Shown piece by piece: positions 1 through 64,000 of a DNA stretch of 64,000 nt. The notes under the pieces are model-generated. The model saw only the letters and a program-made list of their open reading frames with translations. It ran no database searches and was not told the origin of the DNA. How positions within the stretch are numbered: the stretch's first letter is position 1; every line of letters starts with the position of its first letter. A program made the position numbers and the translations under genes. The DNA lies in assembly GCA_963785235.1 (NCBI GenBank), contig CAWAUM010000011.1, positions 96,001 to 160,000 of the forward strand. Reading direction: 5' to 3'. The DNA comes from an uncultured delta proteobacterium (GTDB taxonomy: Bacteria; Desulfobacterota; Desulfomonilia; UBA1062).

Positions 1-552
1 GACCTTTTCCTCTCCGAGGGGAAGATCGTTTATACCGATGGCCGTAAACCCGAAGACCGTACCGAGTACATTGCCCACAAGGAGGGGACCTTTGAAGGGT
101 TCCCCATCGTTGTGCTCATAAATGGCGGTACGGCCAGTGCTGCAGAGATAGTTGCCGGTGCATTGCAGGATAACAAGCGTGCGATCATCGTGGGTGTGAG
201 AAGCTTTGGTAAGGCATCGGTCCAGACCATAAGGCCCTTGAGCGACGGGTCGGCACTGAAGCTTACCATTGCAAGGTACTATACGCCCCTGGGCAGATCG
301 ATCCAGGCGAAAGGCATTGAGCCTGATGTGGTTGTGGAGCAGAAGGCGCTTGTGAAGGAAGACGCCAAGGCCCAGACCTTTGTCCGGGAAAAGGATCTGA
401 AATCGCATCTGGAGCCCGAGGGAGAAGGTCCTGCAGAGACGGCAGAGGGTGCTTCGGGGCCTGTGAACCTGGATAAAGACTATCAGCTCAAGTATGGGCT
501 CGACATGCTTAAGACATGGGAGGTGTTCCACCGTATCAAGAAGGCAGCATGA
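1..552 (+). CDS. ctpA: C-terminal processing protease (S41 family), 5'-partial
   Basis: Contains S41 motifs LINGGTASAAEIVAGALQD, SFGKASVQ and YYTPLGRSIQAKGIEPD; the frame runs off the window start. Confidence 0.93.
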   Translation, partial: DLFLSEGKIVYTDGRKPEDRTEYIAHKEGTFEGFPIVVLINGGTASAAEIVAGALQDNKRAIIVGVRSFGKASVQTIRPLSDGSALKLTIARYYTPLGRSIQAKGIEPDVVVEQKALVKEDAKAQTFVREKDLKSHLEPEGEGPAETAEGASGPVNLDKDYQLKYGLDMLKTWEVFHRIKKAA

Positions 553-1649
553 GAAAGAAGAGCAGAAGGAAAAGGCAAAACACGATCCTCATTACTGCCG
601 TTATCGGTGGCTTGATTGCTGCGATTCTTATTGTGAGCGGTATCTATTACCTCGCCAGGAAACATCACAAGCCACCCGAGAACACACAGACTCCCGGTAG
701 TATCACCATCACCAAATCACTGATTGCAGGAGAAGAACTCCTCATCAAGGGGTGTCTGTTCGACCTCGGTATACCAAAGGAGAGTGTCCGGATTGTGGGC
801 CGGACTATGGATATCACACTCCCGAAGCCGCTGGATGCAACCCGCATAGAGAAGGTGTTTTCGGGTCTGCGTGTGGCCGAGGGTGTGGAGGTGAGTCTGA
901 AAGAGCCCTCACGGCTTATGGTCATGATCAATGAAAAACAGTGGAATATCTTCTTTCATGTGAGAAAGGCGCCTGAAAAAAGGCTCTCACAGGTCGCAAT
1001 CATCATAGATGATATGGGCATGGATATGGAAGTTGCCCGCAAACTGGCTGCCATTGATGCAGACATCACCTTTTCAGTCTTTCCCCAGGAAAAGTATACG
1101 CAGGAGGTTGCGCAGTATCTCCACAAACACGGGAAAGAGGTTTTGCTCCACCAGCCCATGGAAGGCGGGAATGGGAAGAACCCGGGGGTCGGGGCAATCT
1201 TCCATGATACCGACCCTGCCCAGGCCCAGAAGATCCTGGAAGACTCCCTTGGGAGGGTTCCCATGGCCCTTGGGGTGAACAACCATATGGGCTCTGTGGT
1301 CACCCAGAACGAGGTCATCATGAAGGCAGTGTTTTCAACCATCAAAGAGCATGGACTCTTCTTCATTGACAGCCTCACTACGGGGAACTCGGTATGCCGC
1401 GTCGTTGCAGCCGAAGTGAATCTACCCTTTCAGGCTCGCGATGTATTTCTTGATAACGATCAGACATACCAGTATATAGCAGGACAGTTAGATGAGCTGG
1501 TCGTGGCGGCCAGGCACCGTGGCGAGGCTATCGGGATCTGTCATCCGCACCCCGCAACCGTGGAGGCGCTGGTTAAAGAGGTCCCCCGGCTCAAGGAAAA
1601 GGGGATAGAGGTGGTTCGTGTCTCAAGGCTTGTTGATAACGGCAGATAG
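549..1649 (+). CDS. Divergent polysaccharide deacetylase family (YibQ-like), N-terminal membrane anchor
   Basis: Motifs AIIIDDMG, LLHQPME, GVNNHMGS, FFIDSLT, RDVFLDN and AIGICHP. ATG at 549 overlaps the ctpA stop (ATGA). Confidence 0.9.
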   Translation: MRKKSRRKRQNTILITAVIGGLIAAILIVSGIYYLARKHHKPPENTQTPGSITITKSLIAGEELLIKGCLFDLGIPKESVRIVGRTMDITLPKPLDATRIEKVFSGLRVAEGVEVSLKEPSRLMVMINEKQWNIFFHVRKAPEKRLSQVAIIIDDMGMDMEVARKLAAIDADITFSVFPQEKYTQEVAQYLHKHGKEVLLHQPMEGGNGKNPGVGAIFHDTDPAQAQKILEDSLGRVPMALGVNNHMGSVVTQNEVIMKAVFSTIKEHGLFFIDSLTTGNSVCRVVAAEVNLPFQARDVFLDNDQTYQYIAGQLDELVVAARHRGEAIGICHPHPATVEALVKEVPRLKEKGIEVVRVSRLVDNGR

Positions 1650-1731
1650 GCGCATGAATAACGATGACGTTCTTTTATTGGATCCTATGGTCATTCTTAT
1701 GAGAGATGAAGATGCTTAAAGGCTTACATTC

Positions 1732-2232
1732 ATGAAGCAGTGGTTCGTTGTGCAGACAAATCCCAAGGAAGAGAACCTTGTCTCCCTTGTCCTTTCCAAG
1801 CAGGACATCCCCATCTATCAGCCGTTCATGGAGAAGTTCGTGTTCCATGCCCGGAAAAAGACCCTGAAGCAATACCCTCTCTTTCCCAATTATATCTTTG
1901 TAAACATAGAGCCTACCGAAGAAGAGTTCCATAAGATCCGCTGGAGCAGGGGTGTGCGGAGGATCCTCATCGACAATTATCAGCCCATTCCCATCGAGGA
2001 GGAGTTCATCGCCTCTCTGCAGATACTACAGGACAATGATACCGGTATCATCAAAAAGCCTGTTGAGTTCGCACCCGGAGACATGGTGCGGATCAAGTCG
2101 GGTCCCATGAAAGACCTTTACGGGATCTTCGAGGAGTGGGGCTCTGATGAGGGCAGGGTAAAGATCCTGATCCAGATGGTCAACAACAGGGCAAAGGTGG
2201 TCATGCACTCCTCCCTTATCGAAAAGGCGTAA
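1732..2232 (+). CDS. NusG-paralogue transcription antitermination factor (RfaH/UpxY/LoaP-like)
   Basis: NGN domain (WFVVQT...PLFPNYIFV...SRGVRRIL) plus KOW domain (FAPGDMVRIKSGPMKDLYG); not in the secE-rplK context. Confidence 0.88.
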   Translation: MKQWFVVQTNPKEENLVSLVLSKQDIPIYQPFMEKFVFHARKKTLKQYPLFPNYIFVNIEPTEEEFHKIRWSRGVRRILIDNYQPIPIEEEFIASLQILQDNDTGIIKKPVEFAPGDMVRIKSGPMKDLYGIFEEWGSDEGRVKILIQMVNNRAKVVMHSSLIEKA

Positions 2233-2249
2233 GATCACAGGAGGGATCC

Positions 2250-3884
2250 ATTCAGAAGATCTTCGGCAACTCCAAAACCCTGAAGGCCTCCGAGGCAAAA
2301 GCCATAGAGCGGCTCTACCGGAGGCGCATGCCCTCCAATGTAGTTGTCACCCATGAACTCTGCACAGAGCTGACCCGTATTTCTTATGATGCCGGCATCC
2401 AAATCGGGCTGCTCATCAACAGACTTGGCGCCATAGAATATGCCATAGCAGGAACTGCAGTCGGCATCACCATCCCTGCGCTGCAACGCATGAGGACTCA
2501 CCCGGGAAGGCTTCAGGGCCTGAGGTTTATCCACACCCACTTCAAGGATGGCCGTCTCACCTCCGAGGATCTTACCGACCTTGCCAAGTTGCGCCTGGAC
2601 ATGATCTATGCCATCGAAGTAGGCCAGGACGGTCAGCCGGGGCCGGCTTATGGGGCGCACCTGGTTCCAGCGGGCGACGCCGCCACCTTGTGGAAACTCT
2701 TGGACCCGGTCCCCACCTACCGCATGGACATACCCTTTGATGCCTTCATCACAGAGCTGGAGTACGAGATCACCAGGAAACAGACCGCACTCGTTGCAGG
2801 CTCGCATGAAGACCGGGCCATCCTGGTTGTTATGGGCACCAAAGGCGGTGATGTCCTCAAGGACACCATTGCAGAATTCCAGGCACTGGCAAAGGCGGCC
2901 GAGGTTACGGTCATGGATACGGTGGTGCAGAGAAGGCCCAAGCCCGATCCCAGGTATGTGGTCGGCAAGGGCAAGGTGGCTGACATCTACATGATGGCTT
3001 TAGCCAGGGATGCCAACCTCCTTATCTTCGATCATGAGCTTACACCGTCGCAGGCCCGCTCCATTGCAGAGATAGCGGACATGAGGGTCATCGACCGCAC
3101 CCAGCTTATCCTCGACATCTTTGCCCGCAGGGCCCGGACAAGGGAAGGCAAGATCCAGGTGGAGCTTGCCCAGCTCAGGTATAACATGTCCCGGCTCGTG
3201 GGCAAGAACCCGTCGCTGAGCAGGCTGGCTGGTGGCATCGGCACCAGGGGGCCTGGAGAGGCCAAGCTCGAGGTGGACCGGCGCCGTGCCAAGGAACGCA
3301 TGGAGCGCCTGGAAAAACAGGCGCGCCAGATCGGCCGCAAGCGCATGCTCACCAGGCTGCGCAGGGGCAGGAGGGCATTGCCAGTTATATCCATCATCGG
3401 CTATACCAACACCGGCAAGTCAACCCTGCTCAACACCCTGACCAAGAGCAGCGTACTCACGGCAGACATGCCCTTTGCCACGCTGGACCCCTCCAGCAAG
3501 CGGCTGAGATTCCCCAAAGACATCGAGGTGATCATCACCGACACGGTGGGATTTATCCGCGATCTGCCCAAAGACCTGAAGGCCGCCTTTGCGGCCACGC
3601 TGGAAGAATTGATGGATGCCGAGCTTCTGCTAGAGGTCATAGACCTCACCGATGGCCATATCGACTACAGAATCCAGGCTGTGGAAGAGATCCTGAAAGG
3701 GTTGAACCTCCAGGATAAACCGCGACTCAAGGTGTTCAACAAGTCTGACCAGTGTGGGCAGGATCTGGCCGAGACCTTGTCCGGGCGTTATCACGGCGTA
3801 GCCGTATCCGCGCTGGATAAAAAGACCCTCATCCCTCTCATTGAGCGGATGCAGAGCTATTTTGTGCATGGAAAGGCCTATTGA
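2250..3884 (+). CDS. hflX: GTPase HflX, long N-terminal form, probable ATT start
   Basis: Motifs DRTQLILDIFARRARTREGKIQVELAQL, GYTNTGKS, FATLDP, DTVGF and NKSD. The frame extends 26 codons upstream of ATG 2328 to ATT 2250, which follows GGAGG. Confidence 0.93.
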   Translation: MQKIFGNSKTLKASEAKAIERLYRRRMPSNVVVTHELCTELTRISYDAGIQIGLLINRLGAIEYAIAGTAVGITIPALQRMRTHPGRLQGLRFIHTHFKDGRLTSEDLTDLAKLRLDMIYAIEVGQDGQPGPAYGAHLVPAGDAATLWKLLDPVPTYRMDIPFDAFITELEYEITRKQTALVAGSHEDRAILVVMGTKGGDVLKDTIAEFQALAKAAEVTVMDTVVQRRPKPDPRYVVGKGKVADIYMMALARDANLLIFDHELTPSQARSIAEIADMRVIDRTQLILDIFARRARTREGKIQVELAQLRYNMSRLVGKNPSLSRLAGGIGTRGPGEAKLEVDRRRAKERMERLEKQARQIGRKRMLTRLRRGRRALPVISIIGYTNTGKSTLLNTLTKSSVLTADMPFATLDPSSKRLRFPKDIEVIITDTVGFIRDLPKDLKAAFAATLEELMDAELLLEVIDLTDGHIDYRIQAVEEILKGLNLQDKPRLKVFNKSDQCGQDLAETLSGRYHGVAVSALDKKTLIPLIERMQSYFVHGKAY

Positions 3885-6800
3885 CTACTGGGCCTTTTCC
3901 CTGATGAGCCTCAGCGCGTCATCGATCAGCCGCCCGGGGAGCTTCAGCGACCTGAGAAGTGATGCCGCAACCGTGTTGGACAGGGTATTGATGGGCTCCA
4001 GCTTGACCCTGGGTTCATCCATCGTTCCCTTAAGGCCCATGCTCACCACGATCATCTTCCCCTTATCGCCGGTGAGCACCCAGCCTACGAGCGGGATCTT
4101 GCTGACCGTCCAGTCCACACTCTCTAAAGGTTGGATGCCGATATGGGCATCGATCTTTTTGGTCTTTAAGGCATACTTTCCCACGGCTGAGATCTGTATG
4201 GAGTTGCTCTCAAGTGCGAAATCATTGAAATCCACCACATTGTCTTTTATATTCAGTGTCGATGAGATGCGGTTATAGGTGAAGTGATTGCTCAGGAAGT
4301 CGATGTCCCGGTTCTGGATGATCTTATATACATTCAGCAAAGAGAAGATCTGCGAGATAAGCGCATATTTCCGTATCTCGCCATCCCTGGCGGCAATGGT
4401 GAGCGTCCCGTTTAAAGAGTCTTCCTGGCCGAAGATATGCCCCTGGATATCGAGGTTGCCATCCACAACGGATTTGATATTTGTCGCGCGCAGCAGCTTA
4501 CGCATATCAGCGTCTTTGATGGAGACCATCATGTCAAAGGTTGAGGTGCCGTCCACCGCAACATTCATAGCCCCCCTGGCAGTACCTGAGACGGTTTCCA
4601 GCACTACCTGGGAGAGGCTTAAGTTGCCGTCTGTCAGATCGGCCTGGGCGGTTGCGTTCTCAACAGGCAGCCCCGAGAAGATGCAATCGACAAACTGGAG
4701 CGCTGCCTGCGCCCGTAAACCTTCCAGCCCTTTCAGGGATGCAGCCCCATCTCCTGTGACCATGCCCTTTATGACAGCGCTTCCCCTGAAAGATGGCTTA
4801 CTGTCATATTCGAGTTTTCCGCTTAAAGTTATAGAAGTATCACCTGAGGTAATGCGCACCGAGTCGGATGAGATAATGGGCGTGCTGATGGCAAGCGGAC
4901 CGTTTATGGTAACGAGGCCGTCTTGATAGGGCAGCGCAGCATCACTTAAGCTAAGGGTTCCTTCAACCGAGGTGAGATTCCCCCACGTGATCTTGACAGA
5001 GCCATCCGCAATGCCCTTTAAAGCCTGGATGCCCCGGGAATTTTTCAGGGATATGTCCTTGAGGAGCAGCTGGCCGGACAGGGTTGCAGAACCTGCATCA
5101 GCGTTGATACCGGCGCTGCCGGACAGCGAGCCCGATGGGGTCTGGATGACCATGTTGCTTACATCGATTGCGTTCAAGCCAGCAGGACCGGCCTTGAAGT
5201 CACCTTTTATGGAGGCCCCCTGAGAAGAGAATGAATTGCTGCCGGTCGCATAGGCCATGCTCGAGGCCTTCAGTTCGAACGAGCCTTTGAGCCTGGTTGC
5301 CTTCCCCGACCCTGTGAGCTTGAGAACAGGGTTTTCCAGGGCAATCTTCCCCAGTGGCGGCAGGTGGTCTGCGACAAGCGTATAACGGGAGAGGTTTTCG
5401 CCGAAGGGTGCAACCAGGCTTACATCGAGACTCCTGATATGGGCCTTGTCGAATGAACCGCTCAAGATGATGTGCTGTGGAGTGGAGAAGCTCTCGGCAT
5501 GGATAGAGCCTGACTGATCGGCAATGGTATGCGTGCCCCAGTTGTACGCGCACCCGGTAAGCCTGATATCACCCTTGCTCCTGAATGGGTTTTTGAGAGC
5601 TTCATCGTAATAGGTGTTTACCAGGGCCTTTATCTGGCCGCTCTTCACCCTGGTCACCGGATTTAATATCTTGTAGATGTCCGGGGGCACCATTGCGGCA
5701 CGCCACGCGCGCATGAAATCGGATACAGGCATATCCAGATCTACATCCACCCCTACACGCATGAGCGGCTTCACTGCCCCGGGGAACACGATATCAACCC
5801 TCTTCAGGGTTGATCCGCCCACGACCCCGGAGATGTTGCTGAACCTGATATCACCGTTGCCATAGATTACCCGGCCCCTTATGCCGGTTATTCTCTCAGG
5901 CGCATGAAGGGCACTGAAACTCTGGGCATTAAGATCCTGGACCACAGAGAGGTTCTGCATAAGGCTCTCCCCGGACAGGAAACCACTGATAGGGCCGTTG
6001 TACCTCGCCAGGGAAAACCGGGAGCGGCCGCCTCTGATCTGCTTTGTAAGCAGGGTTCCAAGCCACTCGGGGAACAGCTGAACCGGGAGCACCTCAACCA
6101 CCTTCTCATAATCGAAATCCTTGGAAGCGGCCTCCAGGTTGAGCACTGCATCCTTCCAGGTATCCAGATCCTTTAACCCGATAACCTCTCCCTTGCCTGA
6201 TATGGTAATGACCGGGGTATTGATGGAGATGTCCGTAAAGTTCATGCGCTCCCGATCACCGGATAAAGCTGCAGTGACGAGGATCTTGCTCATGGTGCCG
6301 CGCATACAGGGAAGACTCAGGTCTTTTGCCTGGAAGGAAAAAGATCCGGTCTTTGCGTTTTTCATATCCTCTATGGTGAAACTCATGTGCGCGGTACCCT
6401 TGAAACCGGCATCGATCTGGTCAAGGGGGATACCATAGGCATCAAAGGTCACCTTGCCGGGCTTGAGAAGGTCGGCCTGGAGGAGCACCCTGCCGCCAAG
6501 GGTGCGAGCCCTGAGGTTGATCCAATCCCTGGTGATGCGGCCGCTCAGATCGGTAAGGGGGAAATCCATGCCCTGGTAGATGAACTTTACCGAGCCCTTC
6601 CACATGATTACAACAGGCCTTTTGCTCGAGGCCTGGTGGAGCTTGAGCCGCCTCAGCCCGTCAACATCGACCTCTCCCGCAGGCTCCACAAGCCTGAGCT
6701 TGTTGACATTCACATCTCCATAAATGAGTCTCCAGATCGTCAGATATACGGTGATGCTTTTGACGCGCAGCGTGATGGCCCCGGGGGAGTCAATAGTGAC

Positions 6801-7016
6801 CTTGGTGAGGATGACGCGCGGGCCCTGCTTCCATTCGAAACGCGCCCTGGCAATGGAAATGGGCAGGGGAAAGTGCTGACGCAGCTGACTCTGCACTGCC
6901 GATGTAACCGCCTCAGGGGACCTGGCGGCAAGACGGGTAAAGAAAATAACAGCACCCACCATCACGACAATAACCACGAGCACTGCAACGGCAATGATCT
7001 TGAAGGATCTCTTCAT
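3885..7016 (-). CDS. AsmA-like (YhdP/TamB-like) beta-taco envelope protein
   Basis: 1043 aa with an N-terminal TM, a beta-rich body and a C-terminal AsmA_2-like end (KIPLVGWVLTG...GTMDEPRV). Confidence 0.8.
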   Translation of the reverse strand: MKRSFKIIAVAVLVVIVVMVGAVIFFTRLAARSPEAVTSAVQSQLRQHFPLPISIARARFEWKQGPRVILTKVTIDSPGAITLRVKSITVYLTIWRLIYGDVNVNKLRLVEPAGEVDVDGLRRLKLHQASSKRPVVIMWKGSVKFIYQGMDFPLTDLSGRITRDWINLRARTLGGRVLLQADLLKPGKVTFDAYGIPLDQIDAGFKGTAHMSFTIEDMKNAKTGSFSFQAKDLSLPCMRGTMSKILVTAALSGDRERMNFTDISINTPVITISGKGEVIGLKDLDTWKDAVLNLEAASKDFDYEKVVEVLPVQLFPEWLGTLLTKQIRGGRSRFSLARYNGPISGFLSGESLMQNLSVVQDLNAQSFSALHAPERITGIRGRVIYGNGDIRFSNISGVVGGSTLKRVDIVFPGAVKPLMRVGVDVDLDMPVSDFMRAWRAAMVPPDIYKILNPVTRVKSGQIKALVNTYYDEALKNPFRSKGDIRLTGCAYNWGTHTIADQSGSIHAESFSTPQHIILSGSFDKAHIRSLDVSLVAPFGENLSRYTLVADHLPPLGKIALENPVLKLTGSGKATRLKGSFELKASSMAYATGSNSFSSQGASIKGDFKAGPAGLNAIDVSNMVIQTPSGSLSGSAGINADAGSATLSGQLLLKDISLKNSRGIQALKGIADGSVKITWGNLTSVEGTLSLSDAALPYQDGLVTINGPLAISTPIISSDSVRITSGDTSITLSGKLEYDSKPSFRGSAVIKGMVTGDGAASLKGLEGLRAQAALQFVDCIFSGLPVENATAQADLTDGNLSLSQVVLETVSGTARGAMNVAVDGTSTFDMMVSIKDADMRKLLRATNIKSVVDGNLDIQGHIFGQEDSLNGTLTIAARDGEIRKYALISQIFSLLNVYKIIQNRDIDFLSNHFTYNRISSTLNIKDNVVDFNDFALESNSIQISAVGKYALKTKKIDAHIGIQPLESVDWTVSKIPLVGWVLTGDKGKMIVVSMGLKGTMDEPRVKLEPINTLSNTVAASLLRSLKLPGRLIDDALRLIREKAQ

Positions 7017-7144
7017 AGCATTCTCTCCTTCATTAGAACACAGAGCCTTAAAATTGCAAGTATTTGTGCTCGATTTTCCTGAACATAAGATTTTGTACCC
7101 TCGGACTCCTTGACGAATTTCCGTTAAACTGATACACTGTGTGC

Positions 7145-8417
<1,273 letters not shown>

Positions 8418-8431
8418 AGGTAAATCCGTGC

Positions 8432-8519
8432 GGAGGGATGGCCGAGTGGTTGAAGGCGGCGGTCTTGAAAACCGTTGTGCCGCAAGGTACCGCGGGTTCG
8501 AATCCTGCTCCCTCCGCCA
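8432..8519 (+). tRNA. tRNA-Ser(UGA)
   Basis: GGAGGGA...TCCCTCC acceptor stem, anticodon loop CT-TGA-AA, long variable arm, GTTCGAATC, encoded CCA. Confidence 0.97.
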
Positions 8520-8535
8520 TTTTTTATTATAATGT

Positions 8536-8730
8536 TCATGATTTATGACCCTGTTTTTTGGCTGCCAACAACTTGCCGACAATGGGGAGATGGATAACAT
8601 CAATGTCTTTCTGATATGCCTTCCGTTTATTCTCTGCAGTACCTTGGTTGAGGCTTTCTCGGACCCTTTCCGAGGTATCAGATAAGGTGTGGGTGACATC
8701 TGCTTGTTCAATGACTGCAACCTGATTCAT
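8536..8730 (-). pseudogene. Truncated N-terminus of a Cre-like tyrosine recombinase
   Basis: Strong RBS (GGGGAGG). 'LNQGTAENKRKAYQKD' resembles the A.NT.RAY..D helix of integrase core-binding domains; no catalytic domain follows. A lox-like site lies upstream. Confidence 0.5.
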
Positions 8731-8745
8731 GATACCTCCCCTTTA

Positions 8746-8778
8746 TTATGTCTGATAATAATCTCTTATCGGACATAA
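8746..8778. repeat. lox/res-like recombination site (13-bp inverted arms, 7-bp spacer)
   Basis: TTATGTCTGATAA-taatctc-TTATCGGACATAA; the arms match at 12/13 positions. Confidence 0.6.
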
Positions 8779-8914
8779 AAAACAGACCTCAATAATAGTG
8801 ATTTGGAGCTTCTTCTGATTGTATGCTTATGATGATTATGAGAAATATTCAGTAATCACAAAGCGTGTCCTATGGCACGTGATCAGCAGTCTCGATAATC
8901 CCCACGTGAGATAA

Positions 8915-8950
8915 AGAAAGGGTGAGGCATCGTATCACCTCACCCTTTTT
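8915..8950. terminator. Intrinsic terminator, probably bidirectional
   Basis: AAAGGGTGAGG...CCTCACCCTTTTT hairpin downstream of the M28 gene. Confidence 0.75.
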
Positions 8951-8972
8951 CATCAGTTATATTGCCTTATAA

Positions 8973-10438
8973 TCAAAACCCTGCATCGACTGCCTTGATT
9001 ATATCAACGAAAGCAGCTGTTGTGGGCCTCAAAGTTTCCACCAGCACGGTATTCGGAGTATCAGCACTCGTGAACTGAGGGGCATTTTCTGCAATATGCC
9101 CGACAAAAGGAATACCAGATGCCATCCATTTCAATGCTTCTCCATGGGCATAATGTACGAGTGAGGTCCTATCAAGCTGATATTTCATCATTGCAGTGGA
9201 GGCTCTATTGATAAGAAATGGACCTGATGGTAAAAAAGCGTTCATAAGGAGTCCCCTTGGTGAGGCCAGCCCGGTGGAGACATATTTCCCATCAATGATC
9301 TTGAATTGCTTTGCAATCATTTCGATGGGAAAGGCGCATTTGATCTTGCCACTGTTGGAGAAGTTCGTATTCATAACTGTCATAAGAACCCCAAGCAGCC
9401 TTCTTGCCGAAATGACTCCCGAGAGCACAGAATACGATCGAATAATTTCTTGTCGTCGCTGGAAACTGTGAGAAATATTTCGCTATCGCCAGCACGACGG
9501 ATGTCCCTGATGCCTTCATTGCATGCCCATCCATCATGATGCGTTTCAACGACAATGAATCGATCAGCCTCTGTTCCATAGTTCTTCCCGGGTATAGTCC
9601 CATACACGTTGTAAACCTCTCCGGACCCATTTGACCCCGTTAACGTCAGCTTTGCTTCGACTGGACCCGATGCTATGAGATTTCTCAGATATGCACCTTC
9701 TACCGGACTCACAGACACACCCGGAATAGAGCCATCGAAATAGTAGTGAAGGAACTGATTATTGTCATCTACTGTGAATGTGAGAATCGCCACATAGCCG
9801 GCAGCACCTCGATCCCTGGCTTTATCGTATGAGTTAAAATTGATTGGCGGCCAGTTCTCCATTACATTGTCGCCAACCAAGGTACCGTCAGGGTCATACT
9901 GAAAGAGTGTCGCAGGAAGAAAAGCTGATGTTGGCGTGGGTAGAGCGTAGATATCCACCACCACTATCTTCCCTGCTACACCACCGGGTACCGCATCAAA
10001 CTCCGCATCTGATCCTCTTCCCACATACACCATGGGAGCTGTTATGCCCTGAGGAGATGTGAATCCCACATAACGCAAGAAATAGCAGGGCATGTCGTTG
10101 CCGTTGACCTCCAAATTCCATGTGTCGGGAAAACTGTAGGTGGCAGGTACTGGCTCAAGAAAAGTGTCCACCAAACCAAATTTCTGGAATTTGTTCAGGA
10201 CATAGTCCGTCCCCTGAAGGTCTGCAACTGTCCCGGGCATACGGTAACCATATTCACCTTTCACTCCGATCTTCCACAGGTCTTTGATCCATCCATACAT
10301 TTCTCCATTTGACGGGAGATATTTTGCCATCCGGCCATACTCAATATCATTGTCAGCTGCAACTGACTGGGTAATGGAGAACGGGATCATTAGTGAAAGT
10401 GATAGGACAACCATTAGAAGCATTACCTTTGTTTTCAT
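8973..10438 (-). CDS. Secreted M28-family peptidase with PA domain (two frameshifts)
   Basis: Signal peptide, PA domain (VYVGRG...GKIVVVD), THHDG, NE-ASGTSVVLAIAKYF and GSHF, spread across three frames. Confidence 0.7.
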
Positions 10439-10887
10439 AGTGCTCCTCCTCATTTTTTAATTGGATAGTCATTTCATCTATTGACGCTGTGTAATTTAAA
10501 CCGTCCCGTGAGCAGTAAATTTATCTGAGGTGAGTATCAATGGATGTGGCTGTTGCTTGAATATGATCAATGATAATGTTGGGAGCCACTAAGTCAATGA
10601 TACCTTATCATAGTGCATCCACACCTATTGACTTTCTTCAAGTCAGGAGTATTGTTTCTTAAGTCTATTAAATGTCATTTTGATTTTTTTAAATATGTAA
10701 TTCAGTGTTCTTTTTAATATGGTCAATTGTTTACCCTTTAATTCAAACCACATCGGGGAATAGCACCTCATCAATTGTTGTTCAGAAGAGAGGAGATGAT
10801 GTCCACCTGAAAGGTTTAAATACACGTTTATTAGGTCATTACCAGTAGGTTGAAGCAATAAGTCCCTGCGAAATAAGGAGGTAACCA

Positions 10888-11187
10888 ATGGTTATTATTG
10901 GCATGATGTCGTATCCCACCGAAGCGGCAAACGAAATAGGAAAACGATTTCTGGCCCTGAAAGCTTTACCAACTGATATCACCATGAGAGGGCCTTATAT
11001 ATACAGCTCAAAAGGTGTGGGTATTCAGACTCTTACTATTTATGAGTGTGATAAATCGAAATTGGCTGATACGTCTGAGTTGATTGGGACTAGGTATGCA
11101 GCCTTCTTTGGTGTACCTGGCTTTACCTATTCAATCCAAGTCTGGTTTGCTGTTAGTGAGGCCTTGAAAATGATCGGATTAGCATAA
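10888..11187 (+). CDS. Hypothetical 99-aa protein (possibly ferredoxin-like fold)
   Basis: Strong RBS (AAGGAGGT) and a clean ORF. Confidence 0.75.
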   Translation: MVIIGMMSYPTEAANEIGKRFLALKALPTDITMRGPYIYSSKGVGIQTLTIYECDKSKLADTSELIGTRYAAFFGVPGFTYSIQVWFAVSEALKMIGLA

Positions 11188-11333
11188 AAGAGTATGTGTT
11201 GTAGTTTCTGTGCCTGCCTTTGCACGATGATCTAGAATTATTATGAACGAACGCTGAATAAATTGTCCGGAAGTGGTGGTTTGGTGGTTTAGGCATAATC
11301 TCAGAAGAGAAATGAACAAGGGAGGAAAGGATA

Positions 11334-11762
11334 ATGGAAAGAATTCATAAACGCATAGAGATCAAGGCGCCAGTAGAGAAGGTTTTCTCTTATCTAGATG
11401 ATCCCAAGAATTCAACAGAATGGATCAACAACATGATCGAAGTTAAGGATGTAACAGGGTCTGGAGTTGGTAAACACTTCAACTGGGTCTGGAAGATGGC
11501 CGGGATAAACTTTAAAGGAGAAAGCACGAACACTGAATATATTCCAAACAAACGAATAGCACTCAAAAGCAAAGGGGGTATTGATGCTACGTGGGATTTC
11601 AAGGTTGAATCTCAGAAAAACGTGACAATCTTGGACCTGGATGTTGATTATACAGTCCCTGTTCCAGTACTTGGGAAACTGGCAGAAAAGCTAATATTAA
11701 AACGCAATGACAGAGATCTTGAAATGGGCCTTATGAATATCAAAGAAAAATTAGAGTCATAA
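11334..11762 (+). CDS. SRPBCC / polyketide-cyclase family protein
   Basis: IEIKAPVEKVFSYLDDPKNSTEW motif, C-terminal helix and RBS GGAGG. Confidence 0.88.
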   Translation: MERIHKRIEIKAPVEKVFSYLDDPKNSTEWINNMIEVKDVTGSGVGKHFNWVWKMAGINFKGESTNTEYIPNKRIALKSKGGIDATWDFKVESQKNVTILDLDVDYTVPVPVLGKLAEKLILKRNDRDLEMGLMNIKEKLES

Positions 11763-11828
11763 GACCTGATCTCGTTTTCACCAAAGGATTTAAGAGCGAT
11801 CAGTACTAGATAACACAACTGAGCTGTT

Positions 11829-11859
11829 AAAGGCTGGGTACAATAACTCGGCCTTTTTT
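11829..11859 (+). terminator. Intrinsic terminator
   Basis: AAAGGCTGGGT-loop-ACTCGGCCTTTTTT. Confidence 0.7.
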
Positions 11860-12071
11860 CAGGAGCTTATCCACCTACTGGCCGCTTGAAGATCTCTGCG
11901 ATTACGTGGCACTTTTCAAGGGCCCCAAAACCGGTGATCTTTGTTTGAAACATATGCGGCAAGACGTGTATCATTCCAGAATACGACACAAGGCACAAAA
12001 TCTACAGTGAACTTTCTCTGGATAAGGTGGCAGACGCCCCATCGCGGCCATACGGCTATTCATTGATTTGA

Positions 12072-12728
12072 TTATCTAAAGTTTATCGTTTTCCCATCTG
12101 GTAGTGTAACTGTACCAGTGCCCTTGAGATAGACAAGACCTTTGCCTTCGATAACACCAAAATACATTGGTTCGTCTCCCGGTGTCTCAAAGAGGAATCC
12201 CTTGAACAGTTCGAATTTCAGACCGTATGTGCGAAATGCAACGATTGATCTGTCACCTGTTGGACTGATGAGGATTCCTCTCTCATCGAATGAGAAGGTA
12301 TCCTGATGTGGGGTCTTCCCACCACTGAATGGTTTTGGGGTGAACCTTCCTATTTTATTTATGCCTTCGCCTTTTTTTGTGAAGTATCCAATAATACCTT
12401 TTCCAGGCATTCTTTTTTGCCACGCATTCCATCTTTCTCCCAGCATGTCGACGGAGATCGTGACGCTAGTTTCAGGCTTTATTTCATTGAAGGCAGCCAG
12501 TTTGTCCTGCAACTCAATGGCAGTCTTGGCTTGTTGGGCAAGGGAGCCTTCCGGGAATCTCTTCAGAAAATCTTGAAGAGATTGTATACTAAATGAATCT
12601 ACCTCTTCCCATGCTTTCTGCTCAGGTGTTTTAGGTTTTTCTTCCTGTGCGGCGACCCATGAAGCCATTGACATTGTCGTTGCTACGACAAGGCACATCA
12701 TTGTGTAAAATACCGATCTTTTTTTCAT
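12072..12728 (-). CDS. Hypothetical exported protein
   Basis: Signal-peptide-like N-terminus and an 'AWEEV...LQDFLKRFPEG' helical motif; start uncertain. Confidence 0.65.
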   Translation of the reverse strand: MKKRSVFYTMMCLVVATTMSMASWVAAQEEKPKTPEQKAWEEVDSFSIQSLQDFLKRFPEGSLAQQAKTAIELQDKLAAFNEIKPETSVTISVDMLGERWNAWQKRMPGKGIIGYFTKKGEGINKIGRFTPKPFSGGKTPHQDTFSFDERGILISPTGDRSIVAFRTYGLKFELFKGFLFETPGDEPMYFGVIEGKGLVYLKGTGTVTLPDGKTINFR

Positions 12729-13146
12729 CAGCCTTCTTTTTGAACTCAAATCTTACAAGGTGTCAATGATTACTATATCGATTTCATATCAAAATATAAA
12801 CCTTCCCTGTCCTTGCATATCACTGAGACTCAATTATTATCCTTACATCAACACCGATCAAACCTGGATGGTCGGTAAATAGGCATGGGTATCGATCATC
12901 TCAGGATACATATCAAGCACTATTCTTTTTCTATGCCGGCATGTCCTTCCTATCTATTTTGTTCAGGTGATCTGTTTAGACCAGGGAGTATCAGGTGATT
13001 TTTAGATAAAGCCCCCCGGTTAAAAGTCTATACGTTTACTAAAACGAAGCTACTCAATTCTTTCAATCAAAAGAAAATCTTAAAGAAGTAACTCAAGTTT
13101 TGCACCCCCCTGATTTTAAGGAGTGCGATAACGTAACAATAAGGCC

Positions 13147-14614
13147 TCAAGGTGATTTATCGGCATCCCTGCCTCGCCTTGGGCGAAGCCTGTATGCCCG
13201 AAGAAGCAGCGCGATCGCAAACCATCCACTGATGAGAGCAAACGGCACTGCAATCCATTCCGGCCTGAGTACGGCCAGCACGGCAAGTGCAAGGAGCAGT
13301 ACGCCTGCTCCGAGTGTGATCTTCGCCTCCGCAGGGCCCAGCGTCCGGCGGTTGCTGATGGCTGCCTCGACCACACTGCCGACCCTGATGACCCCGACCC
13401 CTGCGCGACCGATGCTCCCTTGAGCATGCCCTTTCATGCGGGGAGGTCTTTTGGGCCGTTCCTGGGCCAGGCAAACCTTGTGGCGAGCGCTCAGGACGAT
13501 CTCCGTGGAACGCGTCAGGTCCTCCAGGTACATCCGCTCCATGGACTGGGCGAAGCCCTCATCTTCCACTGCCACATCCAGCTCGTAATTTCCGAGCCAG
13601 CTTGAAAGGTTGAGGTTTGTGGACCCGATCCTGGCCCACCTGCCGTCGGCAACTGCGGTCTTGGCATGGAGCATGGACCCGTTCCATTCAAAGACCCTGA
13701 CCCCGGCCTCCAGCAAAGGCTGGTATCCTGCCCTTGACAGTGCCCCCAATATCGGGATGTCTGTGGTCCCCGGCACGAGCAGTCTGACATCCACCCCGTC
13801 TTTCGCCGCAGCGCCAAGGGACTGCACATACGGGGCTATGCCTACAAAGTAGGCGTCTGTCAGCCACAGAGACTTTCTGGCCACTGCCGCAATCATCTGA
13901 TCCAGGCGATAAAGGCCTGCTGTGTTCGGAACACTTGCCACCACCCGCAGCGTCACATCACCTGCAGGATGAATGGCGCTCATGTCCGGCATCTCGTCTT
14001 CAGGAAGGGGGGCGCCCATGGTAGCCCATACATCGGCAAAGGCGCGTTCGATATCCGCCACCGCAGGACCCTTTACCATGATGCCTGTGTCGCGCCACGG
14101 TTCGATGGAGCGCTCCGGATAGCCGACCCATATGCTGCCTATACACAGGCCTGTGACAAAGCCGATCTGTGGAGTCGACCACGATCATCTTGCGGTGGTC
14201 CCGGCTCAGCCAGCTCATTGGATGGTCGAAGCGCGGCGGGTTGAAGCATCGCACCTCCACACCGGCGGACTTGAGCCTCTCCCAGAAGTGGTTAGAGGCC
14301 TTTCCCACAGAGCCCAGCCAGTCATAGATAAGTCTGACACGGATCCCTTCCCTGGCCTTGGAGGCAAGGACATCGGCGAACTGGTTGCCGATATCGTCCT
14401 CGGTTATGATGTAGTTCTCGAAAAGTATGCTTTTTTTTGCAGAGCCCATGGCATCGAGCCAGGCAGGATAGTTTTCATGGGCGTCTTTGAGGATTTGAAC
14501 GCTGTTCCCTGCTATGAGTGGGGCCCCTGCAGCCCTTGAGAAGGCCTGCTCGGCGAGCAGGCGGACATATGGATTCGCCTCTGGGGAGGGAAGCTGGGGG
14601 GAATGCCGTTTCAT
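13147..14614 (-). CDS. cls: Cardiolipin synthase / phospholipase D with C-terminal TM pair (frameshift near 14170)
   Basis: Two HKD motifs ([10 protein letters not shown]; LHAKTAVAD...GSTN) in two frames. Confidence 0.88.
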
Positions 14615-14722
14615 AGAAATACAATCTAACAGGGCAGGCCAGGGACGTCCATATATTTACTGGGGAGAGGAAAATAGTTTGATTATTTCGATATAATTAT
14701 GAGGTGTATACTCCTTGTTCAT

Positions 14723-16232
14723 TCACTCAAACCGGAAAAGGTGGCCGCAATGGGTACAGTTGAACTGAGGAAGCTTGAATGCAGGTGATACCTGGACTAT
14801 CCGGCCGCAACTGATGCAGGTGAAACTTTGCCAGGTCCCGGGGATCCTTGTCTCTTCCTGGTACCCCTTAATCAGGGCATCAGTCTTTGCCTTCTGCGGT
14901 TTTTCCGGTTGCCCGGGTCTTGAAAAGGCAGCCGTATCGGCCAGGATGGCGGACATGGCCTGCTGATCGGCCACTTTCACCGTGTGGGGCCTGTTGCACC
15001 GGGGGCATCTGATTTCTCCGCGGGCGAATTCAGGGGGGATCTTCATCTTCATCCCGCATTCGCAGGCAATGAAGACGAACTGGTTCATGGCCCTGATAAT
15101 GTCTCCGGCCTTCCCGGCATTCACCCGAGAACCCGGCTGGGATTGCACGGTTGGCGGGGAAGGCTCGCGTATGCGCAATCCCAACACCCAGCTTCATGTC
15201 GGATGCAGCGATCAATTCCTTATGCGTATGGGTCACGGTCCAATAAGCCTTTACATAATCTTTGAACGCGGCCCCTGTACTCATGAGCCGCAGGATCTTT
15301 ATCCTCTGCCCCAAAGGCGGGTGGGTGGCAAACACAGAGTCATCCAGGTCCTGTTTGTAGGGGTTTGCTATGTAGAACGGAGCGGTTGCCTTGGGGGCGG
15401 TAGTGAGTTTTTCCGGGGACAGCATGATCTTTTCCAGCGCGCAGGCCAGACCTTCCGGGTACCTTGTCAACCTGGCGCTCGTGGCATCGGCCAGGTATTC
15501 GCGGCTGCGGGATATGGTGAAGTAGAGGATGCGTGAAAGGATGGGGCTGAAGATGACAAGGAAGAAACCGAGCACAATCAGCCATACATTGATCAGGCCC
15601 TTGCCCGCCCTGGATGCCGATGAGCGGTACCGGGCAACGGGGGCGTACCGCAAAGAGTGGAGAAAGCTGTCTGCGATGAGGGTAACAGCGCCCAGCATGG
15701 TCGCTGCGACCGTCATAAAGAGAACGTCGCGGTTGATGATATGGCCCATCTCGTGGGCGACCACCCCCTGAAGCTCATCCCTGCTGCACATGGCAAGCAG
15801 GCCGGCTGTCACGCAGATGCTGCTGTCTTCGGGTGATTTTCCCACGGCAAAGGCATTGGGGGCCGGGTCGTCGATGATGTAGATATCAGGCATCTTCGGC
15901 AGTGAGGATGCAATCTTCATCTCCTCGATGATGTTGTAGAGCTGCGGGTAAAGGTCATGGGTAACCTCTTTGGCGCCCGAGAGGCTTAGAAAAAGCTGAT
16001 CCGAGCCCAACAGGCCCGTCAGGAGAAGCCCCAACCAGATGGCAAGGGCCACACACAGGCCTATGTATCCGGCCTTGAAGGTATCTTCTGCCTGTTGCGG
16101 GGCTGATATGAAACCGCTCCAGATATTGACAAGCTCGCCCACAAAAAATCCGAGCAGGGCAAGGACCATCCCCATGATGAGGACCAGGAGCACGGTCTTG
16201 CGTTTGTTCGCCTCGGCGATCTGCAGGAACAT
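14723..16232 (-). CDS. HtpX-like M48 metalloprotease with C-terminal zinc-ribbon domains (frameshift near 15180)
   Basis: Motifs PNAFAVG, VVAHEMGH, SRSREYLAD and THPP; C-terminal CECG/CPRC/CISC/CTHC in the adjacent frame. Confidence 0.85.
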
Positions 16233-16237
16233 GGCTG

Positions 16238-16805
16238 TCAGTGGAAGGTGACCTTGGGTACGGTGCGTTCCGTGGTGTCGGTCTATCTCGAAGGACACCT
16301 CCTTCCTGAAGGTGAACATGCCTGCAACGATACTTGAAGGGAACATCTCGATTTTATTGTTCAGAAAGAGCACTGCATCGTTGTAGGCCTGGCGGGCAAA
16401 GGCTATGCGGTTCTCGGTAGAGGCAAGCTCCTCCTGTACGGCAAGGAAATTCTGGTTGGCCTTGAGCTCGGGGTAATTCTCCACTATGACCATGAACCGT
16501 GATATGGCCTCGCTGAGCCTGGACTCGGCCTGTGCGATCTGGGGTATACCCTTAGCGCCGGTTGCCTCGGATCGAGCCTTGGTTACGGCCTCAAAGGTTC
16601 CCCGCTCATGTCCCATATATCCTTTTGCGGTCTCCACCAGGTTGGGGATAAGGTCGTGCCTGCGCTTGAGCTGGACATCGATCTGCGACCAGGAGTTCTT
16701 TACCAGGTTCCTCAGGCCTATGAGTGAATTATAGGCAGTTATCAGGTAAAGGACTATAAAGATAAGGATACCAATGATCACCCAGAACACGATTGTTCCT
16801 GTCAT
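16238..16805 (-). CDS. lemA: LemA family protein (3' frameshift causes apparent fusion to M48)
   Basis: Motifs YNSL...SWSQIDVQLKRRHDLIPNLVE and ENYPELKANQNF; the typical PKVTF* end lies in the shifted frame. Confidence 0.92.
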
Positions 16806-17200
16806 ACACTCCCCTCCTTTTGTGCGGTAAACATAGCATCCAGCAGCCTTATGAGCGGGCTTGACTGCCTCTCGGTGCTGCTGAGTGCAAGGATCTTTTT
16901 CAGCTCACCCGCATCGGACCACATGCCATGCCCTTTGCATCGGTCCAGCAGAACCTTTTCGGCCTTTCCGAGAAACTCTTTTTCCATGGGCCTGCGGCAC
17001 ACCGGGCATTTTCTTTTTTTCTCCAGGGTTGTGGCGCTGGTTAAGGTCTTCATGAGATGGTCTTTCCCGCCTGCAATCCTGATAAGGTGCTCCATCTCGC
17101 CCTTGTCAAGCCAGATACCCCTGCACGTGAAGCAATAATCCACCTCGATATCGGCAAACTCAAGGGTCACCAGCTGGTTCGAGCAACGTGGGCATTCCAT
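16802..17200 (-). CDS. Double zf-TFIIB zinc-ribbon protein
   Basis: CPRC...VDYCFTCRGIWLDKGE and CPVC...LDRCKGHGMWSDAGE; overlaps the lemA start. Confidence 0.82.
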   Translation of the reverse strand: MECPRCSNQLVTLEFADIEVDYCFTCRGIWLDKGEMEHLIRIAGGKDHLMKTLTSATTLEKKRKCPVCRRPMEKEFLGKAEKVLLDRCKGHGMWSDAGELKKILALSSTERQSSPLIRLLDAMFTAQKEGSV

Positions 17201-17468
17201 AGTAAAGTTCCTTCCCCTCTTTGTCGGACTCTTGGCCGGCACACTTGAACATGTGAAGGGTTGCATGCACGCCAGCCTTAGAGAATCAACCTATTAACCC
17301 AAGATTTTGCAGGTGGACCAAAATTCTATGAACATCAGGCGAGCTTTTAACGGCAATGAAGATTTTACGCATTGAGTGAAAGCCCGGGTTCATACAACCC
17401 GCAAGAGGCATTTGCAAAAAAAACTCAATATAAAGCTGTCAGCTCGCCTGCGAAGGCGGGGGTCAAGA

Positions 17469-18825
17469 TCACTCTTTCTTATCCATCTTCCGGTACAGGG
17501 TCCTTGTCGATATTCCCAGCAGTTTGGATGCCAGGCCCTTGTCGCCCTTGGTGCGCTTGAGGGTCTCTTCCATGAGGATGCGCTCCACCTCCTCCATGGG
17601 CGTGCCAAGCGGGATGGTTACGGATTCCATGGCCGGGATGCTCTCCGAGAGGATATCAGCAGGCAGGTCATCGGCGCCGATGATGCCGTCCCGGTCGAGT
17701 ACTACGCTGCGTTCGATTACATTTTCCAGCTCCCGGACATTGCCCGGCCATTCATAGCCTAAGAGGATCTCCATGGCCTTGGATTCGAGCCCTTTCATTT
17801 CCTTGCCGTTCTTTCGGGAAAACCGGTTGATGAAGTGCTGGACCAGGTTAGGGATATCCTCCCTGCGTTCCTTTAAGGATGGGAGCTGCAGAGAGATGAC
17901 ATTAAGTCTCCAATAGAGGTCTTCGCGGAACTGGCCCTGCTTCACCATGGCGGCAAGGTCCTTGTTGGTGGCGGTGATGATGCGGACATCCACCTTGACG
18001 GTCTTGTTGCTGCCGAGCCGTTCAAAGGTTTCCTCCTGGAGGATCCGCAGCAGCTTTACCTGAACCGCAGGCGGGACTTCACCGATCTCATCCAAGAAGA
18101 TGCTTGATTTGTCCGCAGCCTCAAAGCGGCCTTCCTTTCTGCCCGCAGCGCCGGTGAAAGCGCCTTTTTCGTAGCCGAAAAGCTCCGACTCGATGAGCGT
18201 CTCAGGGATAGCAGCGCAGTTGACCTTGACCATGGGGCGTTCGGCCCTGGGCGAGAACTTGTGGATCATGTCGGCAATCACTTCCTTGCCCGTGCCCGAG
18301 GCTCCCATGATGAGGATCGTGGCCTGGCTCGGGGCCACCTGATGCACGATCTCCACGAGTTTCTTCATCTTGGGGCTTGCGGTCTCGATAAGGGGGGTTG
18401 ATTCAATGGCCTCGATGCGTTCCTTCATCTTGACGTTGTCCATGGTGAGGACCTGCTTCTCGATGGCCTTTTGGACCGCCTTCAAAATATCCGCCTTCTT
18501 GAAGGGCTTGGTGATATAGTCGTAAGCGCCCTGCTTCATGGAATCTACCGCGGTGTCCACCGAGGCATAGCCTGTAATCATAATGACCTCGGTGTAGGGG
18601 GAGATGGACTTGCATACCTTGAGCAGCTCAAGCCCGTCCATGCCGGCCATGCGGATGTCCGAGATAAGGAGGTCGATATCGCTAGCCGCGTATGAGCTTG
18701 AATGCCTCATCTCCGTTGGACGCGGTCACCACGTCAAACCCCTCTTTTTCAAGGATCTTCTTCAGGGACTGCCGGATGCCTATTTCATCATCAACTACCA
18801 GGATCTTTTTAGTCAGGTTGCTCAC
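17469..18825 (-). CDS. Sigma54-dependent NtrC-family response regulator (frameshift near 18685)
   Basis: REC domain (KILVVDDE, LLISDIRM, KP), AAA domain (GASGTGKE, GAFTGA, FLDEIGE) and Fis HTH; GTG start. Confidence 0.93.
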
Positions 18826-19877
18826 GGCTCAAATGGGTCCTTTTTTTGGGTTTCGATTTTTATTTTATTCCTGCCTTCTTCTATGATGATCTCTTCAAAG
18901 ATGGTCTTTCCTGCGGTAGAAGTTGCGTACACATAATATTTGCCGGGCTTTACTGTTTGGATGGTTGCCCTGTTCTTTTTCGGATCGACAGCTCCTTTGT
19001 AGCGCATCGACGCCTTTTTCAACTCGTTCGATCTGGTTTTGAAATCACTGATGACACCCTTGGTATCTCGCTCAAAGAGACCCCTGGCAGTTGCAAGTGC
19101 CTCGGTTTTTGCTTTATTCTCATCATGTGCCCGGGCAGATGCCCCCTGGTATGCCGCCAGGACATCGGCAAAGGCCTCTTTCACGTCCATGACCTTGGTC
19201 TGGCCTTTATACCCTTTCTGGGAGACAAAGTGGAGATCAGTAACCTCGAAGGATAAACCACCCGGCATGGAGGTCTTGATGCGGTCGATGTCCTTGTCCG
19301 TGAGTTCGCTGAGGAAGAAAGAAAGGTGCTCAAGATCAGCGCCCTGATTCGTGAGGCTTTCGCCGGGGGCCAGGCCGGAAATAAGATTCTTGGAGTTGAT
19401 GAATTCGAGCACGAGCATGGTGGTGATGGGCAGCGGTGTATTGCCGATGAGCGGCTTGTATATGATGTCGCTGATGACCTTGTCCGAGTTGTTGTGCACC
19501 GTATAGGTGAAGGTAATTTCACCCAGGGCCGATGCCTTGGTGATCTGTGCATTGGCGGAATGGATCGTGATGGGGATCTTGGCGATATAGTGCTTTCTCA
19601 AGCTGTCGATCTTTTCTTTATAGGCCTTGTCGGACTGGACAACCTGCAGGGCTGATGCCTTCAATTCGGACTCGAGTCTGCTTATCTGGTAGCGATTATT
19701 TTCTTCCTTGAGCCCCGAGTTCAACCTTTCCTTGAGATGATCCAGCACTGCAAGGGTTCCGCTCGAGAGGAGCTCAACCTCGGTGATGCCCTGGGGGACC
19801 GTTACAACAAGCCTGGCCGGAAAGGCGCTGATGGGAAGCAGGAGCAGGAAACATATGGTGGTCAAAAGTAATCTCAT
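18822..19877 (-). CDS. Hypothetical exported protein within the two-component operon
   Basis: Signal peptide MRLLLTTICFLLLLPISAFPA preceded by GGAGG; translationally coupled on both sides. Confidence 0.75.
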   Translation of the reverse strand: MRLLLTTICFLLLLPISAFPARLVVTVPQGITEVELLSSGTLAVLDHLKERLNSGLKEENNRYQISRLESELKASALQVVQSDKAYKEKIDSLRKHYIAKIPITIHSANAQITKASALGEITFTYTVHNNSDKVISDIIYKPLIGNTPLPITTMLVLEFINSKNLISGLAPGESLTNQGADLEHLSFFLSELTDKDIDRIKTSMPGGLSFEVTDLHFVSQKGYKGQTKVMDVKEAFADVLAAYQGASARAHDENKAKTEALATARGLFERDTKGVISDFKTRSNELKKASMRYKGAVDPKKNRATIQTVKPGKYYVYATSTAGKTIFEEIIIEEGRNKIKIETQKKDPFEP

Positions 19878-19878
19878 A

Positions 19879-22047
19879 TCACGCCTCCGCCAGAGTCTTT
19901 TCTTCTTCCGGATGGAAGGGGACTGAAAAGATAAAGGTCGATCCTGTCCCCTTCTGGCTTTCCACATCGACCCACCCGTCATGGGCGTTTGCAATGTACT
20001 GGACAAGGGACAGACCGAGGCCTGTGCCATTGTCCTTGGTGGTGAAATACGGGTCGAATATCCTCCTGGAGATCTCAGGGGGGATGCCGTATCCGGTATC
20101 CTTCACCAGGAGCAGGAAGTTGTCTTTGATCCCCATGAGGGATATCTCCAAACTGCCTCCAGAGGGCATTGCATCTTCCGCATTCTTAATGAGGTTTATC
20201 AAAAGCTGCTTGAATTGTCCACGGTCTATCATGATATTCGGCAGCCTTTCCTGGCATACGATGGCCGTTTCGATGGCTCTTCGCTTGAGCTCGGGCAGCA
20301 GCATGGACACTACGGTGGACACCTCGGTCTCCGGGTTTACGAGCTGTTTTTTCGGGCGTGGGAGGCGGGCATAGGACAGGTACTCGTCAGTGATCTGGGA
20401 GAGACGGTCAATCTCTTCCTTGATAATCCGGACGAGCTCAAGGCCCTCCTCGTTTTTGTCGTGCTCCTTGAGCTCGTCCTCCAGCAGTTCGGAATGGAGC
20501 AATATGGAGGTCAAAGGGTTGCGGATCTCGTGGGCCACATGGGCCGACATCTGGCCTACGGCTGCGAGTTTCTCAGCCTGTATGAGCTTCTCTGTGAGCG
20601 CCTTCTTATCCGTGATATCCACCGCATACTGGACAACATAGTCCACCTCACCCTTTGATCCGAACAAGGGGATGGCGCTCATATCGAAGAAGTAGGGCTT
20701 GCCGAGGATATCCATTCGTGTGTCCCTTTCGGTGACGATTCCTGCGCTTTTAAAGCACTTTTCCACGAGCCTGGTGTTGCAGATGCGCTCGTTTTCGGAA
20801 AAATCAAGGGAGCAGTGCTTGTCGATCACGTCTTCCCTCTTCAGGCCATAGAGGTCGCACAGACGCTGGTTGATGTCCGTGATGGTAAAGGCGGCATCGA
20901 TCATGGCCAGGTAATGCGGCACGCCGTTGAAGATGGTCTCCATCCGCTTGTGGGCTACAAGGACCTTGTCCGCCCACTTATTCCTCTCAGAGGCCCCGGC
21001 CCGGGCCCTGTTGATCCTGAGCATGATGATGGTTGCTATCAGCACGAAGCCTATGCTCACCGAGCCTAACATGAGGGTGTTGCGGAAGGTGCCGGACATG
21101 AGCGAGATGACCTCGCGGTACGGCGAAGTAGAGATGGTGACCCATCTTCTATTGAGAAAATGCACCGAAGAGAAGGCCAGGAGCTTTTTCGCCGGCTCTT
21201 TTTCAGGGTAGCTGGGGAAGATGAACTCATGCATGCCGTCATTTTTCAGGGTCATGGCATCCTGGATGGCATCCACGCCCGATATCTTTAAGCCCTGCTT
21301 CTTGAGCCCGATGATCACATCATTCAGATTGAGCCCGATCCATTTCGGGTTGGGGTGGTAGAGGATCATGCCTGTCTCGTCGAGCATCCAGACATAACCG
21401 GATTTTGACGGCCTGATGGGTGCTACATAGTGGGCAGTGATATTCGACAGGTCGATGGCACAGCCGATTACACCATGGAATTTACCATCATCGCCCTTTA
21501 AGGGGAAAGAGATGATAAAGGTCTCGAAGCGTCCGGGTATATCGTAATACTGTTCTCCCCCCACCATGATGATGTCCGAGACATAGGGGACATTAAGCTC
21601 CCTGGCCACACGGAAATAGGTCCTGAAGCTGAAATCTTTGCCCTCGAGCCCCGGGAGGAGTTGTCTGGGGTAGTGGTAGCGCATGATGCCGCTTTTGTCC
21701 TCCCAGAACACGAATATCACCTTGCTCTTCAATGAGTTGAAAACATTCTGAACCGATACCCTGATGGCCTCAGGATCGCCGTTGGATACCCCTTTGATGT
21801 GGGCGGTGAGGCTCAGGCTGTTGGTGATGTCGTGCATATACTGCTCGATACCCATGGCTGTCTGCTGGGCCAGCAGACCCTGCTCGCGGTTGAACTGGGC
21901 TGCCATTTCCCTCTCGACGCCGTGGTAGGAGTACATGGCGAACATGATCACGAAGCCGAGAACAATAAAGGTGCCCAACCAGATGAGGATATCCCACTTG
22001 GTCTCTTTGAGTTCTATGGTATGCCGCTTTGTCGTATTTTGTCTCAT
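19879..22047 (-). CDS. Sensor histidine kinase (Cache, PAS, HisKA, HATPase)
   Basis: Two TMs around a Cache-like domain; H-box AHEIRNPL, N-box NLIKNA, DTGYG and GTGLGL. Confidence 0.93.
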   Translation of the reverse strand: MRQNTTKRHTIELKETKWDILIWLGTFIVLGFVIMFAMYSYHGVEREMAAQFNREQGLLAQQTAMGIEQYMHDITNSLSLTAHIKGVSNGDPEAIRVSVQNVFNSLKSKVIFVFWEDKSGIMRYHYPRQLLPGLEGKDFSFRTYFRVARELNVPYVSDIIMVGGEQYYDIPGRFETFIISFPLKGDDGKFHGVIGCAIDLSNITAHYVAPIRPSKSGYVWMLDETGMILYHPNPKWIGLNLNDVIIGLKKQGLKISGVDAIQDAMTLKNDGMHEFIFPSYPEKEPAKKLLAFSSVHFLNRRWVTISTSPYREVISLMSGTFRNTLMLGSVSIGFVLIATIIMLRINRARAGASERNKWADKVLVAHKRMETIFNGVPHYLAMIDAAFTITDINQRLCDLYGLKREDVIDKHCSLDFSENERICNTRLVEKCFKSAGIVTERDTRMDILGKPYFFDMSAIPLFGSKGEVDYVVQYAVDITDKKALTEKLIQAEKLAAVGQMSAHVAHEIRNPLTSILLHSELLEDELKEHDKNEEGLELVRIIKEEIDRLSQITDEYLSYARLPRPKKQLVNPETEVSTVVSMLLPELKRRAIETAIVCQERLPNIMIDRGQFKQLLINLIKNAEDAMPSGGSLEISLMGIKDNFLLLVKDTGYGIPPEISRRIFDPYFTTKDNGTGLGLSLVQYIANAHDGWVDVESQKGTGSTFIFSVPFHPEEEKTLAEA

Positions 22048-22053
22048 ACGGAA

Positions 22054-23412
22054 TCACCCCAAAAAGGTGTTTATCCCGATGTGCCGGGGCAGGGTTGCGG
22101 CCCTGAGCAACAGGTCTTCGTAGTCGAGGGCAAACAGGGGGCTGATCTCTACGGATATGCCAGGGTCCACATCCACCCCGAGCCGTTTCAGCCAGGAGGT
22201 ATGCAGCTCGCTCTGGAGCAGCCGGGAACTATCAAGGGAATCCGCACCAGTGAGGTTTTTGACCGGGGCGAACTCCTCTTGGCGCATAACTTCGAGGGTA
22301 ATGGTCTTATCCGCCAGGGGCAGCGCATCGAAGAGAAAGGCCTCGAACTTGATGCCGGGGGTCTCCATGGGTCTTCCCTCCGGTCCCCGGACAGTGATCA
22401 TTTTCCGGGCGCGGTGGAACGGCAGTTTGGTCCCCCCTGCGGTGATCTCCTCGGCGAATGTCCGGGTGATCATGTGTATGGCGAGGTTCCCTGCCCAGTG
22501 GAGCATTTCACCATCAGATCCTTTTGCATATCTAACCTCATCACTCATATCACTGTATTCCAGCAGGGTGGTCTTGTTGTTGATTCTTGTGATAACCCCC
22601 ACTTTTTCCTCATAGGTTGACTTTCTGACCACCTTGGAGGACATCTGTGCGCCTGAGAGGTTGTGGAGCCCGAGAAACAGGGGGTCACACACCTTTGCCA
22701 GGGGGTTATCCACCTGGAAATAGAATATTTCCTCGATGCCGAGGTCCTTCATCAGGCGTAAAGAACCGCTGGTGCGCAATGCATTGAAGGTGCCCCCATG
22801 GCCGTCGGGGTTCATGAAGAGCCCGCCGTCTTGCCCAATGATGAATTTCCCTTCTGCGGTTACGGACGGCAGCATCCCCTGGACGAAGAAATACACACGA
22901 TCCCGGTTCAGCCCGAAATACGCGTTATCCCGGAAGTATTCTCGAGTAGGGCCGTCATTTTCCCTGGAGGTCATGATGAACCATGGGATTTTGCCCTGGA
23001 ACTTATGCTCAAGCGCAAGGATCTTTTCTGCAAAAAGCATAAAGAGGCTTTTCCCCTTCACCGGGGTTACCCCTACAACGCCCTTTGGTGCATCAATGCC
23101 CAAGCGGGACCCCTGGCCGCCTGCAACAACAAGTGCTGCAACCTTGCCCGAGCGAAGAAGCTCATGGCCGCGGCGGATGTATACAGAAGCCTCCCCGGAT
23201 GAGGCGAAGGTTGCAGGGATGATATCCGCAGGCTCCACCTCGCCTTGAGGCGGCTCGTAGAGGGTCTCGCCCCTGATGAGCCTCTCCACAAGGTCCATAT
23301 CCACCCCTTCAAGATCGGTTGCGATCCGTTCCATCAAGAGGGGATTATCCCTACTGCTTAGTAGACTTGCGATATGGTCCTGGCCCAGTCTGTTTAGCCT
23401 TTTGACGAGCAT
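22054..23412 (-). CDS. UDPGP-family UTP:hexosamine/hexose-1-P uridylyltransferase (UAP-like)
   Basis: Motifs AGGQGSRLG...PKG, PDGHGG, FQVDNPL, EKVG, EYSD, KFEAFLFD and EFAPVKN. Confidence 0.9.
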   Translation of the reverse strand: MLVKRLNRLGQDHIASLLSSRDNPLLMERIATDLEGVDMDLVERLIRGETLYEPPQGEVEPADIIPATFASSGEASVYIRRGHELLRSGKVAALVVAGGQGSRLGIDAPKGVVGVTPVKGKSLFMLFAEKILALEHKFQGKIPWFIMTSRENDGPTREYFRDNAYFGLNRDRVYFFVQGMLPSVTAEGKFIIGQDGGLFMNPDGHGGTFNALRTSGSLRLMKDLGIEEIFYFQVDNPLAKVCDPLFLGLHNLSGAQMSSKVVRKSTYEEKVGVITRINNKTTLLEYSDMSDEVRYAKGSDGEMLHWAGNLAIHMITRTFAEEITAGGTKLPFHRARKMITVRGPEGRPMETPGIKFEAFLFDALPLADKTITLEVMRQEEFAPVKNLTGADSLDSSRLLQSELHTSWLKRLGVDVDPGISVEISPLFALDYEDLLLRAATLPRHIGINTFLG

Positions 23413-24637
23413 CCAAGATCTCCCGTATCCTTTTTTCTACCCCTGTGTCCCCAGGGGTGTAAAACGCTGCCTTGGGCAGATTTTCCGGCATATAGTCGAG
23501 TGTCAACGCACCGGCGGGGTCATCATGCGCATAGATGTACCCTTCTGAATAGCCGAGCTCTTTCATGAGCCGAGTAGGGGCGTTTCTCAGGTAAAGAGGA
23601 ATCGACGGCGTTCCGGTCTTCCGGATCAGGTCCGCAACCCTTTTTTCAGCCATATATACGGCGTTGCTCTTGGGGGCGCAGGCAAGGTATATGGCTGCCT
23701 CATAGAGTGCGATATCCCCTTCCGGGCTGCCAACAAAGGTGAAGGCATCCTTGGCGCTGGTGGCGATGCGCAACGCATTGGGGTCTGCCATGCCGATGTC
23801 TTCACAGGCGAGACGGATCATGCGTCTCAAGATAAAGAGCCTGTCTTCGCCTGCCTCCATCATCCTGCCGAGCCAGTAGATGCTTGCGTCCACATCGCTC
23901 GCCCGAACGCTCTTATGGAAGGCGCTTATGAGGTCATAATGGTTCTCGCCGGAGCGGTCATGATAGAGCGGCCGGTCCATAAGACCTTTCAGGTCTTCGA
24001 GTTCTATCTGTTCCTTATCGATGTTCGTAATCACAAGCTCCAGCAGATTCAATGCGGCACGGGCATCTCCGTCAGCCGCCCTGGCCATGGCGGCCAGGCA
24101 TTCTGCCGATAGGGTCTTCTTCTGGGATTTGATGAGGGTGTCCTGGTTGACGGCGCGTTTGAGGATTTCCTCGATAACACCGGTACTCAAGGCCTTGAGC
24201 ACGATCACCTGGGTTCTGGACATGAGCGGTGAGGTAATGGCGAACGATGGATTCTCGGTGGTGGCGCCGATGAGGATGATATTGCCATTTTCCACAAAGG
24301 GCAGCAACGCATCCTGCTGCACCCTTGTGAACCGGTGGATCTCGTCTATGAAGACGATGGGCTTCTTTTCGCTCTGTGCCGCCGTACCGGTCACGCGGCG
24401 GATTTCCTGGACGCCTCCGGTAATGGCGCTGATGGTGAAGAAGGAATCCGGATACATGCGCTCGATAATGCTTGCCACGCTTGTCTTTCCGGAGCCTGGC
24501 GGACCCCAGAGCATGGCCGAGCGAAGATTCCCTTTTGAATAGTCCTTCAGCAGTGTTCCGGCATCATCCTGTCCCAGGAGGTCGTCCACACTCGATGGTC
24601 TTACCCTGAACGCAAGGGGTGGCAGCTGTTTCGGCAT
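23351..24637 (-). CDS. rarA: Replication-associated recombination protein A
   Basis: Motifs PLAFRVRP, WGPPGSGKT, FIDEIHRF, GATTENP, HYDLISAFHKSVR and EDIG. Confidence 0.95.
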   Translation of the reverse strand: MPKQLPPLAFRVRPSSVDDLLGQDDAGTLLKDYSKGNLRSAMLWGPPGSGKTSVASIIERMYPDSFFTISAITGGVQEIRRVTGTAAQSEKKPIVFIDEIHRFTRVQQDALLPFVENGNIILIGATTENPSFAITSPLMSRTQVIVLKALSTGVIEEILKRAVNQDTLIKSQKKTLSAECLAAMARAADGDARAALNLLELVITNIDKEQIELEDLKGLMDRPLYHDRSGENHYDLISAFHKSVRASDVDASIYWLGRMMEAGEDRLFILRRMIRLACEDIGMADPNALRIATSAKDAFTFVGSPEGDIALYEAAIYLACAPKSNAVYMAEKRVADLIRKTGTPSIPLYLRNAPTRLMKELGYSEGYIYAHDDPAGALTLDYMPENLPKAAFYTPGDTGVEKRIREILDARQKAKQTGPGPYRKSTKQ

Positions 24638-24909
24638 AAAGGGATATATAGCATAAAACCGTCCATGAAAGGAAAAAGAGAAAACCTTATTTTTTATCCT
24701 TATGTGATTCCGGAACCTGACGATACAATTAAATAGGTTCTTCAAGATTCATTCCCCATAGAACCTCCTCATTTTGCAGGCCAACGCGGCCTGCATTTTT
24801 TTTGCCCTGACGAAAGGCATGGGGATACGGGTTTAGGATCATGGCATTCACTAGGTATGTAGAGGCTCAGATCCTTACACCTGGTCCCATATGCCTGACA
24901 CCTTATACC

Positions 24910-24939
24910 TTGACAAACCTTCTTCTTTGATTGTAGAAG
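24910..24939 (+). promoter_or_regulatory. Putative sigma70 promoter for tRNA-fMet
   Basis: TTGACA at 24910 and a TAGAAG -10-like hexamer 18 bp later, just upstream of the tRNA. Confidence 0.45.
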
Positions 24940-24950
24940 GCCTGGTGTGA

Positions 24951-25027
<77 letters not shown>

Positions 25028-25176
25028 TTTAATTATATCAATGAGTTACAGAGAAAATCAAAACTGCTGTTTCAGTGAATTCCGAGGCTTGACTTTTTTC
25101 TCTTGCGACCCCATATGTAATTTGACTGATTCATAGAGGCTATGGCATATAGTTATATCCTGTTATTGCTGCGGCA

Positions 25177-25271
25177 GTAAAGGGGAGTAGCTGAATCAGT
25201 GGACATCGTCAACACGGCAGAGATGCCCGGTGCCACTGGTTAGGGAATAACCTAACAAGCGAGACCTTTAC
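25177..25271 (+). ncRNA. yybP-ykoY (Mn2+) riboswitch aptamer
   Basis: Signature GTAAAGGGGAGTAG...CGTCAACACGG...GCGAGACCTTTAC with P1 pairing GTAAAGG/CCTTTAC. Confidence 0.88.
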
Positions 25272-25307
25272 CGTGATCGAGTACATCGCGGTAAAGGTCT
25301 TTTTTTT
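25262..25307 (+). terminator. Riboswitch expression-platform terminator
   Basis: AGACCTTTACCGTGAT-loop-ATCGCGGTAAAGGTCT followed by a T-run; overlaps the aptamer 3' strand. Confidence 0.85.
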
Positions 25308-25325
25308 AAGAAAGGAGGCACAGAC

Positions 25326-26174
25326 ATGAACATAATGAAAACGATGGTTCTTATGGTGGCACTGACATTGATGATGGTGTTCTTTGGCGGTTTGATGGGC
25401 GGAAAAACAGGAATGACCGTGGCACTCATCATGGCTTTCGGCATGAATTTTGTCACGTACTGGTTCAGTGACAAGATTGTGCTCAAGATGTACGGTGCCC
25501 AGCCCGTGACCGAGGCCGAAGCCCCGGAACTATACCGGATGATCGAAAAGCTTGCACAAAGGGCCTCACTTCCCATGCCGCGGCTCTATGTGATCGATGG
25601 TGACCAGCCCAATGCCTTTGCGACAGGCAGAAATCCGGAACATGGCGTGGTTGCGGTGACTAGGGGCATTATGCGGATCCTTTCACGCGAGGAGCTTGAA
25701 GGTGTCCTGGCACATGAACTGGCGCACATCAAACACCGGGATATCCTCATTGGCACGGTGGCAGCATCTGTCGCCGGTGCCATCAGCTACCTGGCACAGA
25801 TGGCGCAGTGGGCCATGATATTCGGCGGGCGCAGCGATGACGAAGGTGAGGGCGGTTCGGTTCTGTCTTCGCTTGTCATGATGATCGTCGGTCCGATTGC
25901 CGCCATGATCATCCAAATGGCCATCTCACGCTCGCGTGAATACGCCGCCGATGCCGGGGGGGCAAGGATAGCCGGTAATCCCATGTATCTTGCGAATGCC
26001 CTGCGTAAACTGCACATGGCCTCTCAACGGATACCCATGAATGCAAACCCGGCCACTGCACATATGTTCATAGTGAATCCTCTGAGCGGTGGGGGGCTCA
26101 TGAAGCTCTTCAGCACACATCCGCCCATGGAAGAGCGTATTGCCAGACTGGAATCAATGCGACCGGAGGCATAA
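25326..26174 (+). CDS. htpX: Zinc metalloprotease HtpX
   Basis: Motifs [32 protein letters not shown] and LFSTHPP; RBS AAGGAGG. Confidence 0.95.
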
Positions 26175-26253
26175 GGGTAGGGGGTTAACCTGGCGAGATC
26201 CTAATCGATCCCATGCCCGCCACACTCTGTAATGAAGGAGATCACGTAGCACT

Positions 26254-26670
26254 ATGAGGCCCAAAACCAGAGATAGGCTGATAATCTGCGGGGAAGTCGG
26301 TTTGTTTGCAATCGTTCTCTTTGTTTTATGGCTTGATGAGTTCATTGATCTCCCCCATCTTTTTTTCGGAGCACCTTCGAAACCATTCAGGCTAGAGGAG
26401 TTTTTAATCGAGACTGTCTCAATTCTTATTGTTGCGGCAATCGTCATCGCCGTAACCTTTTTTATTCAGTATAGATCCAGGAGGATCGAGCAATTCTTGA
26501 GGGTCTGTGCATGGTGCAGAAAGGTATGGATGGATGATAAATGGGTACGTTTTGAAGATTATATACAAAAGAGCCAGGCTCTGAGATCTAGCCATGGCAT
26601 CTGTGAAGAATGCCTTTCAAAACAGAATTCAAAGGCCAAGCACAAGGATGAGGATAAACAGCAGCCCTGA
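26254..26670 (+). CDS. Two-TM protein with C-terminal CxxC...SHGICxxC metal-binding domain
   Basis: Two hydrophobic segments followed by VCAWCRKV...SHGICEEC. Confidence 0.75.
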   Translation: MRPKTRDRLIICGEVGLFAIVLFVLWLDEFIDLPHLFFGAPSKPFRLEEFLIETVSILIVAAIVIAVTFFIQYRSRRIEQFLRVCAWCRKVWMDDKWVRFEDYIQKSQALRSSHGICEECLSKQNSKAKHKDEDKQQP

Positions 26671-26835
26671 TACCCGAAGCTGAAGGAGAACCTGTCAGCT
26701 GTCTCTCTGGCTGTTGTCAATAATGACCAGTACAATCCTCACTTGATAATCAACGAAAATGGCTGATCTCGAACTTAACTTGTGGTACAAATAGTATAGG
26801 AAAATAAGTGATAAGTATAATTGAAGGAGGAAATT

Positions 26836-27333
26836 ATGTCCAAATCAGAAGATGCGTTGAAAGAAGCTTTTGCCGGAGAATCACAGGCAAACCGAAAATA
26901 TCTGGCTTTTGCGGTTAAGGCCGATCAGGAAGGATTTCCGCAGGCGGCAAAATTGTTTCGGGCAGCCGCTGAAGCAGAAACAGTTCACGCCCATGCCCAT
27001 TTACGGGCATTAAAAGGAATTCGATCCACCAAGGAAAACTTGCAGGAGGCGATAGCCGGAGAAACTCACGAGTTTAAAAGCATGTATCCGGGAATGATTG
27101 AAGCGGCGAAGGTTGAAGGCAATAAAGAGGCCGAGCGATCTTTTAATTTTGCCAACGAAGTGGAGAAAATTCATGCCCGGCTCTATCAGCAAATGCTTGA
27201 TAATATGGAAAGTGCAAAAGAATCTTACAGCTATTATGTATGTCCGGTATGTGGATATACTTCAGAGAAGGAGGCGCCGGAGACTTGTCCTGTATGCGGG
27301 GCTAAAGGAAAGATGTTTAAAAAAGTTGATTAA
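26836..27333 (+). CDS. rbr: Rubrerythrin
   Basis: Motifs AFAGESQANRKYLAFA, ETVHA and EKIH; C-terminal CPVCGY...CPVCG rubredoxin domain. Confidence 0.95.
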   Translation: MSKSEDALKEAFAGESQANRKYLAFAVKADQEGFPQAAKLFRAAAEAETVHAHAHLRALKGIRSTKENLQEAIAGETHEFKSMYPGMIEAAKVEGNKEAERSFNFANEVEKIHARLYQQMLDNMESAKESYSYYVCPVCGYTSEKEAPETCPVCGAKGKMFKKVD

Positions 27334-27348
27334 AAGATAGTGTGGATG

Positions 27349-27371
27349 CCGGGGGCTAAACACCCCCGGCT
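27349..27371 (+). terminator. GC hairpin after rbr
   Basis: GCCGGGGG-ctaaaca-CCCCCGGC; the U-tract is weak. Confidence 0.5.
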
Positions 27372-27586
27372 ACCCCATTTGGGAATATCGTAAAAGGGGC
27401 TGCAGAGTTCAAATTACTATAAGAACCCTCCCGGTCGGATATGGTGAGCCGGGATTTGAGTTTTCTGGCCTCGATGTGGTGCACCACATGCATCACCTTC
27501 AGAACCATGCATGCATGCCTCTTCTATGGACCCGCCTCGCAGAACCAGGCGCGCCCGTTCGATCTCACCCAGTGATAACTTGACGA

Positions 27587-30295
27587 TCACGGCAGGCCCC
27601 TTCTTTCCCTCCTGCGGACAAAGAACTTCTCAATACCCACTACCACCATTATCAGGGAAGCCGCGGCAAGAATGCGAACCCAGGAATCGAGGCCGATGGG
27701 TCTGCTGTGAAAGGCGGTGTTCATGGCAGGCACATAGGTGAAGAGCAGCTGAAGGATGAACATTAGACCAGCCCCGCCGAACACCGAGAGATTGGAGAAG
27801 AACCCCACCTCGAAAACGGATTTCGTGAGAGACCGGCAGTTGAAAAGGTACATGAGTTCGCCCATGACGAACACGTTCACCGCCACGGTCCTGGCCTCTG
27901 CTATGCCTGTACCGCTGGATAATTCATACTCGAAGAGCCCGAATGCACCCAGAAGCAGCAGGAAACCCACGATGGCGATCCGCCATATGAGCGTGCGGGT
28001 GAGGATGGGCTCTTTCGGGTCGCGCGGCGCCCTCTTCATGATGCCCGGCTCCTTGGGTTCGAACACCAGCATGAGGCCCAGCAGCACGGCCGTAGTCATG
28101 TTGATCCACAGGATCTGCACCGGCAGGATGGGCAGGGTCACCCCCGCGAATATGGCCGCCAGGATCACCAGACCCTCGCCGATGTTTGTGGGCAGGGTCC
28201 AGACGATGAACTTGGTGAGGTTGTCGAAGGTTCCCCTGCCTTCCTCCACCGCCGCCTCGATGGATGCGAAGTTGTCGTCGGTGAGCACCATGTCCGAGGC
28301 CTCCTTGGCCACGTCCGTGCCCGTGATGCCCATGGCCACGCCGATATTGGCCCGCTTCAGGGCGGGCGCGTCGTTCACCCCGTCGCCGGTCATGGCCACG
28401 ATGTTTCCCCTTGCCTGCAGGGCCTCCACCAGGCGGAGCTTCTGCTCGGGGGCCACCCGGGCAAACACCGATACGTCCTCCACGATATCGATGATCTCAG
28501 CGTCGCTGATGCTGCCAGCTCCCTGCCGGTGACAACCTTCCCTGCATTGTGCAGGCCGATCCTGGCTGCGATGGCCGAGGCGGTGAGCGCATGGTCGCCG
28601 GTGATCATCTTCACGTGGATGCCGGCACTGTGGCAGTTCCTGCACCGCTTCGACGGCCTCGTTCCGGGGCGGGTCGATCATCCCCTGCAGCCCCAGGAAG
28701 GTCAGCCCCGAGGCGATATCCTTGTGGTCGATCTTTTCCCTGCCGTCCTCAATGGCCTTCCGGGCAAAGGCAAGCACCCTGAGCCCTTTGGCGGCCATGG
28801 CGTCCACGGCCGCGTGGATGGCCGCAGTATCCAGATCAACTGGAGAGCCCTGCGGGTCCAGGGCCGAGGTGCAGCGCTCCAGCAGCGCCTCGACCGATCC
28901 CTTGACAAACGCCACGGCGGTCCTCCCCGGCAGATCGCCATGCAGGGTGGCCATGTACTGGTGGTGCGATTCAAAGGGGATGGTGTCGAGACGCCTGAAC
29001 CGGGCACTCTCCTGCTCCATGAAAAGGCCGGCCTTTGCCGCTGCGGCAATGAGGGCCCCCTCGGTGGGGTCGCCCTGCACGGTGAGGCGCTCCTCCTTTT
29101 CCACGAGCAGGCTGTCGTTGCACAGCAGGCCGCACCTGAGTGTCTCCATGAGAGCCTCGGACAGAGGGCCGTCTGATTGAGCGTCTGCACGGACGATCTC
29201 GCCCTCAGACGCATAGCCGGTACCGCTCACCGTATATGCATCACTGCCGGCAGCGATCTCCTGGACCGTCATCTGGTTCTCGGTGAGCGTGCCTGTCTTG
29301 TCCGAGCAGATGACCGTGGTGCTGCCCAGGGTCTCCACGGCCGGCAGCTTGCGGATGATGGCCCGCCTCCTGGCCATGCGCGCCACGCCGATGGCGAGCG
29401 TGATGGTCATGGCTGCGGGCAGGCCCTCAGGGATGGCGCCCACGGCAAGGGCCACGGCTGCCATGAACATCTCGAAGGCACTCTGGCCTCTCAGCATACC
29501 CACCGCAAAGGTGGCCAGCGGCAAGCCCCAGGATCAGGTAGAGCAGGATCCTGCTGAATTCCGCGATCTTCTGAAGAAGCGGGGTCTCGAGTTCTTCGGT
29601 GGAAGAGATAAGCTCCGAGATGCGGCCCACCTCCGTGTTGTCGCCGATGGCCACCACCACGCCCGAAGCCTGTCCGTAGGTGACCAGGGCCGAGCCGTAG
29701 ACCATGTTCTTCCGGTCGGCCAGGATCGTATCGTGGGGAAGCTGCGCTGTGTCCTTCTCAACGGCCACGGACTCCCCGGTGAGCGCCGACTCGTCCACCT
29801 GCAGGTCCCGGGCAGGCGATCAGGCGCATATCCGCAGGGACCTTGTCTCCCGGACTGGAGCAGGACAATGTCGCCCGGCACCACCTCGGCAGAGGATATC
29901 CTCGTCTTTGCTCCCGAGCGCACGACCGTCGCTTCGGTGACCATGGTCTTTGCCAGGGCCTCCATGGCCTTGACCGCCTTGGCCTCCTGGATGAAGCCTA
30001 TGATCGCATTGACTATCACAACACCGAAGATGACCCCGGCGTCCACCCATTCCTGGAGCAGGGCCGTGATGAGCCCGGCCGCCAGAAGGATATAGACCAG
30101 GGGCTGGTGGAACTGCAGGAGAAACCGGAGCAGGGGGCTCTTGCCCTTCTTAGTGGTCAGGACATTATAACCGAAGCGCTCGCGCCGGTGGTTGATTTCG
30201 AAGAGGTCAAGGCCCCGCTCACGATCGCTTTCCAGGAGATCGACCACCTCGTCGGCTGGCAGGTAGTGCCAGTGTTTCCCGATCAGTTTATCCAT
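27587..30295 (-). CDS. Cation-transporting P-type ATPase (type IIA, Ca2+/Mn2+-like), several frameshifts
   Basis: Motifs [41 protein letters not shown] and ILWINM, distributed over several frames. Confidence 0.92.
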
Positions 30296-30348
30296 GACGT
30301 TCCTTTTAGCCCAGTGTTTTGAAACCAGCGACGTTCTCAATCTCTTCT

Positions 30349-30371
30349 GAGTAACTTCAAAAAAGTTACTC
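30349..30371. promoter_or_regulatory. Perfect palindrome upstream of the P-type ATPase (candidate operator)
   Basis: GAGTAACTT-caaaa-AAGTTACTC, about 55 bp upstream of the ATG. Confidence 0.45.
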
Positions 30372-30422
30372 TATGAGAAAGCGCCGTCCAGGCGGTGTGG
30401 GACGCTATTTATTTACGTATCC

Positions 30423-30620
30423 TTAACCGGCAATACGCTTAACGGACTTGTCAGCAATTAGGTCGTTCAGTTCCTGCATCAGCACTCGTTCATGCGCATC
30501 AATCACACCGTCAGCATGGATCAACTCAAAGATCTCTTCGTACTCTGAGTTCGTGATAACATGGTCATCAATGGCTTTCTTAATGATCTCTTCAAGTTTT
30601 TTTCCGCTCTTGGTAAGCAT
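30423..30620 (-). CDS. Small acidic TerB-like protein
   Basis: RBS GGAGG; the repeated AIDDHVIT..E / HADGVIDAHE motif is typical of TerB-like helical hairpins. Confidence 0.7.
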   Translation of the reverse strand: MLTKSGKKLEEIIKKAIDDHVITNSEYEEIFELIHADGVIDAHERVLMQELNDLIADKSVKRIAG

Positions 30621-30892
30621 CTACCTTCCTCCATGCGCAGTCTGTATTGTTTGCAGCAAATTATCATATCTCACCATCTTTTTCCAGAAATTTCAATAGA
30701 TAACATGCCATCCACATGCCCTGATGTTGAGCGCCCGTGAAGCATAGATCTTGACTCAAGAAGCAGCTCTTATCGGACCTAAAAGGTTTGGTGCCACCAT
30801 AAACTAGTACAGCTGACCGGTTGGCTTCATCAATACAGGGTTTATTGTATAATTGCAGGGGGAACAGGTATTGATTGGCAAATCCCGGTCTT

Positions 30893-30987
30893 TGCCATTC
30901 TGACAATCTTAGCAGTGCCCCTGAGGTCATTTTGTCATTTTGTACCCACCCACATCCTTGCAGGGAGCTTTTTTTGCCAAAATGACA
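30893..30987. promoter_or_regulatory. Candidate enhancer (bEBP UAS) sites
   Basis: TGCCA-TTC-TGACA (30893), GGTCA-TTT-TGTCA (30925) and TGCCA-AAA-TGACA (30975), upstream of a sigma54 promoter. Confidence 0.55.
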
Positions 30988-31022
30988 ATTCCAGGAAAGG
31001 CCATTACATGAATGTTTTATGA

Positions 31023-31035
31023 TATCAATAAGTTA
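31023..31035 (+). promoter_or_regulatory. IHF site
   Basis: TATCAATAAGTTA is an exact WATCAANNNNTTR match between the UAS and the -24 element. Confidence 0.6.
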
Positions 31036-31050
31036 TAAGTTGCCAGAACC

Positions 31051-31065
31051 TGGCACGCCCCTTGC
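31051..31065 (+). promoter_or_regulatory. Sigma54 -24/-12 promoter
   Basis: TGGCAC-GCCCC-TTGC, a consensus match. Confidence 0.85.
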
Positions 31066-31112
31066 CTTATATGAAGTAGAAAGAAAAAAAGAAACCCCAG
31101 GAGGGCAAGACA

Positions 31113-31289
31113 ATGATGACATTATGGATCGTAATCGGCGCACTGTTCATGACCGGCATAGGGATCAGGTTCACCTACAAGGTATTGGGACTCACCCCGG
31201 TAGAAGCAAGCGCGGTATTCGTCCTGGTGGTCGCCCTGGTAACCATCAACACCGGCCCGGCACGTGAGATCCTCATGAGCCTGTTCTAA
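31113..31289 (+). CDS. 58-aa two-TM membrane protein (not in the ORF track)
   Basis: RBS AGGAGG; MMTLWIVIGALFMTGIGIRFTYKVLGLTPVEASAVFVLVVALVTINTGPAREILMSLF; similar to the 32154-32429 product. Confidence 0.8.
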   Translation: MMTLWIVIGALFMTGIGIRFTYKVLGLTPVEASAVFVLVVALVTINTGPAREILMSLF

Positions 31290-31329
31290 GGCAGGACTCA
31301 GATAGAAAAAAAGGATAAGGAGGAAGGCC

Positions 31330-31569
31330 ATGAAGACAAAGAAAGAAAAGATCGAAAAGGCACTGGCCAACAGGCTCAGCAGGATAAGCGCATACAGCCT
31401 GGTGCTCGTTATGATGACCTTCCTCGGACTCTACGGCGGCATGTATCTGGACAGGGTTCTCGGCATGGCACCCAACTTCACGATGGTAGGACTGGTGGCC
31501 GGCATAGCACTGGGCTTCAAGGGGTTCATCGAAGAGGTCGTGATCGAGAGAAAGGTAAAGAGGGCATAG
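31330..31569 (+). CDS. AtpZ/AtpI-family small membrane protein
   Basis: GLYGGMYLDRVLGMAPNFTMVGLVAGIALGF matches the G..LD...T.P.F...G...G pattern; RBS AAGGAGG. Confidence 0.8.
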   Translation: MKTKKEKIEKALANRLSRISAYSLVLVMMTFLGLYGGMYLDRVLGMAPNFTMVGLVAGIALGFKGFIEEVVIERKVKRA

Positions 31570-31571
31570 CC

Positions 31572-31676
31572 ATGACAGTCATCTTTGTAATTGTTGGCTT
31601 CACGGCATTCCTGGCCCTGACTGCACGGTTCGTGAAACGCGCAGGGCATGCTGCCAGGGCAGCGCAGATCCGGTAA
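31572..31676 (+). CDS. Putative 34-aa single-TM small protein
   Basis: MTVIFVIVGFTAFLALTARFVKRAGHAARAAQIR starts 2 nt after the previous stop and ends before the terminator. Confidence 0.5.
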   Translation: MTVIFVIVGFTAFLALTARFVKRAGHAARAAQIR

Positions 31677-31727
31677 TCGAACAGGCCTCCAGCGAACTTC
31701 CTCCCCGGGAACGATCCATATCACACA

Positions 31728-31757
31728 CCACGGCCCCGAAAGGGTCGTGTTTTTTTA
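31728..31757 (+). terminator. Intrinsic terminator of the left mini-operon
   Basis: CACGGCCCC-GAAA-GGGTCGTG followed by TTTTTTT. Confidence 0.8.
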
Positions 31758-31857
31758 TTCAACTGATTATCCTGCGAGAAGCAACGGGCCGCCTTGAGGG
31801 CGACCCGCATTCGTGATGTAGGCTGCCGGATTGTAACCCGGCTTTCTTGAGTATCGA

Positions 31858-32121
31858 CTAGGACTGGTATCTGACCCTGCGGTTGTTCAACTCATCTTTG
31901 GCCTTTGTGTAGTCCGTGAACATCCGTGCAAAGCACAATCCCATGCCCAGCACAAACAAACCAAGCATGAAGGTCGGTTCCGTATTGAACTTCACATCGA
32001 TCCACCGGCCTGCGAACAGGAACAGGAACGAGGAGATAACCAGGGTGAAGCTCCATGCGCTCAGCAGGATGATCTGATTCAGCGTCTTGGTCTGGAGTCT
32101 GTTTCTTCGTACCCTTTTCAT
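31858..32121 (-). CDS. AtpZ/AtpI-family small membrane protein (second copy)
   Basis: AGRWIDVKFNTEPTFMLGLFVLGMGL pattern; RBS GGAGG. Confidence 0.8.
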   Translation of the reverse strand: MKRVRRNRLQTKTLNQIILLSAWSFTLVISSFLFLFAGRWIDVKFNTEPTFMLGLFVLGMGLCFARMFTDYTKAKDELNNRRVRYQS

Positions 32122-32153
32122 GGCCTCCCCTCCTTTTTTTATTGATAATCTTC

Positions 32154-32429
32154 TCAGCTGATCATGCCTTTAACTGCTTCAAGGACCGGAGCAGTGAACA
32201 AGGCCACGAGCACGGCATACAGTGCGAAAGATCCGATTGCCTCACTGATATAAATCTTCTCATAGCGATACTTCAAAGAAATGATGGTGAGCCCGCCCAT
32301 GATCAGACAACCAAGGTGGAAGTACGGTAAGCTGTTGCCGCCGGAAACTGCTGTTGCTGCAAAAGCAAACGTACCAGTGATCATTACCACGAACATTGCT
32401 ACGATTATTGTCTGGATTGTCCTTTTCAT
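32154..32429 (-). CDS. 91-aa membrane protein with signal-like leader, paralogue of 31113-31289
   Basis: RBS GGAGG; leader ...TFAFA|A followed by two hydrophobic segments ending SEAIGSFALYAVLVALFTAP. Confidence 0.8.
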   Translation of the reverse strand: MKRTIQTIIVAMFVVMITGTFAFAATAVSGGNSLPYFHLGCLIMGGLTIISLKYRYEKIYISEAIGSFALYAVLVALFTAPVLEAVKGMIS

Positions 32430-32468
32430 TGTCTGACCTCCACTTTGTTTTTTTATACTATTTATAAG

Positions 32469-32483
32469 GCATACATTGTGCCA
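32469..32483 (-). promoter_or_regulatory. Sigma54 -24/-12 promoter
   Basis: Minus strand TGGCAC-AATGT-ATGC, followed by CTTAT as in the left promoter; 40 bp upstream of the ATG. Confidence 0.8.
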
Positions 32484-32844
32484 ACTCTGTGGCATGTGAG
32501 CATAATACCTTTCATCATATTGTTAATATTGATTATTAGATGAATTTCCATTCATCTGAGATCCGGTAGAAACATATAAAAACCATGATTCATTCGATGG
32601 AATGTTCAAAGGGATTGAATGAAACGTGTGAAATGCAGGACAACAAGTTGAATAAGAGTCCCTCGAGGGTCGACATTGATTAAGACCGTAAAAATCCTCT
32701 AAAACGAAAATATCGCAAATCTCACTTCAAGGTTAAAACCCTAGTCTCAAGCTTATAAAATAAATCAGTACGCCTAAAAAACAGTACACCATAAAACCAA
32801 TACAGAAGCCAATCTACAACGATATTACCATATATTTTTTCATA

Positions 32845-32876
32845 TAAAAAAAGGAGAGGGTCTGTAAACCCTCTCC
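32845..32876 (-). terminator. Terminator of the tRNA operon
   Basis: GGAGAGGG-loop-CCCTCTCC hairpin with an A-run on + (U-tract on -). Confidence 0.8.
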
Positions 32877-32879
32877 GTG

Positions 32880-32955
32880 TGGTGGGCCATCCTGGGCTCG
32901 AACCAGGGACCTACTGATTAAGAGTCAGTTGCTCTACCAGTTGAGCTAATGGCCC
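32880..32955 (-). tRNA. tRNA-Lys(CUU)
   Basis: Reverse complement GGGCCATTAGCTCAACTGGTAGAGC...CT-CTT-AA...CCA. Confidence 0.96.
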
Positions 32956-32966
32956 ATATCTATCTT

Positions 32967-33043
32967 TGGTACGCCCGGGGCGACTCGAACGCCCGACCTG
33001 CGGATTCGAAGTCCGACGCTCTATCCAACTGAGCTACGGGCGC
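32967..33043 (-). tRNA. tRNA-Arg(UCG)
   Basis: Reverse complement GCGCCCGTAGCTCAGTTGGATAGAGC...CT-TCG-AA...CCA. Confidence 0.93.
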
Positions 33044-33055
33044 TCACCTTCAAAT

Positions 33056-33132
33056 TGGGGTGAGTGAAGGGGATCGAACCCTCGACCGCAGGAGCCACAA
33101 TCCTGTGCTCTACCATCTGAGCTACACTCACC
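33056..33132 (-). tRNA. tRNA-His(GUG)
   Basis: G-1, anticodon loop TT-GTG-GC, C discriminator and CCA. Confidence 0.96.
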
Positions 33133-33140
33133 ATATGCTC

Positions 33141-33217
<77 letters not shown>

Positions 33218-33234
33218 CCACTTAGGCCCCGCTA

Positions 33235-33312
<78 letters not shown>

Positions 33313-33509
33313 TAGTGGAGCCTTATAGCAGAGGGTCTTAGGGCATGGCAAGCACTTTTTCCGCAGGGAAAATGCCAAGCAACTGATTAATTTAATTCAA
33401 TAAAAATAAAGCGTCTCAAAATCCAATGCATACCATTGCAGCGAGGTAAGTAGGAGAAAATCATGACAACAAGGAGGGTCTGGCGCCTCAGATACAAACC
33501 GGGTGATCT

Positions 33510-33956
33510 CTATGCCTGGTAATCGTCAAGCAAGGCCAGCACATGCTCTTCAACAGCCTCCATCTCGTGGGTCATCTCCTCAGAGACGCCTTCATGGTTA
33601 TATCCGCACAGGTGGCAGATCCCGTGGACCAGCAGTGCCCTGATGCGGTCCATTGTCTCTATACCTGCCTCGAGAGCTTCTTCAGCAGCCTTTTCCACTG
33701 AGATGACCACATCCCCCAGGTGGCTGCCTTGCAGGCCTTCACCTTCCTGCTGGGGAAAGGAGATGACGTTGGTGGGCTTGTCACGGTCAAGGTATTCCCG
33801 GTTCAAGGCCTGGATATCAGCGTTGTCGGTGAGCACCACGCACAGTTCCACGCCCTGCCTGCCGAGGATTTCAAGGATCCGGACCGCCAGCTCGCCCAGG
33901 AGGTCGACATCGACCTCAATGACCTTCTGTTCGTTGATGATATCGATGAGGTTCAT
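33510..33956 (-). CDS. ybeY: rRNA maturation RNase YbeY
   Basis: Motifs LNREYLDRDKPTNVISF, LGDVVIS and HGICHLCGYNH. Confidence 0.95.
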   Translation of the reverse strand: MNLIDIINEQKVIEVDVDLLGELAVRILEILGRQGVELCVVLTDNADIQALNREYLDRDKPTNVISFPQQEGEGLQGSHLGDVVISVEKAAEEALEAGIETMDRIRALLVHGICHLCGYNHEGVSEEMTHEMEAVEEHVLALLDDYQA

Positions 33957-34897
33957 CTGCCGCTCTTGTCATAGGCACGGATGATCTTGGCCACTATCTT
34001 GTGCCTGACCACGTCATCCTCTGAGAAATACACGAAACCGAGCTCGTCGATGTCCTTGAGGATCTGTGACGCCTCCACCAGGCCTGATATGGTGCCCTGG
34101 GGCAGGTCGATCTGGGTGACATCACCGGTTATGACGGCCTTGGAGTTGAACCCGAGCCTGGTGAGGAACATCTTCATCTGCTCGGAGGTGGTGTTCTGCG
34201 CCTCGTCCAGGATGATGAAGGCGTCGTTCAAGGTCCTGCCCCGCATGAATGCCAGCGGTGCTACCTCGATATGGTCCCTGGCTATGAGCCTCAGGACATG
34301 GTCACGCTCCAGCATATCGTACAGGGCGTCATACAGGGGCCTCAGGTAGGGGTTCACCTTCTCCTGCAGGTCGCCGGGCAGAAAGCCGAGCCGTTCCCCT
34401 GCCTCCACTGCAGGCCGGGTTAGCACGATGCGCTCCACCTTCTTCTTCAGCAGATAGTGCACCCCCATGGCAAGTGCCAGGTAGGTCTTGCCTGTCCCTG
34501 CAGGGCCGATGCCGAAGAGGATGTCTTTGAAGCGCATGGCATCGATGTAACGCTTCTGTTGCAGGCTCTTGGGGAAGATCACCTTTTTCGTGGAGGAAAT
34601 ATAGATGTTGTCCTTAAACACGTCCTCCAGGTCCACGTTGTGGTCCTTGGCGATCATCCGCACGGCGTACCAGACATCATCAGGATAGATGGGGAACCCG
34701 CCTTTTATGAGCTTGTAGAGGTCTTTGAGGGCGTGCTCTGCAAGCTCCACATCAAGGCTTTCGCCTGTAAGTTCGATGGTGTTGCCCTTGAGCGCACATT
34801 TGACCCCGACAGATTCTTCAAGGATCTTCAGGTGGGAACAATTGTCACCGGCAAGCTGCCGCAATATGTACGTGTCTGAGAAGTCGATTGTGGGCAT
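33953..34897 (-). CDS. phoH: PhoH family protein
   Basis: Motifs GPAGTGKT, LTRPAVEAGERLGFLPG, FMRGRTL and DEAQN; start placed at MPTIDF. Confidence 0.95.
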   Translation of the reverse strand: MPTIDFSDTYILRQLAGDNCSHLKILEESVGVKCALKGNTIELTGESLDVELAEHALKDLYKLIKGGFPIYPDDVWYAVRMIAKDHNVDLEDVFKDNIYISSTKKVIFPKSLQQKRYIDAMRFKDILFGIGPAGTGKTYLALAMGVHYLLKKKVERIVLTRPAVEAGERLGFLPGDLQEKVNPYLRPLYDALYDMLERDHVLRLIARDHIEVAPLAFMRGRTLNDAFIILDEAQNTTSEQMKMFLTRLGFNSKAVITGDVTQIDLPQGTISGLVEASQILKDIDELGFVYFSEDDVVRHKIVAKIIRAYDKSGR

Positions 34898-35014
34898 GGA
34901 TTTGTGTGTGGCCTCTTTTTTCCCTGAATGGTTTAAGGCATATACCAAATCCTGAGGTGTTACAAGTTCATTTCCTGTGTTGCAGATCCGCATGTGTTGT
35001 ACTATGTACTCACC

Positions 35015-35380
35015 ATGTTCACAGCAAAGGTCATGGAGGGTTTCAGCGCTGCGCACCGCCTCAGGGGCTACCAGGGTGACTGCGAGAGACTGCACGGCCA
35101 CAACTATCGCGTGGAGGTCGCTGTGGAATCGCCGCAGCTTGACTCCGCAGGCATTATCATGGACTTTCGCGATCTCAAGCAGATCCTCAAAAAGGTGCTC
35201 GCAGATCTCGACCACCAGTACCTCAACGATCTCGATCCCTTTACACAGATCAATCCTTCGGCCGAGAACATTGCAAAACACATTTATCACGCTGTCTCAG
35301 GGGCTATGAAGACGCCGGTATCACTCAAAGAAGTCACGGTCTGGGAGAACGATTCCTGCTGCGTGACCTATTCAGGGTAG
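35015..35380 (+). CDS. queD: 6-carboxytetrahydropterin synthase QueD
   Basis: Motifs FSAAHRL, CERLHGHNY, LDHQYLN, PSAENIA and VWE. Confidence 0.93.
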   Translation: MFTAKVMEGFSAAHRLRGYQGDCERLHGHNYRVEVAVESPQLDSAGIIMDFRDLKQILKKVLADLDHQYLNDLDPFTQINPSAENIAKHIYHAVSGAMKTPVSLKEVTVWENDSCCVTYSG

Positions 35381-35392
35381 GAAGGCCCGGCC

Positions 35393-36170
35393 ATGAAGGA
35401 CGTGCAGAAACAGAAGCCGGACAATCCCTTGTACATCGAGAAGGTGGGAGTCAAAGGGATCAGCTACCCCATCGTGGTATCCGACAAGAAGAAAGGCTCC
35501 CAGCACACGGTGGCCTCCATCAGTCTTTCCGTGGATCTGCCCCGGGAATTCAAGGGCACGCACATGAGCCGTTTCATCGAGGTGCTCAACGAGCATAAGG
35601 AAGAGATCCATATCAAGAACTTCGAGCATATCTTAAATGAGATCAAGCGTTCTCTGGAGGCCGAGAGCGCCCACATGGAGATCGAGTTTCCCTATTTCAT
35701 CGAGAAGGAGGCCCCGGTGACCGGGGCTGTAGGTCTCATGGAATACACGTGCTCGCTCATGGGCATGGTCGGCTGCAAAGCGGGAGTTCAAGGTGGGCGT
35801 GAAGGTCCCTATCCAGACGCTCTGCCCGTGCTCCAAGGAGATCAGTGATTTCGGTGCCCATAACCAGCGGGGCATCGTGACGGCAGTAGTGCGTTACGAG
35901 AAGTTCTTCTGGATGGAGGATCTCATCGGAATCATCGAGGGCTGCGGGTCAAGCCCGGTTTATCCCGTTCTCAAGAGGCCCGATGAGAAATTCGTCACGG
36001 AACATGCCTACCAGAATCCCAAGTTCGTGGAAGACGTTGTCCGGCAGGTGGCATCCATCCTGAGCGTCAGGGACGAGTTCTCCTGGTTTTCGGTGGAGGC
36101 GGAGAATTACGAGAGCATCCACAACCATAGCGCATACGCATATATCGAGAGCGAACAGACGCATGGCTGA
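35393..36170 (+). CDS. folE2: GTP cyclohydrolase IB (frameshift near 35780)
   Basis: Motifs [38 protein letters not shown] and ESIHNH. Confidence 0.93.
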
Positions 36171-37187
36171 AGATGTTCTGCCCCTGGGCAAGCTCCCCGT
36201 CGAACTCCTCCGGCAATTCCTTCAAGGGCTCCCCGAAACTCACCCGGATGTGATCGTGGGGCCGGGCATAGGCATGGACGCTGCGGTTATCCGCTTCGGT
36301 CAGGAGCAGCTGGTCTTCAAGACCGACCCCATCACCTTTGCCGCGGATGACATCGCCTGGTACCTCGTCACCATCAATGCCAACGACATTGCCTGCATGG
36401 GCGGTATCCCGAAATACCTCCTTGCAACCTTCCTCCTGCCCCAGGGCGCAACGACGCCAGTAACGCGCTTCAGCCATTTTTTCACGGCTCAAAGAGGCAT
36501 GCGAAGCAGGCGGAATCACCCTTGTGGGCGGTCATACCGAGATCACCCATGGGATCGAGCGGCCTATTGCCGTCGGGTTCATGATAGGTACCATATCCAG
36601 GCACGGCATCATCCGTTCCTCCGGTGCAAAACCTGGTGACGCCATCCTCCTGAGCAAGGGCATACCCCTTGAGGCAACTGCGCTCCTGGCGCGTGAGTTC
36701 GCCCATAAGCTGGGCCTCGATGAAGATACCCTGAAACAGGCGCAGGACCTTATCTATACCCCGGGCATCAGCGTGGTGGCCGATGCCCGGATCGCGCTGG
36801 AGACAGGCGGTGTTACCGCCATGCATGACCCCACCGAGGGCGGCCTTGCCACCGGGCTCTCTGAGCTTGCAGGCGCCAGCGGGTGCGGCGTGGAGGTGCA
36901 CCTGGAGAACATCCCTGTTATCGATCTTGCAGATAGGATCCTGAGCGTCTTTTCTATTGACCCTCTGGGCGCCCTGGCATCAGGATCCTTAATCGTGTGC
37001 TGCAAACCCGAAAATGCCGGGGCCATCCTTTCGGCCTGGGAGGAGGCCGGGATCAAAGGCGCCCTCATCGGGCACCATGACTTCATCGCCTGGGCTCATC
37101 CTCTACCGGGATGGGAAAGCCGGGCCTCTGCCGGAGTTCAAGGCGGACGAGATTACTAAGGCTTTTAAACCCGGATGTTGCAGGTGA
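36163..37187 (+). CDS. AIR-synthase-related (HypE-like) protein, two frameshifts
   Basis: Motifs [39 protein letters not shown] and DEI. Confidence 0.85.
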
Positions 37188-37272
37188 GTATACCCGGGAA
37201 TGTCCTAGGCGCAGCAGAATAGACTTAAGCATAAAAATTCCCAGTGACCAAAAAGAATTTTTTTAAAACAAG

Positions 37273-37357
37273 TCCGTTTAAATCCTTCATCTTGCAGCCT
37301 CCAGGACCGATAAAATTAACGTTCCACAAAGGCTGCAAGATGAAGGATTTAAACGGA
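37273..37357. repeat. Perfect 28-bp inverted repeat with 29-bp spacer
   Basis: TCCGTTTAAATCCTTCATCTTGCAGCCT (37273-37300) and its exact reverse complement (37330-37357). Confidence 0.92.
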
Positions 37358-37505
37358 TCAAATTTTTTTCACCTCATACATGTAACATCGGTGCTTGAAA
37401 ACAAAATCCGGGTTAACACCCATGAAGAGCCAGCATGGGCATAAAATGGCTCTGTCTCCAACGCCTATCTTGACTTGTGAGTAGCGGCATCATACAACAT
37501 TTTCT

Positions 37506-38840
37506 ATGAAAAGGATCCTCATAGCCAACAGGGGCGAGGTGGTACTCCGGGTACTCAGGACAGCCCATGAGCTGGGCCTGGAAACCATCGTTGTCTACTC
37601 CGAGGCGGACAAGGACATGGAATACCTTAACTTCGCCGATGAGGCTGTGATGATAGGCCCCGAGCAGGCCTCCAAGAGTTACCTCAACATCGATGCCATC
37701 ATCTCTGCGGCCCTTGCCTGGAAGGCCAATGCCATCCATCCCGGCTACGGATTCCTTTCAGAGAATCCCCAATTCGCATTTGTCTGCGAGGAGAACGGCA
37801 TCGAATTCATCGGCCCCACGAGCACGACCTTAAGGACCATCGGAAACAAATCCCGGACAAAAGAGGTGGCCAAGTCACTGGGAATACCTACCATACCGGG
37901 CTCCTACGGGGTGGTTGCCGACATCAACCAGACAATCCTTCTGGCACAGGATCTCGGTTTCCCTGTGATCCTCAAGTCGCTGTATGGGGGAGGCGGAAGG
38001 GGAATGAAGGTCGCCTTCAGCGATGACCAGCTCAGGCAGCATTTCGCCAGCGTGAGCAGCGAGGCTAGCGCCGCATTCGGTCGCAGCGAGATCTACATTG
38101 AGCACTATATCACCGCTCCCCGTCATCTTGAGGTCCAGGTCCTTGCCGATGCATACGGAAACATAAGGATCTACTCGGACCGTGAGTGCTCCATCCAGAG
38201 GCGCCATCAGAAGATCATCGAGGAGGCACCGATTCCCTCTATCGATGCGGATCTCAGGCAGAGCCTGTGGGATTGGTCCAAGGGGATCATCCAGGCCATC
38301 GGATTCAAGGGCCTCGGCACGGTGGAATTTCTCATGGATCAGGAAGGGGGCATCTATTTCCTTGAGATAAACGGCAGGCTCCAGGTGGAGCATCCGGTCA
38401 CGGAGATGATTTCCGGGATTGACTTGGTACGTGAGCAGATCATGGTTGCAGCAGGCGCACGCATTGAACCTTTCCCGGTCATAACTACAGGGCATGCCAT
38501 CGAATGCCGGATCAACGCGGAAAATACATCCAAGAACTTCATGCCCACCACCGGGACCATCGCGAGGCTGCGGCTGCCGAGCGGACCGGGCACCAGGGTG
38601 GACACACACCTCTTCCCGGGCTGCATCGTTACCCCTTTTTACGATCCCCTGCTGGTAAAGCTCATTGCGCACCACACGACGAGGAACGGTGCGCTCCGCC
38701 GGATGGGCAGGATGCTTGACGAGACTGTCATCGACGGCCTCACCACGAACAAAGAACTGCTCTACAAGCTGCTCAACCATGACAGTTTCCTTGCCGGCAA
38801 CGGAGATACATCCCTGGTTACCCAACTCCTCAATAAATAG
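37506..38840 (+). CDS. accC: Biotin carboxylase subunit
   Basis: Motifs ILIANRGE, IHPGYGFLSEN, GGGGRGM, ECSIQRRHQK and RLQVEHPVTE. Confidence 0.88.
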   Translation: MKRILIANRGEVVLRVLRTAHELGLETIVVYSEADKDMEYLNFADEAVMIGPEQASKSYLNIDAIISAALAWKANAIHPGYGFLSENPQFAFVCEENGIEFIGPTSTTLRTIGNKSRTKEVAKSLGIPTIPGSYGVVADINQTILLAQDLGFPVILKSLYGGGGRGMKVAFSDDQLRQHFASVSSEASAAFGRSEIYIEHYITAPRHLEVQVLADAYGNIRIYSDRECSIQRRHQKIIEEAPIPSIDADLRQSLWDWSKGIIQAIGFKGLGTVEFLMDQEGGIYFLEINGRLQVEHPVTEMISGIDLVREQIMVAAGARIEPFPVITTGHAIECRINAENTSKNFMPTTGTIARLRLPSGPGTRVDTHLFPGCIVTPFYDPLLVKLIAHHTTRNGALRRMGRMLDETVIDGLTTNKELLYKLLNHDSFLAGNGDTSLVTQLLNK

Positions 38841-38980
38841 TCATGTAAACGAGGATTTATGCGTAAGGCTTTCCTGGAGCGCAGAGAATATTCATGGGTA
38901 CATTCAACTACAAAATCGGGTCAGAAAAAACAGCTCTATTTGCTTGTAAATCATGTTTTATGGATATAGCATCCGACTCC

Positions 38981-39947
38981 ATGAAGGTACATGGATTAAT
39001 AATCATAACGATCTTTATATTGGGATTTAGCCTGATGAACTCATGTGCGCACAAGGATGCCTCCAGGAGAAGCGGCCCTGACGCCCGAAGTCCAGTCTGC
39101 TGTGCAGCCCGTAATAATGACCACCTCAGGCCTGAATCTGATCAATGAAACCCAGGCAAAAAGGTATGTGGAAGATCTCATCGCAAGCAAAGGCCTTGAC
39201 AAGGTTCGTGCACATGACTTGATGAACGACCCCCGGGTGGTCTTTGATGAGAAATTTGTCCTGAAAAACCTCAATTTTGTCAGACCCCCGGCCTCTGCAA
39301 AAAGTCCTGGGCGTATGGAATTCGACAATAAGTATGTCATAAAGGGCAGGGCCTTCATCGAAGAAAACCAGAATCTCTTTGATGAAATCCTTCAGAAGTA
39401 CGAGATTTCCCCCGAGATCATCATGGCGATACTCATTATTGAAACAAGGATCGGGACCTACCCTATGAAGTACAGTGCATTTAATGTCTATGCGAACATT
39501 TCCCTCATATCCGACCCGGCCATCATGGAAAGGCTCAAAGACTTAACCGGTGTGGACAATATCCCCCTTCATGACGCCGAAGGTATGAAGAAGACCCTTG
39601 CAAGGGGAAGATGGGCTGCGGGCGAACTCTATAACCTGATCCTGATTGCCGATACCCTGGGGCTCGACCCACTGGAGATAAAGGGGTCCGTAGGAGGCGC
39701 CATGGGTCCGGCGCAATTCATCCCGACCACCTTCATGAAATGGGGTGCTGATGGCGACGATGACGGCGTGAGGAATCCCTTCAGCATGCCGGATGCCATT
39801 GCGAGTATTGCGAATCTCCTGAAAAAATCAGGCTGGAGGGAAAACGGTGATGAAAAAAAGAATCGCGGTGCCATATGGTTGTACAACCATAGCGACGTCT
39901 ATGTGAACACCATAATGAAGCTCTATGAGGACCTCTCAAATACATAG
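38981..39947 (+). CDS. Lytic murein transglycosylase (MltB/SLT_2) lipoprotein; frameshift after the signal peptide
   Basis: Lipobox-like MNS-C in one frame; IIETRIG, GSVGGAMGPAQFIPT and YNHS in the next. Confidence 0.85.
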
Positions 39948-40028
39948 AGGGCAAATGCTTTTTCGTTCTCTTTTAACGCTGTTGAAGATTGTCTTTGGCC
40001 GTGGTATTGCCTGTAAAGGGGTATAATC

Positions 40029-40907
40029 GTGGATATTGGCGAATTGATCGCGACCAAGAAGGCGGTCTTTGATGAATACCTTAACGGCTACCTTCTTGAA
40101 CAAAAAAGCAGCTCCGGGGTTTTCGAGGCCTACTCCTACAGCCTCAAGGCAGGCGGAAAGAGGATCAGACCCATCCTTGCCATGCTCGCGTCCGAGGCTG
40201 CAGGAGGACCAGACAGGGCTGCTTTGCCTGTAGGGCTTGCCATTGAGATGATTCACACCTTCAGTCTCATCCATGATGACCTGCCGGCCCTTGACAATGA
40301 TGATCTGAGAAGGGGCATGCCCACGTGCCACAAGAAGTTCGGAGAGGCCACGGCCATCCTGGCTGGTGATGCCCTTATCTTCCAGGCCCTGTCGGTTATC
40401 TGCACAAGCACGTATCCGCCGCAGGTCAAGGTGGACCTGTGCACTGCTTTTGCCGATATCTGCGGCACATCTGGGCTTGTACAGGGAGAGTATGAGGATG
40501 TGATGGCCGAGGGCAAGGACTTGTTGCCCTCAAAGATTGAAGAGATCTATATCCAGAAGACATCGCGCCTTTTCGAACTGTGCATGTATGCAGGTGCCCG
40601 GATTGCCTGCGACGACGACATCCTGATCAGGGCCCTGGCCGGTTTCGGCACACATCTGGGGCTCGCATTCCAGGCCATTGATGACATCTTGGATATAACA
40701 TCCGACAGAGAAACACTGGGCAAGAGCGCAGGTAAAGACCTGGCCCAGAACAAGGCTACCGTGGTGAAGGCCCTTGGTATCGATGAAGCGCGCTTATGGG
40801 CACAAGCAGCCACCTTCAGGGCCATAGCGTCACTTGACGGTATACACCCGGAAAAGATGGAGAACCTGAGAAGGCTGGCCTTGTGGATGCTCAAGCGGGT
40901 AATGTGA
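40029..40907 (+). CDS. ispA: Polyprenyl (farnesyl/geranylgeranyl) diphosphate synthase
   Basis: Motifs GGKRIRP, SLIHDDLPALDNDDLRRG, FQAIDDILD and GKD. Confidence 0.93.
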   Translation: MDIGELIATKKAVFDEYLNGYLLEQKSSSGVFEAYSYSLKAGGKRIRPILAMLASEAAGGPDRAALPVGLAIEMIHTFSLIHDDLPALDNDDLRRGMPTCHKKFGEATAILAGDALIFQALSVICTSTYPPQVKVDLCTAFADICGTSGLVQGEYEDVMAEGKDLLPSKIEEIYIQKTSRLFELCMYAGARIACDDDILIRALAGFGTHLGLAFQAIDDILDITSDRETLGKSAGKDLAQNKATVVKALGIDEARLWAQAATFRAIASLDGIHPEKMENLRRLALWMLKRVM

Positions 40908-40909
40908 CC

Positions 40910-42758
40910 ATGGATATACTTCAGACCATTTCATCACCAGCAGACCTTAAAGCGCTCGACATCAGCCGGCTCGAGACCCTGGCCCATGAGATAAGGGAGT
41001 TTATCATCGAGTGCGTGAGCCAAACAGGGGGACACCTGGCATCAAGCCTCGGGACCGTGGAACTCACCCTTGCCATGCACTATGTATTCAACTCGCCTCT
41101 GGACAAGATATTGTGGGATGTGGGTCATCAGGGGTACACGCATAAGATCATCACGGGCAGGAGGGATGCCTTTCACACCCTGCGCCAGCATGGCGGCCTG
41201 TGCCCGTTCATGAGCCCTGCGGAAAGCCCTTATGATGCCTTTGTCTCTGGCCATACCGGAAATGCCCTGCCTGCTGCCAGCGGCATCTGCGAGACCCTGA
41301 CAAAGGCCGAGAGCAAAAACCGCGTGATAGCGGTTATCGGCGATGGATCACTGTCCAACGGACTCACCTTCGAAGGTCTGAACTTTGTGGGTATGAGGAA
41401 ACAGAACCTCATTGTGGTCCTGAACGACAACAATATGTTCATCTCCAAACGTGTCGGCGCGGTGGCGGACTATTTAAGCAGGATCATGACCTCAAAACGT
41501 GTCCGGGACGTAAGGGAGGGGATCAAGCACACGCTGAAGCGCATCCCTCTTGTGGGCAACACCATCTACAGGGTAGCCAAGCTCATCGAAGGTAACCTCA
41601 AGGGAGTAGTGACTGAGGGGCTGCTCTTCGAGGAGATGGGGTTCAGATATGTGGGCCCCATCGACGGGCACAACATGGCGCATCTCGTGGAGGCATTCCA
41701 GAATATCGCCACTATGGATGAGCCCATCTTTCTCCACATCATTACACAGAAAGGCCGCGGATACCATCCGGCAGTAAAGGACCCGGAGCATTATCATGGT
41801 GTGGGCAAATTCGACCTGGAAAACGGTGACGGCCCCAAGGCTTCGCCTGAGCCGACCTATTCGGATGTCTTCGGCGAAACCCTTATCAGACTCGCCAAAA
41901 GGGATCCCCGGATCATTGCTTTAAGCCCGGCCATGACCTCGGGTACGGGGCTTAAGGAATTCGCGCTGCGCTACCCGGATCGGTTCTATGATGTGGGCAT
42001 TGCCGAAGGACATGCCGTCACCATGGCCGCAGCCATGGCCCTGTTCGGCCTGAGGCCGGTGGTGGCTATTTATTCAACCTTCCTTCAGCGCGGCTTTGAC
42101 TCCATCATCCATGATGTGGCACTGCAGAACGCGCCGGTCATCTTTGCCATAGACCGTGCAGGCCTTGTAGGTGCTGATGGCCCCACCCATCATGGCACCT
42201 TTGACCTTGCCTATCTGCGGAGCATCCCGAACATGGCCATCATGGTCCCCCGCGACCAGCTCATGCTGGAGAAGATGCTCGAGTACGGCCTGAGCCTCCA
42301 AAGGCCCGTGGCCATCAGGTATCCCCGGGATAAGATCGTGGCCTCACCCATAAAGGCTTCAAGATTGAAGCTGGGCAGGCCCGAGATTCTGAAAAAAGGC
42401 GGCAAGCGCGGTGGTATTCTGCGTGGGCCCCTTGTGCTACAAGGCGCTCGAGGCTGCCAGCGACCTGGATGACGTGGCAGTGGTTGATCTTGTTTTCGCA
42501 AAACCCATGGATGTCAAAGCCATCAGGGAACTGGTGATCGCCGCACAAGGCAAGTTTGTTGTGGTAGAGGACGGGTGTGTTCATGGAGGCATTGGCTCGG
42601 CAGTCCTCGAGGCCCTGCAGGATATTGAAATACCCCTCAAATTCAGGCTCGTGGGAATACCAGACAGGTTCATCGAGCATGGTTCATTGAACGATCTCAA
42701 GAAGATAGTGGGCCTCGATGCACAAGGAATCCGCAAGGCCCTTAAGGATATTCTATGA
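40910..42758 (+). CDS. dxs: 1-deoxy-D-xylulose-5-phosphate synthase (frameshift near 42400)
   Basis: Motifs GGHLASSLG, WDVGHQ, IGDGS, DVGIAE, YSTFLQR and DGPTHHG. Confidence 0.95.
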
Positions 42759-43492
42759 AGGTGCGCCTGGACAAGCTTCTGGTGGATAAAGGTCTTGTTG
42801 AGACCAGGTCCAAGGCCCTTGGCCTTATCATGGCAGGCCACGTACTGGTGGCCGGACACCCGGTGACCAAGGCCGGGAGCGCTATCGAGGACGATTCCCT
42901 CATATCAATAAAGGCAGGGAACGCCTTTGTAAGCAGGGGGGCGCTGAAGCTGGAAGCCGCGCTGGATGCATTTTCCGTGGAGGTTCAGGGCCTGGTCGCC
43001 CTTGATGTAGGCTCGTCCACCGGGGGCTTCACCGAGCTCATGCTGAAAAGGGGAGCGAAGAGGGTATATGCCGTAGATGTCGGCCACGGCCAGCTCCACT
43101 GGAGGCTGAGGAAGGATCCCCGGGTAATATGCCTGGAGGGCATCAATGCACGCACGATCGGCCGCGAGCACGTGTCCGAGCCGTGCGACATGGCCACCTT
43201 TGACGTGTCATTCATATCTTTAAGGCTTGTCGTCCCGCCGGTGCTGAACCTGCTGACGGATAATGCCCACCTCATCGCACTCATCAAGCCCCAGTTCGAG
43301 GCCGGCCGGGACCAGGTGGGCAAGGGTGGTGTGATCCGTGATCCTGCTGTCCACGAATCGGTAATAAACGGTATCAGTTCCTTTCTTTGTGACCTGGCGT
43401 TGGAAGTGGACGGGGTTATCCCCTCACCGATCAAGGGTGCCAAGGGAAACCAGGAATATCTTATCCATGCAATGAAAAAGGCCTTGCAATGA
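42755..43492 (+). CDS. tlyA: TlyA family rRNA methyltransferase
   Basis: S4 domain; motifs VSRGALKL, DVGSSTGGFT, DVSFISL and LIKPQFE. Confidence 0.95.
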   Translation: MKVRLDKLLVDKGLVETRSKALGLIMAGHVLVAGHPVTKAGSAIEDDSLISIKAGNAFVSRGALKLEAALDAFSVEVQGLVALDVGSSTGGFTELMLKRGAKRVYAVDVGHGQLHWRLRKDPRVICLEGINARTIGREHVSEPCDMATFDVSFISLRLVVPPVLNLLTDNAHLIALIKPQFEAGRDQVGKGGVIRDPAVHESVINGISSFLCDLALEVDGVIPSPIKGAKGNQEYLIHAMKKALQ

Positions 43493-45117
43493 AGATAACC
43501 ATCGCGCGCCATGCAGGTTTCTGCTTCGGTGTCCGCAGGGCCATCGATATCACCTTCAAGGTCAGGCAGAAAGATCCCGGGAAGAAGATATACACACTCG
43601 GGCAGATCATCCACAATCCCCAGGTCATCGAGGCACTTACCAAGCGGGGAATAGGGATAGTCCACGACATCAACGACCCGAAGCTGCACCCCGGTGACAT
43701 CGCCATCGTGCGCGCCCACGGAATCTCACCCGATAAAAAGGCGGCACTGACTGATCGCGGCGTGGAGGTCATCGATGCAGCATGCCCCATGGTGCTCAAG
43801 CTGCATACGGTTATCAAGAAGGCCACCAAGACTGCAGACCTCATCGCCATAGTGGGTGACAAGGACCACCCTGAGATGGACGCCCATATGGGTGTGGCAG
43901 GCAGCAAGGGGATAATCATCGAGACCGCCCAAGACGCGAGGCAGGTCCCCCGGGTGAAGAGGCTTGCAGTCGTGGCTCAGACGACCTTTGATGTAGCACT
44001 GTATAAGGAAATCATCGATATCCTGCGGGACAAGACTGAAATCCTGGACGTGTCGGACACAATCTGCCGTTCCACCGTTGACCGCCAGAGCGAGGTGATG
44101 GACCTGGCGAAAGACCATGACACCTTCATCGTCATAGGCGGCAGGACATCGGCCAACACCAAACGCCTGGCCGAGATCGCGGCCAAAGAAAACCGTTATG
44201 TCATCAAGATCGAATCACCGGAGCAGCTCAAGGACATCAACCGCTCCAAGATGAATAAGATCGCAGTCATAGCCGGTGCGTCAACGCCTCACTGGGTAAT
44301 CGAGGAATGCATCGATGCGCTCAAGAACATTCATGCGTCATCCGGCATCGAGAACGCCCTGATGGACACCTTTGCCGAGTCGCCGCTCATGCCCTCGCTG
44401 GGTTGCCTCGGTACAGCCATGATTGCACTTGTATTCTGTGGCCAGACATACCGGTGGGATGTTCTTTTGGCCGTCTTCTTCCTTGCATTCTCTTCAACTG
44501 CACGCACAAAGAGGCCGAGGCAGTGGCCTACATGGGCCATTTCCACGGGCATTGCCATTTCCATCAGCCTTATGTCGAACGAATTAACAGGCGCCCTTGT
44601 AATCGTCGGCGCCTCGCTGCTGCGTCCCCTGGTGGATGTAGCAGGGGTACAGGATTACCTCAAGAGCCTATTGGGCGCTGTTATTTTTATCCTGATTGCA
44701 ATCGTGGTGCCCTTGACGCTGACCCGCACTGCCGTCCAGCCCAATATTGCCCTGCTTACGGCCTATGTAGCAACCCACTACCTCACGGCCGAGGTCCTGC
44801 TGGGGCTCAAGAACATGGAGAAGGACGCCATTATGGGCCGTATGAGCCTTGCCAGGTACATCAATGAGGACAAGGCCACCATGCTGCTGGAATATACCAT
44901 CATGGGTCTGTCCCTGCTGCTTTTCCTGAGCTTCCCCCTGAAGGTCGCCCCAGCCCTGGCATATGGCTTGCTGCCGCCGCTGTTCTTCCTGGCCAAGGGC
45001 ATAGACTTCTATACCGAGCAGACTATCTTTGACAACAGGATGTACACTATCTACATAATGGGTCTGTGGGTCATTGTCCCGGCTATGGGCCTGCTGTGGC
45101 TGGCAACCATGATGTAG
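43489..45117 (+). CDS. ispH: HMBPP reductase IspH fused to a multi-TM UbiA-like domain
   Basis: AGFCFGV, DAACP, DTIC, QTT, SANT and AGASTP, followed by about 260 aa of hydrophobic sequence. Confidence 0.9.
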   Translation: MKITIARHAGFCFGVRRAIDITFKVRQKDPGKKIYTLGQIIHNPQVIEALTKRGIGIVHDINDPKLHPGDIAIVRAHGISPDKKAALTDRGVEVIDAACPMVLKLHTVIKKATKTADLIAIVGDKDHPEMDAHMGVAGSKGIIIETAQDARQVPRVKRLAVVAQTTFDVALYKEIIDILRDKTEILDVSDTICRSTVDRQSEVMDLAKDHDTFIVIGGRTSANTKRLAEIAAKENRYVIKIESPEQLKDINRSKMNKIAVIAGASTPHWVIEECIDALKNIHASSGIENALMDTFAESPLMPSLGCLGTAMIALVFCGQTYRWDVLLAVFFLAFSSTARTKRPRQWPTWAISTGIAISISLMSNELTGALVIVGASLLRPLVDVAGVQDYLKSLLGAVIFILIAIVVPLTLTRTAVQPNIALLTAYVATHYLTAEVLLGLKNMEKDAIMGRMSLARYINEDKATMLLEYTIMGLSLLLFLSFPLKVAPALAYGLLPPLFFLAKGIDFYTEQTIFDNRMYTIYIMGLWVIVPAMGLLWLATMM

Positions 45118-45149
45118 GGGCCTGGCACCTGCGTGCAGGTATTAGTTTG

Positions 45150-45419
45150 TCAGCTCTTTTTACAGCTTGATTCATGCATATGCAGCCATTCATCAATATC
45201 CTTGTTTCCGATACAGGCAGATGCCTCTTTACACCAGGCCAGACAAGTATTCTGAACTCCGGCATTCGTGTTTCTGGCTCCACAGCCAGGGCAGACAAGG
45301 AATACATCATCTTTCCAGAACTCAATATCAGTCCCGCAGGCACTACATTTCTGCGAACAGATATCCTCCGGCTTGAAATAGGCAGGATCCATTCCAGGGC
45401 ATCGTTTCTTCACTGACAT
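45150..45419 (-). CDS. Small Cys-rich metal-binding protein
   Basis: CPG...CSACG.DIEFWKD...CPGCG...CLAWC..A..CIG. Confidence 0.75.
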   Translation of the reverse strand: MSVKKRCPGMDPAYFKPEDICSQKCSACGTDIEFWKDDVFLVCPGCGARNTNAGVQNTCLAWCKEASACIGNKDIDEWLHMHESSCKKS

Positions 45420-45510
45420 AGCCTTCTTTTGTTAGGAAGGTACTGACACCGTTTGTATGTGCCCGTCCGCAGCCAGGAGTGACCACGGACAGGCACATGG
45501 GGTGGTTTGC

Positions 45511-47315
45511 TTACTTTTTATACAGGGCCTCGATCCGGTCATTATATTTTTCCATGATAACCCGGCGTTTGAGCTTCATGGTCTGGGTCAGCATCCCGTT
45601 TTCCAGGGTGAAGGGATCAGACAGGAAAAGGTATTTCCTCGGGATCTCATAGCCGCCGTACTTTTTCTTCAGGTTATCGTTGATTTCACCCGTAATCATC
45701 TTCTGTACATCTTCCCTGGCTACAAGGGTCTTCATATCCGTGGGCAGGTTGTTCTTTTGTGCGTAGACCTCAAGGGCGACGAAGTCCGGCACGATCATGC
45801 AGACATTGTATTCCCTTCCGGCGCCGTAGATCAGTGCGCTCTGGACGTAATGGTTGAGGCAGATGTCCTCCTCCAGGGCTGCGGGGAAGACATACTTGCC
45901 GTTTTCCAGCTTGAACTGTTCCTTGATGCGGCCTGTGATCCACAGGAAGCCGTCCTCGTCGAGGCGGCCACGGTCGCCTGTCCTGATGCCGCCGTCTGGC
46001 GTCATGATCTCTTTTGTCGCCTCGGGCTTATTGTGGTAGCCCTTCATGACATTGGGACCGTAGCAGACGATTTCCCCGTCTTTTGCCCCCGGCTCCACAA
46101 CGGACTGATCGATGACGACCTTGACCTTATCCATGGCGGGCCCGACGCTGCCGATCCGGAATTTGCTGGAATTGTTCATAGTGATGCCCGGGGTGGTTTC
46201 CGACAGTCCATAGGCATCGAAGAGGGGGATTCCGATATCGTAGAAGAACCTGGAGATATCGGGATTCATGGCGGCGCTGCCCGTCAGGGAGCCTTTCAGC
46301 CTGCCGCCGAAGAGGTCCCGGATCTTCTGGAAGACGATTTTGTTGATGAGGTTGAATTTGAGGTTCGCCAGGAAGCTCGATTTTCCCTGCTCGGCAAGAC
46401 GGCGTTTTTCTTTGGCCGCTTCCACGCCCGCGTCGAAGAGCTTTTTTTTAGCGCCGCCGGCTTCGTTCACCTTCGTGACGATCGTATCATAGACCTTGTT
46501 GAAAATGCGGGGTACGGCGATCAGGAAGGTCGGCCGTACCTTGGCCATATCCTGACACGACGGTGGCCACGCTGTCCATGAAACCCAGGGAGCCGCCAAT
46601 GGCCGTAAAGGTATGCAGTTCGCCGAGGCCGAAGCATGTGCCCAGGGAAGAAGGGACAGGTGACCGGTCATCGGAGTTGAAGCTCAGGGTAAGCCACTAT
46701 CCGCGCATGATGGTTGCTCGTCCAGTTGCCGTGCATCAGGAGAACGCCTTTGGGGTCTCCCGTCGTTCCCGAGGTATAGATCAGAACGGCCACGTCTTCC
46801 GGTTTCGGATAGATGGCCTTGAACGGGTTCTTTTCGCCGATGCGCTCCAGTTCAGCCATGGTGGCTTTCCCATCACCCTGCATGACGAAAGATTTTCTCC
46901 AGGGTGGGAATCCGTGACGGGAAATCTTTGACTTTTTCATAGATCTCCGGTTTTGAAACGAAGAGGATCTTTGCGGCGCTGTCCTTGATGATGTATTCCC
47001 AGACATGGGTCAATTCCGCCTCGTACATGGGAACATAGACCGCCCCGAGACCGGCGACGGCAAAGTGGCCGACAGCCCAGTCGACGCTGTTGTTGCAGAT
47101 GATGCCGACGGCGTCGCCCTGCTTGACGCCGAGACTGGCCAGTCCACCCCGCAGGTTATCGACACGGCGGCCGATCTCCCGGTAAGTGACCCACTCATAT
47201 TCACCCTGCTTGTTTTTCGTCCCGAGATACGGTCTCTGTCAGCATACTTCTTCACACTGTTCTCAAAGAGCTCTACGAGATTGTCCGGTTTTTCAAGTTG
47301 ATACTTTTCAAACAT
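45511..47315 (-). CDS. fadD: Long-chain fatty acyl-CoA synthetase (multiple frameshifts)
   Basis: Motifs [28 protein letters not shown] and TMKLKRR. Confidence 0.85.
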
Positions 47316-47613
47316 GATTAGTTCCTTTCCTTTTTTTAGAATTTGGGGTGGTCCATTCCTTGTTTGTCCCGTTTAAATGGCGGTTGGGCGCCATGCCAAA
47401 CAACTATGATCCATAGTGTGTTTATCTTTTGCGCGATAAAAGCACTAAAATGGATACACTATTACTTCGAGAAAGGGAAGACCTGGGAAACTCTTAACAC
47501 AGATTGCATATGGAAATGCCTGGCGATTTAGCCTATGAATGCATGGATAAGTCCGTTTAAGAATGAAGGAACGGGTACGCCGGTAAATGTCATAAAGGGA
47601 GAAACGGATCCGC

Positions 47614-48548
47614 ATGTCTGAGAGGAAGCTCATCGTCTTAGGGACTGCAAGCCAGGTGCCTGGCCGCACCAGGAACCAGAACGGCTATGTTGTCCGCTTC
47701 GATGATGAGGGGTATCTCTTCGACCCGGGGAGGGCACCCAGAGGCAGATGATACTGGCCGGTGTTTCGGTAACAGAGATCACGAAGATATTCATCACCCA
47801 TTTCCATGGCGATCACTGCCTGGGGCTGGCTGGAATAATCCAGCGCATATCCCTTGACCGTGTCCTGCATGAGGTCCATATCTATTATCCCGCTTCGGGG
47901 CAGGTCTATTACGAGCACCTGAGGGACTCATGTCTTTTCCATAATTCCGCCCGTCTTCAGGGTCACCCGATTTTTGCCAGTGGAGTAATCTTTGAGGATG
48001 AAAGGGTTACCATCGAGGCGAAAAGTCTCGATCATGTTGTTGATTGCTTCGGTTACCGCATACAGGAAAAGGACTCCTTCACGCTTGACCCTCAAAGGCT
48101 GATACTCGAAGGCATCAGGGACAAGGATGCAGGGAGGCTGAAGGCCTCAGGCACACTTGACATCAACGGGAAGACGGTCTGTATTGCGGATGTGGGTGTT
48201 GCCCGTCCGGGTCAGTGTTTTGCCTTTGTGATGGATACCAGGGTGTGCGCAGCGGCATACGGGCTCGCACAAGGGGCCGACCTTTGTGTCATGGAGGCCA
48301 CCTTTCTGACGGATATGGAACAGGCTGCCCATGAGTATGGCCATCTCACTGCAACCCAGGCGGCACTGATAGCCCGTGATGCAGGGGTGAAGAAACTCGT
48401 GCTCTCACATTATTCCCAGCGATACAGCTCTACCCAAGAATTCGTTCGTGAGGCATCTGTTCATCACAGCGATGTTATTGTTGCCGTAGATGGCCAGACC
48501 ATCCCTTTCCCCACGAGGAAGCGGGCGCTTCAGGTGAATCAGGCCTAA
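47614..48548 (+). CDS. rnz: Ribonuclease Z (frameshift near 47730)
   Basis: Motifs [37 protein letters not shown] and SHYSQRY. Confidence 0.9.
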
Positions 48549-48553
48549 GTTTT

Positions 48554-49474
48554 TCAAGGGTTTTCCGGATAGACCTCTTCTTCCTCCTCAATAAATCTTT
48601 TTCTCCTGATTCGATAGCGCACATAACCAGCCACAGTGGCAAGGGCGGCAAGGAAGAAGATGATGGAATAGATATTGCCCATGATGAATACCAGCAGGGT
48701 GGACCATGTCCTGATGCTTTGCCGCCAATCCTTTTCAAGCTCGGGTAGGGATGTGCCCAGTGATATCATGATTGCGTCGGGTATCGGCTTCCCGTTCTTC
48801 AGGGCCGTGAGGATATTGGTGATGCCGTTTTTTCCGTACCGGAAGACGATGTAATCAACGATGCTCCTGCTCTGTTCATAGGCCAGGACAAGGCCAGGTT
48901 CGTCCTGCGGAAAACCATTATCCATGGCCTTCAGGGTCATAAGGCCCCCACTGATGGTGGCCCACCTCAGGGAAGATTCCCTCTTTTCCGAGAACAGTTC
49001 GGCAAAGCCCCCGCTTACCCACTGAGACACCCCCTCGTCCAGCCAGCGGGGTAGATTTTGTATATGACGGTGGAGCAGAAGGTGGCAGAGCTCATGCTTG
49101 AGGATGGTCCGCATGCTGAAGGGGTCTTTGCTGGAGCGTGCATAATCAATGACCATGAGCATCTTATCCGGCACGGCATAGGCTACAATCAACCGGTTGC
49201 CGACTATCTGCTCGAATGCAGCCTCGTTTGAGACCAGGATGATTGCAGGGCGGAAATCCACAGGAAACCCCAATGTCAGCTCGAGCTCTTTTTTTACTGT
49301 TGGAAATAACCCTGCAATCTCTTGTGCAGGACCTGCCAGTGGTTGTTCATAAAAAATAGTGGCATCTTTCGTGTCTAGTGTCTTAAGCTGTCCAGCTTGT
49401 ACAGGATTCGTGAATATGAGAAACTGAGCCAAGCAGATACCAAGGGCAATAAACAAGAGCCGATGATGGGTCAT
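48554..49474 (-). CDS. Peptidase MA-like metallopeptidase with C-terminal TM
   Basis: LKHELCH...PRWLDEG and AYEQS; N-terminal signal peptide; start uncertain. Confidence 0.8.
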   Translation of the reverse strand: MTHHRLLFIALGICLAQFLIFTNPVQAGQLKTLDTKDATIFYEQPLAGPAQEIAGLFPTVKKELELTLGFPVDFRPAIILVSNEAAFEQIVGNRLIVAYAVPDKMLMVIDYARSSKDPFSMRTILKHELCHLLLHRHIQNLPRWLDEGVSQWVSGGFAELFSEKRESSLRWATISGGLMTLKAMDNGFPQDEPGLVLAYEQSRSIVDYIVFRYGKNGITNILTALKNGKPIPDAIMISLGTSLPELEKDWRQSIRTWSTLLVFIMGNIYSIIFFLAALATVAGYVRYRIRRKRFIEEEEEVYPENP

Positions 49475-49581
49475 CACAGACAGGAAAAAATTGTATACGT
49501 GATGGGTTGCCGTAGGCATGCAGTGCCTTATAGCATACAATGACCTGGAAAGGTCTCCCATGTGCTGATAAGAGGGTTTCC

Positions 49582-50151
49582 ATGATGAGGGCTATGGTTT
49601 TTTCTCTCGATGGGGTTGGAGATGTGCTCGTGGAGCACAGCACCAGGGCGCGAAGGGTGAGCATCTCAGTCAGACCGGGCAGTGTGAGAGTAGCCGTGCC
49701 ATTGGGTGTGGCCCTTGTACGCGGCCAGAAATTCGCACTTTCCAAAAAGGATTGGATCAAGATCCACTGCAACCGAATGGAATTAGTATCCAGGTCCCGT
49801 TCCGAGACAGCCTGCAATCTGCCTCCTATCATGGATTCTGCAGCAGCCCGCAGTAAGATCATTTCCCGCCTTGATGAGCTTTCAAAAAAGTATTTTCTGC
49901 CTTATGCAGGTGTCACGGTACGTAACCAGAAGACCCGTTGGGGGAGCTGCAGCATACGGAATACCATCAGCCTCAATATCAATCTGGCAAGACTGCCTAG
50001 TAAGCTTATGGACTATGTGATAATTCACGAACTGCTCCATACCAAAGTCCGGGGCCATGGTGACGTATTCTGGCAAAGACTCGACATGCTTCTTGGTGAT
50101 GCGCGAGGGCTGCGTGGTGAGCTCAGAAAATATTCCTCAGCACTGATATAA
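49582..50151 (+). CDS. YgjP/DUF45 family metal-dependent hydrolase
   Basis: QKTRWGSCS and DYVIIHELLH...H...FW. Confidence 0.88.
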   Translation: MMRAMVFSLDGVGDVLVEHSTRARRVSISVRPGSVRVAVPLGVALVRGQKFALSKKDWIKIHCNRMELVSRSRSETACNLPPIMDSAAARSKIISRLDELSKKYFLPYAGVTVRNQKTRWGSCSIRNTISLNINLARLPSKLMDYVIIHELLHTKVRGHGDVFWQRLDMLLGDARGLRGELRKYSSALI

Positions 50152-50265
50152 GTTGCGGATATAAGTTTCGGCAGAGGCAATGCCCCCTCAATAGACCGAT
50201 ATGATTTCATAAAACTACGAGTTGCCCTGCTGTGACAAGGCCTGGCAGGCAATGCACTATACCGT

Positions 50266-50292
50266 TAAGTTTAGATGGATAAAGTCCGATAG
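50266..50292 (+). promoter_or_regulatory. Sigma28 (FliA)-like promoter
   Basis: TAAG-N15-TCCGATAG upstream of MCP1. Confidence 0.55.
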
Positions 50293-50363
50293 AAAAATCA
50301 TCACAAGACCATAACATTCACATCCCGGGAAAGTTACATAAGGGAAACGAGTAGGGGGCATCC

Positions 50364-52007
50364 ATGAAAGAAAGTTCCAAGATCTTATTTCACAAGCCGT
50401 TTATGTACCAGGAAACAGTGACTGCTATAGTCCTCATACCCTTAGTATATATTCTCTTTATGAAATCGATTCCCCAGTTCAATGACCATCTCATTTTAGC
50501 GGCAATCTATGCCTCAACTACCGGCGCTGTGGGCTTTCTTATGGGCTTTTTTGTTAAGTATCTGCTCGTCCGTCCGGCCATCGAATTGATGGACAAGGAC
50601 TCTTATACGCCGGCAGAATTGCAGCGCGCAGTAAGGTCGGTATCAATCCTCCCGCTTGCTGAGGCCATTGTTGTTTTTTTCAGGTGGTCCATCCTTGCAA
50701 TAATCTTATGTGTAACCCCGTTCTATCTCAAAGGCTATATAACTCTGACACAGGCTATCTTTGGCTGTAATGCCCTCATCATGACAGCCATGTCCATTAC
50801 GCCATTCTTCTATCTCGCATCTGAGAACAGCCTTGTGCCTTTCTACCAGAACTGCAAGCTGAAAGGGATCCTTGATAAAGATCTGAAACTGTTCAGCTTG
50901 GGCCTCAACCAGAAGCTCCTTATTACCATCCTCCTGATTGCCATTTCTCCCATCGGCAACCTTCTCGGCCTCATCTATCTTTCAATCTTTTCCGGGCTTC
51001 ATCTGGAATCCGTGCAGTTAGGATTCTTCCTTATTTTGATTCAGACCATTGTCATGACAATCCTGAATAGCTTCCTGCTCATGAAGAGCCTGTCATTGTC
51101 CGTGGGGAGGATGTCCGTCATGTTCGAAGATATGGCCCAGGGGGAGGGCGACCTCACCAAACGCCTCCATGTGACAGGCTTAAGCGAGGTCGGCAGGCTT
51201 GCCTTCTGGTTCAACGAATTCATGGATGACATCGAACGGATTGTCGGGCATGTCAGGGATACCTCCCTCGAGCTTCACCAGGCCATCCAAGAGGTAAGCG
51301 TAGGTTCTCAGGACCTGTCCCAGGCGACCCAGGAGCAGGCGGCCTCGGTGGAGGAGATCTCGGCATCCATCGAGGAGATGAACGGGACAGTGCTGCACAA
51401 TGCAGACCTGATCCGGGAGGGGCAGGACACGTCGAATGCCATCACCAAGCTCATAGGCCACAGCAAGCAGGTGTTTGCGGACCTGATGAAGGCGATCCAG
51501 GGGATCTCGCTCGACTCCAAGAAGATCGGTGACATCGTGCTGACGGTGAACGAGGTGGCCTTCCATACGAACCTTCTGGCGCTCAATGCCTCGGTGGAGG
51601 CGGCCCGTGCGGGAGAGCACGGGAAGGGTTTTGCCGTGGTGGCGGGCGAGGTACGCTCGCTTGCCCAGCGCTCCGCCGGAGCGGCAAGCGAGATCAAGGC
51701 GCTCATCGAAGGCACGGTGGGCCGGATCAAGAACGGTGATGAGATGATGGCCAAGACGTCGTCCTCATTGGAAGAGCTCATGAGCCGCATGGAATTCTTT
51801 TTCAGGATGATGGAGGTGATCGGCACGTCGAGCACGGAACAGACGCAGAACATCGGTGAGCTGAGCCGGGCCATATCTCAGATAGACGGGTCCACGCAGC
51901 ACAACGCTTCGACGGTTGAAGAGCTGGCGAGCACCCTGGACAACCTGCGCACCGTGGCAACAGTTCTTGCCGAGGACGTCCAGAAGTTCAAGACATCGCA
52001 GGGCTGA
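50364..52007 (+). CDS. Methyl-accepting chemotaxis protein 1 (multi-TM sensor, HAMP)
   Basis: GDLTKRL HAMP; hairpin VAFHTNLLALNASVEAARAGEHGKGFAVVAGEVR. Confidence 0.95.
   Translation: MKESSKILFHKPFMYQETVTAIVLIPLVYILFMKSIPQFNDHLILAAIYASTTGAVGFLMGFFVKYLLVRPAIELMDKDSYTPAELQRAVRSVSILPLAEAIVVFFRWSILAIILCVTPFYLKGYITLTQAIFGCNALIMTAMSITPFFYLASENSLVPFYQNCKLKGILDKDLKLFSLGLNQKLLITILLIAISPIGNLLGLIYLSIFSGLHLESVQLGFFLILIQTIVMTILNSFLLMKSLSLSVGRMSVMFEDMAQGEGDLTKRLHVTGLSEVGRLAFWFNEFMDDIERIVGHVRDTSLELHQAIQEVSVGSQDLSQATQEQAASVEEISASIEEMNGTVLHNADLIREGQDTSNAITKLIGHSKQVFADLMKAIQGISLDSKKIGDIVLTVNEVAFHTNLLALNASVEAARAGEHGKGFAVVAGEVRSLAQRSAGAASEIKALIEGTVGRIKNGDEMMAKTSSSLEELMSRMEFFFRMMEVIGTSSTEQTQNIGELSRAISQIDGSTQHNASTVEELASTLDNLRTVATVLAEDVQKFKTSQG
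51309..51999 (+). repeat. Near-identical ~690-bp direct repeat, copy 1 (MCP signalling domain)
   Basis: Matches 53184-53874 at offset 1875 with mostly synonymous differences. Confidence 0.9.
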
Positions 52008-52155
52008 TATTCGTATTCCGATACAGCGAGGTCAGGAGGCCCGTTGTCTCTTAGGATTTGTACGGATAAAGTTCTTTATGTAGGTATATCCCGGTTTGCT
52101 TCAGCGCTTTGATTTTCTTGTGCCTCTACCACGTTGCTATCTGCATGCCTGCAAT

Positions 52156-52183
52156 TAAATTTTCAAAATAAATAGGCCGATAA
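52156..52183 (+). promoter_or_regulatory. Sigma28 (FliA)-like promoter
   Basis: TAAA-N16-GCCGATAA upstream of MCP2. Confidence 0.6.
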
Positions 52184-52238
52184 GCAGACATATGATTTGA
52201 AGTCTCACTTGGTGAATAAGCTATAGGTGGGTGGTGCG

Positions 52239-53885
52239 ATGAAAGAAAGTACAAAGGTTTTGTTCCTCCGGCCATTGTTGTTCCAGGAGTCGATAACAGC
52301 TATTATCGTCGTCCCCATGCTCCTGGTCTTTTTCCTGAACGTTTCGGCAGGGGTGAAAAACCACTTTCTCGCAGCTGCCATGGGCGGATTGAATGCAGCG
52401 AATCTAGGCCTCTTATTAGGGGTTATGGTCAAGTATTTCCTCGTCCGGCCCGCCATTGAGGTAATGGATAAGGGCAATGCCAAGCCGGAAGAGGTGCAGA
52501 GAGCTATCCGTTCCATCTCCATCCTTCCCCTGGTAGAGGCGATTACCGTATTCTTGAGGTTTGCCCTCTTAGGGAACCTCATTGCAGTGCTCCCCATGTA
52601 TCTGAAGGGGTATGTAAAATCCGCCGAAATATGGGCGGGGGTCAACGCCCTCATCATGACCGGACTCCTGGTCATACCGTTTTTCTACCTTGCCTCGGAG
52701 AACAGTCTGGTGCCGTTCTACCAGAGATTCAACATGAAGGGTATACTGGACGGCACCATGAAGATCTTCAGGTTGAGTCTCAATCAGAAGCTTCTCATGA
52801 CCATCCTCCTCATTGCAATCCCCCCGATCGGGCTTCTCCTGGGAATCATCTACCTCTCCATGGCCACGGGGTTAGACATGGCCGCCATGCAGTTCGGGTT
52901 CCTGCTCCTCCTTGCAGAGACAGCCCTCATGACGTTCATCAACGGCGGTCTGCTCATGAAGAGTCTGTCGCTCTCGGTTGGGAAGATGTCGCTCATGTTC
53001 GAGGACATGGCGCGTGGTCAAGGAGACCTGACCAAGCGCCTGCACGTGACCGGACTCAACGAGGTGGGGAGGCTTGCCTTCTGGTTTAATGTTTTCATGG
53101 AGGATCTCGAGCAGATAGTGGGACATGTGCGGGAGACCTCGCTGCAACTTCATGAAGCGATAAAGGATGTGAGTGTCGGATCGCAGGACCTGTCCCAGTC
53201 GACCCAGGAGCAGGCGGCCTCTGTGGAGGAGATTTCGGCGTCTATCGAGGAGATGAACAGTACGGTGCTGCACAATGCGGATATGATCCGGGAGGGGCAG
53301 GACACGTCGAATGCCATCACCAAGCTCATAGGCCACAGCAAGCAGGTGTTTGCGGACCTGATGAAGGCGATCCAGGGGATCTCGCTCGACTCCAAGAAGA
53401 TCGGGGACATCGTGCTGACGGTGAACGAGGTGGCCTTCCATACGAATCTTCTGGCCTTGAATGCCTCGGTGGAAGCGGCCAGGGCAGGAGAGCACGGGAA
53501 GGGTTTTGCGGTGGTTGCGGGCGAGGTACGTTCGCTTGCCCAGCGCTCCGCCGGAGCGGCAAGCGAGATCAAGGCGCTGATCGAAGGCACGGTGGGCCGG
53601 ATCAAGAACGGTGATGAGATGATGGCCAAGACGTCGTCCTCATTGGAAGAGCTCATGAGCCGCATGGAATTCTTTTTCAGGATGATGGAGGTGATCGGCA
53701 CGTCGAGCACGGAACAGACGCAGAACATCGGTGAGCTGAGCCGGGCCATATCGCAGATAGACGGGTCCACGCAGCACAACGCCTCGACGGTTGAAGAGCT
53801 GGCGAGCACCCTGGACAACCTGCGCACCATGGCGACAGTTCTCGCCGAGGACGTCCAGAAGTTCAAGACATCGCTTGATGAATGA
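52239..53885 (+). CDS. Methyl-accepting chemotaxis protein 2 (paralogue of MCP1)
   Basis: Same architecture; starts MKESTKVLF. Confidence 0.95.
   Translation: MKESTKVLFLRPLLFQESITAIIVVPMLLVFFLNVSAGVKNHFLAAAMGGLNAANLGLLLGVMVKYFLVRPAIEVMDKGNAKPEEVQRAIRSISILPLVEAITVFLRFALLGNLIAVLPMYLKGYVKSAEIWAGVNALIMTGLLVIPFFYLASENSLVPFYQRFNMKGILDGTMKIFRLSLNQKLLMTILLIAIPPIGLLLGIIYLSMATGLDMAAMQFGFLLLLAETALMTFINGGLLMKSLSLSVGKMSLMFEDMARGQGDLTKRLHVTGLNEVGRLAFWFNVFMEDLEQIVGHVRETSLQLHEAIKDVSVGSQDLSQSTQEQAASVEEISASIEEMNSTVLHNADMIREGQDTSNAITKLIGHSKQVFADLMKAIQGISLDSKKIGDIVLTVNEVAFHTNLLALNASVEAARAGEHGKGFAVVAGEVRSLAQRSAGAASEIKALIEGTVGRIKNGDEMMAKTSSSLEELMSRMEFFFRMMEVIGTSSTEQTQNIGELSRAISQIDGSTQHNASTVEELASTLDNLRTMATVLAEDVQKFKTSLDE
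53184..53874 (+). repeat. Near-identical ~690-bp direct repeat, copy 2
   Basis: Matches 51309-51999. Confidence 0.9.
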
Positions 53886-53939
53886 TTGAGGGTGGTTTCA
53901 GGTAGCCCTTATTGTCTTGCAGTTCATGGACTATGAAGC

Positions 53940-55113
53940 TCAGGAGATCTCAGCCTCACTCAGGTAGCATGCAGGGTCCTCGCCCCAGGTGTCGCCGGTG
54001 GCCGCCTCGGCCCGAGCCCTGAAGTTGCCCGCGCATACGTCGAGCCACCTGCATCCCCGGCACCTTCCCTGTACGAAATCCTTCTTGTTTTTCATCTGCA
54101 TGAGGAACTCGTTTTTCGTGTTGTCCCATATCTCGGGGAAAGGTTTTTCCAGGACATTGCCCAGCACCTTGGTGCGCCAGAACTGGTCGGGGTACACATC
54201 GCCGTCCCAGTTGATGCAGCCGATGCCCAGGCCAGAAGAGTTGCCTGCGTTCATCTTCATCAGTTCCAGAACCTCTCCTGCTCGCGGATTGCCTTCTTTC
54301 ATCATGCGCAGGTATACGTACGGGCCGTCAGCATGGTTGTCTACGGTGAGCACCTCAACATTCCGGCCGGCATCGATCATCTCCCTTGTACGGTCCATGA
54401 TGAGGTCAAGGGTCTGCCTGGTCTGCTCGTGCGTGAGGTCGTCTGCCATGAGCTCCTTGGCCCTGCCGGTATAGACCAGGTGATAGAAGCAGATCCTGGG
54501 TATGCCCTCTTTTCTCATGAGGTCGAATATGCCGGGTATCTGATCCGCGTTACGCCGGTTCATGGTGAAGCGGAGCCCCACCTTGATGTTCTGGTGCATG
54601 GCATTATAGATGCCCGGCCAGGGCCTCCTTGAAAGCGCCTTTGACCCCCCGGAAGGTGTCGTTTATTTCTTCCAGGCCGTCCAGGCTCACCCCGATGTAG
54701 GAAAGGCCAAGGTCGGCAAACCGCATGGCCATGTCCTGGGAGATGAGCGTTCCGTTGGTGGAGATGACTGCGCGCATGCCGGACTTTACCGCTGCGTCGA
54801 TGAGCCTCGGGAGGTCCTTGCGGATGGTGGGCTCGCCACCCGAGAACAGGACCACAGGGGCGCCGTAGTCTGCAAGTGTTGCTATGAGTTCGAGCCCCTG
54901 CTTGGTTGTGAGCTCCTGTTCAGCCTTGCCCGCAGAGGCATAGCAGTGCACGCACTTGAGGTTGCACGCACTTGTTATGTTCCAGACCACCACGGGCTTC
55001 TTGTCAATAGAGAACTGGAGCAGGTGGGATGGCAGTTCCTTGGATGAACGGCCGTAGCGCAAAGGGTCTGATGCCTCGACGGTGCCGCAGTAGAGCTTTG
55101 ATATGCCGATCAT
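53940..55113 (-). CDS. ahbC: Radical SAM 12,18-didecarboxysiroheme deacetylase (frameshift near 54605)
   Basis: MIGISKLYCGTVEASDPLRYGR start, CNLKCVHC, TVDNHADG and a SPASM-like C-terminus ending DPACYL. Confidence 0.9.
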
Positions 55114-56591
55114 GGTGTTTCTCCTAGTAATGTCTTGATGATGCCCTCATCAGTGTATTCGGATGCGATGAGGGCAGGGGTGAGGCCATAGCCTTCCATG
55201 GCCTTCGCCGTGACCGGCCCGATGGCGACGAGTCTTTTGGCGCCAAGAAGTGCAGGTTCGCCTCCCAGGAGCTCAAGGGCATGCCTGATGCCTGAAGGGC
55301 TCGTGAAGATGGCGGTGTCAATGCCAATGAGGGCCTGCAGGAACGTTTCCGGGCTCGCGGTTTTTGGAAGGATGGTATCGTAGACGATGATCTCGTCCAC
55401 CAAGGCCCCCCTGGCCTGCAGTGCCTCAACCAGGTAGGGTCTTGCGCCTCTGGCCCTGGGCAGGCACACCTTCCGGCCCGTGAGATCCCTGTTGCCGAGG
55501 AGCTCCACAATACCTTCAGCCCTGAATTCACGCGCCATGCCATCGGCAACGATCCCATAGCCTTTCAATGCATCGCGTGTTTTGGGTCCGATGCACAAGA
55601 CCTCTGTTGATGAGAATGTCCTGGCATCTTTACCTTGTGAGAACAGCTTATCAAAGAACAGGCTCACCGCGTTCTGGGAGGTGAAGATGAGCATGTCACA
55701 GGTCTTGAGGTCAGGTATTTCAAACGGCAGTGCAGCGATCTCGATGAGGGGGTAGACCACCGCCCTGGCGCCCTTGGACGCAAAGAGAGAGGCCGTCTCA
55801 AAGGCAAGGTGGTCAGGCCTTGTGATGAGCACCGACATGCCGGACATGGGCAGGTCATTCTTGGAGAAGAGTTTCTCGCTCAGGTTCACCACCTTACCAA
55901 CGACGATGATGCAGGGCGAGGCTATATGCTTAAGCTCTGCCTCATGACCAATGGAACTTAAGGTGGAGATGATCTGGCGTTGAAAGGGGGTTGTTGCCTC
56001 CTGTACCACTGCGCAAGGTGTGTCTGGGGCCATGCCTTCTTCCATAAGCTTGCTGGCTATGGCTCCGATCCTGCCCGCACCCATGAGGAATACGATGGTG
56101 CCAGGCTCCTTGGCCAGATGAGGCCAGTCGAGGAAACCGGAATCCTTGGTTGGGTCTTCGTGGGCCGTGACAAAGGTTACCGATGCTGCAAACCCCCTGT
56201 GTGTTGGCGGGATGCCTGCGCTTATGGGGCCGGCAATGGCTGAGGTGATGCCGGGGATGATCTCAACAGGGATGCCGTGGCCCCTTAAAAATAATGCCTC
56301 CTCCCCGCCTCGGCCGAAGATACAGGGGTCGCCGCCTTTGAGGCGGGCCACGTTCAGCCCTTCCTGTGCGAGTTCCAAAAGCAGCCCGTTGATCTGGGGC
56401 TGTTTCATGTATTCCTTGCCGGCGCGTTTGCCCACATAGATCTTCCGGGCCTGCCCGGGTGCAAGTCCTAAGACCTCTTCGGGGATAAGGTCGTCGTAGA
56501 CCACGGCATCGCATCCTTCAAGGATGCGCCGTGCCTTGATGGTAATAAGCTCCGGATCACCCGGACCTGCCCCGATAAGAAATACCTTCAT
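55110..56591 (-). CDS. cobA: Uroporphyrinogen-III C-methyltransferase / synthase fusion (CobA-HemD)
   Basis: GAGPGDPELIT and RLKGGDPCIFGRGGEE, followed by a HemD domain (LITRP, FTSQNAV, IGPVTA). Confidence 0.93.
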   Translation of the reverse strand: MKVFLIGAGPGDPELITIKARRILEGCDAVVYDDLIPEEVLGLAPGQARKIYVGKRAGKEYMKQPQINGLLLELAQEGLNVARLKGGDPCIFGRGGEEALFLRGHGIPVEIIPGITSAIAGPISAGIPPTHRGFAASVTFVTAHEDPTKDSGFLDWPHLAKEPGTIVFLMGAGRIGAIASKLMEEGMAPDTPCAVVQEATTPFQRQIISTLSSIGHEAELKHIASPCIIVVGKVVNLSEKLFSKNDLPMSGMSVLITRPDHLAFETASLFASKGARAVVYPLIEIAALPFEIPDLKTCDMLIFTSQNAVSLFFDKLFSQGKDARTFSSTEVLCIGPKTRDALKGYGIVADGMAREFRAEGIVELLGNRDLTGRKVCLPRARGARPYLVEALQARGALVDEIIVYDTILPKTASPETFLQALIGIDTAIFTSPSGIRHALELLGGEPALLGAKRLVAIGPVTAKAMEGYGLTPALIASEYTDEGIIKTLLGETP

Positions 56592-57478
56592 TGCGAACCG
56601 TTCCCGTGTATTTTCTCCATGAGGTTCATTGCCAGGGCGCTTCCTACCTCCGTAGTCGTGCCATTCATGGACATCTTGGCCATGGTTGCCTCGTCCGGCG
56701 ATCCGAGCATGCCCGTGATGGAGATTTCTTGGCCATTCACAACAGCAAGCGCGCCTGCCGGGAGGTTACAGTCCGCTCCGAGCTTTGCCAGGAAAGTCCG
56801 CTCGGCCTCGGCGCATACCCTGGTAGGGGAATGATCGAGCTTGCCAAGCATCTCTTTGAGCTCGGTATCTTTTTCCCTGCACTCCACTGCAATGATGCCC
56901 TGGCCGGGTGAAGGTATCATCTTTTGGGGATCAATGGCAATGCCAAGGGGTAATCCGAGCCTGATAACTCCGGCTGCCGCCAGGATGACCGCATCGAAGT
57001 TTTCTCCCGCCTTTTTCAACCGGGTAGGCACATTCCCCCTGATCTCCATGACCTTAAGATCAGGTCGGACCATTTTGATCTGGCACCTCCTGCGCATGCT
57101 GGAAGTGCCGATGCTTGATCCGACCGGCAGGGTATCCAGGTCATAGTTACTTTTGGAGAAGAGCATGTCCCGTGGATCTTCCCGGGTAAGGCATGCACCT
57201 ATGATAAGTCCCCGGGGCAAGACGGCCTGCATATCCTTCAGGCTGTGAACCGCCATGTCGATATGTCCCTTCATGAGTTGGCGCTCGATGTCCTTGACAA
57301 AAACACCCTTGCCGCCAATGGCATCCAGCGGGGCGTCGGCCAGGATATCGCCGGCTGTGCTGATAGTGACGACCTCGGTAACTAGCCCGGGCACTGCCCG
57401 GTCCAGCGCAGATCTCACCATCTCAGTCTGGGCCAGCGCCAGGGCGCTACCCCTTGTGCCGATCCGAAAAGTCCTCAT
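56588..57478 (-). CDS. hemC: Hydroxymethylbilane synthase
   Basis: Motifs IGTRGSALALAQ, GGKGVFVK, AVHSLKD, GTSSMRR and IRGNV. Confidence 0.95.
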   Translation of the reverse strand: MRTFRIGTRGSALALAQTEMVRSALDRAVPGLVTEVVTISTAGDILADAPLDAIGGKGVFVKDIERQLMKGHIDMAVHSLKDMQAVLPRGLIIGACLTREDPRDMLFSKSNYDLDTLPVGSSIGTSSMRRRCQIKMVRPDLKVMEIRGNVPTRLKKAGENFDAVILAAAGVIRLGLPLGIAIDPQKMIPSPGQGIIAVECREKDTELKEMLGKLDHSPTRVCAEAERTFLAKLGADCNLPAGALAVVNGQEISITGMLGSPDEATMAKMSMNGTTTEVGSALAMNLMEKIHGNGSQ

Positions 57479-58682
57479 CAAGCTGAAATATCCTCCGTAC
57501 GTTCTCGATATATTTAATCTGTGGATGTTCCTTCAGAAAGCTCACGGGCCGGTGAAGCAGTCTTTTATAGGATGCCCGCAAAGAGTTTTCCACAACGGAT
57601 TTTTTATCATCAGGGATGGACAGAGAGTCAAGCTGGTCTGCGATATGGGATTCCATGAGGTTGAACAGGTCTTTGATGGTGGACTGGGCGGACAGTGAAT
57701 CCAGCCATTTTTCAAACTTGTCAACCTCCTGGTCGATAATTCCGAGGGCCCTTTTCGCTTCTGTTTCACGGTGGGCGAAGTGCTTATCAACAATGGCCTT
57801 CAAGCCATCGATGTCGTAGAGATAGCAGTTGTAGCACTTGCCCACGGCCTCCTCTACGTCCCTGGGCACAGCGATGTCGATGATGATAATGGGCCGGTTC
57901 TTCCTGACCTTCATGGCCGTTGCCACCATGTCCCTGGTAATGATGGGGCGCATGGACCCGGTGGAGGTGATGACGATGTCGCTTGCAGCAAGCTCATCTG
58001 ACAGGCTTTCGAAAGGCAGTGCACTGCCGCCCAGGTCTTTCGCAAGGTCACAGGCTGCGCTCAGGGTACGGTTGATGATGTGCATGTGTTTTACACCCCT
58101 GTCTTTCAGGCGTCTGGCAGCAATACCCGCCATGTCGCCTGCCCCTATGATGAGCACTGAGCTTTCATTGATATCTCCGAAGATGTGCTCGGCCAGCTCG
58201 ACTGCCTCTGATGCCACCGAGACGGGGTAATCCCCTATGCCGGTCTCGGTGCGGATACGTTTTGCAGTCCTGAACGCCCGGTGGAGGGCCTTGTTCAGGA
58301 TGGTGTCAGTGATGTTTGCAGCAAGGGCATGCCGGTAGGAATCCTTCAACTGCCCAAGGATCTGGGGTTCGCCCAGGACCAGCGAGTCAAGGCCCGAGGC
58401 TACCATGAAGAGGTGGCGGACCGCATCAACGCCGCTGAGATACTCGGAAACCTTTTCGATCCTTGCGCTATCGACCCCTGAGAGGCCTTCGAGAAGCTTC
58501 AGCAGGGATGCCTTTTCCAGGGAGGTGAAGTAAACCTCGGTGCGGTTGCAGGTATTCAAGGGGCAAGCCTCGGCGTCATGAGTGAGTATGGACTGGAGAT
58601 CCGCAGGCTCGATCCTGATGCGTTCCCTGATGTCCACCGGGGCGTTTTTGTGGTTGATACTGACGCAGCAGATCCTTTCCAT
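57447..58682 (-). CDS. hemA: Glutamyl-tRNA reductase
   Basis: Motifs TCNRTE, ASGLDSLVLGEPQILGQ, IGAGDM and DIAVPRDV. Confidence 0.95.
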   Translation of the reverse strand: MERICCVSINHKNAPVDIRERIRIEPADLQSILTHDAEACPLNTCNRTEVYFTSLEKASLLKLLEGLSGVDSARIEKVSEYLSGVDAVRHLFMVASGLDSLVLGEPQILGQLKDSYRHALAANITDTILNKALHRAFRTAKRIRTETGIGDYPVSVASEAVELAEHIFGDINESSVLIIGAGDMAGIAARRLKDRGVKHMHIINRTLSAACDLAKDLGGSALPFESLSDELAASDIVITSTGSMRPIITRDMVATAMKVRKNRPIIIIDIAVPRDVEEAVGKCYNCYLYDIDGLKAIVDKHFAHRETEAKRALGIIDQEVDKFEKWLDSLSAQSTIKDLFNLMESHIADQLDSLSIPDDKKSVVENSLRASYKRLLHRPVSFLKEHPQIKYIENVRRIFQLDEDFSDRHKG

Positions 58683-59494
58683 CAGATAAGCCTTATTCCA
58701 TGGGAGTCAGGGAAGGCGAGGTTGATAACGATGAATAACAGCGCCATGAGCCCAAAGCCCATGAGGGTTATAATGGCAGTGCGCCTCCCTTTCCATCCGA
58801 TGGCCAGCCTCTGGTGCAGGCTCAGGGCAAAGACAAGCCATGTCAGGCTTCCGGCAATTACCTTGGGGGCTATATGGCTGAATCGAAGCCCTGCTGAGGA
58901 TGCCCACAGGCCTCCTAAGATCATGCCGAGCGTGATGGCAATGAAGCCGAACGAGAGCGATATATACAGTATGGTATCCAGTATGGTGAGCGGCGGCAGG
59001 GCGGATACGGACGTGTGGATGGATCCTGTGCGGATATTGTGCTCGTGTATGAGGTAAACCACCGAGACAATGGCTGCCACGACGAAAAAGGCCTCACCCG
59101 CGATAACGCTCAGGGTATGAAGGGGGTAGAAATACTGATACGAGATCATCAAGACTTCAGGTTGGACCTGCAGGGATGGGGCGATGAAGGCCAGCACACA
59201 CGAGGCCACAGGCAGGAAGAATGCTGCGAGCACCGATGTGCGCCTTTTCATGACATAAGGCACGAATGCCATTGATGAGAAAAATATGATGACATTGAGG
59301 GCCTGGCTTGGCGTAGCCACAGGGAGACGGCCTGATGTATGCCATAATGTTATGACAAAGAGCGCATGGGCGGCAATACATACTGCGTAGAAAAACCGTA
59401 ACGGGACAAGGAGGCTTTTTCTTCTTGAGAAGAGATAGGCAATGAATCCGAGACCGGTCAGGGTGTAGAGGACCAGGACGAGGGAGATGGTCAT
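58682..59494 (-). CDS. CcsA/HemX-like cytochrome c biogenesis membrane protein
   Basis: Multi-TM with LH, G.LW and PK...GWKGRR motifs, in the typical position upstream of hemA. Confidence 0.82.
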   Translation of the reverse strand: MTISLVLVLYTLTGLGFIAYLFSRRKSLLVPLRFFYAVCIAAHALFVITLWHTSGRLPVATPSQALNVIIFFSSMAFVPYVMKRRTSVLAAFFLPVASCVLAFIAPSLQVQPEVLMISYQYFYPLHTLSVIAGEAFFVVAAIVSVVYLIHEHNIRTGSIHTSVSALPPLTILDTILYISLSFGFIAITLGMILGGLWASSAGLRFSHIAPKVIAGSLTWLVFALSLHQRLAIGWKGRRTAIITLMGFGLMALLFIVINLAFPDSHGIRLI

Positions 59495-60153
59495 GGTATG
59501 ATCCCCGTCAGGTCGATGTGCTGCCCCAGTGCCTGGAAGAGGATATCCTCGGCGAGCCTGCGGTCGCCCGAGCGGATGGCATCGATAAGCTCCGAATCGA
59601 TGAGCAGCTCAAAGATCCTCTTGTGATCATCGGAGGTGCCTCTCTGAGAACGGACAAGGGGACGGATTAACCCTAAGATGGCTGCCAGGCCTACGTACTC
59701 GTCACCGATGTTCTTGCCGATGAGCATGCGCAATCTCCTGGAAAGGGTAGGGGAAAAGCCGCCCGTGGAGATGGCGATCTTTATGGGGCCACGGTCCACT
59801 ATGGAGGGTACAATGAACGAGCAGAGTTCGGGTCTGTCCACTACATTACAGAAGATACGGCGTTGGAGGGCCTCTTCACTCACAGCACGGTTTATCTTCT
59901 CGCTGTCCGTGGCTGCGATTACCAGGAAGGCCCCCTCCAGATCGTCTTCCTCGTATTCCCTGAGATCTATGGCAACATCGGCGGTTTCTGCAATCTCACT
60001 CACTACCTGTGGCGCTATGACCTTAACCCTTGCGCCTGCCTTCACCAGAGATTCCACCTTCCGGGCCGCCACCATACCCCCTCCCACAACCACTGCGAGC
60101 CTGTCCCGCAAGTCAACGAAGATCGGAAAGTACATGTTTTCCTGATTATCCAT
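59491..60153 (-). CDS. Precorrin-2 dehydrogenase / sirohydrochlorin ferrochelatase (CysG N-terminal/Met8-like)
   Basis: Motifs YFPIF, VVGGGMVAARK, IAATD, NVVD.P..C.F..P and ISTGGFSP. Confidence 0.92.
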   Translation of the reverse strand: MDNQENMYFPIFVDLRDRLAVVVGGGMVAARKVESLVKAGARVKVIAPQVVSEIAETADVAIDLREYEEDDLEGAFLVIAATDSEKINRAVSEEALQRRIFCNVVDRPELCSFIVPSIVDRGPIKIAISTGGFSPTLSRRLRMLIGKNIGDEYVGLAAILGLIRPLVRSQRGTSDDHKRIFELLIDSELIDAIRSGDRRLAEDILFQALGQHIDLTGIIP

Positions 60154-60159
60154 TGGGGA

Positions 60160-60918
60160 CTACAGTACCTCTTTCATCCAGTCCCGGATGATCTGTATGA
60201 TCCGGGGGTCTTTTCGCAACTGGTGGCCGGCACCTTCCAAGATAGTTATCTTCTTGGGTTGCCATGCCTTATCATAGAGCTTCCTGGCATGGCTTACAGG
60301 AACGGTCTCGTCATGGTCGCCATGCACGATCCCTACCGGCCGTGGGTATATGAACGGCAGCCAGTGGGCCGGATCAACTTCGAGAAAATCGTTGTACCAT
60401 TTCATGATATCTTCGGGAAAGGAATCGTCACGAATAGTCCCGATGGAAAGGAAGTGTGCCCTCAGGAGGGAGGGGTCCTCGGGTAAGATATCGGCAAAGT
60501 TGCATGGTGTTGCCATGAGGAGCAGGCTTGCAACATGCTTATTATATGAAACGATCCTTGCAGCAACGGCCCCGCCTGCAGAAAAACCGATACAGTGGAT
60601 GGATTTCGGCTCAATACCGGGGCAGTCGTAAACCTTATCGATGACAGCGTCCAGGTCATTGTGCCAGCTTGACATGTCGATGTTTCCCTCGGACAGCCCA
60701 CAGCCTGAAAAATTAAAGGTGGCACATGCAAAACCGTGGCTGGTGAATTCTTCAAAGAGGGGAATATAGCCCCTGTCACTGGGGTCTGGTTTCGAGCCTG
60801 GTATCCCGTGGCAGAAGATAAGCGCTGGCAGCAGGCCTTTCGGTGCAGGCTCAGGAAAGTAGAGCCATGCCTTGATTTTTCTCCCCTGGCGGGTGAGTGC
60901 TAACTCTCTCGATTTCAT
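60160..60918 (-). CDS. Alpha/beta-fold hydrolase
   Basis: CHGIPG, GFSAGG nucleophile elbow, HGDHDETVP and GAGH; start placed at MKSREL. Confidence 0.88.
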   Translation of the reverse strand: MKSRELALTRQGRKIKAWLYFPEPAPKGLLPALIFCHGIPGSKPDPSDRGYIPLFEEFTSHGFACATFNFSGCGLSEGNIDMSSWHNDLDAVIDKVYDCPGIEPKSIHCIGFSAGGAVAARIVSYNKHVASLLLMATPCNFADILPEDPSLLRAHFLSIGTIRDDSFPEDIMKWYNDFLEVDPAHWLPFIYPRPVGIVHGDHDETVPVSHARKLYDKAWQPKKITILEGAGHQLRKDPRIIQIIRDWMKEVL

Positions 60919-61990
60919 CCTGCAGCAGCTTGTATCTCCTGTAAACGTAGGCCCACGATTTGAGCTCATTCTCATCAAGCACCAACTCGTCATTGTCCGG
61001 GAATGCCCTTACCGGCAGCCGGTTACTTCCGGCGAGCTGTCTCATGCTGTGCTCTGGTATGTCTAAAAGCCTGGAGGCCTCAATGATGGACATGCGGGCT
61101 TTTTTGCCTCCACCCACCTTTTTAAAAACAAAGGTCTGGAGGATTGTCTTCTGTGTCTGCTCCGGATCAATGGCATGCGCCCTGTCGAGATAGGAAGTGT
61201 ATTCCTCGTCCATCTGATATTTAATATTGCCGAGTTCCACAAGGGCCCTTATATCGCCAGGGTGTTCTTCTAACATCTTCTCAAGGATTTCATATGCGTG
61301 CACCATGTCGTTGAGGAAGAAGTGGATCTCAGAGAGATAAAGGTAGGTATCCTTCTCCTTATCGCCTAGTTCCATGGCCCTTGTAAACATCTCCAGGGCA
61401 AGATCCAGATGGCCCAGTTCGCGGTGGCAGATGCCTATGAGCTTGGTTATGAATGGGCTTGTGGAGCACAGGATGTTCGCCTTTTCCAGATCATCTGCCG
61501 CTATGGTATAGTATCCTTGTGACATCTTGTCCGTGGCCCGGCCCATGAAGATTTTGAAGCGCTCCTCAAAATCCTTGGCGCTCAAAGAGCTGGATCCATC
61601 CTTGAAGTGGAACCCCGAGGTGCACAGGTCAATGAACTCGCGGTTCTCATGAAGATCTTCCTCAATATTGAGTACATCTATCACCCGCTGGCACAGGTTT
61701 TTTATAGGCAGCATGGTGTCGGTCTTGTTGGCTACAAAGAGCCCGACGTTTAAGGCCTCATTTTTTTCAATCTCAGAAAGGTGCTTGGCCTCGCTGATAA
61801 GTTCTTTGAAAAAGAAGTTCACCATCTCTTTGGAGTTGGTTATAGGTAGCACCATGGCCGATTTATACTCTCCGCCGGGACAGGTATATTCGAAACTCAG
61901 CCACAGCTCCCGATATTCGTTATCAATTCGTTCCACTTCTACTGAAATGAGCTCAATAAGCCCTCTTGGGTGTTCCAATTTTCCGCGCAT
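60851..61990 (-). CDS. TPR protein with C-terminal excisionase-like HTH
   Basis: TPR-like repeats (GICHRELGHLDLALEMFTRAMEL) followed by MSIIEASRLLDIPEHSMRQLAGSNRLP...ELKSW. Confidence 0.75.
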   Translation of the reverse strand: MRGKLEHPRGLIELISVEVERIDNEYRELWLSFEYTCPGGEYKSAMVLPITNSKEMVNFFFKELISEAKHLSEIEKNEALNVGLFVANKTDTMLPIKNLCQRVIDVLNIEEDLHENREFIDLCTSGFHFKDGSSSLSAKDFEERFKIFMGRATDKMSQGYYTIAADDLEKANILCSTSPFITKLIGICHRELGHLDLALEMFTRAMELGDKEKDTYLYLSEIHFFLNDMVHAYEILEKMLEEHPGDIRALVELGNIKYQMDEEYTSYLDRAHAIDPEQTQKTILQTFVFKKVGGGKKARMSIIEASRLLDIPEHSMRQLAGSNRLPVRAFPDNDELVLDENELKSWAYVYRRYKLLQDEIERVSTHPPGEKNQGMALLS

Positions 61991-62104
61991 GGCTTAGATG
62001 TATTCTCTGGAGTATGAAAAGTCAACACGAACCCAAGATGGCCTTGAAAACTCAGTAGAAATCAGGAATAAATTATGTTAGCCATGGGTATTGGAGGTGA
62101 CTCT

Positions 62105-62812
62105 ATGATTGATTATTTAAAATTTACGAGCTTGTTCCTGGCGGTGTTCGCCCTTTCCCTGATTTCCGTACCATCATGCCATGCATCACCCAAGGTCCAG
62201 GTGGACCAGGCGGTCTATGATGCAGGGACACTGTCCGAGGGTAAGGATATGTCACACGAGTTTATTCTGAAAAACGTTGGCGACCAGAAGCTTATATTCA
62301 AACCCAAACCCTGTTGAGGCGCCACGGTAACTGCCCCGGGAGGGCAGGAGATTGAACCTGGCAAGACCCAGAAAATCGTGGTGAACATTGCAACCCGTTA
62401 TATTAAAGGTGACTTTACGAAAAACATCGAGGTTGAAACCAATGATCCGTCCATGCCGGTTCTCAAGTTGACCATGAAGGCGAAAATTGTTGAGATCCTC
62501 TCCGTAACACCTATGGATGTCAATTTCGGGACGGTGAAAACAGGTTCTATCAATAAAAAGATGTTTACCATTACAAACAAGGGGAAAGAGGCCCTAACCA
62601 TAACCTCCATATCCGCAAACCCTTCAACCGTGCTCTCGGCTTCCCATCAGGGCAAGGTGAAACTTGATCCTGACAAATCCATCTCGGTGGAGGTGCGTTT
62701 TCAGGCAGGTCTGCCTACGGATTTCTTTTTCGGGACATTGCATGTGGAAACTGATCAGGAAACTATCAAGGCCAAGGATGCCCGTATCAGGGCAAAGGTC
62801 GTGGGGGATTAG
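62105..62812 (+). CDS. DUF1573-like exported Ig-fold protein with in-frame UGA (probable selenocysteine at codon 71)
   Basis: The ORFs ending at 62317 and starting at 62378 share a frame with no other stop between them. HEFILKNVGDQKL..KPC-U-GAT...IEPG is DUF1573-like. Confidence 0.8.
62331..62347 (+). promoter_or_regulatory. Candidate bacterial SECIS hairpin
   Basis: CTGCCC-CGGGA-GGGCAG, with a G-containing loop 20-24 nt after the UGA. Confidence 0.6.
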
Positions 62813-62847
62813 TACGACCACTCCCGCTCTCAGTAATATCCACTGAC

Positions 62848-64000
62848 ATGAGGGATGGCTTCAGGAAGAACGTAGCCACTGTCGGTGGGCTCACTGCAGT
62901 CAGCCGAATCCTCGGTTTTATCCGTGATATGATAATGGCCTGGCTCCTCGGGGCAGGCCTCCTGGCCGATGCCTTTGTCGTTGCGAACAGGATCCCCAAC
63001 CTGCTCAGGCGATTCATGGCCGAAGGCGCTGTCAGTGTGGCTTTCGTCCCTGTGTTCAGTGAGGTCAAGGAGCGTGAGGGCCTCGAGCGGGCCTACCTCA
63101 TGGCCCAGCAGATCATGACGTTGATGTTCTACGGCCTGGTGGTTGTGGTGATCATCGGCGAGTTCGCCGCTCCTGCCCTTGTTGCAGTCATGGCCCCGGG
63201 ATTTCTGCAAAGTGGTGTCTTCGACATCACGGTTCACCTTACCCGGATCATGTTTCCGTACATACTCCTTATAGGCGTGTCAGTGCTCTTCATGGGGATC
63301 CTCAACTCGTTGGGGCATTTTGCAGCACCTGCTGCTGCGCCGATCCTCATGAACCTCTTTATGATCGGGGTGCCGATGGTGTGTTATGTTGCATATCCCC
63401 TGTTCTCTTCGCCTGCAGATGCGTTGGCGTGGGGGGTGATAACCGGGGGTGTTGCCCAGATCCTGATCCAGATACCCCCTTTGCTGAAAAGACATGTCCC
63501 CCTGGGATTCACTTCCAAGCTTCAATTCCCCGCGGGTAAGGCAAGTGATCCGCCTCCTTGGCGTGGCGGCTATCGGGGCCTCCATATATCAGATCAATGT
63601 TCTTATAGGGACCTTGCTTGCCTCGCTGCTTCCCCGGGGAAGCGTTTCCTATCTTTATTACGCAAACAGGATTCTGGAACTGCCTTTAGGGGTCTTCGCC
63701 TTTGCAGTGGGCAATGTGATGCTGCCCGCCATGAGCTCTGCCTCTGCGCGTTTTGATACAGAGCGGTTCTCTTTTCTCATGGGTAGGGGGCTTCTGGCTG
63801 TCCTTCTCTTCACAATCCCGGCCACTGTGGGCGCGCTTGTTCTGGCAAAACCTATCTTCGCTGTCCTCTTTATGCGTGGCGCCTTTACCTATCACGATGC
63901 CCTTGCATCGGCTTATGCCCTGCAGATGTATGGCTTAAGTCTTTGGGCTGTAGGATATACGCGGATACAGACTCAAGCGCTCTACGCCATGCAAAAGGCC
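62848..64000 (+). CDS. murJ: Lipid II flippase MurJ (frameshift near 63525; 3'-partial)
   Basis: Motifs SRILGFIRD, ADAFVVANRIPNLLRR..AEGA and IMFPY; YANRILELP in the shifted frame. Confidence 0.93.

Follow-up and report, generated by a model that had tools for sequence, protein, structure and literature searches.

A multi-copy family of cassettes with putative sigma54 promoters encodes AtpZ-like proteins and small membrane proteins resembling ATP-synthase c subunits in a Desulfomonilia lineage

The analysed window is a stretch of 64,000 nucleotides from an uncultured bacterium, which belongs to a group within the Desulfomonilia that is, to our knowledge, represented only by metagenome-assembled genomes. 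Positions 30890-32632 correspond to a repeated twin unit, in which two gene cassettes, A and B, are arranged tail to tail. Cassette A, on the plus strand, encodes a two-helix membrane protein of 58 residues (A58, 31113-31289), which is c-subunit-like and loop-less, a 79-residue protein of the AtpZ/AtpQ family (A79 or AtpZ79, PF09527, 31330-31569) and a 34-residue ORF predicted to form a single helix with a basic tail (A34, 31572-31676). The cassette ends with an intrinsic terminator (31729-31757), in which an 8-bp stem containing six GC pairs is followed by T7. Upstream of the genes, and on the same strand, are a promoter of the -24/-12 type (TGGCACGCCCCTTGC, TGGCAC-N5-TTGC; 31051-31065) and an activator region with three dyad-like sites (30890-30990), defined by the invariant columns of seven A copies; an IHF-like site (TATCAATAAGTTA, 31023-31035) lies between the two. 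Cassette B, on the minus strand, encodes a 91-residue protein featuring a signal-peptide-like N-terminus and an A58-like two-helix core (B91, 32154-32429), followed by an 87-residue AtpZ/AtpQ family protein (B87, PF09527, 31858-32121). Its promoter is also of the -24/-12 type (TGGCACAATGTATGC, TGGCAC-N5-ATGC; 32469-32483) and is preceded by a region rich in ATTCAT/ATGAAT dyads unlike the A sites (32500-32632, minus strand). All features described for the two mini-operons in the initial annotation are present where it had placed them.

Blastn searches against the same genome revealed three copies of the twin unit. Besides the one in the window, they map to C5:538395-536651 (92.2% identity, 1747 nt) and C2:265442-267583 (89.8% identity, 2154 nt). 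The A half by itself also matches C1:581347-582215 (91.6%) and C2:37655-36830 (94.4%), and the end of the A repeat coincides with the terminator. In total, the genome contains seven A and five B cassettes, each provided with its own -24/-12 promoter, and the two cassettes of the locus belong to a family that is lineage-specific and present in multiple copies. Cassettes are self-contained, being composed of activator sites, a promoter and two or three genes for tiny membrane proteins, to which A cassettes add the IHF-like site and the terminator. The duplication noticed in the initial annotation is real, but is not a mere pair, and the convergent arrangement found in the window is a minority form, which is shared by 3 of the 7 A copies in this genome and by 5 of 72 A copies elsewhere, all from one genus. 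Among five copies, identity reaches 99% in the A58 and A79 reading frames, 75% in the activator region and 34-40% in the flanks, and five copies of the genome encode identical A58 proteins. This pattern is indicative of concerted evolution.

The A58 family was identified in 49 of 51 genomes of one Desulfomonilia family (strong matches in 48, one weak match) and in none of 70 genomes of the sister family. B91 is present in 32 of the same 51 genomes. The number of cassette copies varies from 1 to 7 per genome across the family, with up to a dozen in one genome. In the other genomes of the family, 72 A and 66 B copies were surveyed. An A79-type gene follows A58 in 54 A copies and is missing in the remaining 18; an AtpZ-like ORF follows B91 in 43 B copies and was undetected after 23. 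Other genomes thus retain the combination of a small protein and an AtpZ-like protein, although the latter is optional. Purifying selection acts on four of the five ORFs, as judged from pN/pS values of 0.14 (B91), 0.21 (A79 and B87) and 0.32 (A58), while the value of 0.70 obtained for A34 denotes a weaker constraint. Matches to the c-subunit family PF00137 range from 3 to 9 per genome in this family versus 1-2 in the sister family, the exception being a single match in one 71%-complete genome of the former.

The two promoters of the window share the same downstream continuation, GCCTTATA. The motif TGGCAC-N5-WTGC occurs in the 64-kb window only at promoters A and B (0.31 matches expected), and two or more matches were reached in 3 of 100 shuffles of the window. 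In other genomes, the spacing between the -24/-12 site and the start codon is fixed. For A, 68 of 72 copies have the motif 51-69 nt 5' of the start; for B, 61 of the 62 copies with a start located by script have TGGCA[CT]-N5-NT[GCT]C 54-70 nt 5' of the ATG, and a site was seen in the four other B copies. At least a relaxed -24/-12 motif is found in 65 of the 66 B copies and the strict form in 35, and the canonical -12 GC is replaced by TTCC or TTTC in 25 of 61 B promoters. The genome carries rpoN (C11:186555-187031) and 34 matches to PF00158, corresponding to ~30 activator genes. The -24 GG and -12 GC elements, the presence of rpoN and the A activator sites assign the promoters to a putative sigma54-dependent class.

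The activator sites of the seven A copies have the form TGYCA-N3-TGNNA and are arranged in threes, ~40 nt apart, two of them forming the inverted repeat I5. Clusters of at least two A-type sites within 110 nt occur exactly seven times in the 3.9-Mb genome and correspond to the seven A cassettes. The consensus of IHF sites is WATCAANNNNTTR; all seven A copies contain the IHF-like block ATCA-T-AGTTATAA with little or no variation. The B upstream region shows conserved blocks in an alignment of four B copies and a mean identity of 88% among the three twin copies. Fuzzy genome searches for the B-type motif gave scattered matches and did not reveal specificity for the cassettes. As A and B differ in their upstream activator sites, they are probably two regulons. 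None of the ~30 candidate activators of the genome could be assigned to A or B cassettes. For instance, an NtrC-type regulator encoded beside the A copy at C2:37487 was considered and its link rejected as unproven, as its orthologues adjoin a cassette in only 2 of 14 genomes of the genus and were not found at E<=1e-120 in two A-bearing genera.

A79 and B87 match PF09527 (ATPase_gene1) with 39.4 and 37.2 bits, respectively, above the gathering cut-off of 26.6, and A79 is labelled "AtpZ/AtpI family protein" in public sources. The genome contains 15 PF09527 matches, including seven in A and five in B cassettes, all twelve above the cut-off, the canonical atpZ, atpQ and one orphan. Cassette members score 37-42 bits, versus 57-63 bits for the atp-linked members of the genome. 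A79 and B87 are 27% identical (E 2e-10). The paralogy proposed in the initial annotation is evident for this pair, while the small proteins are similar only at the profile level. Members of the AtpZ/AtpQ family usually head Fo gene clusters. None of the cassette AtpZ-like genes is located at the head of, or inside, any F-type or N-type atp operon. The canonical atpZ-atpI-atpB-atpE operon (contig C1), which retains its own atpZ and atpI, and the N-ATPase operon including atpQ (contig C7) are both intact and separate from the cassettes. The position away from any atp operon, reported for the window, is shared by six of the seven A copies and by all B copies examined, but one sister A copy maps 1.4 kb downstream of atpAGDC. 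The neighbouring genes vary by copy, and include a P-type cation ATPase in the window, a Na+/H+ exchanger at C5 and, next to one A copy, a TumE-type toxin-antitoxin pair. The P-type ATPase was ruled out as a partner, since the neighbours of the other copies are unrelated.

A58 resembles a loop-less ATP-synthase c subunit, a likeness that is new here. When the A58 profile was compared with 177,635 PDB sequences, six matches were obtained at E<=10, all of which are ATP-synthase c subunits (best E 0.016), and which include the c1 chain of Acetobacterium woodii, known for its unusual c subunits. Among 20,514 ORFs of the genome, the same profile ranked the c subunits 13, 14, 15 and 19, next in line behind A58 and B91, the five B91 copies themselves occupying ranks 8-12, right behind the A58 copies. 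The HMM alignments of A58 to the four c subunits of the genome share a single register, which places E31 opposite the c-subunit carboxylate. Conversely, a profile built from 18 c subunits placed six A58 copies at ranks 5-10, immediately behind the four c genes. As a control, the AtpZ79 profile ranked c subunits at 528 and 1097 among the ORFs of the genome. The relationship of A58 to c subunits appears specific, and to go beyond composition.

The Glu in helix 2 is invariant in 117 of 117 sequences, and a Pro follows 18 residues later in 115. The GxGxGxG motif of helix 1 is partly kept (G9 in 117, G15 in 115 and G17 in 91 of the 117 sequences), these glycines being covered only by weak secondary HMM alignments; the confident alignment is limited to helix 2. 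The AF2 model of A58 is a helical hairpin (pLDDT 90) with helices spanning residues 2-25 and 29-45. A58 differs from c subunits in size, having 58 residues versus ~75-90 mature residues, and in the loop, as the polar, F1-contacting R(N/Q)P loop is replaced by a short basic stretch of ~6-8 residues. A short, positively charged loop is consistent with a c-type topology. A low-stringency hhalign alignment of the joint A58 and B91 profile with c subunits requires a 20-residue gap at the loop. The hhalign probability against c subunits is 29.7% for A58 and 37.8% for the joint profile; all such probabilities are below 40%, and no single E-value for the likeness is significant. At E<=10, the Pfam c-subunit model PF00137 matches none of 27 A58 and none of 25 B91 members, and detects in the genome the four true c genes plus one unrelated weak match, with no cassette protein among them. 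Unlike c-subunit genes, the cassettes are found outside atp operons, in many copies, and behind sigma54-type promoters.

Compared with c subunits by itself, B91 yields an hhalign probability of 2.6% and ranks of 22-218 among the ORFs of the genome, and no c subunit is found among its PDB profile matches. B91 is barely c-like alone, and its link to c subunits runs through A58. The two proteins are not similar by BLASTP (E 3.1), but their profiles align with a probability of 82.9% (E 9.2e-6), A58 residues 6-58 covering B91 residues 37-90. The N-terminal extension of B91 is signal-peptide-like, as in the c subunits of this genome. A34 is an open reading frame in all seven A copies of the genome and is represented by 39 distinct sequences among 72 loci. 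Its profile aligns to A58 residues 1-25 (probability 50%, E 1.6e-4) and places A58 copies at ranks 1 and 3-7 among the ORFs of the genome, suggesting that A34 may have originated as a duplicate of A58 helix 1. At E<=1, none of A58, A34 and B91 has a match in Pfam, and the ESM Atlas search returned unnamed clusters only. A Foldseek search of the PDB with the A58 model gave nothing at E<=0.001; its top rows, NaK channels with E>=4.5, carry no meaning in the case of a hairpin of 58 residues. A relationship to AtpR (PF12966) was ruled out for both small proteins by hhalign probabilities of 0.1% (A58) and 0.6% (B91) against the AtpR of the genome, and by the lack of a Pfam match. Prediction of an AtpZ79-A58 complex gave no answer (score 0.00), which is evidence neither way.

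Taken together, these comparisons suggest that the first protein of each cassette probably derives from an ATP-synthase c subunit, as a two-helix hairpin that kept the Glu which binds ions within the membrane, as well as the Pro, and lost the cytoplasmic R(N/Q)P loop that touches the central stalk of F1. The initial annotation had envisaged an ATP-synthase modulator or a small ion conduit; the resemblance of the small first protein to a c subunit provides this guess with a concrete basis. It could not match the module to a described system, and we found no published description.

Some known systems share single traits with the cassettes. AtpZ of Bacillus pseudofirmus OF4 and AtpQ of N-ATPases, the "gene 1" products, are akin to A79 and B87, which exceed the PF09527 cut-off and have the size of the family, its two-helix build and its G-x-x-x-D ... 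P-x-F stretch. Unlike AtpZ and AtpQ, the cassette proteins are multi-copy, seemingly sigma54-controlled and lower scoring, and their genes are paired with that of a hairpin protein rather than adjoining atpI, atpB and atpE. In N-ATPase operons, the PF09527 protein AtpQ similarly adjoins a second small membrane protein, AtpR, but A58 and B91 bear no likeness to AtpR, and the gene order in the cassettes is reversed. In c-ring assembly by AtpI/UncI (Suzuki et al. 2007, cited in PMC2881411), a small membrane protein likewise stands beside a c-type hairpin, and this is the functional analogy behind the partnership proposed here for A58 and the AtpZ-like protein. However, documentation of a chaperone function in c-ring assembly concerns AtpI (PF03899) and does not extend to AtpZ/AtpQ (PF09527), the family of the cassette proteins, and the two families have no significant similarity to each other (PMC2881411).

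In both cassettes, the coding parts are covered by contigs from four RNA-labelled runs, which belong to three studies; one contig of 569 nt spans 31122-31685. These contigs come from relatives, and start, strand and level of transcription are not readable from them. The segments 30700-31054, 31765-31835 and 32475-32800 are left uncovered by the contigs of all four runs, and loose contig ends are found at 31107-31112. The idea that the gaps mark transcript ends was dropped, since non-coding DNA diverges in the relatives and loose ends exist; the gaps prove nothing about transcript ends. As the runs hold 5-10% of the sampled words, no habitat is named. Inverted repeats I3 and I6 pair the 3' end of the A58 gene and the ribosome-binding site of the A79 gene with the A79 coding sequence. 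An RNA switch at this junction was considered, and is not claimed, as RNAalifold found no conserved pairs in 55 sequences; an Rfam search returned nothing.

The ion cost of each ATP is set by the c-ring, and is fixed per species in textbook accounts. We propose, tentatively and at a confidence somewhat short of even, that the cassettes act as inducible modules for proteolipid rings and thereby modify the passage of ions through machinery of the Fo type. In this model, a dedicated enhancer-binding activator, one for A and another for B, would sense a signal, and the sigma54 polymerase would fire all copies at once, flooding the membrane with mini-proteolipids whose membrane partner would be the AtpZ-like protein. 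The high gene dosage would suit a subunit of which each ring needs many. The mini-proteolipids could assemble into c-type rings lacking the loop, or be incorporated into the c-rings of the resident F-type or N-type enzymes. Rings of either kind would still bind H+ or Na+ but could not grip F1, and the expected effect would be a regulated change in Fo-type ion flow, which might leak, be braked or proceed at an altered coupling ratio. A narrower version, which we regard as unlikely, is that of switchable rotor parts, in which the inducible loop-less c subunits and their private AtpZ partner enter or replace the c-rings of F- or N-type ATPases on signal; the number of ions per ATP would thereby shift, or Fo would leak in a controlled way, so that coupling would be tuned on demand. 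If true, c-like hairpins devoid of the F1-binding loop would represent a new way to regulate ion-coupled energy conversion, and AtpZ/AtpQ, an Fo-associated family of unsettled function, would gain a partner amenable to testing. Should the rotor idea fail, a tightly conserved regulon of unannotated membrane proteins of 34-91 residues, probably with high expression, is still defined, for which promoter, activator sites and distribution are now described.

The cassettes may instead encode a stand-alone, inducible cation channel or uptake system (e.g., for Mg2+, Ca2+, H+ or Na+), built jointly by the hairpin and AtpZ-like proteins, which would be independent of the ATP synthase, the c-subunit likeness reflecting only common descent or shared helix packing. 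We consider this rather unlikely. AtpZ of B. pseudofirmus has been connected with the acquisition of Mg2+, and a relation to the Ca2+ uniporters of mitochondria has been suggested (PMC4453477), the Mg2+/Ca2+ role being known only from B. pseudofirmus genetics. An invariant, membrane-embedded Glu and the location of most cassettes apart from atp operons also suit a conduit, as does the vicinity of a P-type cation ATPase or a Na+/H+ exchanger; however, the neighbours are inconsistent among copies and so provide no functional link, and conductance is hypothetical. Moreover, 18 of 72 A copies do without the AtpZ-like gene, and the similarity to c subunits, specific and found in both search directions, demands a ring-type assembly at the very least.

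Small membrane proteins under sigma54 promoters, a dedicated activator and an IHF-type architecture are also the hallmarks of the enterobacterial Psp regulon. The predicted layout of the cassettes is the same and, given their multiplicity and what looks like high abundance in contigs of RNA libraries, they could belong to a generic, phage-shock-like regulon, in which abundant small proteins would stabilise a membrane damaged by an envelope insult, or repair it. The resemblance to c subunits would then be a convergence of glycine- and alanine-rich hairpins, an idea favoured by the individually weak E-values and by the silence of the Pfam c-subunit model on A58 and B91. We regard it as distinctly unlikely, given that convergence leaves unexplained the common register, the Glu and Pro at c-subunit spacing and the reciprocal top ranks (control ranks of at least 528), as well as the constant company of an Fo-associated family. 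Furthermore, A58, A34 and B91 match no Pfam family at E<=1, no Psp protein is found among the matches of the AtpZ-like ORFs and no sequence relation to the Psp system was found, which is single-copy and lacks an AtpZ or c-like component. Far less probable still is a selfish, addiction-type repeat (e.g., a small hydrophobic toxin with a protective partner) spread by recombination. Near-identical copies in unrelated contexts, one of them beside the TumE-type pair, would be expected of such an element, and a 21-nt imperfect inverted repeat (pair I2) flanks the B unit in the window; according to the B-copy alignment, this repeat is not common to the B copies of C5 or C12, and neither transposase nor integrase nor target-site duplication was seen in the flanks examined. 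Every copy is provided with host-type activator sites and a sigma54-type promoter, and the cassettes are found, under purifying selection, in nearly every genome of the family.

Two facing units occupy positions 30890-32632 of the window. The initial annotation had described them as convergent sigma54 mini-operons, each pairing a small membrane protein with an AtpZ/AtpI-family protein, and re-reading of the sequence recovered both units with every feature in place. The A unit (plus strand) consists of a -24/-12 match (31051-31065), a 58-codon ORF with a strong ribosome-binding site (A58, 31113-31289), ORFs of 79 codons (A79, 31330-31569) and 34 codons (A34, 31572-31676), and a hairpin followed by seven T (31729-31757). 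The B unit (minus strand) features a -24/-12 match (32483-32469) and ORFs of 91 codons (B91, 32429-32154) and 87 codons (B87, 32121-31858). A79 and B87 match the ATPase_gene1 family (PF09527) at 39.4 and 37.2 bits, respectively, above the Pfam cut-off of 26.6 bits, and the proposed family assignment is thus borne out. No further match to this promoter motif occurs in the 64-kb window, against an expectation of 0.31 matches in total, and rpoN is present in the genome.

The B cassette is bracketed by an imperfect inverted repeat of 21 nt with 86% complementarity (31755-31775 and 32635-32655); the outer arm of this repeat is common to the copy on contig C2 and absent from the B copies on C5 and C12. 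Five clustered tRNA genes (Lys, Arg, His, Arg, Pro; 32880-33312, minus strand) lie directly beside the B cassette. On the other side, two ORFs of 268 and 645 residues make up a split P-type cation ATPase with the domains Cation_ATPase_N, E1-E2, hydrolase and Cation_ATPase_C (27587-30340, minus strand), and an acidic 65-residue ORF with no Pfam match is found upstream of this ATPase (30423-30620, minus strand). Other genes in the assembly appear split, e.g., atpA and an AMP-binding enzyme in locus L009; assembly frameshifts and pseudogenes account for them equally well.

The whole genome contains 15 PF09527 matches. It carries seven A cassettes (58-residue protein, 79-residue AtpZ-like protein, 34-residue protein) and five B cassettes (91-residue protein, AtpZ-like protein of 87-100 residues), and every one of them has a separate -24/-12 site that lies 50-60 nt ahead of its first start codon. 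The entire twin unit is repeated on C5 (92.2% identity) and C2 (89.8%). The other three matches are the canonical atpZ on C1, atpQ within the N-ATPase operon on C7, and an orphan on C5 that is a close paralogue of atpZ. The canonical atpZ heads atpI-atpB-atpE, and the atp operon therefore retains both its own atpZ and atpI. Flanking genes vary among cassette copies, and include the split P-type ATPase and tRNA cluster in the window and, elsewhere, the end of atpAGDC, an amidase with a two-component system, a Fur-catalase region and a Na+/H+ exchanger; hence, each cassette is self-contained. A pair of TumE toxin and HVO_A0114-type genes lies between atpC and an A cassette (L009:7431-8164; C1:580431-581164).

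A58 is found in 49 of the 51 genomes of one family of Desulfomonilia, once as a weak match, in one to seven copies per genome; among the 70 genomes of the sister family, a single weak and spurious match was obtained. The 223 database relatives of A58, all annotated as "hypothetical", come from Desulfomonilia or Deltaproteobacteria metagenome bins, and a profile search among 1.84 billion representatives returned 16 clusters only. All 72 full-length A hits, from 35 other genomes, were fetched. The -24/-12 motif occurs 51-69 nt upstream in 68 of them; of the remaining four, three have at most 45 nt of contig sequence upstream and the fourth has 90 nt. An AtpZ-like gene comes next in 54 copies. 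The other 18 include some with the 58- and 34-residue genes only and at least one 58-residue gene alone; as the partner gene is absent in a quarter of the copies, A58 is evidently able to work without a partner encoded in cis. Convergent B cassettes accompany five of the 72 copies, all in the same genus.

B is present in 32 of the 51 genomes. Among 66 fetched B hits, 43 are followed by an AtpZ-like gene and 35 have a strict -24/-12 motif. A relaxed motif precedes 61 of the 62 copies in which the start could be located by script, and a site is visible in the four others. TTCC or TTTC replaces the usual GC at -12 in 25 of these 61 promoters, making their assignment to sigma54 less secure. Non-synonymous differences are fewer than synonymous ones in all five ORFs (pooled pN/pS 0.14-0.32; 0.70 for the 34-residue ORF). 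Identity among the five close A copies is 99% in ORF58 and ORF79, 75% in the activator region and 34-40% in the flanks, a contrast that points to gene conversion. Conserved self-pairing of the mRNA was not confirmed.

A relation between A58 and B91 is not detected by BLASTP. Their profiles align along the whole length of A58 (82.9% probability), and the A58 HMM ranks the seven A58 copies first and the five B91 copies directly after them, indicating that B91 is an A58-like hairpin preceded by a signal-peptide-like extension. The alignment of A34 with helix 1 of A58 (50% probability) starts at residue 1 of A34, and the best genome matches of the A34 HMM are A58 copies.

A likeness of A58 to the c subunit of ATP synthase is newly recognised here. 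Searched against all PDB chain sequences, the A58-only HMM matched nothing but c subunits at E<=10 (six hits, best E 0.016). With the genome read in six frames (20,514 ORFs), the same HMM gives the four c-subunit genes ranks 13, 14, 15 and 19, directly after A58 and B91. All four alignments share one register, which pairs A58's invariant Glu with the ion-binding Glu in helix 2 of the c subunits and its invariant Pro with the Pro found 18 residues further on. Conversely, a profile built from the c subunits of relatives (18 sequences) placed the four c genes at the top and six A58 copies immediately behind them. As a control, a profile for AtpZ79, which is just as hydrophobic, placed c subunits at ranks 528 and 1097. 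Direct comparison with hhalign gave only 29.7% probability (37.8% for a joint A58 and B91 profile), with a low-stringency alignment covering both helices and leaving a 20-residue gap at the c-subunit loop. Against the likeness, B91 by itself is barely c-like, the PF00137 model matches no A58 or B91 member, and the fold search was uninformative. Common descent from a c subunit is fairly likely. In contrast to the c-subunit family (PF00137), the cassette proteins lack both a qualifying profile score and the F1-contact loop; they are therefore not filed as c subunits and are termed c-derived mini-proteolipids.

The analysis establishes the anatomy, copy number, conservation and promoter type of the cassettes, and the sequences suggest a hairpin descended from a c subunit and a partner of the AtpZ family. 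Conceivably, a signal triggers a burst of loop-less proteolipids, which would form rings or join resident c-rings and could thereby change ion flow through Fo-type machinery. The analogy with a chaperone rests on AtpI, which belongs to a family other than AtpZ (PMC2881411), and AtpZ itself has been linked to Mg2+ uptake (PMC4453477). No description of such cassettes turned up in the accessible literature surveyed on AtpZ, sigma54, c-ring assembly and orphan c subunits.

Genomes of the family contain 3-9 PF00137 matches, apart from one of 71% completeness that has only one; sister-family genomes contain 1-2. Besides the F-type and N-type c genes, the genome analysed here has two orphan c genes with signal-peptide-like N-termini (C2:184612-184989, minus strand, and C1:729292-729660, plus strand; loci L212 and L213). 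Both precede genes for paralogous dCache membrane proteins of ~430 residues, an arrangement that pairs a c subunit with a sensor-like protein. A -24/-12 match is found ~90 nt upstream of the C2 orphan, which is also the c gene scoring best with the A58 profile. A relative without A58 carries seven consecutive PF00137 matches (G016:C297:5558-7237). Six share a single open frame of 492 residues and the seventh falls in one of 83 residues, an arrangement that would represent a fused multi-hairpin c subunit.

The coding parts of the A and B cassettes are both represented among metatranscriptomic contigs from relatives (four runs labelled as such, three studies, at least 85% likeness), and one contig of 569 nt spans all three A genes; these contigs reveal presence in RNA libraries, not starts, strands or levels. 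A and B resemble each other in their -12 regions and 5' leaders. Upstream of the promoter, all seven A copies share three dyad-like sites, ~40 nt apart and 75-160 nt away. Clusters of these dyads occur at exactly seven places in the 3.9-Mb genome, the seven A cassettes, and at no other promoter among its 90 -24/-12 matches. A block also common to the seven copies fits the IHF consensus and is a putative IHF site. The upstream blocks of B copies are ATTCAT-rich, unlike the A sites, suggesting that A and B are probably under different activators. A B-like ATGAAT dyad (C3:22980; three mismatches to the window block) is located ~110 nt upstream of another -24/-12 match, which fronts a 74-residue ORF (C3:22869, minus strand); this site may also respond to the B activator. 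Lastly, orthologues of an NtrC-type regulator (C2:38588-39955) are found directly beside cassettes in two sister species, in differing arrangements (L156, L050 at G003:C15:45314-49324, and L154 on G004:C39), and could mark either a hotspot or the remnant of a functional link.

Follow-up and report, generated by a model that had tools for sequence, protein, structure and literature searches.

A lineage-restricted family of small two-helix membrane proteins with putative sigma54 promoters and optional AtpZ/AtpQ-like neighbours

The window analysed here, a 64,000-nucleotide stretch of a Desulfomonilia genome, contains two genes, pA and pB, that encode small membrane proteins of one uncharacterised family. 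We established that pA and pB are homologous and under purifying selection, and we established the architecture of their promoters as it can be read from the DNA, their copy number, their distribution and their facultative pairing with AtpZ-like genes. The explanation that we prefer, tentatively and at somewhat less than an even chance, is that pA and pB are inducible, abundant and probably oligomeric small membrane proteins with an optional AtpZ/AtpQ-type helper.

Sequence, conservation and predicted fold of pA and pB

pA (31113-31289, plus strand) encodes a two-helix membrane protein of 58 aa that contains LGLTPVEASAVFVLVVALVTINTGP and an invariant Glu31. pB (32154-32429, minus strand) encodes a protein of 91 aa in which a signal-peptide-like leader is followed by a two-helix hairpin that contains IYISEAIGSFALYAVLVALFTAP and an invariant Glu63; both assignments come from the open reading frame, the homologues and the conservation. 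A preliminary description of this DNA had drawn attention to a pattern common to the second helices, to glycines in the first helices and to a cleavable-looking leader on the 91-aa protein, and all three were confirmed: the second helices share, ungapped, E, A at +1, F at +5, L at +7, L at +11, V at +12, T at +16 and P at +18; the first helices contain G9 and G15-x-G17 in pA and G40 and G45-G46 in pB; and the pB leader ends in FAFA|A. The two proteins are homologous to each other, with a resemblance that exceeds chance. BLASTP related them at E 3.1 only, profile-profile comparison with hhalign gave 79.7% (E 1.5e-5), and more diverse alignments raised this to 91.4% (E 8.9e-7).

The helix-2 Glu was kept in every pA and pB set examined, namely in 120/120 best hits of pA and 120/120 of pB, in 13/13 pA cluster representatives that cover the position, and in all 79 pB genes from named genomes. 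It is one among many invariant residues of the two families. Both genes are under purifying selection, with pN/pS of 0.27 for pA (36 distinct CDS) and 0.22 for pB (34 CDS), and for membrane proteins they are conserved very strongly: the pB proteins of Desulfomonilia and Syntrophales share 58-64% identity, and all 79 pB genes agree at 11 of the 16 positions tallied. The family is nonetheless uncharacterised and has no Pfam or NCBIfam entry. Pfam returned no family for the two window proteins at E<=10, an NCBIfam search gave noise only (e.g. CrcB at 0.11 and PspM at 2.2), and a literature search found nothing on these proteins, Kazakov et al. 2015 (PMC4641369) included. The ESM Atlas, searched with pB, returned unnamed clusters of its own only; the next named match, a rhodopsin fragment at 0.78, was given no weight.

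Seven pA and five pB copies are present in this genome and one to seven copies in its relatives, and the family was found in Desulfomonilia and Syntrophales/Smithella genomes. The genes next to the cassettes are heterogeneous and give no functional hint.

AlphaFold2 modelled pA with a pLDDT of 92 as two helices (2-25 and 29-57), and pB with a pLDDT of 69 as three (2-28, 37-55 and 61-90), the first of which precedes the hairpin and corresponds to the leader; the alignments behind these models were shallow (Neff 1.4-1.9). The turns are three to five residues long, GLT(P) in pA and Y-P/E-K-x-Y in pB. According to the models and the pA/pB alignment, the Glu is predicted to lie two to three residues past the cytoplasmic turn and four to five past the basic residues of the loop, and it stands at the same place in a divergent family member (KKIRNSELII). 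Structure searches were uninformative because a two-helix hairpin is too simple: the wide VIA-align search with the pA model gave a best Z of 6.2 to ZapA and other generic hairpins, and Foldseek found nothing for it in the PDB at E<=0.001. A complex prediction of pA with the AtpZ-like protein zA scored 0.00 and, being without controls, says nothing either way.

Putative sigma54 promoters and AtpZ-like neighbours

Judged from the DNA, each pA or pB gene lies behind its own sigma54-type -24/-12 promoter, an IHF-like site and an activator sequence specific to its type. The putative promoter of cassette A (31051-31065, plus strand) reads TGGCAC-gcccc-TTGC, and among 35 distinct pA upstream regions, 34 match at least 9 of the 10 sigma54 consensus positions at -54 to -64 while the 35th matches 8 of 10. 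Upstream of it, a candidate activator region (30893-30987, plus strand) carries three sites of the TGNCA-N3-TGNCA type at 30893-30905, 30933-30945 and 30975-30987. This three-site pattern is conserved before pA genes of diverged loci and, among 200 sigma54-like promoter candidates of this genome, was found before the seven pA cassettes only. Between these sites and the promoter lies ATCAATAAGTTA (31024-31035, plus strand), an instance of an ATCAA-N4-TTA element that recurs upstream of both pA and pB genes and that we take, from the IHF consensus, to be a putative IHF-like site. For cassette B, the corresponding promoter (32469-32483, minus strand) reads TGGCAC-aatgt-ATGC; such a promoter was recognised upstream of pB in 32 of 33 distinct sequences and in 75 of 77 from named genomes (54 by regex and 21 by reading). 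The cassette B activator region (32583-32627, minus strand) contains ACGTTTCATTCAA, TTGAACATTC and TTGAATGAA, is conserved before pB genes, takes the form TTGAACGTTTCTTTCAA in further families of the phylum, and among the 200 candidates of this genome precedes four of the five pB cassettes only. The features expected of a sigma54-dependent unit, with GG at -24, GC at -12 at a fixed spacing, activator sites and an IHF-like site, are thus all recognisable, pointing to sigma54 control.

Cassette A is closed by an intrinsic-terminator-like hairpin with a T-run (31729-31749, plus strand), which was found by a terminator scan. The first activator site and this terminator are the exact limits of the DNA unit that is repeated, and the block ends at ~31753. 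A mobile element was rejected as the main explanation of the repeats: the block includes nothing beyond these two features, and no terminal repeats were seen. Rfam gave only five tRNAs in 30300-33500, so no riboswitch or sRNA seems to underlie the conserved upstream DNA. This genome encodes roughly 32 enhancer-binding proteins. Directly upstream of one of its pA copies lie genes for a histidine kinase, an NtrC-type enhancer-binding protein and an amidase; adjacency was given up as a guide to the regulator, as such an enhancer-binding protein occurred within 6 kb of pA in 0/20 further loci. Contigs from four RNA libraries (three studies) cover pA, zA, pB and zB and leave out the upstream and intergenic DNA. 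This is weak evidence, as such contigs cannot prove transcription, the uncovered non-coding parts are no proof of transcript ends, and their missing cover may merely reflect divergence among relatives.

Each cassette of the window also encodes an AtpZ/AtpQ-like protein, zA (31330-31569, plus strand, 79 aa) and zB (31858-32121, minus strand, 87 aa), which match PF09527 at E 6.3e-10 (39.4 bits) and E 3e-9 (37.2 bits), both above the curated cut-off of 26.6 bits. zA and zB are homologous (BLASTP 2e-10, hhalign 98.7%). Behind pA, zA was present in 22 of 30 loci and again in 17 of 20 additional ones, and the 79 pB loci divide into 38 paired with an AtpZ-like gene, 36 solo and five at contig ends. 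An AtpZ-like neighbour is therefore missing for about one pB gene in two and one pA gene in four, so pA and pB are not the dedicated AtpZ partners as which they had been presented. The genome has 14 PF09527 matches, compared with one to three in all but four of the 117 phylum genomes with a match (121 searched), and this expansion occurs only where pA/pB cassettes occur. Downstream of zA, sA (31572-31676, plus strand) is a 34-aa single-helix open reading frame with a basic tail that is conserved in the genome's own copies and in close relatives, and that follows pA in two loci where zA is missing; its coding status is supported weakly by a pN/pS of 0.51, obtained on eight CDS.

Resemblance to ATP synthase subunit c and to other small membrane proteins

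The preliminary description proposed that these proteins mimic the c-subunit of ATP synthase. In full, this reading holds that pA and pB are 'half-height' derivatives or mimics of subunit c (AtpE, PF00137), devoid of the cytoplasmic half and the F1-binding loop, that enter, cap or template the c-rings of several F/N-type ATPases and tune their coupling. We consider it improbable, although the likeness of pA at the level of a motif stands. The models of pA and pB are small two-helix hairpins with the same inferred topology as subunit c, a small-residue motif in helix 1, where the Gly-rich GxGxGxG packing motif of subunit c is incomplete, and, in helix 2, the invariant Glu with an aromatic residue five positions on, Leu at +7 and Pro at +18. 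AFA|A-type leaders occur on three of the four c-subunits encoded in this genome, in line with what had been stated for some deltaproteobacterial AtpE proteins, and pB has a similar signal-like leader. A direct comparison of the leaders (hhalign 74.8%, 29 columns) was set aside as generic signal-peptide likeness. In favour of the mimic, the best or only matches of pA beyond its own family are c-subunits. They made up all five matches of the pA profile to the PDB at E<=10 (best E 0.019) and the top four of six with a more diverse profile (E 0.019-2.1 over both searches), including the Na+ c-subunit of Ilyobacter tartaricus; by the offset of the aligned ranges (24-51 on 58-85), profile position 31 falls on residue 65 of that chain, which we take to be the Na+-binding Glu65. 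The c-subunit matches always keep the register: the Glu of pA aligns with the ion-binding Glu, and its Pro with that of the ANP motif. A six-frame search of 401 genomes yielded six marginal matches, four of which were true c-subunits over 32-33 ungapped columns, but the other two were TRAP DctM permeases of equal score. Likewise, among the 36,324 open frames of this genome, the motif G-x4-E-x4-[FYW]-x-L-[VILM]-x9-P occurs in seven pA copies and two c-subunits only, but it was set after the fact from the two families themselves.

Against this reading, the best E-values (0.019-0.06) are not significant and gained nothing from the more diverse profile, Pfam ATP-synt_C matched none of the 92 members searched at E<=10 (0/46 pA and 0/46 pB), and the pB hairpin profile had no match in the PDB. 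With hhalign, pA and pB reached 12% (P 0.0023) and 1.6% (P 0.031) against 29 c-subunits of the phylum, as compared with P 0.15 for reversed controls and P 0.005-0.06 for clearly unrelated small membrane families. pA, with 58 aa, and mature pB, with ~66 aa, are shorter than the c-subunits compared (~75-95 aa). The RQP loop was rightly said to be absent: neither turn contains R-Q/N-P, whereas RNP or RQP stands in this loop in c-subunits of the phylum. Moreover, subunit c has its carboxylate mid-membrane, whereas the Glu of pA and pB is predicted at the start of helix 2 beside the basic turn. Finally, none of the 12 cassettes of this genome is part of an atp operon, the cassettes occur in many copies with a putative sigma54 promoter each, and the AtpZ-like gene is facultative. 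One pA copy comes ~1.4 kb behind genes for the alpha, gamma, beta and epsilon subunits of ATP synthase, from which a toxin-antitoxin-like pair separates it. The likeness of pA to subunit c is thus a short, marginal motif, just above chance, and not demonstrable kinship. We give similarly little credence to the proposal that pA and pB descend from c-subunits, in which they would have kept the outer helix halves and the carboxylate, lost the F1-binding half, and would be made in sigma54 bursts to co-assemble with or cap the F/N-ATPase c-rings of syntrophs.

Other known systems were also compared. Pmp3/YqaE-type proteins are stress-induced two-helix proteolipids of ~55 aa tied to membrane potential; pA and pB are two-helix membrane proteins of similar small size but differ in motifs, regulation and copy number and have no Pfam match at E<=10. 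AtpZ of Bacillus atp operons reportedly acts with AtpI in Mg2+ uptake, a role said to go back to Hicks et al. in 2003, and the cassettes resemble this pair in that a PF09527 protein is encoded beside another small membrane protein. They differ from it in their reversed gene order, the absence of atp genes nearby and the facultative pairing; pA and pB had no Pfam match to AtpI/UncI (PF03899) and only 0.2% and 0.9%, respectively, with hhalign against 22 AtpI of the phylum. A canonical AtpZ-AtpI pair is present elsewhere in this genome (C1:341k), as is an AtpQ-AtpR-like pair (C7:26.5k). PMC2881411 assigns AtpQ to PF09527, the family of zA and zB, and places it also beyond N-ATPase operons; it describes AtpR as small and membrane-bound, with helices that contain charged residues, and proposes that it acts on c-subunits. 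AtpR is comparable to pA and pB in its small size, but in the same account its helices number three and contain Arg residues, and it is confined to N-ATPase operons; Pfam gave no AtpR match for pA or pB. AtpI/UncI-type proteins are said there to help c-ring assembly, which would fit the c-subunit mimic.

Proposed role and implications

In the explanation that we prefer, a single lineage-restricted family of very small inner-membrane hairpins would have two branches, pA and pB. The N and C termini would probably be outside and the short basic turn in the cytoplasm; the invariant Glu would lie in the opening turn of helix 2, and an invariant Pro, 18 residues on, at the outer end of that helix. 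Each gene or small operon would be a self-contained unit switched on by sigma54 RNA polymerase, with a dedicated enhancer-binding protein that would act by way of the upstream sites of each type and an IHF-like bend. As the ribosome-binding site is strong and a genome can have up to 12 copies, a fast, massive burst of protein could then follow. Such a role would be stoichiometric: the hairpins may pack through the small-residue motif of helix 1 into membrane oligomers, which may change ion permeability or membrane energetics on a specific signal. The AtpZ/AtpQ-like protein, where present, would help with insertion or assembly, or would itself be a co-subunit.

Two further readings have to be weighed against this one. 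pA and pB could regulate or stabilise some other membrane machine as one of its small subunits, comparable to KdpF or sarcolipin with P-type ATPases, and not form a free-standing oligomer. Cassette A is indeed divergent from a P-type cation ATPase (27587-30340), another copy adjoins a Na+/H+ exchanger with a TrkA_C domain, and the extreme conservation agrees with a conserved binding partner. However, a cation transporter lies nearby at only 2/9 own loci, the copies have their own promoter and terminator, and their number is above that of any single partner gene, so that we regard this reading as unlikely. pA and pB could also be membrane-damaging toxin-like or holin-like peptides silenced by a tight sigma54 switch, the AtpZ-like protein being protective. 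Type I toxin loci are multicopy, and the many near-identical copies of a small hydrophobic protein resemble them; the very low basal activity of sigma54 promoters would also suit such a switch. Yet roughly every second pB gene stands without a partner, the region yielded neither an antisense RNA nor an Rfam element, and purifying selection with conservation across orders suits a housekeeping-type response better than an addiction module, which makes this the least credible of the readings, and a very unlikely one.

Whatever their role, pA and pB form a family with what appears to be a private sigma54 regulon, through which quick and abundant production on a specific signal is possible. For Syntrophales and Desulfomonilia, which live near the thermodynamic limit, membrane energetics must be finely controlled, and both groups share this strongly conserved multicopy family of tiny proteins. 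The cassettes also warn that an "AtpZ-like" annotation away from atp operons does not imply an ATP synthase function. If pA and pB act on ion permeability or on the rotor rings of ATPases, they would represent a new layer of bioenergetic regulation, and if they were c-subunit descendants, energy-limited syntrophs would uncouple, brake or remodel their rotary ATPases by transcription. Otherwise, the pA/pB cassettes would still be a clean model for a regulon that consists of small proteins only and has a dedicated enhancer-binding protein.

Two convergent cassettes encoding small membrane proteins

Two small convergent operons occupy this stretch. Cassette A begins with the gene of pA, a two-helix membrane protein of 58 aa (31113-31289, + strand), followed by that of zA, its AtpZ/AtpQ-like neighbour of 79 aa (31330-31569, +), by sA, a 34-aa ORF (31572-31676, +), and, 3' of these genes, by a terminator-like hairpin (31729-31749, +). 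Cassette B begins with the 91-aa two-helix protein pB (32429-32154, - strand), followed by zB, of 87 aa (32121-31858, -). Both zA and zB exceed the cut-off of Pfam PF09527 (ATPase_gene1, AtpZ/AtpQ family), while pA, pB and sA gave zero Pfam matches at E<=10 and no meaningful match in NCBIfam. The preliminary description, which likened pA and pB to truncated ATP synthase c-subunits, had quoted their peptides letter for letter, and the spacing that it found common to both (E, +1 A, +5 F, +7 L, +11 L, +12 V, +16 T, +18 P) is exact; the cleavable-looking leader of pB (FAFA↓A) is present, and the RQP loop is absent from pA and pB as it had stated.

BLASTP detected no likeness between pA and pB (E 3.1). 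Profile-profile comparison aligned them across 53 columns with 79.7% (E 1.5e-5), and with 91.4% (E 8.9e-7) when alignments of greater diversity were used, both alignments placing the invariant Glu and Pro of helix 2 on each other (Glu31 on Glu63, Pro49 on Pro81). Judged from these profiles, pA and pB form a single family. The homology of zA and zB is clear (hhalign 98.7%). Purifying selection acts on pA and pB (uncorrected pN/pS 0.27 and 0.22, respectively), the value for sA being less clear (0.51, n=8 sequences). In P0250, a metagenomic protein of 93 aa, residues 1-43 of pA are followed by the C-terminal two thirds of a zA-like protein; it is either a genuine fusion or a frameshifted assembly.

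Five clustered tRNA genes (Lys-CTT, Arg-TCG, His-GTG, Arg-TCT, Pro-TGG; window 32880-33312, -) adjoin cassette B. Genes for a P-type cation ATPase, a folE2-type GTP cyclohydrolase and an AIR-synthase-related protein are broken across two frames (window 27587-30340, -; 35393-36170, +; 36163-37159, +), suggesting assembly indel errors or else pseudogenes. About 9-16 kb away from the cassettes, a LemA-M48 peptidase fusion (15030-16805, -) lies beside an NtrC-type enhancer-binding protein and a dCache/PAS histidine kinase (17469-22047, -).

A multicopy, lineage-restricted family with an optional AtpZ-like gene

Within the GTDB family to which the window belongs, 49 of 52 genomes encode pA; in a 401-genome sample of the phylum it was strong only in that family (5/6) and in one genome of another, and only 15 proteins matched its profile among 1.84 billion cluster representatives. 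pB occurs in 32 of 51 genomes of the GTDB family, where several matches lie at contig ends, as repeats should, in 16 of the 401 sampled genomes (five families, mostly 1-7 copies), and in 288 stretches of named species genomes, from Desulfomonilia, Syntrophales and Syntrophaceae MAGs and from Smithella sp. SCADC and D17.

The preliminary description had proposed that the hairpins may work with a dedicated AtpZ partner; this pairing turned out to be facultative. Among 79 pB loci from named genomes, an AtpZ-like gene comes next in 38, pB is solo in 36 and the contig ends in 5; the corresponding gene follows pB at 24 of 30 loci of the family (alone at 6), and pA at 22 of 30 (8 without, including one at a contig end) and at 17 of 20 further loci (one partial; 3 without). 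At two loci sA directly follows pA, and another family has a zB-like gene preceded by that of a leaderless, divergent pB-like protein (64 aa). The supposed partners pA and pB are the core of the cassettes, and the AtpZ-like gene is optional.

Of 121 genomes sampled from the phylum, 117 have PF09527, with 1-3 matches in all but 4 of them, and higher counts were seen only in cassette carriers: three other genomes (G201, 6; G043, 5; G155, 4) and this one, with 14. A separate count in this genome gave 15 PF09527 matches, which belong to 7 type-A cassettes, 5 type-B cassettes and 3 ordinary atp contexts; the last comprise an AtpZ-AtpI pair by a c-subunit, an AtpQ-AtpR pair of N-ATPase-like type and one other. 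According to Dibrova et al. 2010 (PMC2881411), AtpQ corresponds to PF09527 and also occurs outside N-ATPase operons, and AtpR and AtpI are proposed c-ring helpers. Here, the N-ATPase-like operon encodes AtpQ and an AtpR-like protein of 93 aa (G000:C7:25053-28214, L003), and a separate operon starts with AtpZ-AtpI, a c-subunit gene being just downstream (G000:C1:339935-343090, L002).

The convergent A+B pair occurs at three loci of this genome. The repeat unit runs from ~30890 to ~31753 (A alone) or ~32632 (A+B) with 90-94% DNA identity between copies, and these bounds show that its two ends coincide exactly with the first activator site and the terminator. At one locus (L103, G000:C1:576500-587000), a pA cassette lies ~1.4 kb downstream of genes of the ATP synthase alpha, gamma, beta and epsilon families, with a TumE-like / HVO_A0114-like pair between them. 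An SSB gene lies just downstream of solo pB in two relatives and near one pA cassette in this genome (L045, L051, L108).

Marginal resemblance to the ATP synthase c-subunit

Unbiased searches with pA repeatedly gave c-subunit helix 2 as its closest likeness. The pA profile had five matches among all PDB sequences at E<=10, all c-subunits, the best (E 0.019) aligning residues 19-42 with helix 2 and Glu31 with the proton-binding Glu. With a profile of greater diversity the top four of six matches were c-subunits (E 0.06-2.1), including that of the Na+ enzyme of Ilyobacter tartaricus, in which the range offset (24-51 on 58-85) places Glu31 on chain residue 65, which we take to be the ion-binding Glu. 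A six-frame search of the 401 genomes likewise gave genuine c-subunits as four of six marginal matches (per-genome E 5e-4 to 1e-3; 32-33 ungapped columns, Glu on Glu and Pro on Pro), although the other two were TRAP DctM permeases of equal score. Leaders of the AFA↓A type occur on three of this genome's four c-subunits. When its 36,324 open frames were scanned with a post hoc motif, circular by construction, the sole matches were the 7 pA copies and 2 c-subunits. However, no E-value was significant, and the best rose from 0.019 to 0.06 with greater profile diversity; none of 92 family members matched Pfam ATP-synt_C at E<=10, and the pB hairpin profile had no match in the PDB. Against 29 c-subunits of the phylum, hhalign gave 12% for pA (P 0.0023) and 1.6% for pB (P 0.031), compared with P 0.15 for reversed and 0.005-0.06 for clearly unrelated small-membrane-family pairs. 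The proposed likeness holds at motif level for pA, where it is statistically marginal, and found no support in the searches with pB; the sequence basis for c-ring mimicry is marginal.

The predicted structures also contradict the geometric premise of a c-ring mimic. AlphaFold models pA with helices 2-25 and 29-57 around a G26-L27-T28 turn (pLDDT 92), and pB with helices 37-55 and 61-90 and turn 56-60 (pLDDT 69); since the profile alignment superposes the two turns, Glu would be the third residue of helix 2, so that the 18 residues from Glu to Pro would make up the entire hydrophobic span. The pA Glu stands in a T-P-x-E arrangement, which resembles a helix capping box, the pB Glu lies 5 residues past the last basic residue of the loop, and the divergent pB-like member reads KKIRNSE-LIIVLILFVILVALFTAP around it. 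Glu is therefore predicted at the cytoplasmic membrane boundary and not at mid-membrane depth like the c-subunit carboxylate, a placement drawn from shallow alignments, pA alone also allowing an alternative register with loop R19-K23. Taken together, we consider it improbable that pA and pB act as c-ring mimics.

The segment of the fused TRAP DctM permeases (L228:1855-4011, -; L229:642-2867, +) that resembles pA helix 1 and turn (~19-20 bits) reads G-x-x-x-LTGVG-x-RF-x-x-L-x-L. In relatives, single open frames of 326-420 aa contain 4-6 consecutive ATP-synt_C matches (G040:C90:10754-11956; G059:C6:134082-135245; G043:C41:118968-120165), which would be multi-hairpin fused c-subunits or read-through tandem genes.

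Sigma54-type promoters and proposed role

Each copy has a sigma54-type promoter. Of 35 distinct pA upstream regions, 34 carry TGGCAC-N5-TTGC at -54 to -64 with no more than one mismatch to the 10-position consensus, and the other agrees at 8 of 10 positions; such promoters precede pB in 32 of 33 distinct upstream regions and 75 of 77 genes of named genomes (54 by regex and 21 by reading the printout, with N-TGC at -12). Farther upstream, pA genes have three TGNCA-N3-TGNCA sites and pB genes ACGTTTCATTCAA ... TTGAACATTC, which other families of the phylum retain as TTGAACGTTTCTTTCAA; an IHF-like candidate element, ATCAA-N4-TTA, sits between activator sites and promoter. Of 200 sigma54-like promoter candidates in this genome, the 7 pA cassettes alone are preceded by pA-type sites, and pB-type sites are confined to 4 of the 5 pB cassettes, so that each type seems to have an activator of its own with no other targets. 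We counted 34 PF00158 matches (~32 enhancer-binding-protein genes) in the genome, one such gene being directly upstream of one pA copy; none lay within 6 kb of pA at 20 further loci. At that one copy (L104, G000:C2:32000-42500), genes for a histidine kinase, an NtrC-type enhancer-binding protein and an Amidase_3 protein lie directly upstream of the pA cassette on the same strand; three genomes of a different genus also have an Amidase_3 orthologue, ~2.2 kb from pA.

Contigs of four RNA libraries (three studies), of at least 85% likeness, from relatives and with possible DNA carry-over, cover pA, zA and pB, and zB in one run; summed word depth over pA reached ~740 at most, in one wetland run. 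None covered the region upstream of ~31100, the intergenic spacer or the region upstream of pB, a pattern weakly in keeping with transcripts that begin at the predicted promoters and stop at the predicted terminator.

Our literature searches found no publication on pA/pB-type proteins, and a term search of Kazakov et al. 2015 (PMC4641369) gave zero matches. The data support reading pA and pB as tiny inner-membrane hairpins whose family is autonomous and lineage-restricted. Bursts of hairpin protein would be produced from many sigma54-controlled copies, the AtpZ/AtpQ-type companion, when present, acting as a helper or co-subunit. We tentatively favour a stoichiometric, probably oligomeric role for these proteins in the membrane, whose permeability or energetics they may alter upon a specific signal.
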